The notes below the pieces were generated by a model that did no database searches, was not told the DNA's origin, and saw only the letters and a program-made list of their open reading frames with translations. The position numbers and the translations under genes are program-made. Positions 1 to 64,000 of a stretch of 64,000 nucleotides of DNA are shown here, piece after piece (positions within the stretch are counted from its first letter, which is position 1; each line of letters starts with the position of its first letter). Source of the stretch: Acidobacteriota bacterium (GTDB taxonomy: Bacteria > Acidobacteriota > UBA6911 > RPQK01 > CBDDCF01); NCBI GenBank assembly GCA_965225995.1, contig CBDDCF010000032.1, positions 98,838 to 162,837 on the forward strand. The letters are read 5' to 3'.

Positions 1-797
1 TGGACAAAATCCCAGCAGCCTTCCCAACCGATTCCCTGCTGGGTCAGGCTCCGTAAGACTTTCAGCGCCTCATCCAGCGAGCCGGCAAAGAGAAAGTCCT
101 TCTCGAGGGCGGGGTAGTCTTCGTCTCCCAGCTTCTTTTTCTGCGCCAGAACATGATTGCCTGGAACGTGGGCCTGGGCGATTTGACCGAGTTCGGTCTC
201 CCGCGGAGCGAGCGTGGCAAGATGCAAGGCCGGGAATAGGATTCCCTCGGTGTCCTCCCATCCCAGAGACTCAGCCAGCCGCCAGCATTGGTCCAGGAAG
301 AGCAGCTTGATCCCGTCTTCAAAGGTGTCCTCGAGGCTGCGTTTCAAGCTGTGTGTCCGAAACCAGTCGCGGTCTGCATTCGACCTTAGAAAATGACGTG
401 CGGAATCCCATGCTGCCCCAAAATCGGCCTTTTTGGTAGCCTCGCAAAAGGCTTCGAACAGATCGTCGCGCGAAGCGCTGTCTGATGTTTCGTCGCCGTT
501 GCCGGCCCACGGACTCCGGCGGCGGGAGTTGGCTGCGTGCCATGTCTGCTGAACGATAGGCCACCACTTGCGATCCTCCGGGAAAGTGGGAAGAGTACTG
601 ACTGCCGCGGCCAGCCCGAAGAAGGTGTGGGGCGCATCATTGTCGTAGTAGCGCTGATATATCCGGCGGCACAAGTAGTGGGCCAGTGAGGCGGCAAACT
701 CGAGCGGATCCTCGCACTCCTGCTGTTGCTCCTTGAAGAGTTTCGCGAAGGCTTTGGAATTTTCACATGCCAAAAGAGCTTCGATTGCCGCGCTCAT
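1..797 (-). CDS. Hypothetical protein, partial (runs off the left edge)
   Basis: Absent from the ORF track because it has no stop in the window. ATG at 797 follows AGGAGAGG. The frame [21 protein letters not shown]...[12 protein letters not shown]... stays open to position 1. Confidence 0.7.
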
Positions 798-893
798 CAG
801 TTTTTCCTCTCCTGTTATCGATGGATCATGACGGGGCTCATCATAAGAAATCACCCTGCCGAGCACAAACGAAAAGCGGTTACAATGTGTCCC

Positions 894-2153
894 ATGGTCC
901 AGCGGCACGAGACTCGAACGGCTTGGGTGGCGAAGATCCCGATTGGTTCCTGTCACCCGATCGCAGTCCAATCGATGACCAACACAGATACCGCAGACGT
1001 GGCTTCCACTGTTGAGCAGGTCATTCAGTTGTCCGAGGCCGGGTCCGAACTGGTACGGGTGACCGTCAACACCGAGAAGGCTGCCCAGGCCGTTCCCAAG
1101 ATCGTTCGGCAGCTCCAGGATCGCGGTTACGATCTTCCCATCATCGGCGACTTTCACTACAACGGACACAAGTTGCTGGTGCGATTTCCCGGCTGTGCCC
1201 GGGCTCTGGCCAAGTATCGGATCAATCCAGGCAATGTCGGCAAGGGACGGCGCCGCGACGAGAACTTCAAACAGATGATCGACGTCGCCGTCGAAAACCA
1301 GAAACCGATTCGAATTGGAGTCAACTGGGGTTCGCTGGATCAAGACCTTCTCGACGAATTTATGGACGCCAACGCAAAGGCGGAGCCGCCACGGGACGCT
1401 AATGCGGTCTTGCTGGATGCGGTTGTGGAGAGTGCCATTCGTTCCGCGGAACTGGCTGAGGAATACGGCATCAGCCCAGATCGCATCATCCTGAGCAGCA
1501 AAGTCTCGAAAGTTCCCGACCTGTTGGTGGTCTACCGAGGTCTTGCGAGACGTTCGAACTACCCCTTGCACCTGGGGCTGACTGAGGCTGGGATGGGCAG
1601 TCGAGGAATTGTGAGCAGTGCCGCCGGGCTGGCGATTCTTCTGCAGGAAGGGATCGGCGACACGATCCGAGTGAGCCTGACTCCTCGTCCCGGCGGGGAT
1701 CGGGCCGAGGAAGTGCGAGTGGCGCAACAGATTCTCCAGTCACTGGGGCTGAGACAGTTTGCGCCTCAAGTCAGTGCCTGTCCTGGTTGCGGACGCACCA
1801 CATCCAGCTTTTTTCAACAACTGGCAGAGGACATCGAAGGCCACATGGAGGCCAAGATGGCGAAATGGAAGGTCGCTTTCCCTGGCGTGGAGGGCCTCAA
1901 AGTAGCGGTCATGGGATGTGTCGTAAATGGTCCGGGAGAATCGAAACACGCCGATATCGGAATATCGTTGCCCGGCACTGGCGAGGCTCCCCAAGCTCCC
2001 GTCTTTGTCGACGGTCGCCATTTCCGGACCCTGAACGGTCCAGCTATCGCGCACGACTTTATGAAAATTCTTGAAAACTACGTGCAGCAAAGGTGGGGAG
2101 GAGATGAAGAAGCTTCATCCCTGCGAAATCATCCTTCATCCGATCAGGCATGA
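894..2153 (+). CDS. ispG: 4-hydroxy-3-methylbut-2-en-1-yl diphosphate synthase (flavodoxin)
   Basis: Motifs [54 protein letters not shown] and [11 protein letters not shown]. Start ATG at 885 or 894. Confidence 0.97.
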
Positions 2154-2170
2154 ATGCAACTTGCCGAAAG

Positions 2171-2234
2171 CCTTGGAGTGCGCAGTGCAACTCCGCCTTG
2201 TGCACAAGGCGCCGATTCTCGGCGCACTCCAAGG
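2171..2234. repeat. REP-like palindrome (CCTTGGAGTGCG...CGCACTCCAAGG)
   Basis: 12-bp inverted arms enclose an inner palindrome GCCTTGTGCACAAGGC, just after the ispG stop. Related arms occur at 9130, 27364 and 42936. Confidence 0.6.
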
Positions 2235-2334
2235 TGCCTGAGTCCTGTATAGTTTGTTTTTCTTGGTCGGGGCTCGCTAGTTCGAAACCCGATCCTCCGG
2301 TCGGTCGTAAGAAAGGTATGTCGGGGAGAGCTAT

Positions 2335-3357
2335 ATGATCGAGGTGCGAAACCTCACGAAGAGATTCGGGGACGTCACGGCTATTGAAGATGTGACCTTC
2401 TCCGTTGAGAAAGGGCAAATTCTAGGATTTCTGGGGCCGAACGGAGCCGGCAAGACGACGACCATGAGAATTCTGGCCGGATTCTTCCCAGCCTCGGCAG
2501 GAGATGTCAAAGTAGCCGGGTTCGACGTTTTTTCCGAGGGCCTCGAGGTCAAACGCCGGGTCGGCTACCTCCCCGAGAACCCTCCTCTCTACACCGACAT
2601 GAGTGTGGACGCCTATCTTCGTTTTGTGGCCCGGATCAAAGGTGTTCCCGGACTCCAGATCGAGAGTCGCCTGGATCTGGTGAAAGAACGTTGTGCCTTG
2701 AAAGACTGGGGATCGCGGCTGATCAAGCACCTCTCTAAAGGATTCCGGCAGCGAGTCGGGCTGGCCCAGGCTTTGATCCATGATCCGCAGGTGCTGATTC
2801 TGGATGAGCCGACCGTCGGACTCGATCCGCGCCAGATCATCGAAGTCCGGGAATTGATCAAGGGTTTGGGTGGAAACCACACCATCATCCTCTCTACTCA
2901 TATCCTGCCCGAAGTGGGGATGACTTGCGAGAAAGTCATTATCATCAAGGGGGGGCGGATAGCGGCAATTGACACGCCCGAGAACCTGACGAGCCGGATC
3001 AAGGGGGCAGATATTGTCGAGCTGTCGATCAAAAGCCGGAACGGAGATGCTGAACGGCTTCCGGAGATCCTCGAGAATCTTCCCAACGTCTCAAGCGTTC
3101 AACTGCAAGATCCCAACTCTTTCGGGTTGGTGGCCGCGTCAGTCGAAGTGCGGGGAGAACAAGACCTGCGACCTCGGATCGCTCGTACGATCATCAATGC
3201 CGGGCTGGATCTTTATGATCTCAGCCGTAAACGGTTGACACTGGAAGAAATTTTCCTCGAACTGACTACTGAAGAAGAGCCGGTGGAAGACGAACAGACC
3301 GAGCCGCTCTCCGATCTGCCGTCAGATAACGAAGGGTCGGATGGGGGGGGAGACTGA
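2335..3357 (+). CDS. ABC transporter ATP-binding protein (GldA-like)
   Basis: Walker A GPNGAGKTT, signature LSKGFRQR, Walker B ILDEPT and H-loop. Confidence 0.95.
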   Translation: MIEVRNLTKRFGDVTAIEDVTFSVEKGQILGFLGPNGAGKTTTMRILAGFFPASAGDVKVAGFDVFSEGLEVKRRVGYLPENPPLYTDMSVDAYLRFVARIKGVPGLQIESRLDLVKERCALKDWGSRLIKHLSKGFRQRVGLAQALIHDPQVLILDEPTVGLDPRQIIEVRELIKGLGGNHTIILSTHILPEVGMTCEKVIIIKGGRIAAIDTPENLTSRIKGADIVELSIKSRNGDAERLPEILENLPNVSSVQLQDPNSFGLVAASVEVRGEQDLRPRIARTIINAGLDLYDLSRKRLTLEEIFLELTTEEEPVEDEQTEPLSDLPSDNEGSDGGGD

Positions 3358-4145
3358 TGCGAAATTTCCTGGCCATCGCATCCCGAGAATTGCACTCCAT
3401 GTTCACCGGTATGATCGCGTACGTGGTGCTCTTTGTGTTCTTCGCGGTCACCGGCTACTTCTTCTTCATCATTACGACTACCTTCATCAGTCAGGCCCTG
3501 CTGGCTATGTCGCAAGCCAGTCAGTTCGGCGGACCTCCACCTCCGATCGACGTTTCCGGCCTCATCATGCGGAGCTACTTTGGAATCCTGAGCACGATCC
3601 TGCTGTTTGTCGTGCCGATGATCACGATGGGAGTCTTCGCGGAAGAAAAGAAACGGGGCACCATCGAGCTGCTTTTCACGTCGCCGATCCGCAACGTGCA
3701 ACTGATCTTGGGAAAGTTCGCCGCCGTCTTGGCGGTGTTGGCAATCATGCTGATCCCGTCGGTCCTCCACATGCTGTTGCTCTATGTCTTCAGCGATCCC
3801 AGGCCACCGCTAGGTCCGATCTTCAGTGGTTACCTGGGTGCCTTTCTGCTGGGCGGGACATTGATGGCGGTCGGCCTCTTTATCTCCTCGATGACTGAGA
3901 ATCAGATCGTGGCCGGCGTTTTGACTTTCGGACTGTTCATCTTTCTCTGGGTGCTGGAAGCCGGGGCCGGGACTGCTTCGACCTTCATGAATGAATCCAT
4001 CCGCTATGTCTCGGTGCTGAACCACTACGACGATTTTACGCGCGGAGTCATCGACACTCAGCATCTCATCTTTTACCTCTCGTTCATTTTTCTGGGTCTT
4101 TATTTGACGTCAGTCTCTCTCGATTCAGTCAATTGGAGGCAGTGA
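3357..4145 (+). CDS. ABC-2 permease (GldF-like)
   Basis: Six TM segments, EEKKRGTIELLFTSP motif, coupled to the ATPase. Confidence 0.9.
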   Translation: MRNFLAIASRELHSMFTGMIAYVVLFVFFAVTGYFFFIITTTFISQALLAMSQASQFGGPPPPIDVSGLIMRSYFGILSTILLFVVPMITMGVFAEEKKRGTIELLFTSPIRNVQLILGKFAAVLAVLAIMLIPSVLHMLLLYVFSDPRPPLGPIFSGYLGAFLLGGTLMAVGLFISSMTENQIVAGVLTFGLFIFLWVLEAGAGTASTFMNESIRYVSVLNHYDDFTRGVIDTQHLIFYLSFIFLGLYLTSVSLDSVNWRQ

Positions 4146-4147
4146 AG

Positions 4148-5716
4148 ATGCGCAAAGTTATCGACAACCTTGGCTATCTGGGAGCCGTCGTCCTGCTCGC
4201 TTCACTCTTGCAGTACGCCCTGAACAGTGTCTGGAGTACGCTGGTCCAAGTCGGAATTTACGGTGGGTTGGGGCTGATCGCGTTCTACCTGGCGGCGAAG
4301 GCACCGGAGATCTCGAGAGCCCTCGGCACTCGGGGTGGGAAACAGGGGAGCTCAGCCGGGCTGGTCCTCCTGTTAGTACTGGGTATTCTAGGTCTGGCGA
4401 ACTTCCTGAACTATCGTCATCACGAACGCGTGGACCTCAGCGAGGGAAGCTTGAACAGCCTTTCGGAGCAGAGCATTCAGCTGGCTACGAATTTGAATAG
4501 AGATGTCCATTTGATTGGCTTCTTCACCGATCCTGGGCAGGCCCAGAGTTTCGAGGAGGTGGTGCAGGAGTACCGCTTCTCTTCTACCCGAATCTCGTAT
4601 GACATTGTCGACCCCCAAAAGGACCCTGGCAAGGTGTCTCAGTATGCGATCGAGCGAAGTGGTCAGATCGTGGTTACCAGCGGCGACAACTCTCAGACCC
4701 TGGACAGCTTCGATGAGCAGCAAATCACCAACGCCATCATCAGAGTCACGCGGGACGAACAGAAAGCAGTTTATTTCCTGCAGGGTCATGGAGAGCGATC
4801 GCTGTCCGGGAGTGACGCAGATGGGTATTTGGCGATCCAGGGAGCCATTGAGAAGCAGAACTATCAAGTCAGCGAACTCAACCTCGCCGTTGGAGCCGTG
4901 ATCCCGGAGGACGCCAAGATTCTGATCGTCGCCGGACCCAAATCGAACTTCCTTCCGGGAGAACAAGAACTGATCGAAGCTTATCTGGCGACGGGAGGGA
5001 AGTTATTTCTGCTGGTTGACCCCGACAGCGGATTCCAGATGAACGACTTTCTGGGTCGCTACGGCATCCACATCGCCGACAATACCTTGATCGATACTTC
5101 GCTCGAGAGTCGGCTTGCCGGCCTCGGTCCGGCCGCTCCTCTGGTGAGCTCCTATGCCTCCCATCCCATTACCGAAAACCTCCTCGAAATCACATTCTTT
5201 CCTTTCGCGCGAGGTTTGGAGTTAGTCGAGAGTGAGCTGGGCTATGACGTGACCACGCTCTTCTCATCCTCCGGCCGCACCTGGGGAGAGGTCGATTTGG
5301 AGGGGGAAGAAGTCGAGTTCAACCAGGGTCGAGACAAACAGGGACCCCTGGCGATGGCCATGCTCTCGAGCAAACCGCTGCAAGATTTGACCTCCGATGA
5401 TGTCTCCCAGCAGCCTCTTGAAGACCTTTCCGAAGATTCAAAACCAGAGCCTGAGTCGCGGGTCCTGGTGATTGGGGACTCCGATTTTGCGGCCAATCAG
5501 TATGTGGACGCCGTGGGTAACTCGGACCTCTTCTTGAATATCGTGAGTTGGCTGGCAGAGGACGAAGACCTGGTGGCGGTTCGACCCAAAGATCCCACTC
5601 GGCGACAAGTGACACTGACGGCCCGCGATTCCCGGCTCCTGCTTTTGGGCAGCGTGGTGTTCCTGCCCTTGGCTGTCCTCGTCACTGGAATTAGTATCTG
5701 GTATCGGCGGCGCTAG
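4148..5716 (+). CDS. GldG-family ABC auxiliary protein
   Basis: N-terminal TMs, DLSE..NSLS, YFLQGHGE, VIGDSDF and a C-terminal TM ending WYRRR. Confidence 0.85.
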   Translation: MRKVIDNLGYLGAVVLLASLLQYALNSVWSTLVQVGIYGGLGLIAFYLAAKAPEISRALGTRGGKQGSSAGLVLLLVLGILGLANFLNYRHHERVDLSEGSLNSLSEQSIQLATNLNRDVHLIGFFTDPGQAQSFEEVVQEYRFSSTRISYDIVDPQKDPGKVSQYAIERSGQIVVTSGDNSQTLDSFDEQQITNAIIRVTRDEQKAVYFLQGHGERSLSGSDADGYLAIQGAIEKQNYQVSELNLAVGAVIPEDAKILIVAGPKSNFLPGEQELIEAYLATGGKLFLLVDPDSGFQMNDFLGRYGIHIADNTLIDTSLESRLAGLGPAAPLVSSYASHPITENLLEITFFPFARGLELVESELGYDVTTLFSSSGRTWGEVDLEGEEVEFNQGRDKQGPLAMAMLSSKPLQDLTSDDVSQQPLEDLSEDSKPEPESRVLVIGDSDFAANQYVDAVGNSDLFLNIVSWLAEDEDLVAVRPKDPTRRQVTLTARDSRLLLLGSVVFLPLAVLVTGISIWYRRR

Positions 5717-5749
5717 TGCATTATCCGGGCTAGGAGATCGAGGCTTGAA

Positions 5750-7087
5750 ATGAAAAGGATTGGAATTCTGTTCGGACTTTTCGCGGCTCTCCTGGCTTTT
5801 GTGTATTTCTATGAGATTGAGGGGGCCGAAGAAAGAGACCAGAGCCGGGACTTGGAGGAGAGTCTTCTCCGCCTGAAGCAAGACGAGATCACTTCTTTTG
5901 ATTTGCAGCGGCCCGGTCAGCCGTTGCTGCGGATCGTCCACCAGGACCAGAGCTGGCGACTTCAGGAGCCAGTCGAGGGTCTGGTCGACCAGTTCATAGT
6001 CGATGCCTTCTTGAGAGATGTTGCCGCTGCCCGCAGAGAACGTACACTCGAAGACGTTGCGGACAAGCTGGGTGAATTCGGCCTGCTTGAGCCGCGCCTG
6101 ACGGTAACCGTGCGCGCCGGAGCCGAAAACACCCAGACTCTCCGAGTAGGGAACGACGACTTCAGTGGGGATCGGCTGTACGCTCAGCTGGACGGGCAAA
6201 CCCAGGTGCTCATCACGACCAAGAGCGTGTTTTCAAGTGCGGACAAGGAGTTGCGGGAATGGCGTTCCAAGTCGGTTCTCGACTTCGATCAGGATGCCAT
6301 CACGCAAGTCGAAGTGGAGCAGGGCTCTCAGCAAATACGCCTCGAAAAACAGGGTTCCGAATGGCGGCTGGTCGAGCCGCTCAACGACCGAGCCAGTGAG
6401 AGTGAAGTGTCGTCGCTGCTCTCGGCCATCAAATACGCCCGGATTGACGACTTCGTAAATGATCCCGAGGAGCCCCAGGCCTATGGGCTCGATTCGGTCG
6501 GGTACCGCTTCCGAGTCAAGGGAGCAGAGGATCAAGGTTGGAAAGTCCTCGAAGTGGGTGACCAGAAACCGGAACAAGAAACCTATTTCGCCCGTGACCC
6601 TTCCCGGCCTCTGGTGTTTACGATACGGAAAACCGTGATCGACAAGCTGGCTCTGGCCGCGTCCCAATATCGCGACCTGCGGGTTATCGATCTCAAGCAG
6701 AATGGCTTCGATCAGATCTCCTATCGGCACGGCGACGTCCGCTTCAGGCTGAGTCGTGAGGGAGCGGCGTTCATGTTTCTCGAGCCTCCCGGAAAAGCTG
6801 GCCAGGAAGCCCCCGCCTACAAGTTCTGGTTTCCCTTGCAGGATCTCAGTTTTGAGTCGATGGCCGATCAACCGTCGGTCGAGAATGATCCACGCTTCGC
6901 ACGACCCACCATCACCCTGGAGTTCCAGATCGGAGACGAGATCCGGCTCTTCGAGTTTGCTGAAGCAGGAGAGCAGGTGTGGGCCCGCCAAGCCAATAAC
7001 GGACGCGCCGGGACGATCGCGCGCACTGAGTTCGAGAAAATCTTCTTCACTCCCGATTCGATCCTGAATCCAGCGAACGAGAACTAG
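5750..7087 (+). CDS. DUF4340-domain protein
   Basis: N-terminal anchor and repeated W-x-L-x-x-P / YGL modules; usual last gene of Gld-like ABC cassettes. Confidence 0.75.
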   Translation: MKRIGILFGLFAALLAFVYFYEIEGAEERDQSRDLEESLLRLKQDEITSFDLQRPGQPLLRIVHQDQSWRLQEPVEGLVDQFIVDAFLRDVAAARRERTLEDVADKLGEFGLLEPRLTVTVRAGAENTQTLRVGNDDFSGDRLYAQLDGQTQVLITTKSVFSSADKELREWRSKSVLDFDQDAITQVEVEQGSQQIRLEKQGSEWRLVEPLNDRASESEVSSLLSAIKYARIDDFVNDPEEPQAYGLDSVGYRFRVKGAEDQGWKVLEVGDQKPEQETYFARDPSRPLVFTIRKTVIDKLALAASQYRDLRVIDLKQNGFDQISYRHGDVRFRLSREGAAFMFLEPPGKAGQEAPAYKFWFPLQDLSFESMADQPSVENDPRFARPTITLEFQIGDEIRLFEFAEAGEQVWARQANNGRAGTIARTEFEKIFFTPDSILNPANEN

Positions 7088-7466
7088 CACACGGAGGAAC
7101 TGACATCGGAGAGGCCGCGGAGACATAGCGCTGGGGCCGCAACCGAAAAGGAGTCAGTTTCGATCGACCGACGAGCTACTGAGGCCGGAGTACGCGTCTC
7201 GGAGCCGCCAAGGCGGAAGCGCCGCGCCGGTCTTAAGCAGAGTTTCGGCAGATCGTTGCCAAGCCTTCCAGCGCTCGCGCTGCCGCTTGGCGCTCTGAAC
7301 TTGGGCGCTCTAAACCCGCGTTCTGGCAGTCGACCCCACCTGAGCTGCGAGGCAATCGAATAGGAAAGAGAGGAAGAGGAAGACCGAAGGCAGCCTTCCC
7401 AGCTCCGAACTCTTTACCATCTACAAGCGGTTGGATACTCACTTATTTTAGTGCTTGAGATTTCCC

Positions 7467-7496
7467 TCGTGCTTCGTGCTTCGTGCTTCGTGCTTC
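7467..7496. repeat. Heptamer tandem repeat (TCGTGCT)x4
   Basis: Directly visible, about 120 bp upstream of nhaC. Confidence 0.9.
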
Positions 7497-7613
7497 AAAT
7501 GCAACGCGGCTCGTCCACTTTGAGGCGGAGCTTCGCGGTCGGGTTTCCTTTTTTCTCATAGCTGTTTATAGTGTCTGAACCGTCAAGTCTGGAATTGAAT
7601 CTTCTAAGAACCG

Positions 7614-9098
7614 ATGGATAATAAAACCTTTGCGCGAAAGCCCTTCTTCTGGGAAGCACTTATCCCCGTTCTGGTACTGATCTCGCTGCTCACCGCTTCG
7701 GTCCTTTTCTTTGGAGCGGATTCTTCCGGAGGGCCCAACCAGATGGCGCTGATCCTGAGCGCCTGTGTGGCCGGCCTGATTGGCCTCAGACTGGGATTTG
7801 GCTGGAAAGACCTGGAGCAGGGTATGATCCACGGAATCTCTCTGGCCACGGGTGCCATTCTGATTCTACTGGTAGTCGGCTCACTGATCGGAACCTGGAT
7901 CCTTTCGGGAATCGTTCCCGCCATGATCTTTTGGGGACTCCAGATCCTCAGTCCTCAATTCTTCTATGCGGCTGCCGCCCTGATCTGCGCTCTGGTCTCC
8001 CTGGCTACCGGGAGTTCCTGGACCACCGTAAGCACGATCGGAATCGCCCTCGTCGGGATCGCAGGGGCACTCGATCTGCACCTGGGAATAGCTGCTGGGG
8101 CCATCATCTCGGGGGCCTATTTCGGGGACAAGTTGTCCCCTCTGTCTGACACCACCAACCTCGCACCCGCGATGGCAGGGACAGATCTCTTCACCCACAT
8201 CCGACACATGTTATGGACCACGGTTCCCAGCATGACAATCGCCGTCATCGTATACCTGGTGATCGGGTTGGCGGGGGGCAGTGGTGGAAGTGCCGGAAGC
8301 ATGGATGAGATCCTGGCGGCACTCACCCGGAATTTCAATATCGGACTCCACTTACTCGTTCCGCCGGCCGTCGTCCTCGTCCTAGTGATGCGCAAGATGC
8401 CGGCCTTCCCGGCACTTTTGATCGGAGCTCTAATGGGCGGAGTCTGGGCCTGCCTGTTCCAACCTGCCGCCGTCCTGGCATACGCCGGTGATTCTGGAAT
8501 GGGAACCATCCCGACCCTGATCAAGGGGGCTTGGATGGCTTTGTTCCAAGGCTACATTTCCCAGTCAGGTAATGCCGCCATCGATGACCTGCTGACCCGG
8601 GGAGGCATGGGCAGCATGCTCAACACGGTTTGGCTGATCATCTCGGCCATGATGTTTGGCGGGATGATGGAGAAGACGGGAATGCTGGAGTCCATCGCGA
8701 ATCGCATTCTGGGCTTTGCCAAGAGCACGGGTTCACTCGTGCTTTCCACGTTGGCCACCAGTATCGGGATGAACATCGTGGCCTCCGACCAGTACATCGC
8801 CATTGTGGTTCCGGGTCGAATGTACCGGGCCGAGTTTGCCCGGCGGCAGCTTCACCCCAAGAACTTATCCCGTTGCCTGGAAGATGCCGGTACCCTGACC
8901 TCTCCCCTGGTTCCCTGGAACACCTGCGGCGCCTTCATGGCTCAGAACCTCTCGGTAGCGACCTTTGTCTATCTCCCCTTCTGTTTTTTCAATCTCTTCA
9001 ACCCGGTAATCTCGGCAATCTACGGTTTCACCGGCTTCACGATTGAAAAACTGGACGAAGAAACGGCCTCGGCTGCAGAGCCGGTTATTGCTGCCTGA
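7614..9098 (+). CDS. nhaC: Na+/H+ antiporter NhaC family
   Basis: ATGSSWTT, GAYFGDKLSPLSDTTNLA, LSRCLEDAGTLTSPLVPWN. Confidence 0.93.
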   Translation: MDNKTFARKPFFWEALIPVLVLISLLTASVLFFGADSSGGPNQMALILSACVAGLIGLRLGFGWKDLEQGMIHGISLATGAILILLVVGSLIGTWILSGIVPAMIFWGLQILSPQFFYAAAALICALVSLATGSSWTTVSTIGIALVGIAGALDLHLGIAAGAIISGAYFGDKLSPLSDTTNLAPAMAGTDLFTHIRHMLWTTVPSMTIAVIVYLVIGLAGGSGGSAGSMDEILAALTRNFNIGLHLLVPPAVVLVLVMRKMPAFPALLIGALMGGVWACLFQPAAVLAYAGDSGMGTIPTLIKGAWMALFQGYISQSGNAAIDDLLTRGGMGSMLNTVWLIISAMMFGGMMEKTGMLESIANRILGFAKSTGSLVLSTLATSIGMNIVASDQYIAIVVPGRMYRAEFARRQLHPKNLSRCLEDAGTLTSPLVPWNTCGAFMAQNLSVATFVYLPFCFFNLFNPVISAIYGFTGFTIEKLDEETASAAEPVIAA

Positions 9099-9129
9099 TT
9101 CAGGGGGCCGCGTTAGCTGGGTGGCGAGG

Positions 9130-9211
9130 CGATTTGGAGTGCTGCAGCGGGGTCGTTGGCGACAACCCGGCAGGTTTCTAAGAATCGAGCTGCCGCTCTG
9201 GTATCCGGCTG
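9130..9211. repeat. REP-like element CGATTTGGAGTGC...GCTGCCGCTCTGG
   Basis: Arms match the copies at 27364-27435 and 42936-43020; it lies between convergent genes. Confidence 0.65.
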
Positions 9212-9249
9212 GCAGGATCAGCACTCTACCTCCCCAATTTCCGAATCTT

Positions 9250-9660
9250 CTACGCCTGCTCGATCCAGCCAGCAGGACAGAGACCATTGTGAGTGGGTAG
9301 TTGTGAATTGGCAGTTATTAAATAGTAATCTTCTCGCGGTGGCGTGAAGACGTCCAGAATGCGGCTGTCGGTGATTCCAACCCCCGAGTGAGGGACATTG
9401 GGCGGAATAACAAAGACCATTCCCGGTTCAAGCCGGTGCGGAACCCCATCGACTCGTAACTCGAAGGTTCCAGACAACATTGTGACCACTTGCTCATTCG
9501 GATGACTATGTTCGGGAAGTGCATGCCCCTGGCTGATCTCCCAGAAAACGTGGCTGGTGTGGCTGGTATGGATGAACCGTCCGTTGAAACCGGGGCGCAG
9601 TGTTCGGGGTTGAAGGTCTTCCAATTTGAGTTCGGTCGGCACTTTGATTTGGGGGTTCAT
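9250..9660 (-). CDS. Cupin-domain protein
   Basis: PEHSHPNEQ and IPPNVPHSG cupin motifs; ATG at 9660 after AAAGGA. Confidence 0.88.
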   Translation of the reverse strand: MNPQIKVPTELKLEDLQPRTLRPGFNGRFIHTSHTSHVFWEISQGHALPEHSHPNEQVVTMLSGTFELRVDGVPHRLEPGMVFVIPPNVPHSGVGITDSRILDVFTPPREDYYLITANSQLPTHNGLCPAGWIEQA

Positions 9661-9803
9661 GAGAGCTTCCTTTCGAGGATCGATGAGCGGCACTATTCTA
9701 CCACTCTTGTCTTGCGAGGCCATTGAACGGTTTCCACGAAGTCGAGAAGGAAAAAGGAACTCAGGTAAGCGGTTTGTGCAATAGGTAGAGACGGAGGGAT
9801 TTC

Positions 9804-12266
9804 ATGCTAGGTTTGATACAAAGTTTTTCCCACGCCTTTCGCTCGATCCGTAGGCGCCCCCAGACCGCTCTGGTGGTGATTCTGACGGCCGGGATCGGAA
9901 TCGGTTCGAGCACTGCAATCTTCTCGCTCATCAACGGGATGCTGCTGCATCCCCTGCCTTACCCGGATGCCGACCAATTGATTCGCATCCATCGGGAGCT
10001 CCCGAGGGGCGACCGTGCCATTCCGGTCACTTCCGCCGATTACGAAAATTGGAAGAACGGAGCTGAAACTCTGGCCGGGCTGGGAGCCCTTTCGAGTCGC
10101 GATTTCGAGGTGGCTTTGACCGATCCCAGCGAGGTTGAAACCATTCCGGCAGCCGAAGTGGATCCATCCCTTTTCGAACTCCTCGGAGTCAAACCGCTGT
10201 TGGGTCGGCTCTTCACCGAGCAGGAAGGCAGTGCGCAGGAAAAACTGGTTGTCTTGTCCTACGGATTTTGGAACGATCGCATGGGCCGCCGTGAAGACAT
10301 TTTGGGAGCCACGGTCTATGTCGGAGGAGAGCCGCGAACCGTCATCGGCGTGCTGCCCTCTGGTCTTGAGTATCCGCTGACCGATACTTTCTACATGCCC
10401 CGCATGTTCGGTACCGTAGTGTCGAGCCCGCCCAGCTCTGGTGGGGGAGGAGGAGCTCGCCGCCGCCGTGTGCATTTCTCGGTGTCTCTGGTGGGAGCGG
10501 TGGCCCGGGTCAAGCCGGGGATTCCGCTGGCGGACGTGGAAGCCGAATTGGACCGCCTGGCCGATCAGCGAATCAATCTGATCGGTGGAGGTCAGACTCC
10601 CCGAATCGTGGTCGAGAAGGTGACCGATTTCATCGTGGGACGGATTCGGCCAGCCCTCTGGCTGCTCAGCGCCGCGGTGATCTTCGTGCTTCTGATCGCT
10701 TGTGCAAACGTCGCCAATCTACTGCTTTCACGCGGCCTCGAGCGGCAGCGGGAAACCGCGATCCGAGCTGCGCTGGGGGCCGGTCGCTGGAAGCTGATCA
10801 CCCTCATGATCAATGAGAGCGTTGTCCTTTCCCTGTTGGGGGGAGGGTTGGGAGTCTTGCTGGCCTGGGTCGGGTTAAAGCTTCTGGTCGCGGAAAGCCC
10901 GGTCGATCTACCTCGCAGCGAACACATCGGAATCGATTGGGTGGTACTCGCTTTCACTACTGGAGTGGCTGTTCTGACCGGTGTGCTCTTTGGTATGGTT
11001 CCGGCTCTTCAAGTCTCGAAGCCGGATCTGAACCAGGCTCTCAAAGAAGGAGTCACCGATGCCACAGGTGGTCTCCGCATGGCTCGGCGCAACCGTTTGA
11101 GACTCGTCCTCGTGACGATAGAAGTCGCTTTCTCGATGGTATTACTGGTGGGGGCCGGACTGCTGGCCACGAGCTTCTTGAAGCTTCTCTTCTTGGATCC
11201 GGGGTTCAATCCTCGAAACCTGGTCTCGGTGTCGGCCAGGCCCGACTTCGGCCCCGGCCACGACCTCAATCGGCTCGAGAATTCCTATGATGAACTACTT
11301 CAGGAATTGAGAGCTGCCCCTGGAATCGAGTCGGCCAGCCTGGTCTCGTCGGTGCCTCCCAACAAAGGGCTCACTCGGAGCCCCTTCGAAGTGGACGGGG
11401 CCGCCTATGGCGACCGGGGGGAATACCCCACCGCCCATTTGTTGCTGGCCAGCGACGGTTACTTTGAGACGATGCAGATCCGCCTGTTGCAGGGACGAAC
11501 CTTTGAGAAGTCCGACATCAAAGGCCGGCGTGTCGTAGTGGTCAACGAATCGGTGGCTGATTACCTGGGGGAACAACCGCTCGGAAAGACGCTTATTATC
11601 AACGAGCAAGACTATGAGGTTGCGGGGATTGTTCAGGACGTCTTTCAGGCGGGACCGCAAGAGGATCCGGAACCCATCATCTATCAGCCGGCACGTTCCG
11701 GTGTGACGCGATCCGGGAACATGGTGATGGTGCGTCTCATGACCGTATTGGTGCGATCTTCGCTGGATGCGGAAACGCTGGCTCCGGTGATCCAAGATCG
11801 GGTCGAGACAACCGGCATGAAGCTCAGTAGTGTAGCCACCATCGAGCAGTCCCTGTGGCAATCCATCGCTCAGCCGCGCTTCTATTCGATCCTTTTCGGT
11901 GTCTTCGCCGTCGTGGCCCTGATCCTGGCGGCGGTCGGGCTCTTTGGAGTCATCTCGTACGCGGTCACTCAGGCTACCCGTGAAATTGGAATCCGCATGG
12001 CGCTGGGAGCTCAGCGGGGCGAGGTTTTGACCACTGTCTTGAAGCAGGGCATGGGATTGACCGTTTTTGGCCTGGTCTTTGGCTGGCTCGGGGCTCTTGC
12101 TCTGGGACGTTTCCTCGAGACTTTCCTCTATCGAGTGGACACCGCGGACATCAGAAGCTTCGTGATCGTCAGTCTAGTCTTCGTCCTGGCGGCGGTCATT
12201 GCGGCCTATCTGCCCGCCCGCCAGGCCACCCGAATCGACCCCTGGAGGGCTCTTCGCTACGAGTAG
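9804..12266 (+). CDS. ADOP-family duplicated ABC permease (MacB/FtsX)
   Basis: LLIACANVANLLL, EIGIRMALGA and RIDPWRALRYE; duplicated permease without an ATPase, typical of Acidobacteriota. Confidence 0.92.
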   Translation: MLGLIQSFSHAFRSIRRRPQTALVVILTAGIGIGSSTAIFSLINGMLLHPLPYPDADQLIRIHRELPRGDRAIPVTSADYENWKNGAETLAGLGALSSRDFEVALTDPSEVETIPAAEVDPSLFELLGVKPLLGRLFTEQEGSAQEKLVVLSYGFWNDRMGRREDILGATVYVGGEPRTVIGVLPSGLEYPLTDTFYMPRMFGTVVSSPPSSGGGGGARRRRVHFSVSLVGAVARVKPGIPLADVEAELDRLADQRINLIGGGQTPRIVVEKVTDFIVGRIRPALWLLSAAVIFVLLIACANVANLLLSRGLERQRETAIRAALGAGRWKLITLMINESVVLSLLGGGLGVLLAWVGLKLLVAESPVDLPRSEHIGIDWVVLAFTTGVAVLTGVLFGMVPALQVSKPDLNQALKEGVTDATGGLRMARRNRLRLVLVTIEVAFSMVLLVGAGLLATSFLKLLFLDPGFNPRNLVSVSARPDFGPGHDLNRLENSYDELLQELRAAPGIESASLVSSVPPNKGLTRSPFEVDGAAYGDRGEYPTAHLLLASDGYFETMQIRLLQGRTFEKSDIKGRRVVVVNESVADYLGEQPLGKTLIINEQDYEVAGIVQDVFQAGPQEDPEPIIYQPARSGVTRSGNMVMVRLMTVLVRSSLDAETLAPVIQDRVETTGMKLSSVATIEQSLWQSIAQPRFYSILFGVFAVVALILAAVGLFGVISYAVTQATREIGIRMALGAQRGEVLTTVLKQGMGLTVFGLVFGWLGALALGRFLETFLYRVDTADIRSFVIVSLVFVLAAVIAAYLPARQATRIDPWRALRYE

Positions 12267-12371
12267 GGTTTTCCGGGCTAGCCCCGCCTCCTTAAATCAC
12301 TCCTTTCAAGCTTGCCAGGGAGGTTTTTAGACAGCTTGAATTTTCTTTGCCTCCTGGGGCGCAAGCCTTGC

Positions 12372-12477
12372 TTTGTAGGAGTTAGATGTGCTGACGAAGT
12401 CCGTTTTCCTGGAACGAAACGCTGTTCATGGTCCGGCCTGGACGGCCGGGTTCGCCAGCCCAGCTCGCTCCTACAAA
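12372..12477. repeat. GTAG-type REP-like element
   Basis: TTGTAGGAG ... CTCCTACAA inverted arms between convergent genes; TGTAGGAG...GACGAAGTCC recurs near 42670. Confidence 0.45.
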
Positions 12478-12487
12478 ATGAGTTTAG

Positions 12488-14194
12488 TTAGTGCTCAAGC
12501 TCTCCGATCTCCGTCTCGAGCACTTTCAGCGAATCGCGAAGCTGTTGCAGCTCTTGCCGGGCCGTCTCCAGCTTCTCTCTTTCGGTGCGAACAAAACGAG
12601 AGTAGGGACCCATCGCATTCTGGATTTTCGAGGAGGTATCTTCCTGTGCCTGCTGGAAGCGCTCTTTCATGGCTCCCATCAGCTTCTCCCTCATTTGTCC
12701 GATTTTCTGGTGCAGTTCCTGCTTCGCCTTGCGGCGCCGGTTGGGGATGGCGAACAAGCCTAAAGCCGCCAATGTCCCCGCCGCCAGGAGGCCCGTCACA
12801 TCGACTGCGGTGGACGTTGCGATGATCGTTACGGCGGTTCCCAAGCCGACGGCCCCAACTTCTGCCAGAGCGGTTCCGGCGACGGCCCGAGCCACGCTGT
12901 CGGCCATGCGAGAAGCCTCTTTGCCCTGGTCGTAGTCCTCGACCGCTTTTCTGGACTCACGTCCGAAGCGATCGACAAGTTGCTGCCGGTCCAGGTGGAG
13001 AGAGTGGCTGACTTCTCCTACCAGGCGCTCGCTGCTGGTAGTACGACGCTTTTGCAAATGACGATAAATCGACTCCCACTGACGTCGATCATTCTCCAAC
13101 ATCCAATCGATGAGACGGCCCACTTTTTCGTCAATTTCTGAGGATAGATCTCCGACCACTTCCCTCTCGAAGTCGGCTTTGAGCCGATCCCGATCGAGTA
13201 GTCCCAGGATCCGTAACAGGCGCATCCGTCGATCGAAGAAGTCGCTGCCCCGGTGTTCCAGGTCATGCAGCCGATTTTCGACATCTGAAAGGCGAAAGCC
13301 AAACTCTCGTTGGGTGTCTTCGTTGTAGGTGTCCAGCTGGGTCTCGATATCCAGCAGCGTCTGGTGATCCTCCTCGAGCAGATCGTAGTCGGCAGTCAGC
13401 TGTTGACCCTGGTCGTCCATCAGCTTTGCCGCCACGCCCAGAGGGCTGAGCATCTTGAGACGAATTCGCTCGACTTCATCCAGTGTACTCCGAATATAGT
13501 CCTCGAGGGTCTCGAATTCATCCGTCTCGGGGGCCATGCCACGGGCCGAAACCAGAAAGAGAGGAGGACTTGCCGCCAGCAAATCACGGGCATTCCGCTT
13601 CACAAAAACGCGGACCTCTTCGAGCTCCGACGGGGTTCGCAGGAGATCCACCTTGTTGATCGCGAAGACAATCTTCTTTCCCCAGTCCCGTACTTGTTCC
13701 AGGAATCGCCGTTCGCTTTCTGAGAAGGGCCGGTCTGCCGAGGTGACGAAGAGGATCACATCAGCCCGCGGAATGAACTCTCGGGTCATGCGCTCATGTT
13801 CCCGGTCGATCGCGTTGGTGCCGGGTGTATCGACGATGCTGACGTGTTCCAGAATGGGCGCCTGGGCGGTGATGATCTCGAGGGCACCGGTCTCTTGTTT
13901 GCGGGAAGGTTCTCCCCACCGGATCAAGTGGACCGCGCGGGTGGTCGGCGTCACTCCTTCCGCCAGCAGAGGTTCCCCCAGGAGCCGATTGATGACAGCG
14001 CTCTTGCCGGCGTTGAACTCACCAATAACCATCACCAGAAAGAGTTCGTCCAGCTGTTCGATGGCGAGGCGTAGCGGGACGAGAGTATCGGTACTGAGTC
14101 CTTGCCGCGTGAGCTGGACCTCGGCCCAGCTTAACAACGATCGTTCGTCGCGCAGAAGCTTCTCTGCCTGAGGGTTAAGGCTTAGGTTGAGCAT
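12488..14194 (-). CDS. Bacterial dynamin-like GTPase
   Basis: GEFNAGKS, DTPG, NKVD; C-terminal hydrophobic hairpin and coiled coil. Confidence 0.88.
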   Translation of the reverse strand: MLNLSLNPQAEKLLRDERSLLSWAEVQLTRQGLSTDTLVPLRLAIEQLDELFLVMVIGEFNAGKSAVINRLLGEPLLAEGVTPTTRAVHLIRWGEPSRKQETGALEIITAQAPILEHVSIVDTPGTNAIDREHERMTREFIPRADVILFVTSADRPFSESERRFLEQVRDWGKKIVFAINKVDLLRTPSELEEVRVFVKRNARDLLAASPPLFLVSARGMAPETDEFETLEDYIRSTLDEVERIRLKMLSPLGVAAKLMDDQGQQLTADYDLLEEDHQTLLDIETQLDTYNEDTQREFGFRLSDVENRLHDLEHRGSDFFDRRMRLLRILGLLDRDRLKADFEREVVGDLSSEIDEKVGRLIDWMLENDRRQWESIYRHLQKRRTTSSERLVGEVSHSLHLDRQQLVDRFGRESRKAVEDYDQGKEASRMADSVARAVAGTALAEVGAVGLGTAVTIIATSTAVDVTGLLAAGTLAALGLFAIPNRRRKAKQELHQKIGQMREKLMGAMKERFQQAQEDTSSKIQNAMGPYSRFVRTEREKLETARQELQQLRDSLKVLETEIGELEH

Positions 14195-14285
14195 GCTTTC
14201 AGTTTGATCGTCCGCCCAAGGAAAAGCCCCGGTGCAACGGACCGAGACCTCCGCGTGGTCGTTTTAAGCGACCGGAGCAGACTCC

Positions 14286-14972
14286 TCAGTCTCGTCGGCC
14301 GGTCAGGATGAAGACATAGTAAAGCAGAGTGCTAATGGCTTGGATGGCTGCTGCCACATAGGTGAGGGCAGCCGCATTGAGCACCTTATTCACCCCCAGC
14401 AGTTCCTGGCCATGTAGGATCCCCTGCGAGCCCAAGAGCTTCTTGGCCCGGGCGCTGGCATCGAATTCGACGGGTAGCGTGACGATCGAAAACAGCGCTA
14501 CGGCGGCAAAGAGGCCTACACCGAGCCAGGCCAGATTGGTCAAATTCAGCAGGAACCCGCCAATGAAGATCAAGGGACCTAGCCAGCTACCGAACTGAAC
14601 TGCCGGCACCATCGCCGAACGCAGGCTCAAGGGAGCGTAATTCTGGGCATCCTGCAAGGCGTGTCCCATTTCGTGGGCTGCGATGCCGGCCGCTGCCACG
14701 GAATTACTGTCATGAACGCCTGGACTCAGGCGAAGCGTTTTGCTTCGCGGATCATAATGATCGCTCAGGAAACCGCCGACTTTTTCCACCCGGACATTGG
14801 ATAGTCCTTGAGAATCAAGTAGATGGCGAGCGATCTGGGCTCCCGTCACCCCCCGGCTGATGCCGACTTTGGAAAAGCGCGCGAACGTGCTCTTCACTTT
14901 CATCTGACCGTACAGTCCTAGCAGCAACCCGGGCAACGCAAACAACAAGTAAAGCGGATCAAGAAAGAACAT
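14286..14972 (-). CDS. Neutral zinc metallopeptidase (YugP/Zn_peptidase_2)
   Basis: SDHYDP, AAHEMGHALQ, TLPVEFDAS and AAALTYVA. Confidence 0.92.
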   Translation of the reverse strand: MFFLDPLYLLFALPGLLLGLYGQMKVKSTFARFSKVGISRGVTGAQIARHLLDSQGLSNVRVEKVGGFLSDHYDPRSKTLRLSPGVHDSNSVAAAGIAAHEMGHALQDAQNYAPLSLRSAMVPAVQFGSWLGPLIFIGGFLLNLTNLAWLGVGLFAAVALFSIVTLPVEFDASARAKKLLGSQGILHGQELLGVNKVLNAAALTYVAAAIQAISTLLYYVFILTGRRD

Positions 14973-15313
14973 CGTTTATCCTTGTACTCTTCGATTTTCC
15001 ATGTTGAGGATCGACTCGAACCTTTCCAAGCCAATCTCTACAATAACGCTCCCCGTGCCCCTTTTATTCTGCCACAATCTCCCAAACTTGCTCATCGAGG
15101 AAGAAAATCAGACGATCACAACCGGCAATCTGCCAAACGTTCGGAGTTCGCCACCGGGAGGTGGCTCCTACAATACGTGGCCTGCTTGGGAGCGGCAAGG
15201 CAATCGAAATAGCGAACGGTCACTCTTTTGGAAAGAGATCCCTGGATCCTTCTCCGTCGACATCGGGGTGGAATTTGACTCAACTCTTAGGAATTCGCTG
15301 CCATCCGGCCCAA

Positions 15314-17799
15314 CTAGGAGCCGGTGGCTTTGATGATCGGTCGCTGGCCAGACTTGGGAGCGAAAGGCAGCAGGGTAGCGGGCGAATCGCCTTTTCCCGC
15401 GCGCACCAGTTTGTCCCGATACATCTCCTTGTCGGAGATCGTTAGGAGCCGGTCGAGCGAGGTGGCATCGTCGGGGTAGGTCGCGCTTCCCATGCTGAAT
15501 CCGATGTTCAAGGTGCAGGTTACGGTCAGGCTTACCGGGTGGTTGTCGACTGCTCTCTGAATCTGGCGGACGATTCGAACGCTGTCAAGTTTGCTGACAC
15601 CGGGCAGGATTCCGACGAATTCGTCTCCTCCATAGCGGACGATGGTATCGGCCCGACGCATGTGGTTGCGTAAGATGTGGCTGACTTCGATCAGCACCCG
15701 ATCTCCGGCCTTGTGCCCGAGTTCGTCGTTGACTTCCTTGAAGCGATCCAAATCCATCATGATCAGAGTGACCGGATAACTAGAACGCTCGGCGCGGCGC
15801 AGTTCCTGCTCGACGAAGACCTGGAAGTAGCGGAGGTTGGGAAGACCCGTCAGCATGTCGGTGTAAGCGTCTTCTTTGGTCTCCTCGTACATAATGGCAT
15901 TAGACAGCGCAGTCGCGGCGTAACCGGAAATGGCTTCGACGATGCGGAGATGGTTGGGTCGGAAGGCCTCCTTGGTCCGGGCGTAGAGGGTGATGACTCC
16001 GACGATGTTCTCGTCCAACATAAGGGGTACCGCTAACCCGCTCTTGAGAAGCTCCATGAGTTCCTGGTCGCCCGAGAAGTCGGGGGACGGGAAACTCCTG
16101 CCAGAGCCCTCCGGTGGGCGGCCACCCAACCGGTCAGTCCGTCGCCTACACTCAGTACCTGTCGCCCCAACTTATCGGCTTCCAAGCCCGTGGTGGAGTA
16201 GGGGACCAGATTCTGGTTATTGGAATCGATCAGGAAGATGGAACAGGCATCGTGGGGAACCAGTTTCTGAATCTTGTCCGCCAAAAGGGCCATGGTTTCG
16301 GACACATTCAAGAGTCGGCCCATGGATTGGGAGAGGTCACTGATAGCTTGCACCTCTCGATGCACCGAAGCGATGTTATGGAAGACCGTGTTGGTGAGAC
16401 TGTGAGATCCCAATTCTCCTAGACCGGTGGGCGAAGTCCCCGCTGGATCGCCGACTCCCGAGTCCATCCGCTGGACGGCTTGCTCGAGTTCCGCGGTGTG
16501 TTGACGGAGTTGACTAACCACAAAAGGATCGAAGGACTTCCCCGATTCGGAGAGGATGTAGTCCAAGGCGGCATCGCGGCTCAATTTGGAACGGTAAGGC
16601 CGGTCCGAGCGCAGTGCGTCATAACAGTCGACTATCGAGAGGATTCGTGCTCCCAGGGGAATCGTCTCTCCTGCCAGGCCTTCCGGATAGCCGGATCCGT
16701 CCCATTTTTCGTGGTGATAACGGACGAAGGGGGAAACCGGATAAGGGAATGGTACCGATTCCAGAATGTCGGCCCCTACTGTGGCATGAGCCTTCATCGT
16801 CTCCATTTCAGTGTCGGTCAAAGAGGTGGGCTTGTTCAAGATGTGGTCTGGGGTAGCCAGCTTGCCGATGTCGTGGAGCAGAGCCGCGGCTCGCAGTCCC
16901 TCGAGTTCGGATTCGTCGGAAACGCCGCAGAAACGGGCCAGCTCGAGGGTCATCACCTGAACCCGGTGAATATGTCCGTGGGTCACCTGATCCTTAGCAT
17001 CGACCGCCATGGCCAGCGCTTCGATCGTCGAATGGTAGAGCAGGTTGACTTCTTCCACGTGTTCCCGCGCCTCATGAATCCGGTTCATGTTGGTCTTGTA
17101 GGCATAGAAGATCACGATCACGGTAGGAAGCGCGACTCCCGCAGCCACCAGAGCCGCTTCGTGAAAATTCAAGAAGATGACGATGGCAGCGCAGGATTCC
17201 GCGAAATTCGTCAGGGCGGCAGAGAAGAAGCTCTCATGCCAGGTTCGGCGCAAGGATTGTCCCGTGACCAGCGCGATGACCACCGAGATGGTACCGGCGT
17301 TCAAAGCGAAATAGAGGACGCCCGTGAGTCCCACCATCACGAAGAGGGAGCCAAGGCCGTCGATGCCATCCGGCTGCAAGGGAGCGGCCGAGCCCCAGGC
17401 CCAATAGAAAATGTGTGCCGTGACAAAGGTAATCAGCGGGAGCTGGAAGATATTAAAGAGTGCTTTTTGAGGAGTATTGACGAGCTGCCTGGATTTCCAG
17501 GTACTCATACAGGCTTCGACAGTGGTTACCAGTGCAGCGATGGCAGGTCCGAAGATGAGGATTGAGGCGAAGGAAAAGATCGTGCTAATGGTGAGGAGAA
17601 CGCCTCGATCCCGGCCTTTTCCACGGGGTAGATTGACCGGGAAGAGGGCCGAGACACCAGCTAGAATCGCAAGGATTGCCCACCGCGGATCCGGTTCTTG
17701 GAGCGCCTCGACCATCGAGTAAGTAACGACCAGGAGTCCCGCACTGACGATCAGACCGATATAGGCCTGGGCAACGAGCTTGCGATGTTGTTCAACCAT
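15314..17799 (-). CDS. Membrane HD-GYP/GAF/GGDEF c-di-GMP protein, one frameshift at about 16090
   Basis: ORF 16033-17799 has TMs, LHDIGK, HHEKWDGSGYP and the start of a GAF. ORF 15314-16129 has the GAF end, RRAD I-site and YGGDEF. Adding one base to the G run at 16089-16091 joins them. Confidence 0.85.
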
Positions 17800-17830
17800 C
17801 TTTTCACTCCCCTCGTAGAGCCCTCAGCGG

Positions 17831-18642
17831 GGCACTGTCAGAGGAAAGTCGCAAGGACTGAGTTCTCCACCGACGACAGGGAATTAGGCCGCCCCGAGCT
17901 GACGCCACTCGGCGAGTGCGGCGGCGCGGTTGAGCTTGAAATTGTCTCGTGAGCAGAGGTGTCGTGCCTGGTTGAAGTGATTGTAAACGGAAGAATGAAC
18001 GGTGGCGAATTTCTGGAGGCTTTGCATCCGCCTGAAACGGAGCATGGCGTGTTCTCGTCGCCGGAACGGCAGGTGTGAATTCTCCGCACGATTGTTCAGC
18101 CAGCGGCTGGCTTGTTGCAGACCGGATCCGCCCAGTTCGCGCAACGCCGCTCGGTAAGACCTGAGCCGATCAGTGATGATCGCATCCGGCCTGCCGTAGC
18201 GCTTCATTAGTTTCCTGAGGAATTTCAAAGCGGCTTCGCGGTCTCTCTTCTTCGAGACAAAGGCCTCAAGCACCTCGCCTTCCTGGTCGACGGCTCGCCA
18301 AAGGTAATGGCCTTCGCCGTTGATCTTCACGAACATCTCATCGAGGTGCCACCGCCAACCCGAAAACGCGCGCATTCGATCCATCCGCTTCTTGCGGATC
18401 TCGGCGGCGAAGATCGGGCCGAACCGGTTCCACCAGAACCGGATCGTCTCGTGGCTCACCTCGATCCCACGCTCGTGAAGAAGGTCCTCGACATTGCGTA
18501 GCGACAGTGGGAAGCGAACATACATCATCACTGCCAGGCGGATGATCTCGGGCGAGGTCTTGAAATAGCGAAAGGGGTTCTTCATCCGAAGACACTACAA
18601 GGCGCATCTCGCCGACTCAAGCCAGTTTCCTCTGACAATGCC
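17831..18642 (-). mobile_element. IS6-family element, copy 1 (812 bp)
   Basis: IRs GGCACTGTCAGAGGAAA / TTTCCTCTGACAATGCC flank an intact transposase. Confidence 0.95.
17884..18585 (-). CDS. IS6-family DDE transposase
   Basis: WHLDEMFVKING, YLWRAVD, ITDRLRSY, NNRAENSH. Confidence 0.95.
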   Translation of the reverse strand: MKNPFRYFKTSPEIIRLAVMMYVRFPLSLRNVEDLLHERGIEVSHETIRFWWNRFGPIFAAEIRKKRMDRMRAFSGWRWHLDEMFVKINGEGHYLWRAVDQEGEVLEAFVSKKRDREAALKFLRKLMKRYGRPDAIITDRLRSYRAALRELGGSGLQQASRWLNNRAENSHLPFRRREHAMLRFRRMQSLQKFATVHSSVYNHFNQARHLCSRDNFKLNRAAALAEWRQLGAA

Positions 18643-19589
18643 TTTCTCTGAGTACCGGATTCTCAGTCAAAAGATACTCGATCGCGTCCTGCTGGTCTCT
18701 GTTGATCCAACCGGCCAAGATCAGGAGCAGCAGCCGCCAGGGCCTGAGCACGAAGTTCATGGTTGATTAGATGCTCACGTCAAGTGCTCAGACGCAAAGG
18801 GGGAAAACATTGGGGCTCAACCAAGGCTGACTTCTGTTTGCCGTGACGGTTACAACTTGTTGCACAATAGAGACTTGTGGGTCGGCTGAATATTTTGACC
18901 TTACGGGCTGCGATCGAATCCCAGTGAGCAGCAAGGAAGGTACGCCAGGCCGTGCGGCTCGCGCGCTCTGGAGCTGGCTCGATGCCGTGGGCTTTGAGAA
19001 TGTTGCCAACCGTGGTGTCAGAGATGTGGAAGCCCAGGTTGGCTAAAGCACCCTGGATACGGTCATAGCCCCAGCTAGGAGTCTCCTGAGCCATGCGCAG
19101 AGCCAAGTCCACAATCTGTTGTCGAATGCGTGGTCGGCCAACGGATTGCCTCTTGTCTGAGTGATCCCACTTGCGAGCGATAAGCTCTCGATGCCAGCGC
19201 AGAAGCGTGTCGGGCCTGACGATCTTGGCCAGTTTGCCGAGGCTTTTTCGGCCCAGCACCTTGCCCTTGACGGCCAAGCGTCGACGCTGGTCGTCGTTGA
19301 GCAGAATGCGGCGCTTGCCGAGCTTTTCTCTGAGTACCTGATTCTCAGTCAAAAGATACTCGATCGCGTCCTGCTGGTCTCTGTTGATCCAACCGGCCAA
19401 GATCAGGAGCAGCAGCTGCCAGGGCCTGAGCACGAAGTTCATGGTTGATTAGATGCTCACGTCAAGTGCTCAGACGCAAAGGGGGAAAACATTGGGGCTC
19501 AACCAAGGCTGACTTCTGTTTGCCGTGACGGTTACAACTTATTGCACAATAGAGACTTGTGGGTCGGCTGAATATTTTGACCTTACGGG
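18643..19589 (-). repeat. 265-bp direct repeat (18643-18907 and 19325-19589): end and 5' region of an integrase-core-type element
   Basis: The two copies differ at about 3 positions; each contains the element end and the ATG of MNFVLRPW... Confidence 0.9.
18908..19442 (-). pseudogene. Truncated integrase-core (rve-like) transposase
   Basis: [44 protein letters not shown]; cut after AHWDSIAA, before the DDE core, by the second copy of its own end. Confidence 0.75.
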
Positions 19590-19853
19590 GTCGCGTGTGG
19601 CGCAGGTTTCGGGCAATCGGCGCACCAAACTTGCGGAACCAGCGCCGTACGCTCTCGTAGGAAATATCCAGACCCCGCTCCGCAAGGAGATCCTCCACAT
19701 CCCGATAGCTCAGAGCGAACCTGGCATAGAGCCAAACGGCGCGTCGAATGATTTCCGGTGGAAAGCGGTGACGTTTGAAGGAGATGGTGTCCATCCCAAA
19801 AGGCTACACCGAAATCGCCAGATCGAGATTAGAGAACTTAACGTGACGATGCC
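19590..19853 (-). pseudogene. Remnant of a different IS6-family element
   Basis: IR GGCATCGTCACGTT ends at 19853; ORF FKRHRFPPEII...LSYRDVEDLLAERG is truncated after about 69 aa. Confidence 0.8.
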
Positions 19854-19918
19854 GTAGGGAGGGCAGTCGAAGCCGGTGATTACCATAGGCTTAACTGCTC
19901 ATCCTTGAATTGTGAGAC

Positions 19919-20887
19919 CTACGGACCCTCGTCCAGATAATAGCCTGAGCCGACCAGGATCGGCAGGCCATAGGCCACGACCCTCTTGACGAAAGTCACC
20001 TTGCGTTGCAGCATCCCGGTGGTGGGATTGCGCGCCGAGTAGTACAGGAAGGTTTCGCCAAAAGCATCGCCGACGCTCACCACATCCCGGCCGCCGAAGG
20101 GTCCGTCCAGATAGTCGTTCAACTCGGGAGCAAGGCTGCCCCACCACTGGCTGCTGTAAGGATCGCCGCTGAACAGCGTGTTGCCGTAGGTATCCAGGCC
20201 GAACAGGTAGATCGAGCCGTTCCTCCAGCGTGGATCGCTTGACAGCGACCGGACGGCGAAGTACCCCTGCGATTCCAGCTCCATGGCGGCGCAGCGGACA
20301 AACTCCTGCAGTCTCCCGTTAGAAGGATCGTCCTCGAGCCCCATGGCGTTGACCTCTTCACTTCTGCACGTTCCGGGGAGGTCGCGTCGGTAGATCCCCG
20401 CGCCGATCGCGGCCGGGTTTCCCTCCCAGTCGATGCTCTTGACGTAGGAAGCCTTTGGCTCATCCCTGTCGGTCGCTGGGTTTGGGAAGGCGTAGTAGAG
20501 CCAGCCTTCATCGACGACGCTCATGACGCGATACAGTTCCTCGTAGTAGTCGCCGAAGGCGTCGATCAACGGTCCCCAGGGCTGCCCTTCCAGCGACGGA
20601 TCGGGCGGGAAGATGAAAGCTCGGGCGTCCAATCTCATCGTCGTCACTTCGTCGACGAAGACATAGATTGGGCCGTTTCTCCAACGCTCGTCCTCGTGGA
20701 AGGCCCGGCGGGCCTCCTCAAAGCCCACTTCCTGGACGAACTCGTAGGCGCATTGAACGAACGCTTGAACGTTCTCCGGTGTGCGTACAGCGCTGGCGGT
20801 GATGGAGCGATCCGCACAAGACAGCGGTTCGGCGCCCCCCTGGGCAACGAGAGCTGGCACGGCGGCGCACAGCAGGATTAAGGGCAT
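19919..20887 (-). CDS. Secreted tandem Cache-domain protein with no output domain; 5' end abuts IS6
   Basis: Two internal repeats (RWRNGPIYVF / RWRNGSIYLF and YYAFPNPAT..KASYVK / YYSARNPTT..KVTFVK) and a signal-like N-terminus. Confidence 0.7.
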   Translation of the reverse strand: MPLILLCAAVPALVAQGGAEPLSCADRSITASAVRTPENVQAFVQCAYEFVQEVGFEEARRAFHEDERWRNGPIYVFVDEVTTMRLDARAFIFPPDPSLEGQPWGPLIDAFGDYYEELYRVMSVVDEGWLYYAFPNPATDRDEPKASYVKSIDWEGNPAAIGAGIYRRDLPGTCRSEEVNAMGLEDDPSNGRLQEFVRCAAMELESQGYFAVRSLSSDPRWRNGSIYLFGLDTYGNTLFSGDPYSSQWWGSLAPELNDYLDGPFGGRDVVSVGDAFGETFLYYSARNPTTGMLQRKVTFVKRVVAYGLPILVGSGYYLDEGP

Positions 20888-21694
20888 TGTCAGAGGAAAC
20901 TGGCTTGAGTCGGCGAGATGCGCCTTGTAGTGTCTTCGGATGAAGAACCCCTTTCGCTATTTCAAGACCTCGCCCGAGATCATCCGCCTGGCAGTGATGA
21001 TGTATGTTCGCTTCCCACTGTCGCTACGCAATGTCGAGGACCTTCTTCACGAGCGTGGGATCGAGGTGAGCCACGAGACGATCCGGTTCTGGTGGAACCG
21101 GTTCGGCCCGATCTTCGCCGCCGAGATCCGCAAGAAGCGGATGGATCGAATGCGCGCGTTTTCGGGTTGGCGGTGGCACCTCGATGAGATGTTCGTGAAG
21201 ATCAACGGCGAAGGCCATTACCTGTGGCGAGCCGTCGACCAGGAAGGCGAGGTGCTTGAGGCCTTTGTCTCGAAGAAGAGAGACCGCGCAGCCGCTTTGA
21301 AATTCCTCAGGAAACTAATGAAGCGCTACGGCAGGCCGGATGCGATCATCACTGATCGGCTCAGGTCTTACCGAGCGGCGTTGCGCGAACTGGGCGGATC
21401 CGGTCTGCAACAAGCCGGCCGCTGGCTGAACAATCGTGCGGAGAATTCACACCTGCCGTTCCGGCGACGAGAACACGCCATGCTCCGTTTCAGGCGGATG
21501 CAAAGCCTCCAGAAATTCGCCACCGTTCATTCTTCCGTTTACAATCACTTCAACCAGGCACGACACCTCTGCTCACGAGACAATTTCAAGCTCAACCGCG
21601 CCGCCGCACTCGCCGAGTGGCGTCAGCTCGGGGCGGCCTAATTCCCTGTCGTCGGTGGAGAACTCAGTCCTTGCGACTTTCCTCTGACAGTGCC
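20883..21694 (+). mobile_element. IS6-family element, copy 2 (812 bp), inverted relative to copy 1
   Basis: Same IRs; about 3 nt differ from copy 1. Confidence 0.95.
20940..21641 (+). CDS. IS6-family DDE transposase
   Basis: Two amino-acid differences from 17884-18585. Confidence 0.95.
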   Translation: MKNPFRYFKTSPEIIRLAVMMYVRFPLSLRNVEDLLHERGIEVSHETIRFWWNRFGPIFAAEIRKKRMDRMRAFSGWRWHLDEMFVKINGEGHYLWRAVDQEGEVLEAFVSKKRDRAAALKFLRKLMKRYGRPDAIITDRLRSYRAALRELGGSGLQQAGRWLNNRAENSHLPFRRREHAMLRFRRMQSLQKFATVHSSVYNHFNQARHLCSRDNFKLNRAAALAEWRQLGAA

Positions 21695-21791
21695 GATTAC
21701 TGGGCTGCTTTTGGATACATTGCAGCCGAAGCCGAGATGGCCCGACTCGAGAAATGATTTCGAGTGCTGAAGCCAGCTCTAGGAGCCTGTT

Positions 21792-24700
21792 GTGTCTTTT
21801 CGAAAAGCTCGTTCCCGATCTGTTTTTCTGCTGGTAGTTTTCGCTTCCTCACTTCTTTGGGCCGCCAACGTCGTGGGCCGGTCTCGACTCCCAAACTCAA
21901 TCGCCTGGCGAGAGATCGGACCCGCTTCTTTCGGAGGCCGGATCGATGACATCGAGGCCGTTCCTTCGAATCCCCACCACATCTATGTCGCCTCTGCATC
22001 GGGAGGAATCTTTCGGAGTCGAAACAACGGGGTCTCCTGGGACTCTGTTTTCGATCAGGCCTCGATGATGCTTTCTATCGGGGACATCGCGATTGCGTCT
22101 TCCGACCCGAACATTATTTGGGCCGGTACGGGCGAACCCAACAACCGCCAGAGCTCTTCCTGGGGAGCCGGTGTTTACCGTTCGCTCGACGGTGGCGACA
22201 GCTGGAAGCTGATGGGACTGGAACAGACCCATCACATCGGACGCATCGTCGTTCATCCTCGCGACCCAAACATCGTCTTCGTCGCGGCCCTCGGACATCT
22301 CTGGGGTTCCAACTCGGAGCGAGGTCTTTATCGCACCACCGACGGTGGAAAATCCTGGAACAACGTCCTGAGAATCAATGACGACACCGGAGTTGTCGAC
22401 GTAGCCCTGGAAAACAACGGCCGTATTCTCTATGCAGCCTCTTACCAGCGTCGAAGACGGGCTTGGGGGTTCGTAGGTGGCGGCCCCCACAGTGCCATCT
22501 ATCGTTCTCTAGACGGTGGAGACACCTGGAAAGAGCTTACCGAGGGGCTCCCGACCGGCGACACAGGGCGCATTGGAATCTCAATCTCCTCCAGCAATCC
22601 CAACATCGTCTACTCCATTATCGAAAACAAGGAAGGTGGAATCTTTCGCTCCGAAGACCGAGGGGCCCATTGGATAAAGACGAATTCCCTCAACCCCCGG
22701 CCCATGTACTACAGCCAGATTCGTGTCGATCCCAACAATTCGAATAAGATCTGGGTTCTGGGTAGTCCTCTCTACGTCTCAAACGATGGTGGAGAGACCT
22801 TTGCCAGCGAGGCGACCGGAGTGGGAATCCATGTCGACCATCACGCCTTTTGGATCAATCCCAAAAACAGCGACCATGTGATGCTGGGAAATGACGGGGG
22901 TCTCTACTTTTCCTATGACGGCAGCCGTAACTGGGACTTCATCGACAATCTCCCCATCGGCCAGTTCTACGCCATTGCAGTCGACCAACGGGATCCCTAC
23001 TGGGTCTATGGAGGCACTCAGGACAACGGAAGCTGGGCCATTCCGAGTCGGACGTATAGCCGACTCGGGATCATGAACCAGGACGTAGTGAATATCGCCT
23101 ACGGTGATGGCTTCTATGCCGCGACGACACCCCAGGATGAGCGCATCGTTTATGCCTCGTCTCAAAGTGGACGGCTCTACCGGGTCGATCTGCCCACCCG
23201 TGAAGAAAAAGGCATCCGGCCGGTGCCGAACGATGCCGAAGAAGAGTACCGCTTCAATTGGAGCACTCCGCTGATCGTTTCAGTACACGATCCGCATACG
23301 CTTTATGCAGCCGGCAACAAGGTGTTTCGCTCCACCGACCGGGCTCATAGCTGGCAGGAGATCAGCCCGGATCTGACACGCAATCTGGAATGGAAGGAGC
23401 TCCCCATCATGGGTGTGACTCGCGACGACGAGACGCTGTCGCGGGATGACGGTTTGGACAACTACGGGAACATTACGACGATGGCGGAATCTCCACTACT
23501 GGCAGGGTTGCTCTATGTCGGGACCGACGACGGAAATGTCCAAATGACTCGTGACTCCGGAAAGAACTGGAGCAACTTGACCGACAACTTCTCATTACCG
23601 GGCCAGCGCTGGGTCAGCCGGGTGGCTCCTTCTCACCATGCTGTTGCCACCGCCTACGTCACCTTCGACGGGCACCAGGACAACGACTTCAGACCCTATG
23701 TTTTCAGCACCACCGACTCGGGTGAGAGCTGGCAGAGCATTGCCGGCAATCTTCCCAATGGAGTTGTCCTCAACTCCTTTGCCGAACACCAGAGAAATCC
23801 CAAACTGCTCTTGGCGGGAACCGAATCAGGGGTCTATGTGACTCTGAACGGAGGCGAGACGTGGGATCACTGGGCCGGGAATCTTCCGCCTGTACCCATT
23901 GATGACATCATCATCAAGCAACCCGAAAATGACGTCGTACTCGGAACCCATGGCCGCAGCATCATCATCCTGGACGACATCACAATGCTGGAGAACCTCA
24001 GTACCGAAGTACTCGATTCCGAATTGCATCTATTCCGCCCCCGCGAGGCTACCCAATACTACGCAAAGAGAAGCCTGCCGGTACCGGGAGCCTCGGAGTT
24101 TCAAGGACCTAATCCGGATCCAGGGGCTCTATTTACATACTATTTGAAGAATAACGCCGAGAGCGATCCTGAAGCAGAAGACTCAGAACCCGCCGTTCAA
24201 GTTGTAATAGAGGACGGCCAAGGGAAGCGGATCCGCGAGCTGGAAGGAGCCTACAAACAGGGGTTTCACCGGATTGCGTGGGACCTTCGTTATCCCCTGA
24301 GCTATGCAGCCGATCCAAATGAAGAGTCCTGGTTCGGACCGATGCGAGGTCCATTCGTGATGCCCGGCCGCTATACCGTTCGTTTGAGCGCAGGAGCCCG
24401 ATCCACCAGCCAAAGCTTCGATGTGCGGGTCGATCCGGAGACGCAAACCTCACCCCCGGTGCTACGAGAACGCCACGATCTCAGTCTCCGCGTAAACCAG
24501 CTTCTCGGGAGCTTTGATAAGGGCAGCAAAACCGTTCAGGCACTCTCCGAGGAGCTGGCCGCACTCAGGGAAAAGCAGGATGAAAGAGAGCTCGCCCAGA
24601 GCCTCCGAGAAACCCAGGAAGAACTTGAGAAGGAGATAGACGAACTGAAGGAAGCCCTCAAGACTGGCTGGGGCAGCGAGCAGTTCAAGCTGATGGATTT

Positions 24701-24902
24701 GCTGGGCCAGCTTCAAGCCTCTACTTCCCGACCCACCGACAGCCAGCAAAGGAGTGCCCAACAATTGGCCTCCAAACTGGCAACCAACATCGAGCGGGTC
24801 AATCGGGTAGCCACACAGGACTTCCCCAGATTCATCAAACAGGTGCAGGCACACGGACTCTCGACTCCCTCTTTCGACAAGATCGTAGTGCCCCGCCGAT
24901 GA
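21792..24902 (+). CDS. Secreted VPS10/BNR-repeat (sortilin-like) glycosyl-hydrolase-like protein
   Basis: WREIGP..GGRI, many SxDGGxxW Asp-boxes, GGTQDNG, RFNWSTP; AGGAG precedes the GTG. Confidence 0.85.
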   Translation: MSFRKARSRSVFLLVVFASSLLWAANVVGRSRLPNSIAWREIGPASFGGRIDDIEAVPSNPHHIYVASASGGIFRSRNNGVSWDSVFDQASMMLSIGDIAIASSDPNIIWAGTGEPNNRQSSSWGAGVYRSLDGGDSWKLMGLEQTHHIGRIVVHPRDPNIVFVAALGHLWGSNSERGLYRTTDGGKSWNNVLRINDDTGVVDVALENNGRILYAASYQRRRRAWGFVGGGPHSAIYRSLDGGDTWKELTEGLPTGDTGRIGISISSSNPNIVYSIIENKEGGIFRSEDRGAHWIKTNSLNPRPMYYSQIRVDPNNSNKIWVLGSPLYVSNDGGETFASEATGVGIHVDHHAFWINPKNSDHVMLGNDGGLYFSYDGSRNWDFIDNLPIGQFYAIAVDQRDPYWVYGGTQDNGSWAIPSRTYSRLGIMNQDVVNIAYGDGFYAATTPQDERIVYASSQSGRLYRVDLPTREEKGIRPVPNDAEEEYRFNWSTPLIVSVHDPHTLYAAGNKVFRSTDRAHSWQEISPDLTRNLEWKELPIMGVTRDDETLSRDDGLDNYGNITTMAESPLLAGLLYVGTDDGNVQMTRDSGKNWSNLTDNFSLPGQRWVSRVAPSHHAVATAYVTFDGHQDNDFRPYVFSTTDSGESWQSIAGNLPNGVVLNSFAEHQRNPKLLLAGTESGVYVTLNGGETWDHWAGNLPPVPIDDIIIKQPENDVVLGTHGRSIIILDDITMLENLSTEVLDSELHLFRPREATQYYAKRSLPVPGASEFQGPNPDPGALFTYYLKNNAESDPEAEDSEPAVQVVIEDGQGKRIRELEGAYKQGFHRIAWDLRYPLSYAADPNEESWFGPMRGPFVMPGRYTVRLSAGARSTSQSFDVRVDPETQTSPPVLRERHDLSLRVNQLLGSFDKGSKTVQALSEELAALREKQDERELAQSLRETQEELEKEIDELKEALKTGWGSEQFKLMDLLGQLQASTSRPTDSQQRSAQQLASKLATNIERVNRVATQDFPRFIKQVQAHGLSTPSFDKIVVPRR

Positions 24903-25281
24903 CGACCGAAGGGCTTGACTAGATTCTGAGGGGATTGCTTCCTCCCGGACAGGCTCCCAGCGAAGTTTCACTGCGCCTCAAACCGACCGTAGACCGGTGT
25001 GCTGGATTGCGTTTTCACGAAATCTGACTAGAAAAAGAAAAAGCTCCAGATCGTCTGACTCGTGACCTGGGCGCACCAGTCCCCCGGGCAAAGGTTTTGG
25101 TGGTTTCCAAACCCCTAACCCCACTCGATATAACGAACGCGAACCGAAAAGTGCGAAATCATTCAACTCGGCATCGGCGCCACCGGCTCGCTCCCGGAAC
25201 CACTGGCCAGGCCAGACTCCGTCGAAACTTAACTCAAATGTAAAGAAGTAGCCCCCAAGGATATAGTCTAGCCCGGATCAT

Positions 25282-26610
25282 TCATGAATCGACTGCAGGG
25301 CCGTGATCATCTGCGCTTAGTGCTGTACCCGCCCGCGATGGGCGAGATGCGACTTCATTCTCTTCGATCTTCGAGCGATCTCTTGAGAAACTGCCTCCCA
25401 ACGCCATGACCAGGCAGGTCAAACCTGCTGCCAGGTACCATCCACGGAGTCCCAGGAAACCGACACTCGGGCCCGCGATGGCTAGCCCCACAGGCGCCGT
25501 GAGCCCTGCCAGACTCTGGATCAGAGAAAAGACACGTCCCTGCATTTCGTGGGGTACGGTTGTCTGAAGGATGACTTGAACCGGTCCATTGACAAAGGGG
25601 GCGGCCAGCCCAACCGCGAGGATCGAACCCAGCACAGCGGGGAGGGTGGCCGGAACACTACCCACCAGGAGCACGGAAAACCCCAAGCCGGCGAGCCCGA
25701 AAAGAACCGTCTTGATCTTGCTCGACCCGCCTCCCCAGCAGCCCATGGATGACTCCACCTACTAGCAGACCAACTCCCAGGCTGGAGCTCAACCAGGCCA
25801 GTTGAGCCGGCCCGCCACCCAGGTCCTGGTGCACCAGCAGAGGCAACAGGGAAAAAGCTGGAACCAGACAGAGATTGATTGAGGCGGACATAAAGACCAG
25901 GATCAAATGCCCTCTCCGCCTGGCCAGGAACCGGAACCCAGCGACAAATTCTGTGCGAATCCCAGCCACCTCAACGCTGGAAGGGACACTCTTTGGCGGC
26001 TGCGGGACCCGCACGAAGAGGAGTGGGACCACTGCCATCAATGCGGTCGCGACATCGATCAGCATGACATGCGCCATCGCAAGCAGAGCGACCAGCGCTG
26101 CCCCCAGGGGGGGTGTTACGATCGTGAGCACACCTTGCAGTGCCTGATTCAAGCCCTGTACTCGAACCAGTTCATCCTTGGGAACCATCAGAGTTGTCGA
26201 TGCCAGCATAGTTGGTCCATGAAAGGCCCCTCCCAGGGCGCGCAAGAAGAGAAGCCCCAACACGTGCCAGGGCCTGGCGCCGCCCGCAGCAAAGATACCG
26301 GCCAGCAGCAGCGATGCTACCGCGACTCCTGCGTCTGACAAGAACAGAATACTCTTTCGATTCCAACGGTCGACAAGGACTCCAATTACCGGTCCCAGAA
26401 TGACCTGAGGCAGCAGCCGAGTGCTGCCGCCAGGGTCACGATGCGGGCATCCCGGGTCTCCACGGTCAGCCACCAGATGAGGGCGAACTGGACCGCTTGG
26501 CTACCCACCAGTGAAAGCGATTGTCCCCACCAGATCATCCAGAATGAACGCAGGCCAGTTCGCTCGGGGGGCCGGCTGGCTCTCCCATTCTTCGAGTTTG
26601 GTTTGCTCAC
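25282..26610 (-). CDS. MFS transporter (macrolide-efflux/DHA3-like) with two frameshifts (about 26420 and about 25745)
   Basis: Three ORF pieces read as one MFS: FWMIWWGQSLSLVGS, GVLVDRWNRK, TVPHEMQGRVFS. Confidence 0.8.
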
Positions 26611-26644
26611 TGTCTCATTGATTCACCTCATGCCTAATATAAAT

Positions 26645-26677
26645 TTATTCATTATTATTCAAGTTATTATGAATAAT
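26645..26677. promoter_or_regulatory. Candidate operator between the divergent MFS and regulator genes
   Basis: AT-rich inverted repeat ATTATTCA-N8-TGAATAAT, with an overlapping TTATTCAT/ATGAATAA pair. Confidence 0.45.
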
Positions 26678-26710
26678 AGCACATGTTATAATCGCGAGGT
26701 AGCCCAAGTC

Positions 26711-27358
26711 ATGAAAAACAAGAAAGCCGTGCGGAAATCAGAGAAGCAGCAAGTCTATCAGCTAGAGAGCTACACGCTCACCGATCTGGAACAGATCAGG
26801 ATCCTGGCGGATCCTTTGCGGATCCGGATTCTGGAGTGCTTTTGCCAGCAGGAGCGCACTACCAAACAGGTAGCAGATTTGCTGGGAGAAAAGCCGACCA
26901 AGTTGTACCACCACGTGGATGCTCTGCAACGGGTCGGCCTGATTCGAATGACCAGAACCCAACAGAATCGGGGCACGCTCGAAAAGTATTTCCTCTCCGT
27001 GGCTCGTCGTTTCGAGGCGGACCCTGAGCTCTTCTCTACCTCGGAGCAAAGTGAAGTTAAAACTGAGGATCTAGGCTCTATGGTATCTGCCATCTTCGGT
27101 CAGGCCTCGAAGGAGCTCTCTGATTTGATTGAACGGGGCGAAACCGCCCGAATAAAAGATGAAGGGCTCATGGGCTTCGTGGCGCTTCAGGCCTCAAAAT
27201 CCGAGATTCTAGAGATACAGGCTCAACTCGAGTCCCTCTTGGAAACCATCGCCAAGGCTTGCGATCCGGATGCCAGCTCTGACTCCAAGACACCCCGCGA
27301 GTTCTATCGCCTGACGGTGGCCCTCTTTCCCCTCAGTCCAGAAAAGACCGATTCCTAG
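26711..27358 (+). CDS. ArsR-like winged-helix transcriptional regulator
   Basis: LADPLRIRIL...KLYHHVDALQRVGLI...EKYF; divergent from the MFS. Confidence 0.85.
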   Translation: MKNKKAVRKSEKQQVYQLESYTLTDLEQIRILADPLRIRILECFCQQERTTKQVADLLGEKPTKLYHHVDALQRVGLIRMTRTQQNRGTLEKYFLSVARRFEADPELFSTSEQSEVKTEDLGSMVSAIFGQASKELSDLIERGETARIKDEGLMGFVALQASKSEILEIQAQLESLLETIAKACDPDASSDSKTPREFYRLTVALFPLSPEKTDS

Positions 27359-27363
27359 CCTTC

Positions 27364-27435
27364 CCAAAGCGGTAGCTGAATTTGACCCAACTTGTCAGGG
27401 TGACGCACCCGACTTCGCTACCGCACTCCAAATCG
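27364..27435. repeat. REP-like element (reverse orientation)
   Basis: CCAAAGCGGTAGC-N40-GCTACCGCACTCCAAATCG. Confidence 0.7.
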
Positions 27436-28424
27436 CCGATAGCTACTCTGCGTTTGCAGTTCTTCGGGACGCCCCGGAGCTCCATAAAACTTTTATGCGT
27501 AATTTCTTCGCATTTGTCTCCAGGATTTCGTATTCTGGGTTCCATGAGGAGCCTGATTCGATCTCTCTGTGTTTCCCATTCCTCTTCGCAGTCCGTTCTG
27601 GGGTTGCTGGCAATGAGCCTGATGCTAGTGCACTGTCCGATAAGTTCCAGATGTTAATAGTGGCCGAGCGATTCGCGAGCATTTTGGGCCTTTGCCAGGA
27701 TTGAGTCAGCAGTGGCGCGCCACTTGAAGGGCTTGGCCAAGCGTTGATTGTGAACCCGAATATATCTTTTGATTTCCTGTCTCAACTCTTGGACGCTGCT
27801 GAAAGAGTTTCTGTAGATCGAACGGCGCTCCAGCTGTGAGAACCAGCTTTCGACGGCATTGAGCCAGGAGGCGCTAGTGGGCGTAAAGTGGAGGTGGTAT
27901 CGGGGCCGCTGGGCCAGCCAGCTTTGAACCTGCTTGGTCTTATGAGTGCTCGAGTTGTCCAGGATTAAGTGGACATCCAGTTCGGGCTCGACCGCTTGAT
28001 CAATCTGGCGGAGAAAAGCCAGGAACTCCTTGGCTCGGTGCCTATTGGTGATGCGGCCCATGACCTCACCTGTCACCACATCGAATGCGGCATACAGACT
28101 GGCTGTACCGTGGCGCTTGTAATCGTGTGTCCGGCGTTGGATCTGTCCCGGTCTGAGCTGGAGCATCGGCTGAGTTCTATCCAGAGCCTGGATCTCAGTT
28201 TTCTCGTCCACGGATAGAACCAGCGCATTGTCGGGCGGATCCATATACAGCCCCACCACATCGATTACCTTTTCGGCGAAGTGAGGATCGTTGCTGATTT
28301 TAAAGTTACGGACTCGATGCGGCTTCAGGTGTCAGGGGCCACCCAAAAGCGGCCAGTGAGGGCCACTTCAAAACCGGCCATTCTCAGGAGCCATTGAGAG
28401 CTGCATCCCTCGTAGGATGCGCCG

Positions 28425-29921
28425 ATGGTCAATGTACTGAAAATGGAGAAGAAACAAACGGTTGTGGCGCTATTGAAGCTGGGCTGGTCGTATCGGCGGA
28501 TCGAGCGAGAAACAGGAGTTCGTCGAGAGACTGTAGCCCGACATGATCCGTCCCGAGATTCAAAACCGGCCAAAGTGGCCCCCGGCTCGGGTGAGCAGAA
28601 GCGGCCAAAGCGGCCCCCGGGTCGGCGCAGCTCGTGTGAGCCTTTTCGGGAGGAAATCCAGAAGAAGCTTGAGCTGGGGTTGCATGCCAAGCGGATCTGG
28701 CAAGACCTGGTTTTGGAGCATGGCTTCGATGGAGCGTATAACTCCGTCAAACGGTTTTGCAGAAAGCTCAAAGCCGAGAGTCCACGAGTCTTCGCTCGGG
28801 TGGAAACTCCACCCGGTCGGGACATGCAGGTGGACTTTGGCAAAGCAGCTCTGACACAAACCGAATCGGGCCGGTACCGTCGCCCCCACCTGTTCAAGGC
28901 AGTGCTGTGTTATTCCCGCCACTCGTATGAGGAGGTCGTCTGGCGGCAGGATCTGGAGACCTTCGTCCGTTGTGTCGAGAATGCCTTCCACTGGTTTGGT
29001 GGCTCGGTAGACGTGGTTCGCTTGGATAACCTGAAGGCCGGAGTCACGCGAGCCTGCTTTGTCGATCCCGAGATCAACGCCGTTTTCAGTGCGCTGGGCC
29101 GTCACTATAGTTTTGCCATCATTCCCATCCATCCTGGCTCTCCAAATGAGAATGGAAAAGTCGAAAGGACGATCGGATATACAAAGTCCAGTGCCCTGAA
29201 GGGCAGACGGTTCGAGAGTCTGGCCGAGCAGAATGAGCATCTACGGAACTGGAACGAGCGGGTCGCCCGACAGCGCATCCACGGCACCACCAAACAGCAG
29301 GTCTGGCCCCGATTCCTGGAGGAACAGAAGGGTCTTCGACCTCTACCCGACTCCCGCTTCAGTTTCTTCCGTACCGGCCGTCGCACGGTCTCCGTGGATG
29401 GCCACATCGAAGTCGATCGAGCCTTCTACTCGGTACCCAATCATCTGCTTGGCTGTGAAGTGGCTGTGCACTGGGATGACCGGATCGTCCGAGTCTTTTT
29501 CCGAGAGCAGCAAGTCGTCCTGCATCCCAAGCGGAAACCCGGCCAGTTCCAGACCGAACCCACACATCTTCCGGAACGCAAACGCTACGCTCATTATCGA
29601 ACTGAGAGTCAGCTGCTCGGGCAAGCCCGCAGGATTGGCTCTGATGCTCACCGCTGGGCAGTGCGAGCCCTGGAGGTGCGCGACGTGTTGGCCTACCGGC
29701 TCCTGAGAGGCATGATCTCTTTGACCCGACGCTACCCGGCCACGGTCGTCAATGAAGCCTGTGCCAAGGCTCTCTCTCACGATGCCTTCCGCTATCGGAC
29801 CCTGGTGGCTTTATGCAAGCGACTAGACGTGCCGCAACGCTCTCTATTCACCTCCGACCACGAGTTGATTCGGCCGCTGTCTGAGTACCAACTCACTCCC
29901 CGCTCAGGAGACCCGGAATGA
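28425..29921 (+). CDS. istA: IS21 transposase IstA
   Basis: ETPPGRDMQVDFG, LDNLKAGV, NGKVER. Confidence 0.93.
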   Translation: MVNVLKMEKKQTVVALLKLGWSYRRIERETGVRRETVARHDPSRDSKPAKVAPGSGEQKRPKRPPGRRSSCEPFREEIQKKLELGLHAKRIWQDLVLEHGFDGAYNSVKRFCRKLKAESPRVFARVETPPGRDMQVDFGKAALTQTESGRYRRPHLFKAVLCYSRHSYEEVVWRQDLETFVRCVENAFHWFGGSVDVVRLDNLKAGVTRACFVDPEINAVFSALGRHYSFAIIPIHPGSPNENGKVERTIGYTKSSALKGRRFESLAEQNEHLRNWNERVARQRIHGTTKQQVWPRFLEEQKGLRPLPDSRFSFFRTGRRTVSVDGHIEVDRAFYSVPNHLLGCEVAVHWDDRIVRVFFREQQVVLHPKRKPGQFQTEPTHLPERKRYAHYRTESQLLGQARRIGSDAHRWAVRALEVRDVLAYRLLRGMISLTRRYPATVVNEACAKALSHDAFRYRTLVALCKRLDVPQRSLFTSDHELIRPLSEYQLTPRSGDPE

Positions 29922-30691
29922 TCTCATTGGAACTGGAACGGAAACTTCGCCACCTCAGGCTCTCGGGCCTGGCCCAGGTCTTTGACGTACGGCTGCAACA
30001 AGCCATCCAGGGCCGTCTCTCTCATCAGGAGTTCTTTGAGCTGCTCATCGACGACGAACTCACCCGCCGGCGCGACCGTTTGCTGGAGCGATGTCTCCGC
30101 CAGGCCCAGTTCCCGGAACGCAAACTCTTGGAGGACTTCAGGTTCTCTTTCAACACCTCGATCAATCGGCAGCAGATCTTTGATCTGGCCACTTGCCGAT
30201 TCATCGAACAGTGTCGCGGCTGGTTGGTCATCGGTCAGGCGGGAGTCGGCAAAACACATCTGATCATCACGGTGGCAATCAAGGCTGTGGAAGCGGGTCA
30301 CCGGGTACAGTACAAGTCGGCTTTCGATCTGCTCGAGGACATCGCTGAAGCCACTGCCACCGGGATGCGCCGACCCTACATTGCAGAGATGACCCGGATC
30401 CCGCTGCTGATCATCGAGGATCTGGGACTTCGGAGAGTGCCCGACTCGGCGGCTGAAGATCTGCTGGAGATCCTGCATCGCCGCTACCAGAAGACCTCGA
30501 CCATTATCAGTTCGAACCGACCACTCGAGGACTGGGGAGCGATGCTGGGAGGAGACACGGCGGCCACCTCTGCGCTGCTGGATCGTTTTCTACACGTTTC
30601 GGAGGTGACCTTCATTCGAGGCAAGAGCTATCGCCTCTACGAACGTCAGCAACGGGAGAAGTCGACCAAGAAGCGAGGAGAAAAGAAATGA
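29918..30691 (+). CDS. istB: IS21 AAA+ helper IstB
   Basis: GQAGVGKTHL, LIIEDLG, ALLDRFLH..GKSYR; ATGA overlap with istA. Confidence 0.93.
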   Translation: MISLELERKLRHLRLSGLAQVFDVRLQQAIQGRLSHQEFFELLIDDELTRRRDRLLERCLRQAQFPERKLLEDFRFSFNTSINRQQIFDLATCRFIEQCRGWLVIGQAGVGKTHLIITVAIKAVEAGHRVQYKSAFDLLEDIAEATATGMRRPYIAEMTRIPLLIIEDLGLRRVPDSAAEDLLEILHRRYQKTSTIISSNRPLEDWGAMLGGDTAATSALLDRFLHVSEVTFIRGKSYRLYERQQREKSTKKRGEKK

Positions 30692-33600
30692 GCCGGAACC
30701 GGAAAGCCGTGGAAACTGCCGCGCTATGGAAACCGTGGAGAACGGTCACATCGAGAAGCTGGCCCATGCATCGGTTCTTCCACCGTTCCCACAGCGCTTG
30801 GAAAACGGCTCGCGGTGCTCGCTCGTTTCCCACAGTTACGCACCGCTTCTGCTACTGGACATACCAACAAGAAAGAAGATTCCGGATCGAGCAGCTTCGC
30901 GGTCCAAGAACCGGCCGAACCGGTCAACGAACGCCCTGCTCACGGGCTCACAGCAAACCCGCCCCGACCAGCAAGGCCGTACAGCCTCCTCACGGAGGCC
31001 TTCACAAGGATTGAAATGTGTTCAAGGCGAGGATATAACTACTAGATCACTGGCCGGTTTTGACCCGGCCCTGAGTGGCCGCTTTTGATGTGGCCCCCGA
31101 CATTCAGGTCGGCTGCCTTCCAGATCTGGGCGACTTGATGTTTGCTCACTCCGGAGTGTTCGGCCATCAGTCGCACACTCCAGTAGGTCGATTCCCGTGG
31201 GATGCGTTCAACGGTGGCTTTGAGAATAGCTCGCACATTGGCATGCGATAGCTTCCGCGGACGGCCCGATCGAGGTCGATCCTCCAGTCCTGACACTCCC
31301 TGCTCAAGATAGCGCCTGCGCCACATTTGCACACTCATTAGCCGCTTGGAGAGCCTTTCCGCAACTTCAGTCGCCGTCAGCCCCTGGCCGCAAGCCAGAA
31401 TTATTTGAGCCCGTTCGGCCAAGACTCGATCGGTCTTGGAAGCCCGCAACCAGGACTCCAGTATTCTTCGATCTTGTTCGGGTAGCTTTAGTCGAATGTG
31501 GGGTCTTGCCATGCCCAACAATAGCAAACTACCCCGACAATTAACATCGGTAACTTTCCGGACAGTGCACTAGATCCCCTCGGTTTCGCCCAAGAGGCCG
31601 CGATCTTCACTCTGCCCGGCAAGCTGACCGCCGGTGGTGCGTCCAGCCTGACCCTAACTTTGTTGGACTCTCAGACTCGCGAACCTCTGGCCGGGCCGAT
31701 CGAGGTTGATTTTCTGAGTGCCCAGGGTGAGACCACGCGATTGTTCCGAGGCCAAACTGACCCGAGCGGGAGACTCAGCCTACCTTTCCAGGTTCCCCAA
31801 GTTAGTTCCGGAGCTCATAAGATCCGGGTGCGGGCAGGAGCAGGAGTCGAGCTGGAGGCCACTGTCTCTGTCAGCTCGGCACCGGCTCTGCTGCTGGAGA
31901 CTGACAAGCCGATCTATCAGCCGGGCCAGACCATGCAGGGGCGAGTTATCCGGCTGAGCAATGCTCTGGCCCCCATTCCGGGCCCGGTCGAAGTGGTCTT
32001 TTGGGACGGCAAGGGAATCCGAATTGCTCGCTTCGATCTAAATGCTGGTGAATTTGGAGTCGCCCCCTTTCAGCTAGAGCTGGCATCTGAGCTGAACGAA
32101 GGGCTATGGCAGATCCGAGCCCGAAGTGATGGTTCGGAGAATCTTCGTGATGTGCGGGTCGAACGCTATGTACTGCCCCGCTTCGAAGCCCTCCTGAGTC
32201 CGGATCGCACTTGGACCCTGGTTGGTGAACCGGTCACCGGCTCTGTCCAAGCCCGTTACTTCTATGGCCGCTCAGTCCAAGGAACCGCACGTCTGGAAGC
32301 GTTCCGTTGGGTTGGGACGTGGCAGAAATACGCGGAAGCCGAAAGCGATTTGCAAGACGGTCTTTGGGATTTCCAGCTCCCGGCCGTCGAGTTTGTGGCG
32401 GGAGTTCCTCAGAATGGAGGCCAGGGGACGATTCGCCTCGATCTAATCGTCACCGACACAACCGGTGAGTCTCAGTCCGTCTCCCAGACTCTGACCGTAG
32501 CTGAAGCTGCTTCCGTCGTCATGATACAGGCTCAGATCCCCCATCTGAAGCCCGGGCTGCCGCTCCCCTTTCTGATCACGACCGCGACTCCGGGCGGCGA
32601 CCCGGTCAGCGAAGCCGTTGAGCTCTTCCTTCGGTATCAAAGAAACGGCGGGGACGCAGAAAGCGAAAGGAGGCAGCTGATGACCTCTGAGGGCCAGGCG
32701 CTTCTTGAAGTCGTACCTCCCTTGGATACCTACTCGGCCCACGTCGAAGCTCGTCCCAGAGACCACAAGGGCACTGCTGAAATCTACTTGTCGGCCTCCT
32801 ATTCCCCAAGCGACAGCTTCTTGTATCTGCTTCGAACCGACGGCAATGGCCCGGCCCAACTCGGTCGGCAAGCGAGTTATCGCATCAACTCCTCTCTCGA
32901 GACGACAGTCTTCTATGAAGTTTACGCCTCCGGCAGAACGATTTTTTCGGCTTTTACCGAGAGCGACGAATTCTCTTTCGCAATCACTCCGGAAATGGTT
33001 CCCGCTGCCAGCATCGTCGCCTATCAGATTACTCCAGAAAGCGAAGTCATCGCCGACACCGTAAATCTGGAAGTACGGGGGAGTGCGGAGATCCAAGTCG
33101 AAGCCGGCTTCAGTGAGGAAGAAGTCCGACCCGGCGACCCGGTGGCAGTGACGATTCGCACCGGACTCAATCGAAGGTCGCTCTTGGGCCTGGCGATCGT
33201 GGACCAATCGGTTCTTTCTTTGGGACGCAGTCGCCTCTATCTGGAACAGGTCTTCGAGGAGTTGGAGCGCAAATTCTTGGCCCCGCTGGCGATAGCCATC
33301 GTCGACGAACCACTCGGCCCCGGCCTCGGCCTGCCGTTCTTCGAGCCTTTTTCTCAACCCTCGACCCGGGAAACTTTTGGAAAAGCCGGGTTACAGGTAG
33401 TCACGACTCCCAACCTGAACATTCCTGAGAGTATCGAGCGCTACTTTTTCGACGGGCTCCCGGTCCTTTCACCACCTCCAGAGGGTGGAGGTGGTGCCAG
33501 TGCGGCACCAGAGGTACCTCGGGTGCGGCAGTTCTTTCCCGAGACCTGGTTCTGGAATCCCACCCTTTTGACAGACGAAAACGGGGTGGCACACTTCGAA

Positions 33601-36600
33601 CTGACAGCCCCCGACAGCATCACTGGCTGGAACCTGTCCGCGGTGGCGACTCACTCCACCGAGGGACTCGAAATGACTCCGGGGATCGCGTTCGGAGAGT
33701 CCGCGTTGACTGTCTTTCAGGGCTTCTTCGTCGAGCCGACCTTACCCGTTCAGGTCAGTCGTGGGGAGCGTTTCCCACTCCAAATCGATATCTTCAACTA
33801 CCTGGATGAGCCGCAACAGGTAAGTCTGGAGCTCGAGGATTCCAGCGCCTTCGAACTACTGGAAGGAGCCGAGCGGTTGGTGGATGTGGCGGCCAACTCC
33901 ACGGCAAGCGTTGAGTTCCCCTTGCGGCCGCGTCAGGTGGGAGAGTTCCCGGTGCAGATTACGGCCCCGAACCGGGGTTGTCGCTGATGCCGTGAGGCGC
34001 CCCCTTAGAGTAGTGGCGGAAGGCTTTCCCAGTAATCAGGTCACCAATTCGGTGCTCGAGGCCGGCCAAGAGGTCACCTTCGATCTTTCAATTCCAGAGG
34101 ACGCCATACCCGATTCTGTTTCCGCCTTCCTCAACCTGACGCCCAGTGCCGTAGCCCAGACCATGCAGGGAGTCTCTGCTCTGCTCGAAATGCCTTACGG
34201 CTGTGGCGAGCAGAACATGATCTTCCTGGCTCCAGACATCGAGATTCTCAAATATCTGCGTGAGATTGGGGAGCTGAGCCCTGGGACTCGTGCCGAAGCC
34301 GAGCACTTCATCAACCTCGGTTATCAAAGACAGCTCACTTTCCAGACCTCTGATGGTGGGTTTTCGGCCTTTGGACAGCCACCTGGCGGACTCTGGCTGA
34401 CCGCCTTTGTCCTCTCCACTTTCTCCGGCGCTCGCGAGGTGCGTGACATCGATGAATCGGTGCTCGATCAAGCGGCAGCTCTGCTTCTCTCACGCCAAAA
34501 CGAAGATGGCTCCTTTCGGACTGACGACTTTCTGATCCATACCGAACTGCTGGGCGGCGTCGAAGACCGGCACACCATGACGGCCTACGTCACGAACGCT
34601 TTGGCCGAGTACGGCTCTGGATCGGTGCAGGACGGGCTACGACGAGCTGCCGACTACCTGGTTACCCACCTGACAGAAGTCGCCAGTCGGCCCTATCCAA
34701 TAGCTATTGCCGCGGTCGCCCTTTTTCAGGTCGCCGGATTCGAGCAAGCCGCCGAAGGGTTCGTCGACAGACTCTTGGAACTCTCGATTATGGATGGTCC
34801 TGGGATTCACTGGGAACCATTCCCGGTCGAGACAACCGGGTACGCTGCCCAGGCCATGCTGGTCTCCAATCAAGGGGTGGGACGGCCGGAACTGGCAGCG
34901 GCCTTCGACTGGCTGGTCACCCAGCGGAATTCTCTCGGAGGCTACGGTACTTCGACCCAGGACACGGTGGTCGCCTTGCGCGCCCTTTCCAGCGCTGCCC
35001 GCAACCTGAACCGCGATCTGAGTATTCCAATTCGGGGCACAGCCGGCGAACAGGTTTTGCTTGACCTGCTGATTGACTCATCTAATTTTGACCTTCTCCA
35101 CCAGGTCAGCTTGCCCATCGATGGTCTCCCGATCAAAATCCAAAGCAGCGGAGACTCCTCGGTTGGCTATCAAGTGACTACGCGGTTCAATCTGCCCTCG
35201 AATTCTCTCCCTCTCGATCGGGATCTGACGATCGATGTGAGTTACGACGCGACTCACATCGAGGTCGATGACCTGGTCGATGTCACCGTGTCCCTGCTTT
35301 ACACGGGCCTCAAGGATCGAACCGGGATGGTCATCGCCGACATCGGAATCCCCACCGGGTTCGGAGTGGTGCAGGAATCACTGGACGAACTGCTCGTCGA
35401 AAAGATCGTCTCGCGAGCCAAGTTAGCGGGCCGAAAAGTCATCTTTTATCTGGATTCCCTCCCCGGCTCGCCGATCGCGATCAGTGCTCCCATAACTCCA
35501 GAGCCGATACGTTTCGAATTCCAGATTCGAGCCCTCTTCCCAGTACGCTCCCTCGAGGTGGTCTCGCAAGCATATGAGTATTACGATGCGGCTATCCGCG
35601 GTTTCCATGTCGCCCCCGCGCTACAGATCGCCGAGTCGGGCGTCCCCCAGCCTCGGATCGACTCGACATCGGAAATCGAGGGTACTGGCGGAAGCGTGAT
35701 CGAGGTACAGGGCAGCGGCTTCCTGGGAGGGTCGCTCGAGATCCTCTTCAACGGCCAGACTGCTCGAATCATCGAGATTGTGAGCGACTCTCTGGTGCGG
35801 ATCCAGGTTCCCAATCTGATTCCCGGTGACAGCCAGATTGAAGTCTTCACGAATGGCGGGACAGGAGCTGCGCCGGAGGGCTTCAAAATCCGTGATTACC
35901 GGCTCTATCTGCCGCTGTATTCTGACTCCCAATCGTTCTCAGGGCTGGCCTTCTCGAACACCTCTGAGCGCGATGCCCGGATCGTGCTCGCGGGGCGCTC
36001 AGGTGACGGAACAATTGTGCCGAGAGAACAGAACCCTCGCCAATTGATCTTGAAAACGGAAGGGCAGCTGGCCCGTCTGGCCTCCGAAATCTGGACAGAA
36101 GGTGGTGCTCAGCTGGCCCCTATTCGCTGGCTCGAGGTGCGGAGCGATAACGCCGAGATTTCGGGAACTTTTCAATTCGGAGACCAGCAATAACTGGACG
36201 GTATCCTGCCCGCACTGAAGAGCTTTCCGGTGTTCTTTTTCACCCGCGTACACCACGGCCCAACTGCTTTCCTGGGACAGCCGGCGAGCATGAGCCTGCT
36301 TGTCATCAATCCCCATGACTCGAGCGGCCAGGCGCGGCTGACGCTCTTCTTGCCGGGCGGAGAGACACGCTCCGTCAGCCGCGAGATCAAGGCCCAGGGA
36401 ACCCTGGAAGGCACCATCTCAGACTTCTTCGGAAAAGCACAGATCAGCTCAGGCTATCTCAAGGTGGGACTCTTGGGCAGTCCGGGCGGAGTCGGCTTTG
36501 CGCGGATTAAGCTTGGGAATGGGGAATCAGTGGTAGGTTTAAGCGGCCAGCAAATGGCTGCCGGAAACCGCTCTTGGTCGGCGCGTATCGCCAGTATCGA

Positions 36601-37285
36601 GAGTTTCTTCACTCACCTCAAACTGGTCAATCTTTCGACCCAGAAAAGGTCCCTTCAGTTGCATCTTAGATCTGGCACAGCTGCTGGCTCGCAAAGCTCC
36701 ACAAAGAACATCATTCTGCCAGCCGGGGCTCAATTGGATCAGTTCGCGGACCAGCTGTGGACTGAGCTCGGACCAGCTGGGACCCAGATCCTGATCGGAG
36801 CTTTGGAAGTCGAAGCCGATGGTCCCGGGATTACCGGGAACATTCTCTTTGGAGGACGAGCCGCTGTCACTCAGGCGACCCTTCTTCCATTGCAAGAATC
36901 CCCAGTCCGCTTTGTCCTCTTCAGCCATGTTGCAGATAACCAGAACTTTTTTACCGGCCTCGCATTGTTCAATCCAAATCCCGAACCCACAACCATTGAG
37001 ATTGCCCTCCACCGGCCCTCCGGGAGTCTGATCAGCAGGGTCGAAGTGGTGCTCTCAGCCGGAGCCTCCAAGACTGCGGAGATCCGCGAATTCATACCAG
37101 CAGCCACCGGTCTGGCAGGCGGATACCTGACCCTACGAAGCGACCTGGGAGTTGTCCTTCAAGAGATGTTCGGAGATCGCCAACTTCAGTTTCTGTCGGC
37201 CGTTCCCGCCTCGAAAGCATCCCTGGCAAACGAATAGTAGGGTTGCTTACAAGATAGACTTGCGCCACCATGTCCCCGAATGTAG

Positions 37286-38170
37286 ATGCCGCGCTTAACC
37301 GTCTTCACATCGTCAGTCTATCCCGACATCGTTCGTATCTGGAACGACTGACGTCGTTCACTACCTGCCGAGGAGATTCGCGTCGAGGTCTTTTCCGATT
37401 CGTCCTCTCACCACCTTGACGAAGACACGCTTCCCGGCGCGACCATCTTGAGAAGGAACCATTTGTGCCGGGATTTCCACGATGCCTACAATGACGCTCT
37501 CGCGCGTTCCACAACTCCCTACCTGGCCTTTGTCGACACAGATATTTTTTGGTTGTCGCCGGCCGTTTGGCCGCGTGCACTCAAAGAACTCGAGCACAAT
37601 GAAGTAGCTGCAGTATCATGCATCTCTCGGAGGAACTGTGAAAGTCCGGGTACATTCGCGGTCATTATGAAAACGGCAGTCTATCGCCCAGTCCTGGCCA
37701 ACGTTCCTGATGGCTTTTATCCGGCGTTCGAGGGAATTGCTCCGGAAACAGCGCCAGAGCAATGGAAGCGCTTCGATACCGGGGATCGGGCTGCGCGGGC
37801 CGTGCTGGATGCCGGTTACAAAATCCGCCTACTTCACTTGGATGAGCAAGGTGATTTTGTGCGATTCGACGGTCTTACGCTAACCCGCCGAGCTCTCGAA
37901 TGGATCGGCCCCGACAACTTCCTGAAAGTAGCCCAGGAGAGCACCTACCATTGGATGGGACTAGCGGGAAACGCGATCCTCAAGCGACTCTACGACCGCC
38001 TCTATCCCGATGGGGCGGCCTTCGAGTTCCCCTTTTCTCCGGGCGTGGCATTCCGTACAGCTCTGAGTCATGGCCCCGCCACGCTTGCTCGTCGCTTAAG
38101 AATGCTGTGGCGACTCGCCCATGGATCGCGCCGCATAGAACGCCGGGTTCGTGACACGGTTTCATCATGA
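37286..38170 (+). CDS. GT-A-fold glycosyltransferase-like protein with an in-frame TGA at codon 22 (37349-37351)
   Basis: AFVDTDIF DxD motif. The upstream in-frame segment MPRLTVFTSSVYPDIVRIWND resembles the N-terminus of the paralog at 40623. Confidence 0.6.
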
Positions 38171-40346
38171 TTCTTCTCATCAATACGAAGTCCACGCGGC
38201 CGCTGTGGCGACGCTTTCCCTTGTCCGTCATGGCCCTCGGAGCGGTCCTGCCGGCGGAGGCATCGTGGGAGATTTGGGACGGTAACAAGCCGGAACCGGA
38301 TTTTCTTGAACGGGTAATCGCCCGGGTCGCAGCCACGCAAGAGTCATCTGATCCGGTTACTCTTCTAGCCTTTAGCGTGATGCCAGGACCCCAACTTGTA
38401 AGCGCCGCCGAGACATCAAGATCGCTCAAAGAGCGCTTTCCTGAGATACCAATAGCATGGGGCGGCTATTTCCCCAGCCTGTATCCGAAACCTGTGCTCG
38501 ACGCCCACTACGTCGATTGGGTCATTCGCGGTCAGGGCGAACGGACGCTTGTGGAACTGCTAGAAGTCGTCGAAGGCCGGCGAGATGCTTCCCGGGTAGC
38601 CAGCCTCGCGTTCTGCTCTGAAGATAGAGTCCATCGAATAAACCCCGATAGACCCTGGACCGGACCCAACGACTTCCCATCCCCGCCCTACCACAGAATC
38701 GACGTGGGTGACTACCTGGGACCAACCGCCCTGGGCCGCAGGTCAGGCGTCTACCAGGCTTCGATAGGTTGCCCGTATCAATGCAGTTTTTGCGGCGTGA
38801 TCTCCGTCTATGGGGGTGGCGAGAGATTCGAAGACCCCGCGCGTACTGCCTCCAACCTCGACCATCTCGTCAGCCAGCACGGGATGGACTCGGTACACTT
38901 CTACGACAACAATTTCTTCCTCAAAGAATCACATGCTGAGGAGCTTTGCGATCGCCTTGCGCCACTCCATCTCAATTGGTGGTGCGAGACGCGGATCGAC
39001 GGAATGCTGAGATTTTCGGATGCAACCTGGAGGAAAATCGAGCGGGCCAGCGCACGTATGGTCTTCTTTGGAGCCGAGTCCGGCTCCGATGCCGCGCTGC
39101 AGGCGATGAAAAAAAAGCTCACTACGACACAGACCCTTGAGATCGCCGAGCGCCTGGCCCATACCCCATCGTCCCTGAATTCTCATTCATGCTGGGCGGC
39201 CCGGATGATCCGGAAGAAGACATCGGCGCGACGCTCAACTTGATTCGCAAACTGAAACAGATTGATCCTCGATGCGAGATTGTCTTTCACTACTACACCC
39301 CCATGCCGCGTTCGAACGGAGAGGAACCAGAGATCGCGCCTACAGACGCAACACCGACGTCGATAGAAGAATGGTGCGAACCAGCGTGGGTCGACTGGAT
39401 GACCTTTGAGAAACCGCGAACCCCATGGATGAACCGGCGACTCTGGAAACGTGTCGCCAATTTTCAATTGGTCCTGGAGAGTCCTTTTCCTTCCCTGCAC
39501 AGCTCGCAGATCAACGGCTGGCGCCGCAAGCTAGTGCAGCGTCTGGCGCGCTGGCGCTGGGATGAAGGACGCTTCAAGAAGCCCCTGCTACTGCGTGCAG
39601 CACGCACATGGTTACGGCACCGTCCGGAAGACTCCCAGGCTTATGGCCATTTGCGACCACCAGAGGAAGCCGGACCTGCTCTGTCTCCGCGCGATGGGTA
39701 TCGGCTTTGGGCAGCGACTTATGAGGGCCCCAACGGGATGACACACCTCGACGAGCTCGCGGTAGAGCGGCTCTCACCCAGGAATTTCAGCCACCTCGTC
39801 GACGCAGGTTGCGGAACCGGTTGGCGCCTGCCACCAGAAGAGACTGGTTCCAGCATCGGCGTCGACCTATCTACCGAAATGCTCGCAATCGGTAGAGCCC
39901 GTGGCGAGACACGGTTGCTGGACGCCGACATTCGGACACTGCCGTTTCAAGCCGGAGCCTTCGATTTGCTTTGGTGTCGACTGGTGCTATCCCATCTCGT
40001 AGACGCCGGCAAAGCCTATCTCGAACTGGGGCGGACGGCATCTGCCGCGGCCTCTTTGATTGTTACGGACATGCATGTCGATGCGGTGCGAGCCAGCTTT
40101 AGAACCAGCTTCATGGATCCGTCCGGCCGGACGCGGTTCATCCAGGTCCACATGCGCACGCTGGACGATCATGCGCGGCTGGCCGCGGATGCTGGATTCG
40201 AGCTCGAAGACATGTTGGAGTACGAGATCGGACCCGAGATCCGGCAGCTCTTCGAATCCGCGGGCGCGCGGCGTCTCTATGAGCGCCACAAGGGTCACAA
40301 GGTACTGTTGGCTATGCGATTCATCAAACGAAGCGGACATGAGTGA
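38167..40346 (+). CDS. B12-binding radical SAM enzyme fused to a class I SAM methyltransferase; frameshift at 39164-39167
   Basis: WGGYFPSLY, RGQGE, GCPYQCSFC (CxxxCxxC), GAESGS; one added C gives HTPIVPEFSFMLG; C-terminal LVDAGCGTG. Confidence 0.8.
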
Positions 40347-40626
40347 GAACGTAACGCGTGAGAACGTCTTGACTGAGGGAGAATTTCGGCGCGGCGAGAA
40401 ATACGGGCCGGAGACCGTCAACCGCGGTGCGATCTTGATGGATTGTGAGTGGGACGGCGGCGTCTTCGAATCGGGCATCATGGTGGGAGGAATTTTTCGT
40501 TCCGGCATTTTCCGCGGTGGTACGGTCTATGGAACCGTCTGGCTGGGAGGAGAATGGATCGACGGCGAATGGGAGAGCGGCTTCGATCAGACCGGTCGCT
40601 ACCGGCCAAGGACCGATCATCCGTGA
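40339..40626 (+). CDS. 95-aa protein with G-x-(F/W/M/V)-x-x pentapeptide repeats
   Basis: MSENVT...GVFES GIMVG GIFRS GIFRG GTVYG TVWLG GEWID GEWES...; overlaps both neighbouring genes. Confidence 0.7.
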   Translation: MSENVTRENVLTEGEFRRGEKYGPETVNRGAILMDCEWDGGVFESGIMVGGIFRSGIFRGGTVYGTVWLGGEWIDGEWESGFDQTGRYRPRTDHP

Positions 40627-42606
40627 ATGACGCTAAGCCATCCCCGCGCCTGCTCATCGCGAGCTCACACCGCTATCCCGACTTGGCGCGGCTCTGGTAC
40701 CGGCACGTCTCCCGCGAAGTTATCCCGGCTTTCCGCGCCAAGGGGTTGGAGGTAGAGACCCGAATATTTCGCGATGCCAACATCGAGGCGTTCGATCCAG
40801 AGCGATTTCCCGAGGCTTTCCTGGACGCTCCTCGTCCGGAGGCGCGCGATTTCCTCGAATTCCATGATGCGGTGCTCGAACTTGGCCATGATTTCATCCT
40901 GTTTCTGGATGCTGATCTTTTCATCTTGGACGGCACATGGGCCGCCGCTCTTATGGACCAGTTCGAAGACCCTGACCTCGCTGCGATCTCTCTACTACTG
41001 AGATCTGCTCAGCCCGGATTATTCGCACTTCTCTTCCGAGACGCTCATTACCGAGCGCTTCCGAAACCGGTTCTCGCCTGCCGCTACGAGGGCCTTATGC
41101 GACCAGGTCGCGGGGTTAATCTTCAGCCCGGAGACTGGGCCGCCAGGCGTCTCCGCGCCACCGGACAAAGAATACTCGATGTTCCCGCAGAAGAGGCACA
41201 GACACGACTCGCTGACTTTCATGGAACAACAGTCGTCCGGGCATCGCGTGAACTGTTCGGCGTATTCCTCGGTGATCGCTTTGATCGCCTCGGCGGCGAT
41301 CGGCGGTACTTCGCCATGGGCGCCTATGACAATACACTCCTGGGTACGTTCTACAAGACACTCTACGGAGAAGCGTTTGCCGTAGGGCCGGACGGGACAC
41401 ATCTAGAGGGGAGCGTGACGATCGAGTCGCTCCGTGAGAATCTCGCACGCTGTCACAGTCTGGGTTTGCTGCTCCGCCTGACCGCCTACTTCGAACGCTC
41501 AAAGCGAGCGCTAGCCCGTCTGGCAGCATACGAAGAACTGCGTGTGCGGCCACCGCGTGCTTTCTCTTTCACCCGCGAGTGCCTGCTGAGAGCCGCAGTG
41601 AAAATTCTTCCGAACGCCTTGACTCGAGCCGACAAGGGCTTCTTGGCTCAAGCCAAGGCACTCGTCAGCCGAATTGCCTTCGGAAGCGTAGAATTTGGCC
41701 TCTTTGGGCCGATTGGCTTGCGCGAGCCACAAGAGGAGGTGCGTGTCTGGCTGTGCGGACTTGGATCTCCACGCGACGTCACCTATCGCAATGTCATTGC
41801 CAATTCCAAACCCCACACAATCGGCGTCGGTCTCGACGGCGAATCGCAGAAAATCGACACCGGTACGCGCCTAAAGCTAAAGTTCGAAGAGCGCACAGGA
41901 GAGCGGCGTCTCCTGGCAGAAATCGATTTGACATGCAGGGATTCCATCGATCTGACTGACGGGCAGATCGCACTCTTTCAATCGGCGAAATGCCGTAATT
42001 TCTGCCTACCGAGAACGCTGTTGTGGAGACAGTACCTGCGCTGGGCTTATCATCGCTGGCGAACGAGAGACCGTGACGATCCCGATCATCGGTTGTCGAC
42101 GCGGGAAGTCCATGCCATGTTCGCGTTCTACATCTGTCCGCGGCCCGTATTCCTGGTTAGCGTTGCAGACGGAGACACGTCAAACTTATTCCCGATGGAC
42201 CTGCTCGGCATCGTCGGAGCTGAACACTTTTCATTGACGCTAAAGTCGACCAGCACGGCTGTGCCGCTCCTCCGTCAGGCGCGCCGCGCTCGTGTCCGTT
42301 CCGATTGAGCAGACCGATCTCGTCTATGGCTTGGGCCCGAATCATCGCAAACAGGATTTCGTTTGGGACAAAGCCCCATTCGGAGTGCGAACATCTCCGG
42401 CGTTCGGTTTGCCTGTTCCTGATTTCTCGCTTCGGGTCCGCGACATGGAGGTCACGGATATCAGGGAACTGGGAAGTCACCAGTTCTTCATCTGTCGCAT
42501 AGTCGAGGATCGACGCTTCGTCGACGGAGATGAGTTCTTCGAATCCCATTCGTTCTACCAAGCGTGGAAGCACCGTCAGAGAGGATCCACGCCGGAGCCA
42601 AGGTAA
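40623..42606 (+). CDS. Glycosyltransferase-like domain fused to a flavin-reductase-like domain; frameshift near 42290
   Basis: GTG at 40623 overlaps the previous stop; ILFLDADLF; PRPVFLVSV...NLFPMDL; ELGSHQFFICRI in the 42292-42606 piece. Confidence 0.65.
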
Positions 42607-42935
42607 GACAGCGCTGAGCCTGCAATGCTCGCGCTCTTCCTCGCCGCCTCGCTTCGGCAACCCACGCATTGTAGGAGTCGGCTCCGCCCGACGAAGTCCC
42701 TCGGAGAGCGGCGGCTTGCAGCCTGTTGCCGAACTCGGGATAAGCTGGTGGCGGTTGTCCGGCGAGGGCGGGTCTTGGGAATCGGAGCCGTGAACTTCCG
42801 ACCACTTCAGGCCGGATACTAAAGTGGCAGCTCAATTTTTAGAGAGTCGTCTAGTCTTCGCCAGCGATCCCGCTGCAGCACTTGTTTATAGGCTCGCTTG
42901 CCAGCGAAGGAGTATCCTCTGCGACCGAAGCGCGA

Positions 42936-43020
42936 CGATTTGGAGTGCGGTAGCCAGCTCTTCGTTTTCCCGTCTGGGCGGGCACTGGAAAACCTGAGCT
43001 ACCGCTTTGGAATCCGGCTG
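42936..43020. repeat. REP-like element
   Basis: CGATTTGGAGTGCGGTAGC-N43-GCTACCGCTTTGGAATCCGGCTG. Confidence 0.7.
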
Positions 43021-43064
43021 AGCGTCGTGAATTCGAATACACAGACTCTGGCCCGTATGATTAC

Positions 43065-44726
43065 CTAATTCTCAATCTTCCTGAGAGTGCGCCAGCGCCC
43101 GTCAATCTTCACCTCGATTTGAGTTCTCTGCGGCTTCAGGCGCATTTCCACGGCTCCGCGGTTGGGAAAAGCCAGGTGATAACCGATCAGGCGGCGGGAG
43201 GCAACCGGAATAAACCGGACCGGCGCCAGTGGCAGACTGGCCTCCAGAATACTAGTGAGCTGGTTCTCCACCCAGCGTAGCCAGCGCAACTCGTTTCCTC
43301 GCTCGAATCGAAGCTCCACGTAACTACGTGAACCGCCAGCTTGCGGTATCGTGCCAATGAGGGCGGTTTCTTGAAGAACTCCATGTCGAGACTCCAGCCC
43401 TTCCAGCCAACCCTCAAGCGCATTCACCGAGATGGAATCCCCCGAGCTCTGGCCAGCAACGGCAAAATCCCGAACTTTCAGTGCCTGCAGCAAGTTGGAG
43501 GCACGCCGACTCGCTCTGCTTAGCTCCCTTGCCTGCTCAGGACTAGATGCCACCAGCCAGTTGACTGCCTTCTGTCCCCGTCCTGAAACCTGCAAAGTCT
43601 CTCCCGAGAGCTCGAGGTTCAATTCAAAGTGCGGATCCAGGCCGTATCGCCCCGCCCAACTCGCCAGATTCTGAACGGATCCCGTCTTGGGGCGCCAGTT
43701 CAGGACGGGATTCGCCTGCGAAAGCACCCGATCCAGCAGTTCGACGACAGCCGGTGCGGGCCCGGCCAGACCATAGTTATGATTAGAAAGTACGAGAATG
43801 TGCCCCCGTTCGTTCCCGCACCAGCGAGCGTTGTAACCAAGCGTCATGGCCCCGGTCAGACACCACTGGAAACGCCCCCCCGATGCCTCTCTCGTTGACG
43901 CCACTCTCATCAGTTGGCTGTGACGAGAGTCGCCGAAGAACCCCCTGGTGAGGAACTGTCGCCAGCGACCCAATTCGACCACATTGGAGACAAGCTCGGC
44001 AGCCCCTCGATAATTCCAATCCATTGCCTTTCGCAGCTCCGTTCCGAAATCGCGAGTCCACGTGTACTGCACCGCAACTCGAGCGGGCGGCCAACGGTCC
44101 ACCTCATCAAGGAATCCGGATTCGGACATTCCCGCCGGTTGCAGTAGGTGGCGGCGCAAGAACTCAGGATAGGGGTGACCGCTGATCTCTTGGATCAATG
44201 CTGCCAAGACGGCATATCCCGCATTTGAATACTCGAACCGTTGGCCCGGTCGATCCACGTTTTCCAAACTCTCAACACAATTGAGGAACCCTTCGCGTGA
44301 CGTCGGCCGGTCCTCATCACAGCTGAAAGGCAGACCGGATCGATGGCTCATAAGTTGCTCGATCGTGACGCTAGCCAACGACTTCAATCGTGCCGGCCAC
44401 AGCTCTTCCAGCGAATCTCCAACTTGCAGCCGACCCTGCTGCTCGAGCCAGAGAATAGCGGCAGCCGTGAAATGCTGCGAAATCGAAGCCACTGCAAAGA
44501 GGGTTTCGGGAGTGTTGGGCAATTGCTCCTTCTGATTTGCCAACCCCAACCCGCGTATCCACTCCCTTCCTTGGGCGTTCCCCACCAAAACCGCGCCTGA
44601 AAAGCCATGCAAGTCGAGCAGATCGAGCTGATCTTTCAGGCTGCTTGAAAACTCTCGTCGGTTGATCTGGGCGGATGCAACTGCGCCGCTAAGCACGAAA
44701 AAAACTAGCCACCACCGGGTTATCAA
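43065..44726 (-). CDS. Serine hydrolase, beta-lactamase class C family (SxxK appears as SxxQ)
   Basis: GFSGAVLV, TIEQLMSHRSGL, FEYSNAGY, LQPAGM; signal peptide; start approximate. Confidence 0.8.
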   Translation of the reverse strand: MITRWWLVFFVLSGAVASAQINRREFSSSLKDQLDLLDLHGFSGAVLVGNAQGREWIRGLGLANQKEQLPNTPETLFAVASISQHFTAAAILWLEQQGRLQVGDSLEELWPARLKSLASVTIEQLMSHRSGLPFSCDEDRPTSREGFLNCVESLENVDRPGQRFEYSNAGYAVLAALIQEISGHPYPEFLRRHLLQPAGMSESGFLDEVDRWPPARVAVQYTWTRDFGTELRKAMDWNYRGAAELVSNVVELGRWRQFLTRGFFGDSRHSQLMRVASTREASGGRFQWCLTGAMTLGYNARWCGNERGHILVLSNHNYGLAGPAPAVVELLDRVLSQANPVLNWRPKTGSVQNLASWAGRYGLDPHFELNLELSGETLQVSGRGQKAVNWLVASSPEQARELSRASRRASNLLQALKVRDFAVAGQSSGDSISVNALEGWLEGLESRHGVLQETALIGTIPQAGGSRSYVELRFERGNELRWLRWVENQLTSILEASLPLAPVRFIPVASRRLIGYHLAFPNRGAVEMRLKPQRTQIEVKIDGRWRTLRKIEN

Positions 44727-44903
44727 AATGCAAAGGGGGACAACTCCAGCCAGTTCACAGCCGGACCGCCTGTTTCGTGTTTGCCGAAGCATTCTGCTAG
44801 TTTGACTTATTGATCTGGAATCCGCGAGCTGAAGCCCGACCAATCGTTTTGAATCGGTGCGAAGCAACAAAGGGGGGGATGATGTGGCAGAGGAAAGCTC
44901 CAA

Positions 44904-45242
44904 TCACTCTTCGCCAAGTAGATCCTTTGGCGCACGAACTTCATTTATCACCCAGTTGAGGTAGTCTTGAAGACCCTCTTCAACCGAAAAGGCGACGATT
45001 TCAGGGAGGTCATAGGGGTGTACTTCGCGAATTCGATCCGTCAGAGCTGGCAGACTTTCCGCAGACGTCTTGATGAGGAGCAGAAACTCGCTTGCTTCTT
45101 CCAACTTGCCCTCCCACTTGTAAACCGACAACACCTCGGGAATAATGTTGACACAAGCAGCGAGCCGCTCGGTGATAAGAGTTTGGGCCAACTGGCGAGC
45201 GGAATCGGCTGAATCAATCGTGGTCAAGACGATTTTGATCAT
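44904..45242 (-). CDS. cutA: Divalent-cation tolerance protein CutA
   Basis: LAACVNI, SVYKWEG, HPYDLPEI. Confidence 0.95.
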   Translation of the reverse strand: MIKIVLTTIDSADSARQLAQTLITERLAACVNIIPEVLSVYKWEGKLEEASEFLLLIKTSAESLPALTDRIREVHPYDLPEIVAFSVEEGLQDYLNWVINEVRAPKDLLGEE

Positions 45243-45259
45243 CGGGAAACCTCGAAGAG

Positions 45260-45568
45260 ATGAAACTCAGTAGCAAGGCTAGACGCGAACTCACGCTCAT
45301 CGCATTCTGCCTCACCAGCCTGAGTTTGCTCGGGCTGCTGATTTTCGGAGGCGGCGGTTATCTTCAAGTGCGCACTGTTCGCGAGCGTTTGAATGAGCTG
45401 AAGCGACAGAATCACGAGCTTCGTCTGGAAAACCAAAATGTCCGGGAAATGATCCGGCGGGTGGAAGAGGATCCGGCAGAGATTGAGCGGATCGCCCGCA
45501 AGGAGCTCAATCTGGCCCAACCCGGCGATTGGATCGTTACGCTTACTGATCCCCCGCCCTCCCATTGA
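45260..45568 (+). CDS. ftsB: Septum formation initiator FtsB/DivIC family
   Basis: TM, leucine zipper and IERIARKELNLAQPGD. Confidence 0.8.
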   Translation: MKLSSKARRELTLIAFCLTSLSLLGLLIFGGGGYLQVRTVRERLNELKRQNHELRLENQNVREMIRRVEEDPAEIERIARKELNLAQPGDWIVTLTDPPPSH

Positions 45569-45715
45569 GCTTCTCGCTGACTTGATTGAACCCAACCTTG
45601 GGACTCAGGCTCTGAGTGTCAATCCCGTGCTCCGGCTTGACCTTGCCCATGCTTCCATCCAGTCCCCCAGACGCGCCGTCAACTGTACTCCAGACCAACT
45701 GGAGAGCGAAATTGA

Positions 45716-45777
45716 TCCTAGGAGCCTGCCCGAGTATTGGTGCGAATCGCACCCCAATACTAGGAATGCTCCTAGGA
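45716..45777. terminator. 62-bp imperfect palindrome at the stop of the small gene (terminator or REP-like)
   Basis: TCCTAGGAGC...AGTATTGG-TGCGA/TCGCA-CCAATACT...GCTCCTAGGA. Confidence 0.5.
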
Positions 45778-45915
45778 CTGTTGAGTTACTTCCGTTGAAA
45801 CTGACGCCAGCTCCTCCACCTGGGCCTTTTCAGGGGCCGATTGCGGGAGCAGTCCAACCAGGGCCAGCATGGCAGCCAACCCGATGAGTGTAATTCGAAA
45901 ACCTGACAGCTTCAT
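45772..45915 (-). CDS. 47-aa putative secreted or membrane peptide
   Basis: GGAG RBS; MKLSGFRITLIGLAAMLALVGLLPQSAPEKAQ...; sigma-54 promoter upstream. Confidence 0.55.
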   Translation of the reverse strand: MKLSGFRITLIGLAAMLALVGLLPQSAPEKAQVEELASVSTEVTQQS

Positions 45916-46012
45916 TCCAACTTCTCCGGAACGATCCGATCGAGGGGTCCCAAGGCCAGCTGGAGCCCCTCGATCCAAATCAGCTTTTTAATCGCTACCC
46001 GTCCCCACTCTA

Positions 46013-46028
46013 AGCAAACCGTGTGCCA
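46013..46028 (-). promoter_or_regulatory. Sigma-54 (-24/-12) promoter
   Basis: Minus strand TGGCAC-ACGGT-TTGCT matches the consensus TGGCAC-N5-TTGCW exactly. Confidence 0.75.
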
Positions 46029-46203
46029 ACACAGGAGGCCCCTTTATCGGCCTGAGGAGCGGACTTTAAGGTGAAAATGGCTAATTCCTTACCCAATTTG
46101 GGTACAGCAAGAAAGTCTTGCCGTGAGCTGGATACCGGACGAACTGGCCTCTGCCGTCTCCAGTTCGTCGGCGTGCCACGAAGAAAAACCGTGGCTACCC
46201 CCG

Positions 46204-47232
46204 CTATCGAGCCAGTTCGAGCATGACTCCGACCGCGACATCGATTTCCGCCCGATTTACATCCTTGTGGATCACGAAGCGAATCTGTTGGGGGCCGGCG
46301 AAACTTGCCAGAATGCCCCGGGCTTTCATCTTGGCCAGCAACGCCTCAGCCGTCAGGTGAGCAACATCCAACAAAACGATGTTCGTTTCAACGCCTCTCA
46401 AATCGAGGGAGAAACCATCCACATTGGACAGAGAGTGGGCCAGGAAGCGGGCATTTTTATGATCTCTTGAAAGCCGGTAGGGCATTTGCTCGAGACCGAT
46501 CAGGCCTGCCGCAGCCAGGACTCCGGCCTGCCGCATTCCCCCACCCAACATCTTGCGAACCCGGCGTGCCTTCTCGATAAAACCGAAATCTCCTACCAGC
46601 ATCGAACCCACCGGAGCGCAGAGACCTTTGGAAAGGCAGAACATCACCGAATCGACCCGGCGACAGAGTTCAGCAACAGATTCTTGGAGAGATATCGAGA
46701 CATTGAAAATACGGGCACCATCCAGGTGGACTGGAATCGACCTCTCGTGGGCGGCTTCGGCAAGAGCAGCAACCCGTTGCGCGGAGATCACTGTACCCCC
46801 GGCAAAGTTGTGGCTATTCTCGAGAGTAATCAGACCGGTCTGAGCCCTCGAGTAGAGCGCGGGAGCCAGCAGCGGTTCAATGTCACTCCACTCGGGGTGC
46901 CCGGTGGGGTGAGTCACAGACCGTATCAGGCAACCTGAAATGGCGGCCGCCCCCGCCATCTCATAGTTCATGACGTGGCTACGGCTCTCGGCGATGATTT
47001 CTTGTCCGGGTTGGGTGTGAACCCGCAGGGCGATCTGATTCCCCATCGTTCCAGTAGGGACAAAGAGAGCCGCATCTCGCTCAAAGATGCTCGCCGCCGT
47101 CTCTTCCAAACGATTGACTGTTGGATCCTCGCCGTAAACATCGTCCCCGACTACAGCATCAGCCATGGCTCGACGCATCTCTGGGGTTGGGGTGGTTACC
47201 GTGTCACTCCTGAGATCGATCGCCTGCGGCAA
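46204..47232 (-). CDS. ltaE: Low-specificity L-threonine aldolase
   Basis: [48 protein letters not shown]. Confidence 0.95.
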
Positions 47233-47373
47233 AGGTCCTCCTCAAAAAGACTCTATCCTAGCAGTGCGACACGGCATGCGAACTAGAGTTAGGGCCTTGG
47301 AGCAGAAAGAAACCCGGCGAAGCCCTGGGAGTGCGAAGGGGAGCATCGCCTTGTTCAAAAGGCGTAGATTTAC

Positions 47374-48162
47374 TTAGCGCCCATCGGGCGGCTTGGGTGG
47401 CTTCTTGGGTGGCTTCTTGGAGTCGGGCACAGAATCGACGATCGGCCCATACTTGATGGATGTCTCCACCTCGTAGCGTTTGTAGTTCTCGTAGGTGATG
47501 AGCTGCCGCAGGTGCTTCCCGAAGAGGAAGTCGTCGGCCAGAGTCCAGGTTGGAAACCAGTATTCCCCATCGATCTGCTCACGGATGGTTTCGAATTCAG
47601 GGAACTGGTTGTTCTTGTAGTCGGGCTCGATCTTGCCTCGGGTCATGACAATCTGAAAGTCCTGATCGTCCACCCAGATCTTTCCCCGAAAATAGCGGTT
47701 CGGCTTCTTGATCTTCTTCGGATCAATCTGAAAAACATAAAGATCGAGCTCATCGATGCGCTCTTTCCCCTGATACTCAATGTTGTATTTGTGGAGTTCA
47801 TCGGGGGTCAGGACAAACGGCTGTAAAGAAATCGCATCTGAGATGTCTTCGTCAGTAATTCCCAGCGACTTCAGATGTCCTTGGTCGCTGACCTTCCGCG
47901 TCTCTCGTTTGCCTTCGTTCGTGAAGTAGACTTCCATCGCCATAGTACGCCTTTCGCGCACCAGTACGGCTTTTCCAGGGGCCAGGATTTCGAAGGTAAT
48001 GTTCTGGCGATACATGTATTTCTGCCAGATCTGGCGGAACTCGGCCTCTTTCTCGGAGAACCGACGGATGATTTCCTCGGGAGTCGGATCGCCCTCGGCC
48101 GCGTAAACCGGGCTTCCCAACAGGGCCGACACCGCAAAGATTCCAATCGACAGTCGTTTCAC
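47374..48162 (-). CDS. Secreted hypothetical protein (outer-membrane lipoprotein-sorting/MucB-like fold?)
   Basis: Signal peptide; F-x-G-K-I-W-V-D-x-x-D-x-Q-I-V and YWFP motifs. Confidence 0.6.
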   Translation of the reverse strand: MKRLSIGIFAVSALLGSPVYAAEGDPTPEEIIRRFSEKEAEFRQIWQKYMYRQNITFEILAPGKAVLVRERRTMAMEVYFTNEGKRETRKVSDQGHLKSLGITDEDISDAISLQPFVLTPDELHKYNIEYQGKERIDELDLYVFQIDPKKIKKPNRYFRGKIWVDDQDFQIVMTRGKIEPDYKNNQFPEFETIREQIDGEYWFPTWTLADDFLFGKHLRQLITYENYKRYEVETSIKYGPIVDSVPDSKKPPKKPPKPPDGR

Positions 48163-48294
48163 AATCGTTCCCTTCTTACGCCCGCTACGCCAACCTTCAG
48201 TTTAGATGGCAGTTTAGAAGAATCGTCTCAGAGTTTACTGGCATGGCGGATCTGAGTCCAGAAGTTACCGCACGATTACTCAGACAGACTCCTA

Positions 48295-49458
48295 GTGCAC
48301 TGTCCGGAAAGTTACCGATTTTAATTGTCAGGGTAGTTTGCTATTGTTGGGCATGGCAAGACCCCACATTCGACTAAAGCTACCCGAACAAGATCGAAGA
48401 ATACTGGAGTCCTGGTTGCGGGCTTCCAAGACCGATCGAGTCTTGGCCGAACGGGCTCAAATAATTCTGGCTTGCGGCCAGGGGCTGATGGCGACTGAAG
48501 TTGCGGAAAGGCTCTCCAAGCGGCTACTGAGTGTGCAAATGTGGCGCAGGCGCTATCTTGAGCAGGGAGTGTCAGGACTGGAGGATCGACCTCGATCGGG
48601 CCGTCCGCGGAAGCTATCGCATGCCAATGTGCGAGCTATTCTCAAAGCCACCGTTGAACGCATCCCACGGGAATCGACCTACTGGAGTGTGCGACTGATG
48701 GCCGAACACTCCGGAGTGAGCAAACATCAAGTCGCCCAGATCTGGAAGGCAGCCGACCTGAAGCCGCATCGAGTCCGTAACTTTAAAATCAGCAACGATC
48801 CTCACTTCGCCTAAAAGGTAATCGATGTGGTGGGGCTGTATATGGATCCGCCCGACAATGCGCTGGTTCTATCCGTGGACGAGAAAACTGAGATCCAGGC
48901 TCTGGATAGAACTCAGCCGATGCTCCAGCTCAGACCGGGACAGATCCAACGCCGGACACACGATTACAAGCGCCACGGTACAGCCAGTCTGTATGCCGCA
49001 TTCGATGTGGTGACAGGTGAGGTCATGGGCCGCATCACCAATAGGCACCGAGCCAAGGAGTTCCTGGCTTTTCTCCGCCAGATTGATCAAGCGGTCGAGC
49101 CCGAACTGGATGTCCACTTAATCCTGGACAACTCGAGCACTCATAAGACCAAGCAGGTTCAAAGCTGGCTGGCCCAGCGGCCCCGATACCACCTCCACTT
49201 TACGCCCACTAGCGCCTCCTGGCTCAATGCCGTCGAAAGCTGGTTCTCACAGCTGGAGCGCCGTTCGATCTACAGAAACTCTTTCAGCAGCGTCCAAGAG
49301 TTGAGACAGGAAATCAAAAGATATATTCGGGTTCACAATCAACGCTTGGCCAAGCCCTTCAAGTGGCGCGCCACTGCTGACTCAATCCTGGCAAAGGTCC
49401 AAAATGCGCGCGAATCGCTCGGCCAATATTAACATCGGGAACTTATCGGACAGTGCAC
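48295..49458 (+). mobile_element. IS630-family element, copy 2 (1164 bp)
   Basis: Same IRs, CTAG at both ends, near-identical to copy 1. Confidence 0.95.
48353..49432 (+). pseudogene. IS630 transposase with a nonsense codon
   Basis: TAA at 48812-48814 where copy 1 has GAA; both parts are in the same frame. Confidence 0.85.
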
Positions 49459-49475
49459 TAGCCTATAGTGGAGGT

Positions 49476-51290
49476 ATGGAGCAGCTGCGCGAGGACATCC
49501 TGGCCACGGTGGAGCGTTACTGGGGATTCCGTCAGTTTCGCCCCTTACAAGAGGAGGCCATCCAACTCGGGTTGGATCGACATGACTCAGTCGTCGTACT
49601 CCCGACGGGGGGTGGAAAATCACTCTGCTATCAGGTCCCGCCGCTGATCACCGAGCGCACGGATGTGGTGGTTTCCCCGCTGATCTCGTTGATGAAAGAC
49701 CAGGTGGACTCCCTGAGGGCGTGTGGCTACCCGGTCGCCAGCCTGCATAGTGGACTCACCCGCAAACAGCGTAACGAATCGTTTTCACTCCTTCATTCCG
49801 GTCGCTGCCGACTGCTCTTCGTGTCGCCCGAGCGCTTGGTTCGACCCAAATTTCAGGACCTTCTGGATGAGAAGGGAGTGGGAGGCTTCGCGATCGACGA
49901 GGCACACTGCATCAGCCAGTGGGGACACGACTTTCGCCCCGAGTACCGACGCCTTTCCGTGATCAAGGACCGCTTTCCCGAGGCCAGCGTACACGCCTTT
50001 ACCGCCACCGCCACGGCCCGCGTCAGAGAAGACATCGCACGACAACTTCGTTTGCGAGATCCAGTCGAGCTGGTCGGAACCTTCGACCGCCCCAACCTGA
50101 TCTACCGGGTCCTGCCCCGATCCAGCTTTTCCAAACAGTTGGACGAAGTACTCGACCGGCATCGGGGCGAAGCAATGATTATCTATTGCGTCTCGCGCCA
50201 GGACACCGAGAAACTGGCGGCGGCATTGCAGGCCAAAGGGATTCGAGCCGCCTGTTACCACGCCGGACTCCCTCCCCGCGAGCGCCGACAAACGCAGGAA
50301 CTCTTCAGCCAGGAACTACTCGAAGTGGTAGTGGCTACCGTAGCCTTCGGCATGGGGATAGATCGCAGCAATGTGCGCAGCGTAGTGCATGCCGCAATGC
50401 CTAAGTCGATCGAGCACTACCAACAGGAGACGGGACGAGCCGGCCGCGACGGGCTGGAAGCAGAATGCATCCTTTTTTATTCGGCGGCAGATGTCCTGAA
50501 ATGGCGCGCTTTGATCAATCGAAGTGAGGGGAACGAATCCGCCCGGAGATCTGCCGAACAGCTACTGGAGCAAATCCATCGCTTTTGCCTGCCTGGAGAA
50601 TGTCGCCACAAAGCCTTGTCGCGATACTTTGGACAGGAGCTGGAGACGGAAAATTGCGAGGCCTGCGATTTCTGCTTGGGAGAATGTGAGGGTCTGGTTG
50701 ACGGTACGCTGGTTTCTCAGATGATTCTGTCGTGCGTGGCCCGGGTGCAGGAGCGTTTTGGGGGCGGCCAGATTGTAGACATACTTCGCGGAGCCCAATC
50801 GAACGCGATCCGTCGACTCGGCCACGATCACTTGAGCACCTACGGTCTGCTCCGCGAAAAGAGCCGCCAGGCCGTCTTCCATGACCTCTACCAGTTAGTC
50901 GCACAAGGACTGCTGGATCGCACGGAAACCGAATACCCAATACTCAAGCTGACTGCCGACGGTATTGAAGTTCTGAAAGGCAGCCGTCAAGTCTGGTTGG
51001 CCCCTCTACAGACCAAGAAAGCTCGGAAGACGACTGTCGAAAAGAGCTCATGGGAAGGAGTCGACCGCGGTTTGTTCGCCGAGCTGAGGGAATTGCGGAC
51101 CCGGTTGGCGCGCGAGAAGTCGGTGCCTCCATACATTATCTTCGGAGACGCCACACTTCGCGACCTAGCCCGCCGTTGTCCCGACAATGAGCAAGAGTTT
51201 CTCCAAATACACGGAGTCGGAGAGAAGAAGTTGCAGGACTTCGGCCAAATCTTTCTGGAAACGATTCAGGCCCACCAGTTAGAATTCTAG
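49476..51290 (+). CDS. recQ: ATP-dependent DNA helicase RecQ
   Basis: PTGGGKSLCYQ, DEAHCISQWGHDFRPEY, QETGRAGRDG, Zn-binding, RQC and HRDC domains. Confidence 0.97.
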   Translation: MEQLREDILATVERYWGFRQFRPLQEEAIQLGLDRHDSVVVLPTGGGKSLCYQVPPLITERTDVVVSPLISLMKDQVDSLRACGYPVASLHSGLTRKQRNESFSLLHSGRCRLLFVSPERLVRPKFQDLLDEKGVGGFAIDEAHCISQWGHDFRPEYRRLSVIKDRFPEASVHAFTATATARVREDIARQLRLRDPVELVGTFDRPNLIYRVLPRSSFSKQLDEVLDRHRGEAMIIYCVSRQDTEKLAAALQAKGIRAACYHAGLPPRERRQTQELFSQELLEVVVATVAFGMGIDRSNVRSVVHAAMPKSIEHYQQETGRAGRDGLEAECILFYSAADVLKWRALINRSEGNESARRSAEQLLEQIHRFCLPGECRHKALSRYFGQELETENCEACDFCLGECEGLVDGTLVSQMILSCVARVQERFGGGQIVDILRGAQSNAIRRLGHDHLSTYGLLREKSRQAVFHDLYQLVAQGLLDRTETEYPILKLTADGIEVLKGSRQVWLAPLQTKKARKTTVEKSSWEGVDRGLFAELRELRTRLAREKSVPPYIIFGDATLRDLARRCPDNEQEFLQIHGVGEKKLQDFGQIFLETIQAHQLEF

Positions 51291-51364
51291 GGCAGCTCAA
51301 CCCTGCAGACCACAATTTAGGTGACCTGGCTGTAGAATTGGAGTAGCGTTGCCGGGGGTAAGAC

Positions 51365-52057
51365 ATGACGAAATGGTTGGCTTTCGGCTTCCTGGTGACC
51401 CTGTTGGCTCCCGCTGCGCCCCTGATCCAGCAGACCGGCTCTCTGACCATTTCGACCGAAGCCGACGCCGAGATCTTCTGGCAGGGTATCAGCATTGGCT
51501 TGGCCGACAGTAGCGGCCTGATTCAGATTGATAGGATTCCAATTGGCTCGTACGCCAGCCTGATCACCAAGTCCGGCTTCTTGGCCGAATCTACACAGAT
51601 TCGAATCGACTCTGGCAATCAACAACGACAGTTGAGCCTCACGCCGCTCACCCGCGGATCACTACCCGAGATCCCAATTTCAGACTCCGAAGACGAAATC
51701 GGATCCGAAATTGCCATCCCAACCACCGACTCGGCCCCTAAAGATGCTGGAGTAATTGAGCCGCTCGAACCCGACCCCGTGGCGGAGCCAACGGACTCGA
51801 ATGAGAAGCCGGTCCGGGAGGCTATTGAGAAACCAACCGTGCCGGTAAGCGACTTCGAACGGCCGGGAAACATCCCGACATCGCCTAGCACCGAGAGTGA
51901 CCTCAGGATTCTGATCTGGTGGGGGATAGCGATTCTTTCAATGATCGGTCTGGTCCATCTGTTTCGCAAGAGAAACCGGGAAGATCTGGTGCAGGAACAA
52001 GAAAGCATAGCGGACTTCTCCCGGGCCTTATCACCTACCAAGAACGAACCCAAATGA
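51365..52057 (+). CDS. Secreted or membrane-anchored hypothetical protein (PEGA-like N-domain, Pro/Glu linker, C-terminal TM)
   Basis: Signal peptide, GSLTIST..., GSY...TKSGF and a TM near the C-terminus. Confidence 0.6.
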   Translation: MTKWLAFGFLVTLLAPAAPLIQQTGSLTISTEADAEIFWQGISIGLADSSGLIQIDRIPIGSYASLITKSGFLAESTQIRIDSGNQQRQLSLTPLTRGSLPEIPISDSEDEIGSEIAIPTTDSAPKDAGVIEPLEPDPVAEPTDSNEKPVREAIEKPTVPVSDFERPGNIPTSPSTESDLRILIWWGIAILSMIGLVHLFRKRNREDLVQEQESIADFSRALSPTKNEPK

Positions 52058-52976
52058 CCATGCAGGACGCTTACCATGTTAGTACTCTTTGCCATCCTTG
52101 TTTCACCCTTGCAGTTCAATGGGGATCAGGCATCGGTTGAAAGGGGAGTCCTCGACGGCCTGCAACCCGGGGACCGGGGACGCATCTATTACCTGCTCTC
52201 GGTCAACCAGCGCGAGATTCGCATCGATTCCACATGGGCCTCGGTCGCATCCTGCGAGGACGCTCGATGCTCACTGATTCTCGAGGAAGAACTCGAACCG
52301 GGAGACGGCTATTACTTGGAACTGGAGCTGTCCGAGGAGCGGGCCTCGGCCACTACGCTGGGCGAGCTGGCCCGTCAACGGATCGCCGATCGAGACTTCA
52401 CAGGCGCTGAACGAATCCTGACCAGGATCGAGGCGGATGCCACGGGCGACAGCCTGGCAGCCCAGATTCAATCCAAAATCTCGGACCACCGGCTTCGCTC
52501 GCGGGAAGAGCTGCGCTCGATTCAAGAGCTTGATCAGGCCAAGAATGCACTGCGGGACCGCAACTTCACCAGGTTTTCAGAAATCTTCGCCCAGCTTGTG
52601 GAGAAGCGGGACGTTCCGGCCGAACAGATTTCACCGTTGCGCCAGACATTCGATCAAATGCGGGGCGAGCGGATGGTCAGAATCGAAGCCGGCCGCTACT
52701 CGATTGGAGAGGATGTTGCTACCGCCAAGTTCTACAATCAGTCTCCCCGCTTTTGGAAGACTTTGCAGACATTCTGGCTCGACCGATGGCCGGTGACCCG
52801 CAGCGAGTTCACCTCAATCGCAGAATTCGTCCCAGCTTCGGGAGCCCCTCAAACAGCCACTGCGTTCGCCCAGGCCGAAGCCTATTGCCGTTCCGTCGGG
52901 GAAGTGATCAACGACACGTAGAATTGGACCCGGACGACAATTAGAACTGCCCGCTTTTTCAGAGCTGATTTGGATC

Positions 52977-54480
52977 ATGGCAAGCATGGTTACAGACCAG
53001 CAGATCAGGAGACTGATGAAATTGCGGAAAAAGGAAAAGACGTTGACGATGGCGGCGGCCAAAGCGGGCATGTCGCGGAACCCGGCACGGAAGTATTTGA
53101 AGTCGGGCAAGCTGCCGAGTGAAAGCCGGTCAGAGCGGACCTGGCGCACCCGCCCGAATCCCTATGAATCCGTTTGGCCCGAAATAGAAGGGATCCTGAA
53201 TAGAAGGGATCCTGAAATAGTCTCCAACCGTGGAGGCGACAACTATTTTTGACCACCTGAATCGGATCTACGAGGGGAAGTTCGAGGAAGGACAACTGAG
53301 GACGCTCCAACGAAGGCGCAAGCAGTGGAGAGCCCACTACGGTGAGCTGAAAGAGGTGATGTTTCCCCAGAATCATGAGCCCGGACATCAAGCCCAGTCC
53401 GACTTCACTTTCATGAACAGCTGGGGAGTGACGATTGCCGGGCAACCCTTTCCTCATATGCTGTATCACTTCGTCTTGACCTACTCGAACTGGGAGACGA
53501 CGACCCTGTGCTTCGGTGAATCTTTCGAGAGTTTGACGCTGGGACTACAGAACGCGATCTGGGAACTGGGGGCGATACCATCCGAGCACCGAACAGACCG
53601 TCTATCGGCTGTGGTCAACAATCTCAAGAAGGGCGCCTTCACCGAACGCTACCAGACATTGCTCGATCATTACGGAATGAAGCGCAGCCGAACCCAAGCC
53701 GGAAAGGCTCATGAGAACGGAGACGTCGAGCAATCGCATCACCGGCTCAAGCGAGCCATCCAACAGGAACTGCTGCTCAGAGGCAGTCGCGATTTCTCAG
53801 AGCGCAAGGACTACGAGCAGTTCGTCCAGAGAATCATCGAGCGACGCAATGCTGGCCGGCAAAGACGCCTGCGAGAAGAACTGGAAGTGATGAGGCCGCT
53901 ACCGGATCGTCGCCTGGAGGACTTCATCCGATTCCGAGTGAAGGTCGCAACCAGTTCCACGATCCGAGTGCGCAACAACACCTACTCGGTGGACAGCCGC
54001 TTGATCCGCGAACAGGTGGAGGCGCGACTGTATGCCGATCATGTGGAAGTTCGTTATGGCGGGCAGCGAGTAGCCGAGATGCCTCGACTGCGGGGGGAAG
54101 GAAAGCACCGGATCGATTACCGGCACGTGGTCCACTCGCTGGTGCGAAAGCCGGGAGCCTTTGCCCGCTCTCGCTGGCGGGAAGATCGCTTTCCCGGAGT
54201 CCTGTTCCGAGTCGCCTACGACGAGCTGAGAGAGGATTGTCCACAGACGGCGGACCGACAGTATCTGGGGATCCTGGAGCTGGCGGCCCAAGAAGGGGAA
54301 AGGAAAGTCGAACAAGCTCTGAAGAACCGGATTGAAAGCGGCCGCCGAACCCGGTTCCAGGACCTGAAGTAGGATCTGATAGAGTCGGTTCTGCCGAGGT
54401 GGCAGGTCCAGGTTCCACCAATCAACATCCAGATCTATGACCGATTGCTCGGCACGCACAAGCAGGAGGTGAGGCCATGA
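52977..54480 (+). pseudogene. istA: istA transposase, inactivated
   Basis: 16-bp tandem duplication at 53183-53214 and in-frame TAGs at 53218 and 54370; QSDFT, HRTD and ENGDVE motifs. Confidence 0.85.
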
Positions 54481-55241
54481 GCGGAGGCAACCTGCAAAGA
54501 CTCAAAGAGTGGTTGGTCGAACTTCGCCTGCCGACCTTCCGCGAGCATCACGGCTCGCAGGCCGCTTTGGCGACCAAAGAGAGCTGGTCTTATCCGCAGT
54601 ACCTGCTGGCTCTGTCGGAGCTGGAAGTCGCGGATCGACGGGAACGACGGATCCAGAAACTACGACGGACCTCGAAACTTCCCTGGGACAAGAGCCTGAC
54701 TTCATTGGATCGCTCACGACTCCCGCAGAGTGTGGACCGGCAGTTGTCAGGATTGGTGGAGGGAGACTTCCTGGACCGAGCCGAAAATCTACTTGTGTTC
54801 GGTAATCCAGGAAGCGGGAAAACGCATCTTGTTTGTGCTTTGGGGCAGGAGTTGATCCTGCGAGACCGGCGGGTGCTGTTCTCGACCTGTGCGCTGCTGG
54901 TGCAGCGGTTACTGAGAGCCAAGCTCGAGCTAACTCTGGAGAGGGAACTCAAGAAGCTGGATCGGTTCGAGGCCCTGATCATCGACGACATCGGGTATGT
55001 ACAGCAGAATCGCGACGAGATGGAGATTCTCTTCACGTTGCTCTCCCATCGCTACGAGCGTCGCTCGATTCTGCTGACCAGCAACCTGGTCTTCTCGGAC
55101 TGGGAGAGGATCTTCAAGGATCCCCTGACCACGGCCGCGGCAATCGAGCGCCTGGTTCACCATAGCGTGATCCTGGAGTTGAACGTGACCAGCTACCGGA
55201 TGGAAGCCGCCAAGCAGAGAACCCAAAAGGAGACGAAGTGA
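54477..55241 (+). CDS. istB: IS21 helper ATPase IstB
   Basis: GNPGSGKTHL, IIDDIGY, AAIERLVHH..SYR. Confidence 0.93.
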   Translation: MSGGNLQRLKEWLVELRLPTFREHHGSQAALATKESWSYPQYLLALSELEVADRRERRIQKLRRTSKLPWDKSLTSLDRSRLPQSVDRQLSGLVEGDFLDRAENLLVFGNPGSGKTHLVCALGQELILRDRRVLFSTCALLVQRLLRAKLELTLERELKKLDRFEALIIDDIGYVQQNRDEMEILFTLLSHRYERRSILLTSNLVFSDWERIFKDPLTTAAAIERLVHHSVILELNVTSYRMEAAKQRTQKETK

Positions 55242-55889
55242 CTCTGAGGTGCCGCTCGAAAGGCCTTCTGCTGGCCACACAGAAAACGGCTCAAGCCCAG
55301 AGGGTATACAGCTCAATCAGCGGAGCATTCGAAGGGCAATCCCGAGCCTCGCGAAGCGTGGGAACTCCTTTCGGGCAAGCCCTCACTCCATCCCCACGCT
55401 CAAGAAAACCGGAAAAGAAAAGAGGGCTTTCAGCCCTCAGAAGAAGGAAGAAAAACAAGTCAAACAAACACCCACTTCAGCGGGCAAGAATCGTAGTCGC
55501 GGTGATCAAAAATAATTGTCGTTGAACAGGGAAGCGCCTGGCGACTGAATTCGAGTGGGAGGTGGCCGTCACCGAGAACCGAATTCAGCCAAACCAGATC
55601 GTGGAATGGACCAGCTCCTGGTACTTGCCATACCCGGGCAACGATCGGGCAGAAGATGAATTCGGACAAACCTATCGAGTGCTCAAGAGCTGGGATGGAA
55701 GCGCTCGCCAAAGCGGCCGGGAAAGGCTCTTCATGTTGCCCACAGATAAGGAATCAGATGTGGGTTTCCGTTGTGCTGATGAAGATATCCCGCGCTAGGA
55801 AATCCGAAATCCGAAGCCCGAAATCTGAGAGGAAATTCGAAACTTCGGCAAATACTTTTCTTGAATGATCTCGTGCAGCCGGAAAGTTG

Positions 55890-56603
55890 CTAACCGGAGA
55901 TGAAGCTCTTGAGCTCCGCGACACTCACGGCAAAGCCAACGTCGGGGGTCGAGTCTCCAGCACGAACGTTGCTGATACCTAGAATCTTTCCATCTTGGTC
56001 CGTGAAGGGGCTGCCGCTGTCCTGATTGTTCAGGGTTTGATCCACCTGGATGTAGAGCGTGCCATTGATCCGGCGCAAAGCACAGACCGTGGCCTGGACC
56101 ATTTGGCCGGTAGCGCTGACTGCCTTCGCTAATACCAGCACAGTATCCCCCACATCGAGTCCAGCCGTGCTCCCCATCTGGCCGAATACCGGGGTCGCCC
56201 CAGGGACCTTCACTAGAGCCAAGTCTCTCGCTTCGTCTGTTTTCGATACTCGGCCCAGAAAAACATCGCCCGAGGCAAACTCGACTCGAATCTTCTCGGC
56301 TGCTTGTACCAGATGGAGATTGGTCGCTATGCTTCCGTTATTGTCGACCACAAAGCCCTTGGCCGTACGTCCATCGGCCGGATTTTGACCGCTGATCTTA
56401 GCTGTCGGTTTCATCTTGGGGGAGGGTGCCTCCGCTTCACCTGGCATTGAAGACGTCTCAGCTGGAGCCTCCTCGGCAAGCTCAACCTGGTGAGTTCGAT
56501 CTTCTTTGCCCTCGTTCTCTGTTTTGGCCCGGGGCTCGGAGTTCGCAAGCTCCTCGAGAAATTCCTTGTCTCCAAGGGACCGAAGATGATCCTTCAAAGT
56601 CAT
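55890..56603 (-). CDS. Trypsin-like (S1) serine protease domain protein
   Basis: TNLHLV, DLALVKV and DSGSP give a His/Asp/Ser triad in a degenerate context; no PDZ domain. Confidence 0.7.
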   Translation of the reverse strand: MTLKDHLRSLGDKEFLEELANSEPRAKTENEGKEDRTHQVELAEEAPAETSSMPGEAEAPSPKMKPTAKISGQNPADGRTAKGFVVDNNGSIATNLHLVQAAEKIRVEFASGDVFLGRVSKTDEARDLALVKVPGATPVFGQMGSTAGLDVGDTVLVLAKAVSATGQMVQATVCALRRINGTLYIQVDQTLNNQDSGSPFTDQDGKILGISNVRAGDSTPDVGFAVSVAELKSFISG

Positions 56604-56798
56604 TCGATTACTCCCTGATCAGAGTTCGCCCGACGAACCGGGGTTGTCAGTGTCCGCGGGAACTCCGGGATTATAGCAACTGCCGGTGGGGTTATCTACC
56701 AGTTTCCAGGGGAAAGGCCTGTGTTTATCTTCGGATCCGTATGCTACGATTTGCGGGTCTTTCCAGCGGTTCCAGACGTCCCTGGCTTGAGCAACCTA

Positions 56799-57827
56799 AT
56801 GGCCCAATTTCAACAATTTCCCGATCCTCCTGAGAGCACAAAGAAGCTGCCGACCCTGGTTGCCGTCGCCGGAGGAAAGGGGGGTGTGGGGAAGAGTGTG
56901 GTGGCGGCCAACCTGGGCGTTGCACTGGCACAGCGGAACAGATCCCAACAAGTCGCAGCCATCGATCTGGACGTGGGCTGCGGAAACCTCAATTGGTGCC
57001 TCGGGGTGGCCGAGCCCAAAGGGATCATCAATCATTTCATTCTGGGAGAGATCGACCAGCTGAGCGAGCTCCTGAATCCGACTCCACAGAACAATCTGAA
57101 GCTGATTTGTTCGTCCTACACGAGGGTACCCGAAGTCATGCTCGACTCTGCTGCGCGGAAACGTATTCTGTCCCAGCTGAGTTCCCTCTCGGCCAGCTAC
57201 GTATTGCTCGACTTGGGAGCGGGCACTGGGGACGACGTGCTCGATCTATTCCTGGGAGCAGACGAGAAGTTGATCGTAGTGAATCCAGATCCCCTTTCAC
57301 TACAGAACTCCTTCATTTTCTTGAAGACAATAATCCTGCGTTTCCTGTTGCGCGAGTTGTCTAACGAGGATTTTCTCTCGCCGGTCAAACACCAATTGAT
57401 TCGAACCGTGGAGGCTGAAGAAAACCTCAACGTCCGCCAATTAGTGTCCAAACTCAAGCAGTGGGATCGCTACGCTACCTATGTACTGGCCGGCCTGGTC
57501 GATGATCTTCGGGTCAAGATCATAGTCAACATGTACCGCGGTTCGAAGGAGCAGCAGTCGTTTCTCTCGCGCTTCCATGAGCTGCTGTTTCGCGATCTCT
57601 GCCTCAGGAACAATCTCAGCTACTTGGGTTTTATCCACTTTGATCCAGGTATCCAGAAGTCAATTCAAGGCACGAAGCCCTACCTCATAAGATTCCGCGA
57701 TCGCGCGGCGGCTGGAGATCTCCGGGCGGTGGCCGAACGCCTGGAAACCGGAGTCGAGCTGGACAATCTTCCCACCCTTCATTTCCCCGAGGCCCCCACA
57801 AGCTGGTGGCAAAAGCGGTTCGGCTAG
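56799..57827 (+). CDS. MinD/FlhG(FleN)-like ATPase
   Basis: Deviant Walker A GGKGGVGKS, DLDVGCGNL, LDLGAGT. Confidence 0.8.
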   Translation: MAQFQQFPDPPESTKKLPTLVAVAGGKGGVGKSVVAANLGVALAQRNRSQQVAAIDLDVGCGNLNWCLGVAEPKGIINHFILGEIDQLSELLNPTPQNNLKLICSSYTRVPEVMLDSAARKRILSQLSSLSASYVLLDLGAGTGDDVLDLFLGADEKLIVVNPDPLSLQNSFIFLKTIILRFLLRELSNEDFLSPVKHQLIRTVEAEENLNVRQLVSKLKQWDRYATYVLAGLVDDLRVKIIVNMYRGSKEQQSFLSRFHELLFRDLCLRNNLSYLGFIHFDPGIQKSIQGTKPYLIRFRDRAAAGDLRAVAERLETGVELDNLPTLHFPEAPTSWWQKRFG

Positions 57828-57874
57828 CCTTCGCCGCGAGAATAAGATTTGCCCCGACTCCCCCCACCCACGTT

Positions 57875-58897
57875 ATGATGAGTGGCATTGTGGGAGTCAA
57901 AGTAGGCCTCGGAATCCTGTCGGTTACGGTAGTTGTCCTCATCCTGGGATCAGTCTTCCTGAGAAGCCCAGGTTACCTGGCCGATGAGGGCGTTCCGACC
58001 CGAGCCGGACAGCCCGACAATGCAGTCATGGCTCGCTTGCTCAATCTCAATCCCGGAGTCTGGGAAAGATTCGGCCCCGAGCAACGGATCGGACACGTGC
58101 GAGATCTCATCCAGCAATACAAGAACACTCCCTCCGGCGGATCGGGAGGGAAGTTCCCTGCCCTGTACTACGTAATTTCGACTCTCCTCACTGAGAATGG
58201 GCGGTCGGCCGAGGCCCTGGACTTTCTCGACCAAGTGACCCATGCCGCCGGAACCGACGATTGGCTGCACTTCGCCAAAGCCGTGAACCTTGAGAATTTG
58301 GGGCAGAACCAGGCAGCTATTGACGAGTTCATTCAATCCCTGTCCTACAAAATGGCCCCTGCCGTCGGCCAGCGATTGCTCACCTTGAGCCGGGAGGAAG
58401 GGCTCGAGGCGGCTGAACATTGGCGGCAACTGCGCGAGCTCATGGCTGACCGCGCCAAGGAATTCCCCTCTTTCAACCTCACCACACCAGGCGGTCAACC
58501 CCGAAGTCTATCCGATTACCAGAATGAAGCGACCCTTGTGGGTTTCTTCTTCCCCGGCTGAACGACCTGTGAAGCGGAGTTTCCGCTTCTCGACAAGATT
58601 TACCAAGAGTATCGGGAGCAGGGGCTTTCGGCGGTAGCGATCAATATCCTGGGAGAAAAAGACGGTGAGGTTGAAGGCTGGGTGAACGCTAAGGGCTGGA
58701 GCATCCCTCCCCTGATTGGGACTGACTTGCCCAAACTGCAGGAGAAATACCCCATCACCGGGGCTCCGGAAACCTTCCTCCTCGACCGTAAAGGCCGGAG
58801 CTATACCCATCATGTGGGATTTGAACGCGGGCAGGAGCAGGTGGTGGAGGCTGAGATCCGACTGCTCCTCGGCCTGGATCCTTTCGCCCTCGATTGA
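57875..58897 (+). CDS. TPR-like plus TlpA/redoxin selenoprotein (UxxC; TGA at 58559-58561 read as Sec)
   Basis: FFFPG-TGA-TTC-EAEFP; the frame stays open to 58897 with cis-Pro motif APETFLLDRKG; SECIS-like hairpin follows the TGA. Confidence 0.85.
58571..58589 (+). promoter_or_regulatory. Bacterial SECIS-like hairpin
   Basis: GAAGCGGA-GTT-TCCGCTTC, a perfect 8-bp stem; the loop G follows 17 nt after the TGA. Confidence 0.75.
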
Positions 58898-59443
58898 GGC
58901 CGGGAATCACGCGATTTACGAGCCCTCTCTGCCAGCCCGACCCGAAAACTTGACTTGTCTGTAAAGAAGTGTCCCTTATGGGTGCCTAGCGAAGCTCTGC
59001 CTCAAACCGACGAGGCCCGGACCGAGAAGACATGCCGAGAGTTTGCGTCAACCTGAAACTCTTTCCCCCCTCGCAGGCTCGGGGCTCTGAAAAGTGGGGC
59101 GCTAATCCACCCATCGTCAAGCGACCTCATTCACCTTACAGAGCTCTGATGATCCTGCCCCCGTCCTCAGGACCGGCAGTCAGTTCCCAGTTTCAGAAAC
59201 TTGACCCGACTGTAAGCAAGTTGCAAGGGAGGAGGTGCCTAGCCCGGATTATGCAAGAACCGTAGGCCGGAGTTGAAAAGAGAGTCGAAAGTGGCCCAAA
59301 TCGGGAGATCGAAGGTGCGACAGGCGGATTTTCGAGGGATCTCTGTGGACGAGCCGTGTGGAGTAGGTGGGGGAGTGAATTTCAGACGGAGTTGGGCCTG
59401 AATGAGTGTCCTAAACGATCATTCGGGAGCTAGGAGAGGCTAG

Positions 59444-60980
59444 GAGTCTGCGCGGCAGGAGTTTCTGATCAACGTGGAATTTCCAATTCTTGAGTTTATG
59501 TTTCGGGGTGCTCTATAAGAGAAAGGGCGATCTTTATCGTGCTTCCGCTTGCAGAGGCGGCCGAACTGCTGAAAATGAGCCCAGGGGGAGGGCATCTTTC
59601 CGTCCGAACCTGCTCAGCAGGTGGGTAGGCGCCCATTCATGCGTTTCAAGTTCAGGGCGAGACAGACCAGGTCCCACTCGCCTTCCACTTTTTCGAGTCC
59701 CCTCAAGCTGAAGGTTCGAAAGCCAAGGACCTGTTTAACCCAGCCGAATACAGGTTCCGCGATCACCTTGCGCCGGCGGTAGACAGTTTGCCCCGCCTCC
59801 GTGCCCAGCTTCTTGAACATGCGCAGCGTGGCGGGGAGATTTTCCGACGGCTCTGGATCTCGCCCCTCTCGGCCCAAAGAGATGTAGCCATCGATCTCGC
59901 GTTCTTCTAGACCTTCAAAGTTCTCCTCGGACTTATACCCGGCGTCGGCCACTACCTGCTCGGGAGGGTGCTCCAGGTTCTCTTGGACCGCATCGATCAT
60001 CCCCAGTAATTGTCTGTTGTCGGCCGCGTTATTGGTAACCCCCGTGGCCACGATCATCTGTGTCTCCTCATCCACAGCGGCTTGCGTGTTGTAGCATTGT
60101 TCGAATCCCCCAGAGCTCTTCATGATTCGACTTTCCGGATCTGTAAAGTTGTCTTGGGCCTTCTCCTCGGGAACTCCAAACTCCCGCTTGAAGGGGCGTC
60201 CTCCGCGCGGGTTCTTGCGACCGTCTCCGGGCTTGCGGCCGCGCTTCCGATCCGCCTCGGCCTGCCGTTGCTCCACGCGCTGCTTTGCCTCCCCGATCTT
60301 TTTCAGCCGATCTTCGCGGCGGCGTAACTCTTCAGGCAGTTCGTCTCCCTGATTCTCTTCGCCGTAGAGCTCGTCTTCCGCTTTATCCACCTGCTGCGCA
60401 CGATCCAACAGTTCGGCGATCTCTCCTTCCAGCCTTTTCTCTTCTTCCAACATCCGTGAATAGCTCATCGCCTTATGTTTGCTGGCGTTGGCCTTGATCT
60501 TACAGCCGTCCACCGCCACTCGCCCCAGCTTGACCAATCCCGCCTCGGCCGCGATCCGCGCCACCTGCCCAAACAGTTTCTTGAACTCTTTGAGATGACG
60601 TTGACGAAACTCCGCCATCGTCCGGTGGGCTGGAAAATTACCCGCCGACAACACTCGAACAGCCACGTCCTCATACACTCGACGAGCCAGTTTCCGCGAC
60701 GAGAACGTTCCCGTCGCGTACCCATAAATCAGGATCTTCACCATCATCCTCTGATCAAACGGCCGATTGCGCCGCCCGTCCCCTTCGTACGGCGCGTAGA
60801 ATCCACTCAGATCCAGCTCATCCACCGTTTCGGAGATAAAGTAGGACAGATGATCTTCCGGCAACCAATCTCGCGGGGAGGGGGGTAGCAAGAAGCTCTG
60901 CTCCGGCTGGTACTTCCGAAATGTCGTTCCCATATCGCCATTTTATTCACCAGCCCGGACATTTCCTGCCGCGCAGACTC
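59444..60980 (-). mobile_element. IS1182-family element
   Basis: 17-bp IRs GAGTCTGCGCGGCAGGA; CTAG duplication at 59440-59443 and 60981-60984. Confidence 0.92.
59614..60933 (-). CDS. IS1182-family transposase
   Basis: LPEDHL, SSRKL, VDGCKIKANAS, TDPESRIMK, ADAGY, EPVFGWVK. Confidence 0.93.
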   Translation of the reverse strand: MGTTFRKYQPEQSFLLPPSPRDWLPEDHLSYFISETVDELDLSGFYAPYEGDGRRNRPFDQRMMVKILIYGYATGTFSSRKLARRVYEDVAVRVLSAGNFPAHRTMAEFRQRHLKEFKKLFGQVARIAAEAGLVKLGRVAVDGCKIKANASKHKAMSYSRMLEEEKRLEGEIAELLDRAQQVDKAEDELYGEENQGDELPEELRRREDRLKKIGEAKQRVEQRQAEADRKRGRKPGDGRKNPRGGRPFKREFGVPEEKAQDNFTDPESRIMKSSGGFEQCYNTQAAVDEETQMIVATGVTNNAADNRQLLGMIDAVQENLEHPPEQVVADAGYKSEENFEGLEEREIDGYISLGREGRDPEPSENLPATLRMFKKLGTEAGQTVYRRRKVIAEPVFGWVKQVLGFRTFSLRGLEKVEGEWDLVCLALNLKRMNGRLPTC

Positions 60981-61111
60981 CTAGCCCGGATGCTCGGAAG
61001 TTGCTCCTCCTACCGGCCCAATCATCTCTTCTTGGCACACCCCCGCCACGGGGGGCGCGAGACCCCCTACTTTTACTAACGTTCCAACCCTCAAGAGTGC
61101 GAAAAAAAAGA

Positions 61112-61188
61112 TGGTGGGCGATACTGGACTCGAACCAGTGACCTCCGCCGTGTGAAGACGGCGCTCTAACCAGCTGAGCTAATCGCCC
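61112..61188 (-). tRNA. tRNA-Val (anticodon CAC)
   Basis: GGGCGATTAGCTCAGCTGGTTAGAGC...TT-CAC-AC...GGTTCGAGTCC...CGCCCACCA, 77 nt. Confidence 0.97.
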
Positions 61189-61240
61189 CCGCCAAAGATC
61201 AAGATGCGGTATTTTAGTGAAGCTTGAGATGGGAAGTCAA

Positions 61241-62269
61241 ATGCAGCACCAGCACGATCTGATTATCATTGGAGCCGGCGCAGCCGGCCTCGCTTGCGCC
61301 ATTGAAGCCAAGCAGCGAAAACTCGATTTCGTGGTGATCGAGAAGGGTTGTGTCGTCAACGCGATCTTCCACTTCCCCACCAACATGACCTTTTTCACTA
61401 CCGCCAACTTGCTTGAGATTGGAGATGTACCGCTAATCACTTCAGAGGAAAAACCGAAACGGGTCGATGCTCTCAAATACTACCGTCGGGTCGTGGAGCA
61501 CTACCAGCTCCCCCTCCGGGACTACGAAAAGATCACCAGTGTCGAGGGAAGTGAACCCGACTTCAGGCTGCGATCCGAGGATCGCTTCGGAACCGAGCAT
61601 GAGCTACGAGCCCGACGATTGATCGTTGCCACCGGCTATTACGACAATCCCAACCTGATGAATATTCCGGGTGAGACACTGCCCAAGGTGAGTCACTACT
61701 ACACCGAACCTCATCCCTACTTCGGAAAGAAAGTCGCCGTCATCGGCGGGAAGAATTCGGCGGTGGAGGCGGCGCTCGAGCTCTACCGGAACTCAGTCGA
61801 CGTCGTGCTGATCCATCGTGGGCCAGAGCTCCAAAAGCACATCAAGTACTGGGTCCTGCCGGACATCCTGAATCGCATCGAACGCCAAGAGATCCACGCC
61901 TTCCTCTCGACTACAGTGGAAGAGATCCGAGAACGGGAACTCGTTCTGCAGACCCCCGAGGGACGCAAATCGATCGAGAACGACTTCGTTCTGGCGATGA
62001 CGGGTTACCAGCCGAACGAAGGCTTCTTGAGAGGCATGGGAATCCATCTCGATCCGGAGAATCTGATTCCAGAGCACGATGAAAAAACGCTGGAAAGTAA
62101 TGTCCCCGGTCTTTTCCTGGCGGGAGCCATCGTTTCGGGACGAATGACGAACAAGATATTCATCGAAAACGGCCGCTTCCACGGCAAACAGATCTTCGAG
62201 CACTGGACGGCGTGGGAGAAAAGCACGATCGCGGAAGGCGCAGGTATGAACTGCGGAGGGAAGGCATGA
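61241..62269 (+). CDS. ypdA: YpdA-family putative bacillithiol disulfide reductase
   Basis: GAGAAG, FFTT..LEIG, ATGYYD.PN, GGKNSA, KYWV.PD, FIENGRFHG. Confidence 0.88.
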   Translation: MQHQHDLIIIGAGAAGLACAIEAKQRKLDFVVIEKGCVVNAIFHFPTNMTFFTTANLLEIGDVPLITSEEKPKRVDALKYYRRVVEHYQLPLRDYEKITSVEGSEPDFRLRSEDRFGTEHELRARRLIVATGYYDNPNLMNIPGETLPKVSHYYTEPHPYFGKKVAVIGGKNSAVEAALELYRNSVDVVLIHRGPELQKHIKYWVLPDILNRIERQEIHAFLSTTVEEIRERELVLQTPEGRKSIENDFVLAMTGYQPNEGFLRGMGIHLDPENLIPEHDEKTLESNVPGLFLAGAIVSGRMTNKIFIENGRFHGKQIFEHWTAWEKSTIAEGAGMNCGGKA

Positions 62270-62327
62270 TGGGGGACGTCTTTAGTTCATCCCTGCGACG
62301 TCCCACTTCATACTTTCTCCAAATACC

Positions 62328-63653
62328 ATGTATCGAGTAGCCATCGTAGGACGCCCTAATGTGGGCAAGTCCTCCCTCTTCAACAAACTGGTCCAACGCC
62401 GCAAAGCTCTGGTTGGAAACGAACCCGGTATGACCCGGGATCGGATGATGAGTATCGCTGAGTGGTACGGGAAGTGTTTTGAAGTCATCGACACCGGGGG
62501 AATCGATCCCGAGGACAAGGAAGAGATCCCCGACCAGATATTTCGTCAGGCCCGGATAGCGCTGGAGGACGCCGACCTCCTCTTGATGGTGGTGGACGGC
62601 CGCACCGGTCCCACGGTTATTGACGAATCCCTCCACTCATTTCTGCGCACCTGCGGCAAGGAATTCCATGTGATCGTCAACAAGATTGACGTGATACAAC
62701 TGGAAGACCCCCTGATGGCACCCTTCTATGCCTGGGGTGTCGATCGTCTTTTCCCGATTTCGGCCGAACACTCGATTGGAGTCGATGAACTCGTTGACGA
62801 GATTCTCGAGCGAATACCTGCCAGCCAGGAGACTTCCACTTTGGAGGAGATCCGGGTGGCGATTATAGGCCGACCCAATGTCGGCAAGTCTTCGCTGTTG
62901 AACAAGCTGATGGGGGAGGAACGGGCGATTGTCACCGCCATTCCCGGGACGACTCGGGATTCAATCGACTCACTGCTCGAATACAAAGGACGCCGAATCA
63001 AGTTAATCGACACCGCCGGCATTCGCCGCAAGGGGCGTACCCATGCCATGGCCGAAAAGCTCAGTGTGGTGATGTCTCGCAAAAACATTGAGCTGGCCGA
63101 TGTAGTGATCTTGATAATTGACGCTTCCCAGGGGGCTGCCCATTCCGACGCCGTTATCGGTGGCTACGCCCATGATGCGGGCAAGTCGCTCGTCATTGCC
63201 GCCAACAAATGGGACCTGGTCCAGCGAGATAGTTTTACCTCGATACGGAAGGAAAAGGAGTTTCGGGAAGAAATGCGTTTTCTGGAATACGCACCGATGT
63301 GTTTCATTTCCGCTCTCTCCGGTCAACGGATCTTCAAACTTCTCGATCTGGCGGTGAAGGCTTTCGACGCTCGCTCTTTTCGAGTTCCCACTGCGCCGCT
63401 CAATCAGTTCGTAGAAGCCGCGCTGATTCCCCTGGCTCAACCCCGCCAGGGGAGTTCCAAATCCCCCGTCCTGTATGTCTCACAGACCAGTATCGCTCCC
63501 CCCACCTTCGTCATCTTCACCCGTACTCGACATAAGCTCCACTTTTCGCTAGAGCGTTTCCTGGCCAACAAACTGAGGGAGCGTTACGGCTTCTTCGCCA
63601 CTCCGATTCGAGTTCGCCAGAGGATTCGCAGAGGCCGCACAACGGGCGCTTGA
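62328..63653 (+). CDS. der: Ribosome biogenesis GTPase Der (EngA)
   Basis: Two GRPNVGKSS G-domains with DTGG and DTAG, then a KH-like C-terminus. Confidence 0.97.
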   Translation: MYRVAIVGRPNVGKSSLFNKLVQRRKALVGNEPGMTRDRMMSIAEWYGKCFEVIDTGGIDPEDKEEIPDQIFRQARIALEDADLLLMVVDGRTGPTVIDESLHSFLRTCGKEFHVIVNKIDVIQLEDPLMAPFYAWGVDRLFPISAEHSIGVDELVDEILERIPASQETSTLEEIRVAIIGRPNVGKSSLLNKLMGEERAIVTAIPGTTRDSIDSLLEYKGRRIKLIDTAGIRRKGRTHAMAEKLSVVMSRKNIELADVVILIIDASQGAAHSDAVIGGYAHDAGKSLVIAANKWDLVQRDSFTSIRKEKEFREEMRFLEYAPMCFISALSGQRIFKLLDLAVKAFDARSFRVPTAPLNQFVEAALIPLAQPRQGSSKSPVLYVSQTSIAPPTFVIFTRTRHKLHFSLERFLANKLRERYGFFATPIRVRQRIRRGRTTGA

Positions 63654-63703
63654 CAGTAACCGGGGAGCTTGCGATCATGGGGTCAACCGAGGCGCTCTAA
63701 CCC

Positions 63704-63967
63704 TTGATAAAAGCTGATCTTGCACGCACCGTCTACGAAACCCATGGGGGTATTTCCTATCGTGAAGCACGTGAACTTGTGGACTTCTTGCTGAGTCGAA
63801 TCAAGACTGAGCTGGCCGCCGGACAGAGCGTCAAATTGGCTGGATTCGGATCTCTCAAAGTTGTTTCGAGACGGGGTCGTCTGGGGCGAAATCCTCAGAC
63901 CGGCAGTCGCTTGCAACTGGAACCAAGCAAGTACGTCATATTCCGACCGTCTCGCAAAGGCTTTTAG
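63704..63967 (+). CDS. HU/IHF-family DNA-binding protein
   Basis: KADL..., VKLAGFGSL, GRNPQTG, FRPS. Confidence 0.9.
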   Translation: MIKADLARTVYETHGGISYREARELVDFLLSRIKTELAAGQSVKLAGFGSLKVVSRRGRLGRNPQTGSRLQLEPSKYVIFRPSRKGF

Positions 63968-64000
63968 TCTTCCGATCCGCCAGCTGGCAGCCTGGATCAG

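Follow-up and report, generated by a model that had tools for sequence, protein, structure and literature searches.

An Acidobacteriota genome carries, in the 64-kb stretch of DNA that we analyzed (the window), a broken gene of the alpha-2-macroglobulin (A2M)/thioester protein (TEP) superfamily. We consider it likely that this is the decayed remnant of a gene of 1915 codons, whose product was a Sec-secreted A2M/TEP of animal type and not a lipoprotein, and that the intact relatives of the protein act as protease snap-traps. Homology and the variability of the bait region are the grounds for the protease-trap reading.

The gene lies on the plus strand, from an ATG at 27544 to a true stop codon that ends at 37237 (Table 1). 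When the breaks were read through, the codons summed to 28 + 798 + 741 + 1 + 347 = 1915. The first 28 codons encode the beginning of the signal peptide, and codon arithmetic put position 31573, exactly the first codon past an inserted element, in frame with them. The N-terminus joined across the insertion (...MSLML/DPLGFA/QEAAIF) aligned with intact orthologs at the ends of their signal peptides. The GC content of the gene (0.58 to 0.59) was the same as that of the window. A preliminary description, made from the sequence alone, had given the gene as 31573 to 35620 and had implied a breakage without stating it; the start is at 27544 and the end at 37237, and three breaks were found. Its read-through length of about 1915 residues was reproduced, and all its motifs, including the thioester CGEQ and the downstream His, were located to the base where it had put them.

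Table 1. Positions of the gene, its breaks and its motifs in the window
Feature	Position	Strand	Remarks
Gene 5' end, ATG and 28 signal-peptide codons (MRSLIRSL...MSLML)	27544-27627	+	Aligns with N-terminus of ortholog P0003 (MRSLIRSLSAS...)
Composite insertion, IS630-family element	27628-31570	-	Halves about 27628-28329 and 31103-31570 (1178 bp joined); ends from copies elsewhere in genome
IS21-family element splitting the IS630-like element	28330-31102	+	istA 28425-29921, istB 29918-30691
HTH_32/HTH_29 ORF in the IS630-family insertion	31042-31527	-	
Gene piece 1, signal-peptide end (DPLGFA/QE) and MG1-MG7	31573-33966	+	Pfam; PDB matches human A2M (1.1e-40) and CD109 (2e-40)
MG2	31894-32139	+	Pfam
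ERYVLPRFE	32161-32187	+	
MG3	32164-32334	+	Pfam
BRD	32848-33222	+	Pfam
Bait region, 78 aa, end Pro/Gly-rich	33289-33522	+	Flanked by FLAPL and RQFFPETW
RQFFPETW	33526-33549	+	Directly 3' of ...LSPPPEGGGGASAAPEVPRV
A2M/MG7	33544-33834	+	Pfam
PDSITGW	33610-33630	+	
Frameshift, CCCC run where the frame needs three C	33965-33968	+	Piece 1 runs to 33966, piece 2 from 33968
Gene piece 2, CUB-TED-CUB-RBD/MG8, TIG and first ASRT-like repeat	33968-36190	+	Pfam, PDB phmmer
TED	34130-34990	+	Pfam
GCGEQNM	34199-34219	+	
Thioester CGEQ	34202-34213	+	Inside GCGEQNM
GYQRQL	34319-34336	+	
FLIHTELLGG	34529-34558	+	
His codon CAT	34538-34540	+	112 residues past the thioester Cys
RBD	35318-35590	+	Pfam
TIG	35651-35884	+	Pfam
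In-frame TAA	36191-36193	+	Lys in intact orthologs (..GADKLDG.., ..GPGKLDG..)
Gene piece 3, three more ASRT-like beta-sandwich repeats and true stop codon	36194-37237	+	Same frame as piece 2

Three breaks make the gene a pseudogene: a nested IS630/IS21 insertion, an extra C and an in-frame TAA. The IS630-family element sits in a CTAG site, with the flanking TA at 27626-27627 and 31571-31572 as the target duplication, and the IS21-family element inside it matched rve, Mu-transpos_C_2 and IstB_IS21 (1.5e-61) in Pfam; the genome holds 45 full-length copies of the former and 18 of the latter. The nested insertion splits the signal peptide, parting the start and its 28 codons from the remainder. 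The extra C precedes the CUB-TED part, at a site where orthologs read QITARTG.ADAV, and the TAA, a substitution and not an indel, costs the gene its final 347 codons. Three orthologs that are intact (1912, 1900 and 1778 aa) run uninterrupted across all three sites. Since the gene is a pseudogene in the window genome, nothing is secreted from it there, and the secreted product that the preliminary description had proposed has to be dropped for this genome.

The breaks could be errors of assembly in a gene that is intact in the living cell, and the frameshift does sit in a homopolymer, a typical site for such errors. We checked the breaks in contigs from other public sequencing runs (X1, X2, X5 and X7). 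The contigs of X1 and X2, from two studies, showed 0 differences from the window over 31545-37300; X1 may be the source sample of the window assembly, and the clearly independent support for the frameshift is X2 only. Among the differences listed for X5 and X7, from two further studies and about 99.4% identical, was the lack of one base at 33965, so that a sister strain differs exactly at the frameshift; the two sister-strain runs also had a 6-nt indel at 33321, inside the bait region. Contigs from all four runs passed from the flanks into both IS630 ends, a result compatible with a rare allele without the insertion. Together with the proper IS ends, the target duplication and the nature of the TAA, these results make an intact gene in the living cell extremely improbable. 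Neither the frameshift nor the IS junctions are artefacts of assembly.

Judged by sequence and domain order, the encoded protein is an animal-type A2M/TEP and not of the YfhM type. Both halves matched human A2M, CD109, A2ML1, TEP1 and C3 at E-values of 1e-20 to 1e-45. In phmmer searches of the PDB, piece 2 reached 1.2e-60 with human A2M in one alignment (query 5-507 to A2M 871-1407). The TED alone gave 4.7e-45 with A2M, 1.4e-41 with CD109, 4.4e-40 with A2ML1, 2.9e-32 with TEP1 and 2e-29 with C3, against 0.016-0.086 with YfhM, while the N-terminal half gave 1.1e-40 with A2M, 2e-40 with CD109 and 1e-30 with C3, against 2.5e-6 with YfhM and 7.1e-5 with the Salmonella A2M. The Pfam order was MG2, MG3, A2M_BRD and A2M, then TED_complement (1.2e-62, full length), A2M_recep (4.1e-11) and TIG. 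The core thus reads MG1-MG6 with the bait region, MG7, CUB, TED with GCGEQNM, and RBD/MG8, where the CUB, with no Pfam match of its own, was placed from the human A2M alignment. MG1-MG7 were collinear with the bait-region domain inserted, from query residue 47-79 or so onward, opposite residue 63-85 or so in frog A2M and C3. Pfam and the PDB alignments gave no extra N-terminal MG0/NIE-type domains, with only about 100 residues ahead of MG2.

YfhM (ECAM) and the Salmonella A2M resemble the window protein in superfamily, bacterial origin, secretion, thioester and a mature chain nearly free of Cys. However, YfhM has a lipobox (LAGC), CLEQ, bMG domains and an adjacent pbpC. The thioester motif of the window protein is CGEQ, not CLEQ, and bMG1, bMG2, bMG3, bMG5, bMG6 and bMG10, all of which match YfhM, had no Pfam match in the window pieces or in the intact ortholog P0004. 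The best BLASTP match between P0004 and YfhM reached 65 bits, with 27% identity over 259 aa. Neither the joined N-terminus nor the ortholog N-termini contained a lipobox, no PbpC homolog was found in the 64-kb window by tblastn (E<=1e-5), and a PBP-like gene lay within 10 kb in 2 of 80 related loci. The preliminary description had called the protein animal-type rather than YfhM-type, with an SPI-like signal, no lipobox and no pbpC nearby; on all these points our results agree with it, the signal being of a predicted Sec type and the sequence scores not placing the protein with YfhM. The window genome also has a canonical CLEQ A2M adjoining a PbpC-like gene on contig C36, and this pair, too, looks broken.

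Among the animal proteins, the sequence comparisons make the window protein A2M/CD109-like and not C3-like, since its bait region is variable and it has neither ANATO nor C345C. Even with a threshold of E<=1, Pfam found no ANATO and no C345C/NTR, either in the window pieces or in P0004, and the 78-aa bait region stands at the ANATO position. Human A2M and A2ML1 (PDB 7von, 6tav and 7q1y) were the best matches over both halves and have in common with the window protein the order MG1-7, bait, CUB, TED, RBD, the motif PYGCGEQNM and the variable bait region. Unlike human A2M, the bacterial mature chain has a single Cys, hence no disulfides, and an additional TIG and ASRT-like module.

Where human A2M has an Asn, the window protein has a His, which aligned residue for residue with that of CD109 (PDB 8s3o and 9fx2; rvIHselqGG, within xIHxELxGG). 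By alignment, this His is at the catalytic position of the C3/C4B/CD109 type. The His in C3 and C4B reportedly steers the thioester towards hydroxyl groups. CD109 carries a GPI anchor and is processed by furin, whereas the bacterial protein has TIG and ASRT-like domains at its end; CD109 is surface-held by a C-terminal device, and the bacterial protein may be so as well. Insect TEP1/iTEPs and C3/C4 share the thioester with catalytic His and the MG/CUB/TED/MG8 core (E-values of 1e-20 to 1e-32), but are less similar to the window protein than A2M and CD109, and the bacterial protein has no anaphylatoxin or C345C domain and no conserved nearby partner genes. The complement-like label given earlier does not hold with regard to C3.

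In the acidobacterial branch, the core is extended by TIG and four ASRT-like beta-sandwiches. The AF2 model of the C-terminal module was all-beta (pLDDT 91.3, pTM 0.89), and Foldseek matched each repeat to ASRT 2iia and TM1070 1nc7 with a probability of 1.00 over 90-112 residues (TM 0.76-0.82, normalised to target). On this model, the module has an ASRT-type beta-sandwich fold, with the window copy below the Pfam cut-off. The nearest named ESM Atlas clusters carried PF18986 in 87% and 39% of their members, the second also PF07100 (13%). In 1590 representative relatives of the module, the match was mostly at the C-terminal end, and eight of nine scanned were surface-type proteins with BACON, Sortilin/BNR, LRR, PKD, NHL, Ig/RHS or MtrC-like domains. 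One source (PMC2739507) describes the ASRT superfamily as predicted to bind sugars and extracellular versions as known, and sugar binding is likewise predicted for the repeats here. The ASRT/TM1070/DUF5719 superfamily and the repeats share the fold and this predicted binding; what differs here is that three to four repeats in tandem pack as a single module, which measures about 340-450 aa and is mostly C-terminal in very diverse surface proteins.

We confirmed 88 relatives and kept 80: 17 Acidobacteriota, 41 Planctomycetota, 3 Omnitrophota, 4 archaea-labelled and 15 unclassified, with phylum labels taken from record titles. The protein thus belongs to a large clade of prokaryotes, among them Acidobacteriota and Planctomycetota, whose members group according to phylum. 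The labels could be fitted to the tree with 4 changes, the lowest number possible, while shuffled labels needed a mean of 20 and 0 of 200 shuffles came as low. An animal TEP gene recently transferred into this bacterium would account for a similarity to animal TEPs well above that to YfhM, but not for the 88 relatives or for their grouping by phylum, nor for identities of 47-87% among bacterial relatives with the best identity to human A2M far below. Moreover, the gene has the GC content of the window, and the only Cys of mature P0004 is the thioester Cys, while animal TEPs are rich in disulfides. We regard a recent transfer as scarcely credible. Of the eukaryote-like branch or transfer suggested earlier, the animal-type sequence stands and the one-off transfer does not.

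GCGEQNM was present in all 122 family proteins examined, each with the His at +112 to +115 from the thioester Cys. Of the 122, 103 had a hydrophobic N-terminal region and 4 had a lipobox-like motif. In the family alignment, the thioester segment was the most conserved part, and the bait region, between conserved flanks, was the most variable and gappiest internal stretch. The precomputed-Pfam listing gave PF00404, PF02210 and PF13385 as other C-terminal modules in relatives; we take these to be dockerin and laminin-G/concanavalin-type domains. The JGI auto-annotation calls many relatives 'CD109 antigen'. Record titles, which are weak evidence of habitat, name metagenome-assembled genomes from, for example, sand, groundwater and ocean depth. 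We found no biochemical test of any member of the clade.

By homology, the intact relatives would be exported and held at or near the cell surface, where the predicted sugar-binding module may grip polysaccharide. A foreign protease would cleave the variable bait region, the cleaved molecule would rearrange and expose the thioester, and the His would form an acyl-imidazole intermediate, from which a neighbouring hydroxyl or amino group would take over the acyl group, leaving the attacker covalently fixed. Such a mechanism is most likely that of a snap-trap for proteases, as in A2M, CD109 and iTEPs, and not a C3-style cascade, although surface tagging, as by C3 or TEP1, would be an equally fitting use of the His.

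On the other hand, the protein may function as a secreted, complement-like opsonin and covalently tag foreign or host surfaces at their hydroxyl groups, in an interaction with a host. The invariant catalytic His, the predicted sugar-binding module of the acidobacterial branch and the other C-terminal modules of relatives agree with such a role. It is nevertheless unlikely: the gene is broken three times in the window genome, ANATO and C345C/NTR were not found by Pfam, and no convertase-like gene or other conserved partner appeared across the 80 loci. The bait region varies as in protease-trapping A2Ms, CD109, one of the two best matches, also bears the His, and the titles of relatives do not read as host-associated. 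We found no evidence for the host interaction proposed in the preliminary description.

A covalent adhesin, a 'chemical harpoon' whose thioester fixes the cell or the secreted protein to polysaccharide particles or other organisms, would suit the hydroxyl-directed His, the C-terminal binding modules that vary across the family and an ASRT-like module common to many surface proteins. Yet the whole A2M machinery that hides the thioester until proteolysis (MG ring, bait region, CUB and RBD) is kept, and the thioester adhesins known so far rely on another domain, which is small. We consider an adhesin quite improbable, and the protease snap-trap remains our preferred reading for the intact relatives. 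The copy in the window is dead, and it is the many intact bacterial relatives that give the reason for study.

The thioester protein gene was found on the plus strand in three open pieces, separated by an IS insertion in the signal peptide, a frameshift and an in-frame stop codon. Every motif of the preliminary description, including the thioester CGEQ and a His codon (CAT) 112 residues past the Cys, was at the position it had named, so that its observation was exact, and the length of about 1,915 residues proposed there agrees with the 1915 codons obtained when all three breaks are read through. Its interpretation, a secreted complement-like protein for covalent tagging, was supported only in part. 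The genome contains no second animal-type copy.

Positions of features in and around the thioester protein gene
Feature	Position	Strand	Frame	Content
Sortilin/BNR-repeat protein, 1036 aa	21792-24902			
Recurring stretch	27359-27443			69-83 bases recur on contigs C35 and C17 (83-87% identity)
Start codon ATG	27544	+		followed by 28 signal-peptide codons
IS630-family element, first half	27624-28330			
IS21-family element	28330-31102			
Helix-turn-helix ORF	31042-31527	-		
IS630-family element, second half	31103-31573			
Open stretch 1	31525-33987	+	1	Pfam: MG2, MG3, A2M_BRD, A2M
Open stretch 2	33824-36193	+	2	Pfam: TED_complement (1.2e-62, full length), A2M_recep, TIG
Four-C run	33965-33968	+		frameshift
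Thioester CGEQ	34202-34213	+		
His codon CAT	34538	+		
In-frame stop TAA	36191-36193	+		
Open stretch 3	36194-37237	+	as stretch 2, after TAA	Pfam: no match
C-terminal module	36194-37234	+		
Truncated or fused-looking genes	37352-40346			
B12-binding radical SAM ORF	38167-39243			
Methyltransferase ORF	39189-40346			
PF00144 ORF, 612 aa	43065-44903			beta-lactamase family serine hydrolase
Second, intact IS630 copy	48292-49462			

At the first break, open stretch 1 abuts the helix-turn-helix ORF, upstream of which lie the IS21 genes istA and istB. BLAST against the own genome showed that the two IS630 segments are halves of a single 1178-bp element, into which the IS21-family element (2773 bp) had inserted; the composite insertion occupies a CTAG site with TA on either side. 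The codon that follows the 28 signal-peptide codons is at 31573, where the preliminary description had started the protein, and the N-terminus read across the insertion (MRSLIRSL...MSLML/DPLGFA/QEAAIF) can be aligned to the ends of the signal peptides in intact orthologs. At the second break, the frame is shifted by the four-C run at a point where the orthologs read QITARTG.ADAV, and at the third break the orthologs have Lys in place of the stop codon. The closest intact ortholog, P0004, is encoded on a 7.6-Mb contig, has 1912 residues and is 87% identical over piece 2.

The breaks were checked by comparing contigs of four public sequencing runs (four studies) with the window over 27300-37300. 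The contigs of runs X1, which is possibly the window's own source sample, and X2 had zero differences from the window over 31545-37300. Runs X5 and X7 represented a sister strain. X5 had 20 differences over about 2.7 kb and 15 over 3.1 kb; the corresponding figures for X7 were 19 and 14. Both runs were one base short at 33965, which leaves the frame intact there, and both had a 6-nt indel at 33321, within the bait region. The IS630 ends were entered from both flanks by contigs in all four runs. These results indicated that the insertion is shared and that the frameshift came later and is strain specific. No empty-site joint (27627-31573) was among the contig joints listed for the four runs, and an allele without the insertion may still exist. 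Of two other joints, 31578-34844 was treated as spurious, having just 21 letters on one side, and 28323-31103 represents uninterrupted IS630 from other copies.

This organism therefore carries the A2M/TEP gene only as a pseudogene. It could be argued that the breaks are bridged by a programmed frameshift or by stop read-through; this was ruled out because the orthologs and the sister strains are in one frame. An alternative genetic code was also ruled out, since two different in-frame stops occur (TAA in the window gene and TAG in an A2M gene on contig C36 of the same genome) and the genome is 99.76% complete by marker genes (0.09% contaminated). In the RNA run X20, 0.17 of the sampled words were present.

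The genome has undergone an IS expansion, with 45 full-length copies of the 1178-bp IS630-family element and 18 of the 2773-bp IS21-family element (at least 95% length and identity). Downstream of the A2M gene, the truncated or fused-looking genes include a 240-aa ORF with a partial GT2 domain, and the radical SAM and methyltransferase ORFs overlap by 55 bases; this appearance may represent further gene decay. Neither the Sortilin/BNR-repeat protein upstream nor the PF00144 ORF downstream shows synteny with the A2M gene among the relatives. The recurring stretch, which lies immediately before the A2M start, could represent a regulatory element or a small repeat.

The protein was then compared with known A2Ms, including YfhM of E. 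coli K-12, the canonical bacterial type.

Matches of the window protein to known thioester proteins (E-values)
Query	Human A2M	CD109	A2ML1	TEP1	C3	C4	YfhM
Piece 2 (phmmer)	1.2e-60 (residues 5-507 on 871-1407)	2.1e-50	1.7e-52	7e-40	4.7e-32	1.9e-30	absent among 44 PDB matches at E<=0.001
TED alone	4.7e-45	1.4e-41	4.4e-40	2.9e-32	2e-29	6e-27	0.016-0.086
N-terminal half	1.1e-40	2e-40	5.5e-36	1.3e-20	1e-30	8.2e-29	2.5e-6

The N-terminal half matched the Salmonella A2M at 7.1e-5, and the best BLASTP match between P0004 and YfhM was 65 bits. YfhM has a lipobox, the CLEQ motif and an adjoining pbpC gene, and while it contains the domains bMG1, bMG2, bMG3, bMG5, bMG6 and bMG10 and a partial TED_complement match (33 bits), no bMG family matched the window protein or P0004 in Pfam. 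The complement-type His claimed in the preliminary description was upheld by sequence alignment, in which flIHtellGG of the query falls on rvIHselqGG of CD109, whereas human A2M has Asn at this position. The C3-like label did not hold: neither an anaphylatoxin nor a C345C domain was found by Pfam in the window pieces or in P0004, and a 78-residue bait region stands where the anaphylatoxin domain would be. Taken together, the match scores, the aligned His, the domain content and the bait region indicate that the protein is, as judged from its sequence, A2M/CD109/iTEP-like with a complement-type His, and not C3-like.

A pattern scan that took one genome from each species yielded 88 confirmed relatives, 80 of which were kept. 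By record title these were 41 Planctomycetota (Planctomycetia, Pirellulales, Phycisphaerae and Sedimentisphaerales), 17 Acidobacteriota, 3 Omnitrophota, 4 archaea-labelled MAGs and 15 unclassified. Of 8000 candidates scored in a search for longer proteins, 3171 reached E<=1e-10, eukaryotes possibly included. The best 120 of these 3171 were all prokaryotic or unnamed; they had no name or were called "CD109 antigen" (JGI) or "alpha-2-macroglobulin family protein" (NCBI), and one among these 120 came from the cultured Anaerobaca lacustris. NCBIfam gave sub-threshold matches only, with no model reaching its cut-off. GCGEQNM was present in all 122 family proteins, as was the His, at +112 to +115. 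The N-terminal region was hydrophobic in 103 of the 122, and a lipobox-like motif was found in 4. P0004 contains two Cys in total, that of the thioester and one within its signal peptide. Conservation along the family alignment was highest in the thioester segment (mean entropy 0.54), and the bait region (P0004 601-675) was variable and gappy with conserved flanks.

The preliminary description had also raised a transfer from animals. In a tree of 75 core sequences, with YfhM as the sole outgroup, the phylum labels required just 4 changes, the minimum possible (shuffled mean 20; 0 of 200 shuffles as low). The Acidobacteriota formed one side of a starred branch, and the window grouped with five acidobacterial rows (97, starred). 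The YfhM branch had a length of 10, which makes the root unreliable and the direction of transfer unreadable from this tree. The spread was patchy: the gene was present in 8 of 30 genomes of the same order, and, of 301 genomes sampled from the phylum, 26 had an A2M_recep match above its cut-off, versus 0 of 14 control genomes. Taken together, the conservation of the family, its grouping by phylum and its distribution made a recent capture from an animal look unlikely. The class is real and conserved, and apparently unstudied. The archaea-labelled MAGs with the gene (loci L060, L072, L073 and L075; Hydrothermarchaeota, Methanosarcinales, Thermococci and Halobacteria) had 37-42% identity. Their rows nest among planctomycete rows, and the gene in them could reflect transfer or mis-binning.

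The gene neighborhood was also investigated. As the preliminary description had noted, no PbpC homolog was found in the window, and a PBP-like gene lay within 10 kb at 2 of 80 related loci. The 10 window flank ORFs all lacked syntenic counterparts at the 80 loci. When 2023 ORFs were clustered all against all, no neighbor was common to more than close relatives, and PADLOC gave no defence-system match for P0004. A canonical A2M (KYPYTCLEQ) was found directly upstream of a PbpC-like gene on C36 (319000-326500, locus L090). This A2M has an in-frame TAG between ORFs of 886 and 770 aa, and the PbpC-like gene is divided between two overlapping ORFs of 479 and 391 aa. Since the window gene is also broken, both A2M systems of the genome appear to be inactivated.

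In the acidobacterial branch, the RBD is followed by TIG and then by about 450 residues without a Pfam family. The last 347 residues had 1590 representative relatives at E<=0.001 (793 at <=1e-10 and 134 at <=1e-30). Among the best 150 of these 1590, all were prokaryotic or unnamed, and in most the match was at the C-terminal end of proteins of about 210 to 2700 residues. The module occurs at no fewer than 15 further loci of the own genome, including L082-L089. Surface-type domains (BACON, Sortilin/BNR, LRR, PKD/CARDB, NHL, Ig/RHS or MtrC-like cytochrome) were present in 8 of 9 scanned module proteins, 4 of these 8 had weak DUF5719 matches, and the ninth had weak DUF5719 only. An AlphaFold2 model from a 35-row alignment was all-beta (pLDDT 91.3, pTM 0.89). 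[quoted passage not shown] This superfamily was predicted to be sugar binding by De Souza, Iyer and Aravind, who noted extracellular versions (PMC2739507). The module is inferred to tether the protein to polysaccharide, either of the producer's own surface or of a target. In its own right, the module of tandem ASRT-like beta-sandwiches is an end-piece that is widespread among surface proteins and has no name, with passengers ranging from LRR and BACON to MtrC-like cytochromes.

By homology, intact members are most likely surface-tethered snap-traps for proteases. The protein would be exported through the Sec pathway, and its native fold would keep the thioester hidden until a foreign protease cuts the bait region. 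The protein would then rearrange, and the His would help the acyl group pass to a hydroxyl or amino group of the nearest molecule. The chemistry of His-assisted acyl transfer is known from work on C3 and C4. It is also possible that the family acts as an opsonin, as the preliminary description had it, or as a covalent adhesin; sequence data alone do not tell these two and the trap apart.

In two 2026 reviews (PMC13069473 and PMC12939704), bacterial A2M is equated with the YfhM/ECAM type and possible transfer from animals is considered; the words "prokaryot", "horizontal" and "archaea" do not occur in the available text of PMC12939704. PMC6697440 refers to a "eukaryote-like protein" with A2M repeats from a sponge archaeon. 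The full texts searched yielded no description of a prokaryotic TEP clade with GCGEQ plus His.

The window's copy is just a dead example, in an IS-crowded genome, of a second and far more animal-like class of bacterial A2M, which has the domain order of the animal proteins in full, together with GCGEQNM, the catalytic His and the RBD. MAGs labelled Acidobacteriota and Planctomycetota commonly contain this class. Its relatives in public databases are many but carry automatic names only, and no curated NCBIfam model exists. As a disulfide-free, single-Cys thioester protein, a member of the class should express easily in bacteria for mechanistic work. A doubtful, more far-reaching reading is that the clade is the nearest prokaryotic kin of animal TEPs, possibly their source, and that its intact members are glycan-directed covalent taggers combining a hydroxyl-reactive His-thioester with a lectin-like ASRT module. 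If so, the usual idea that bacteria took A2M from animals would be reversed, and the family would be a bacterial forerunner of complement-style opsonisation, not a mere protease trap. The class is relevant to the question of where animal thioester proteins came from, and with it the origin of the complement/TEP family can be tested by a proper tree.
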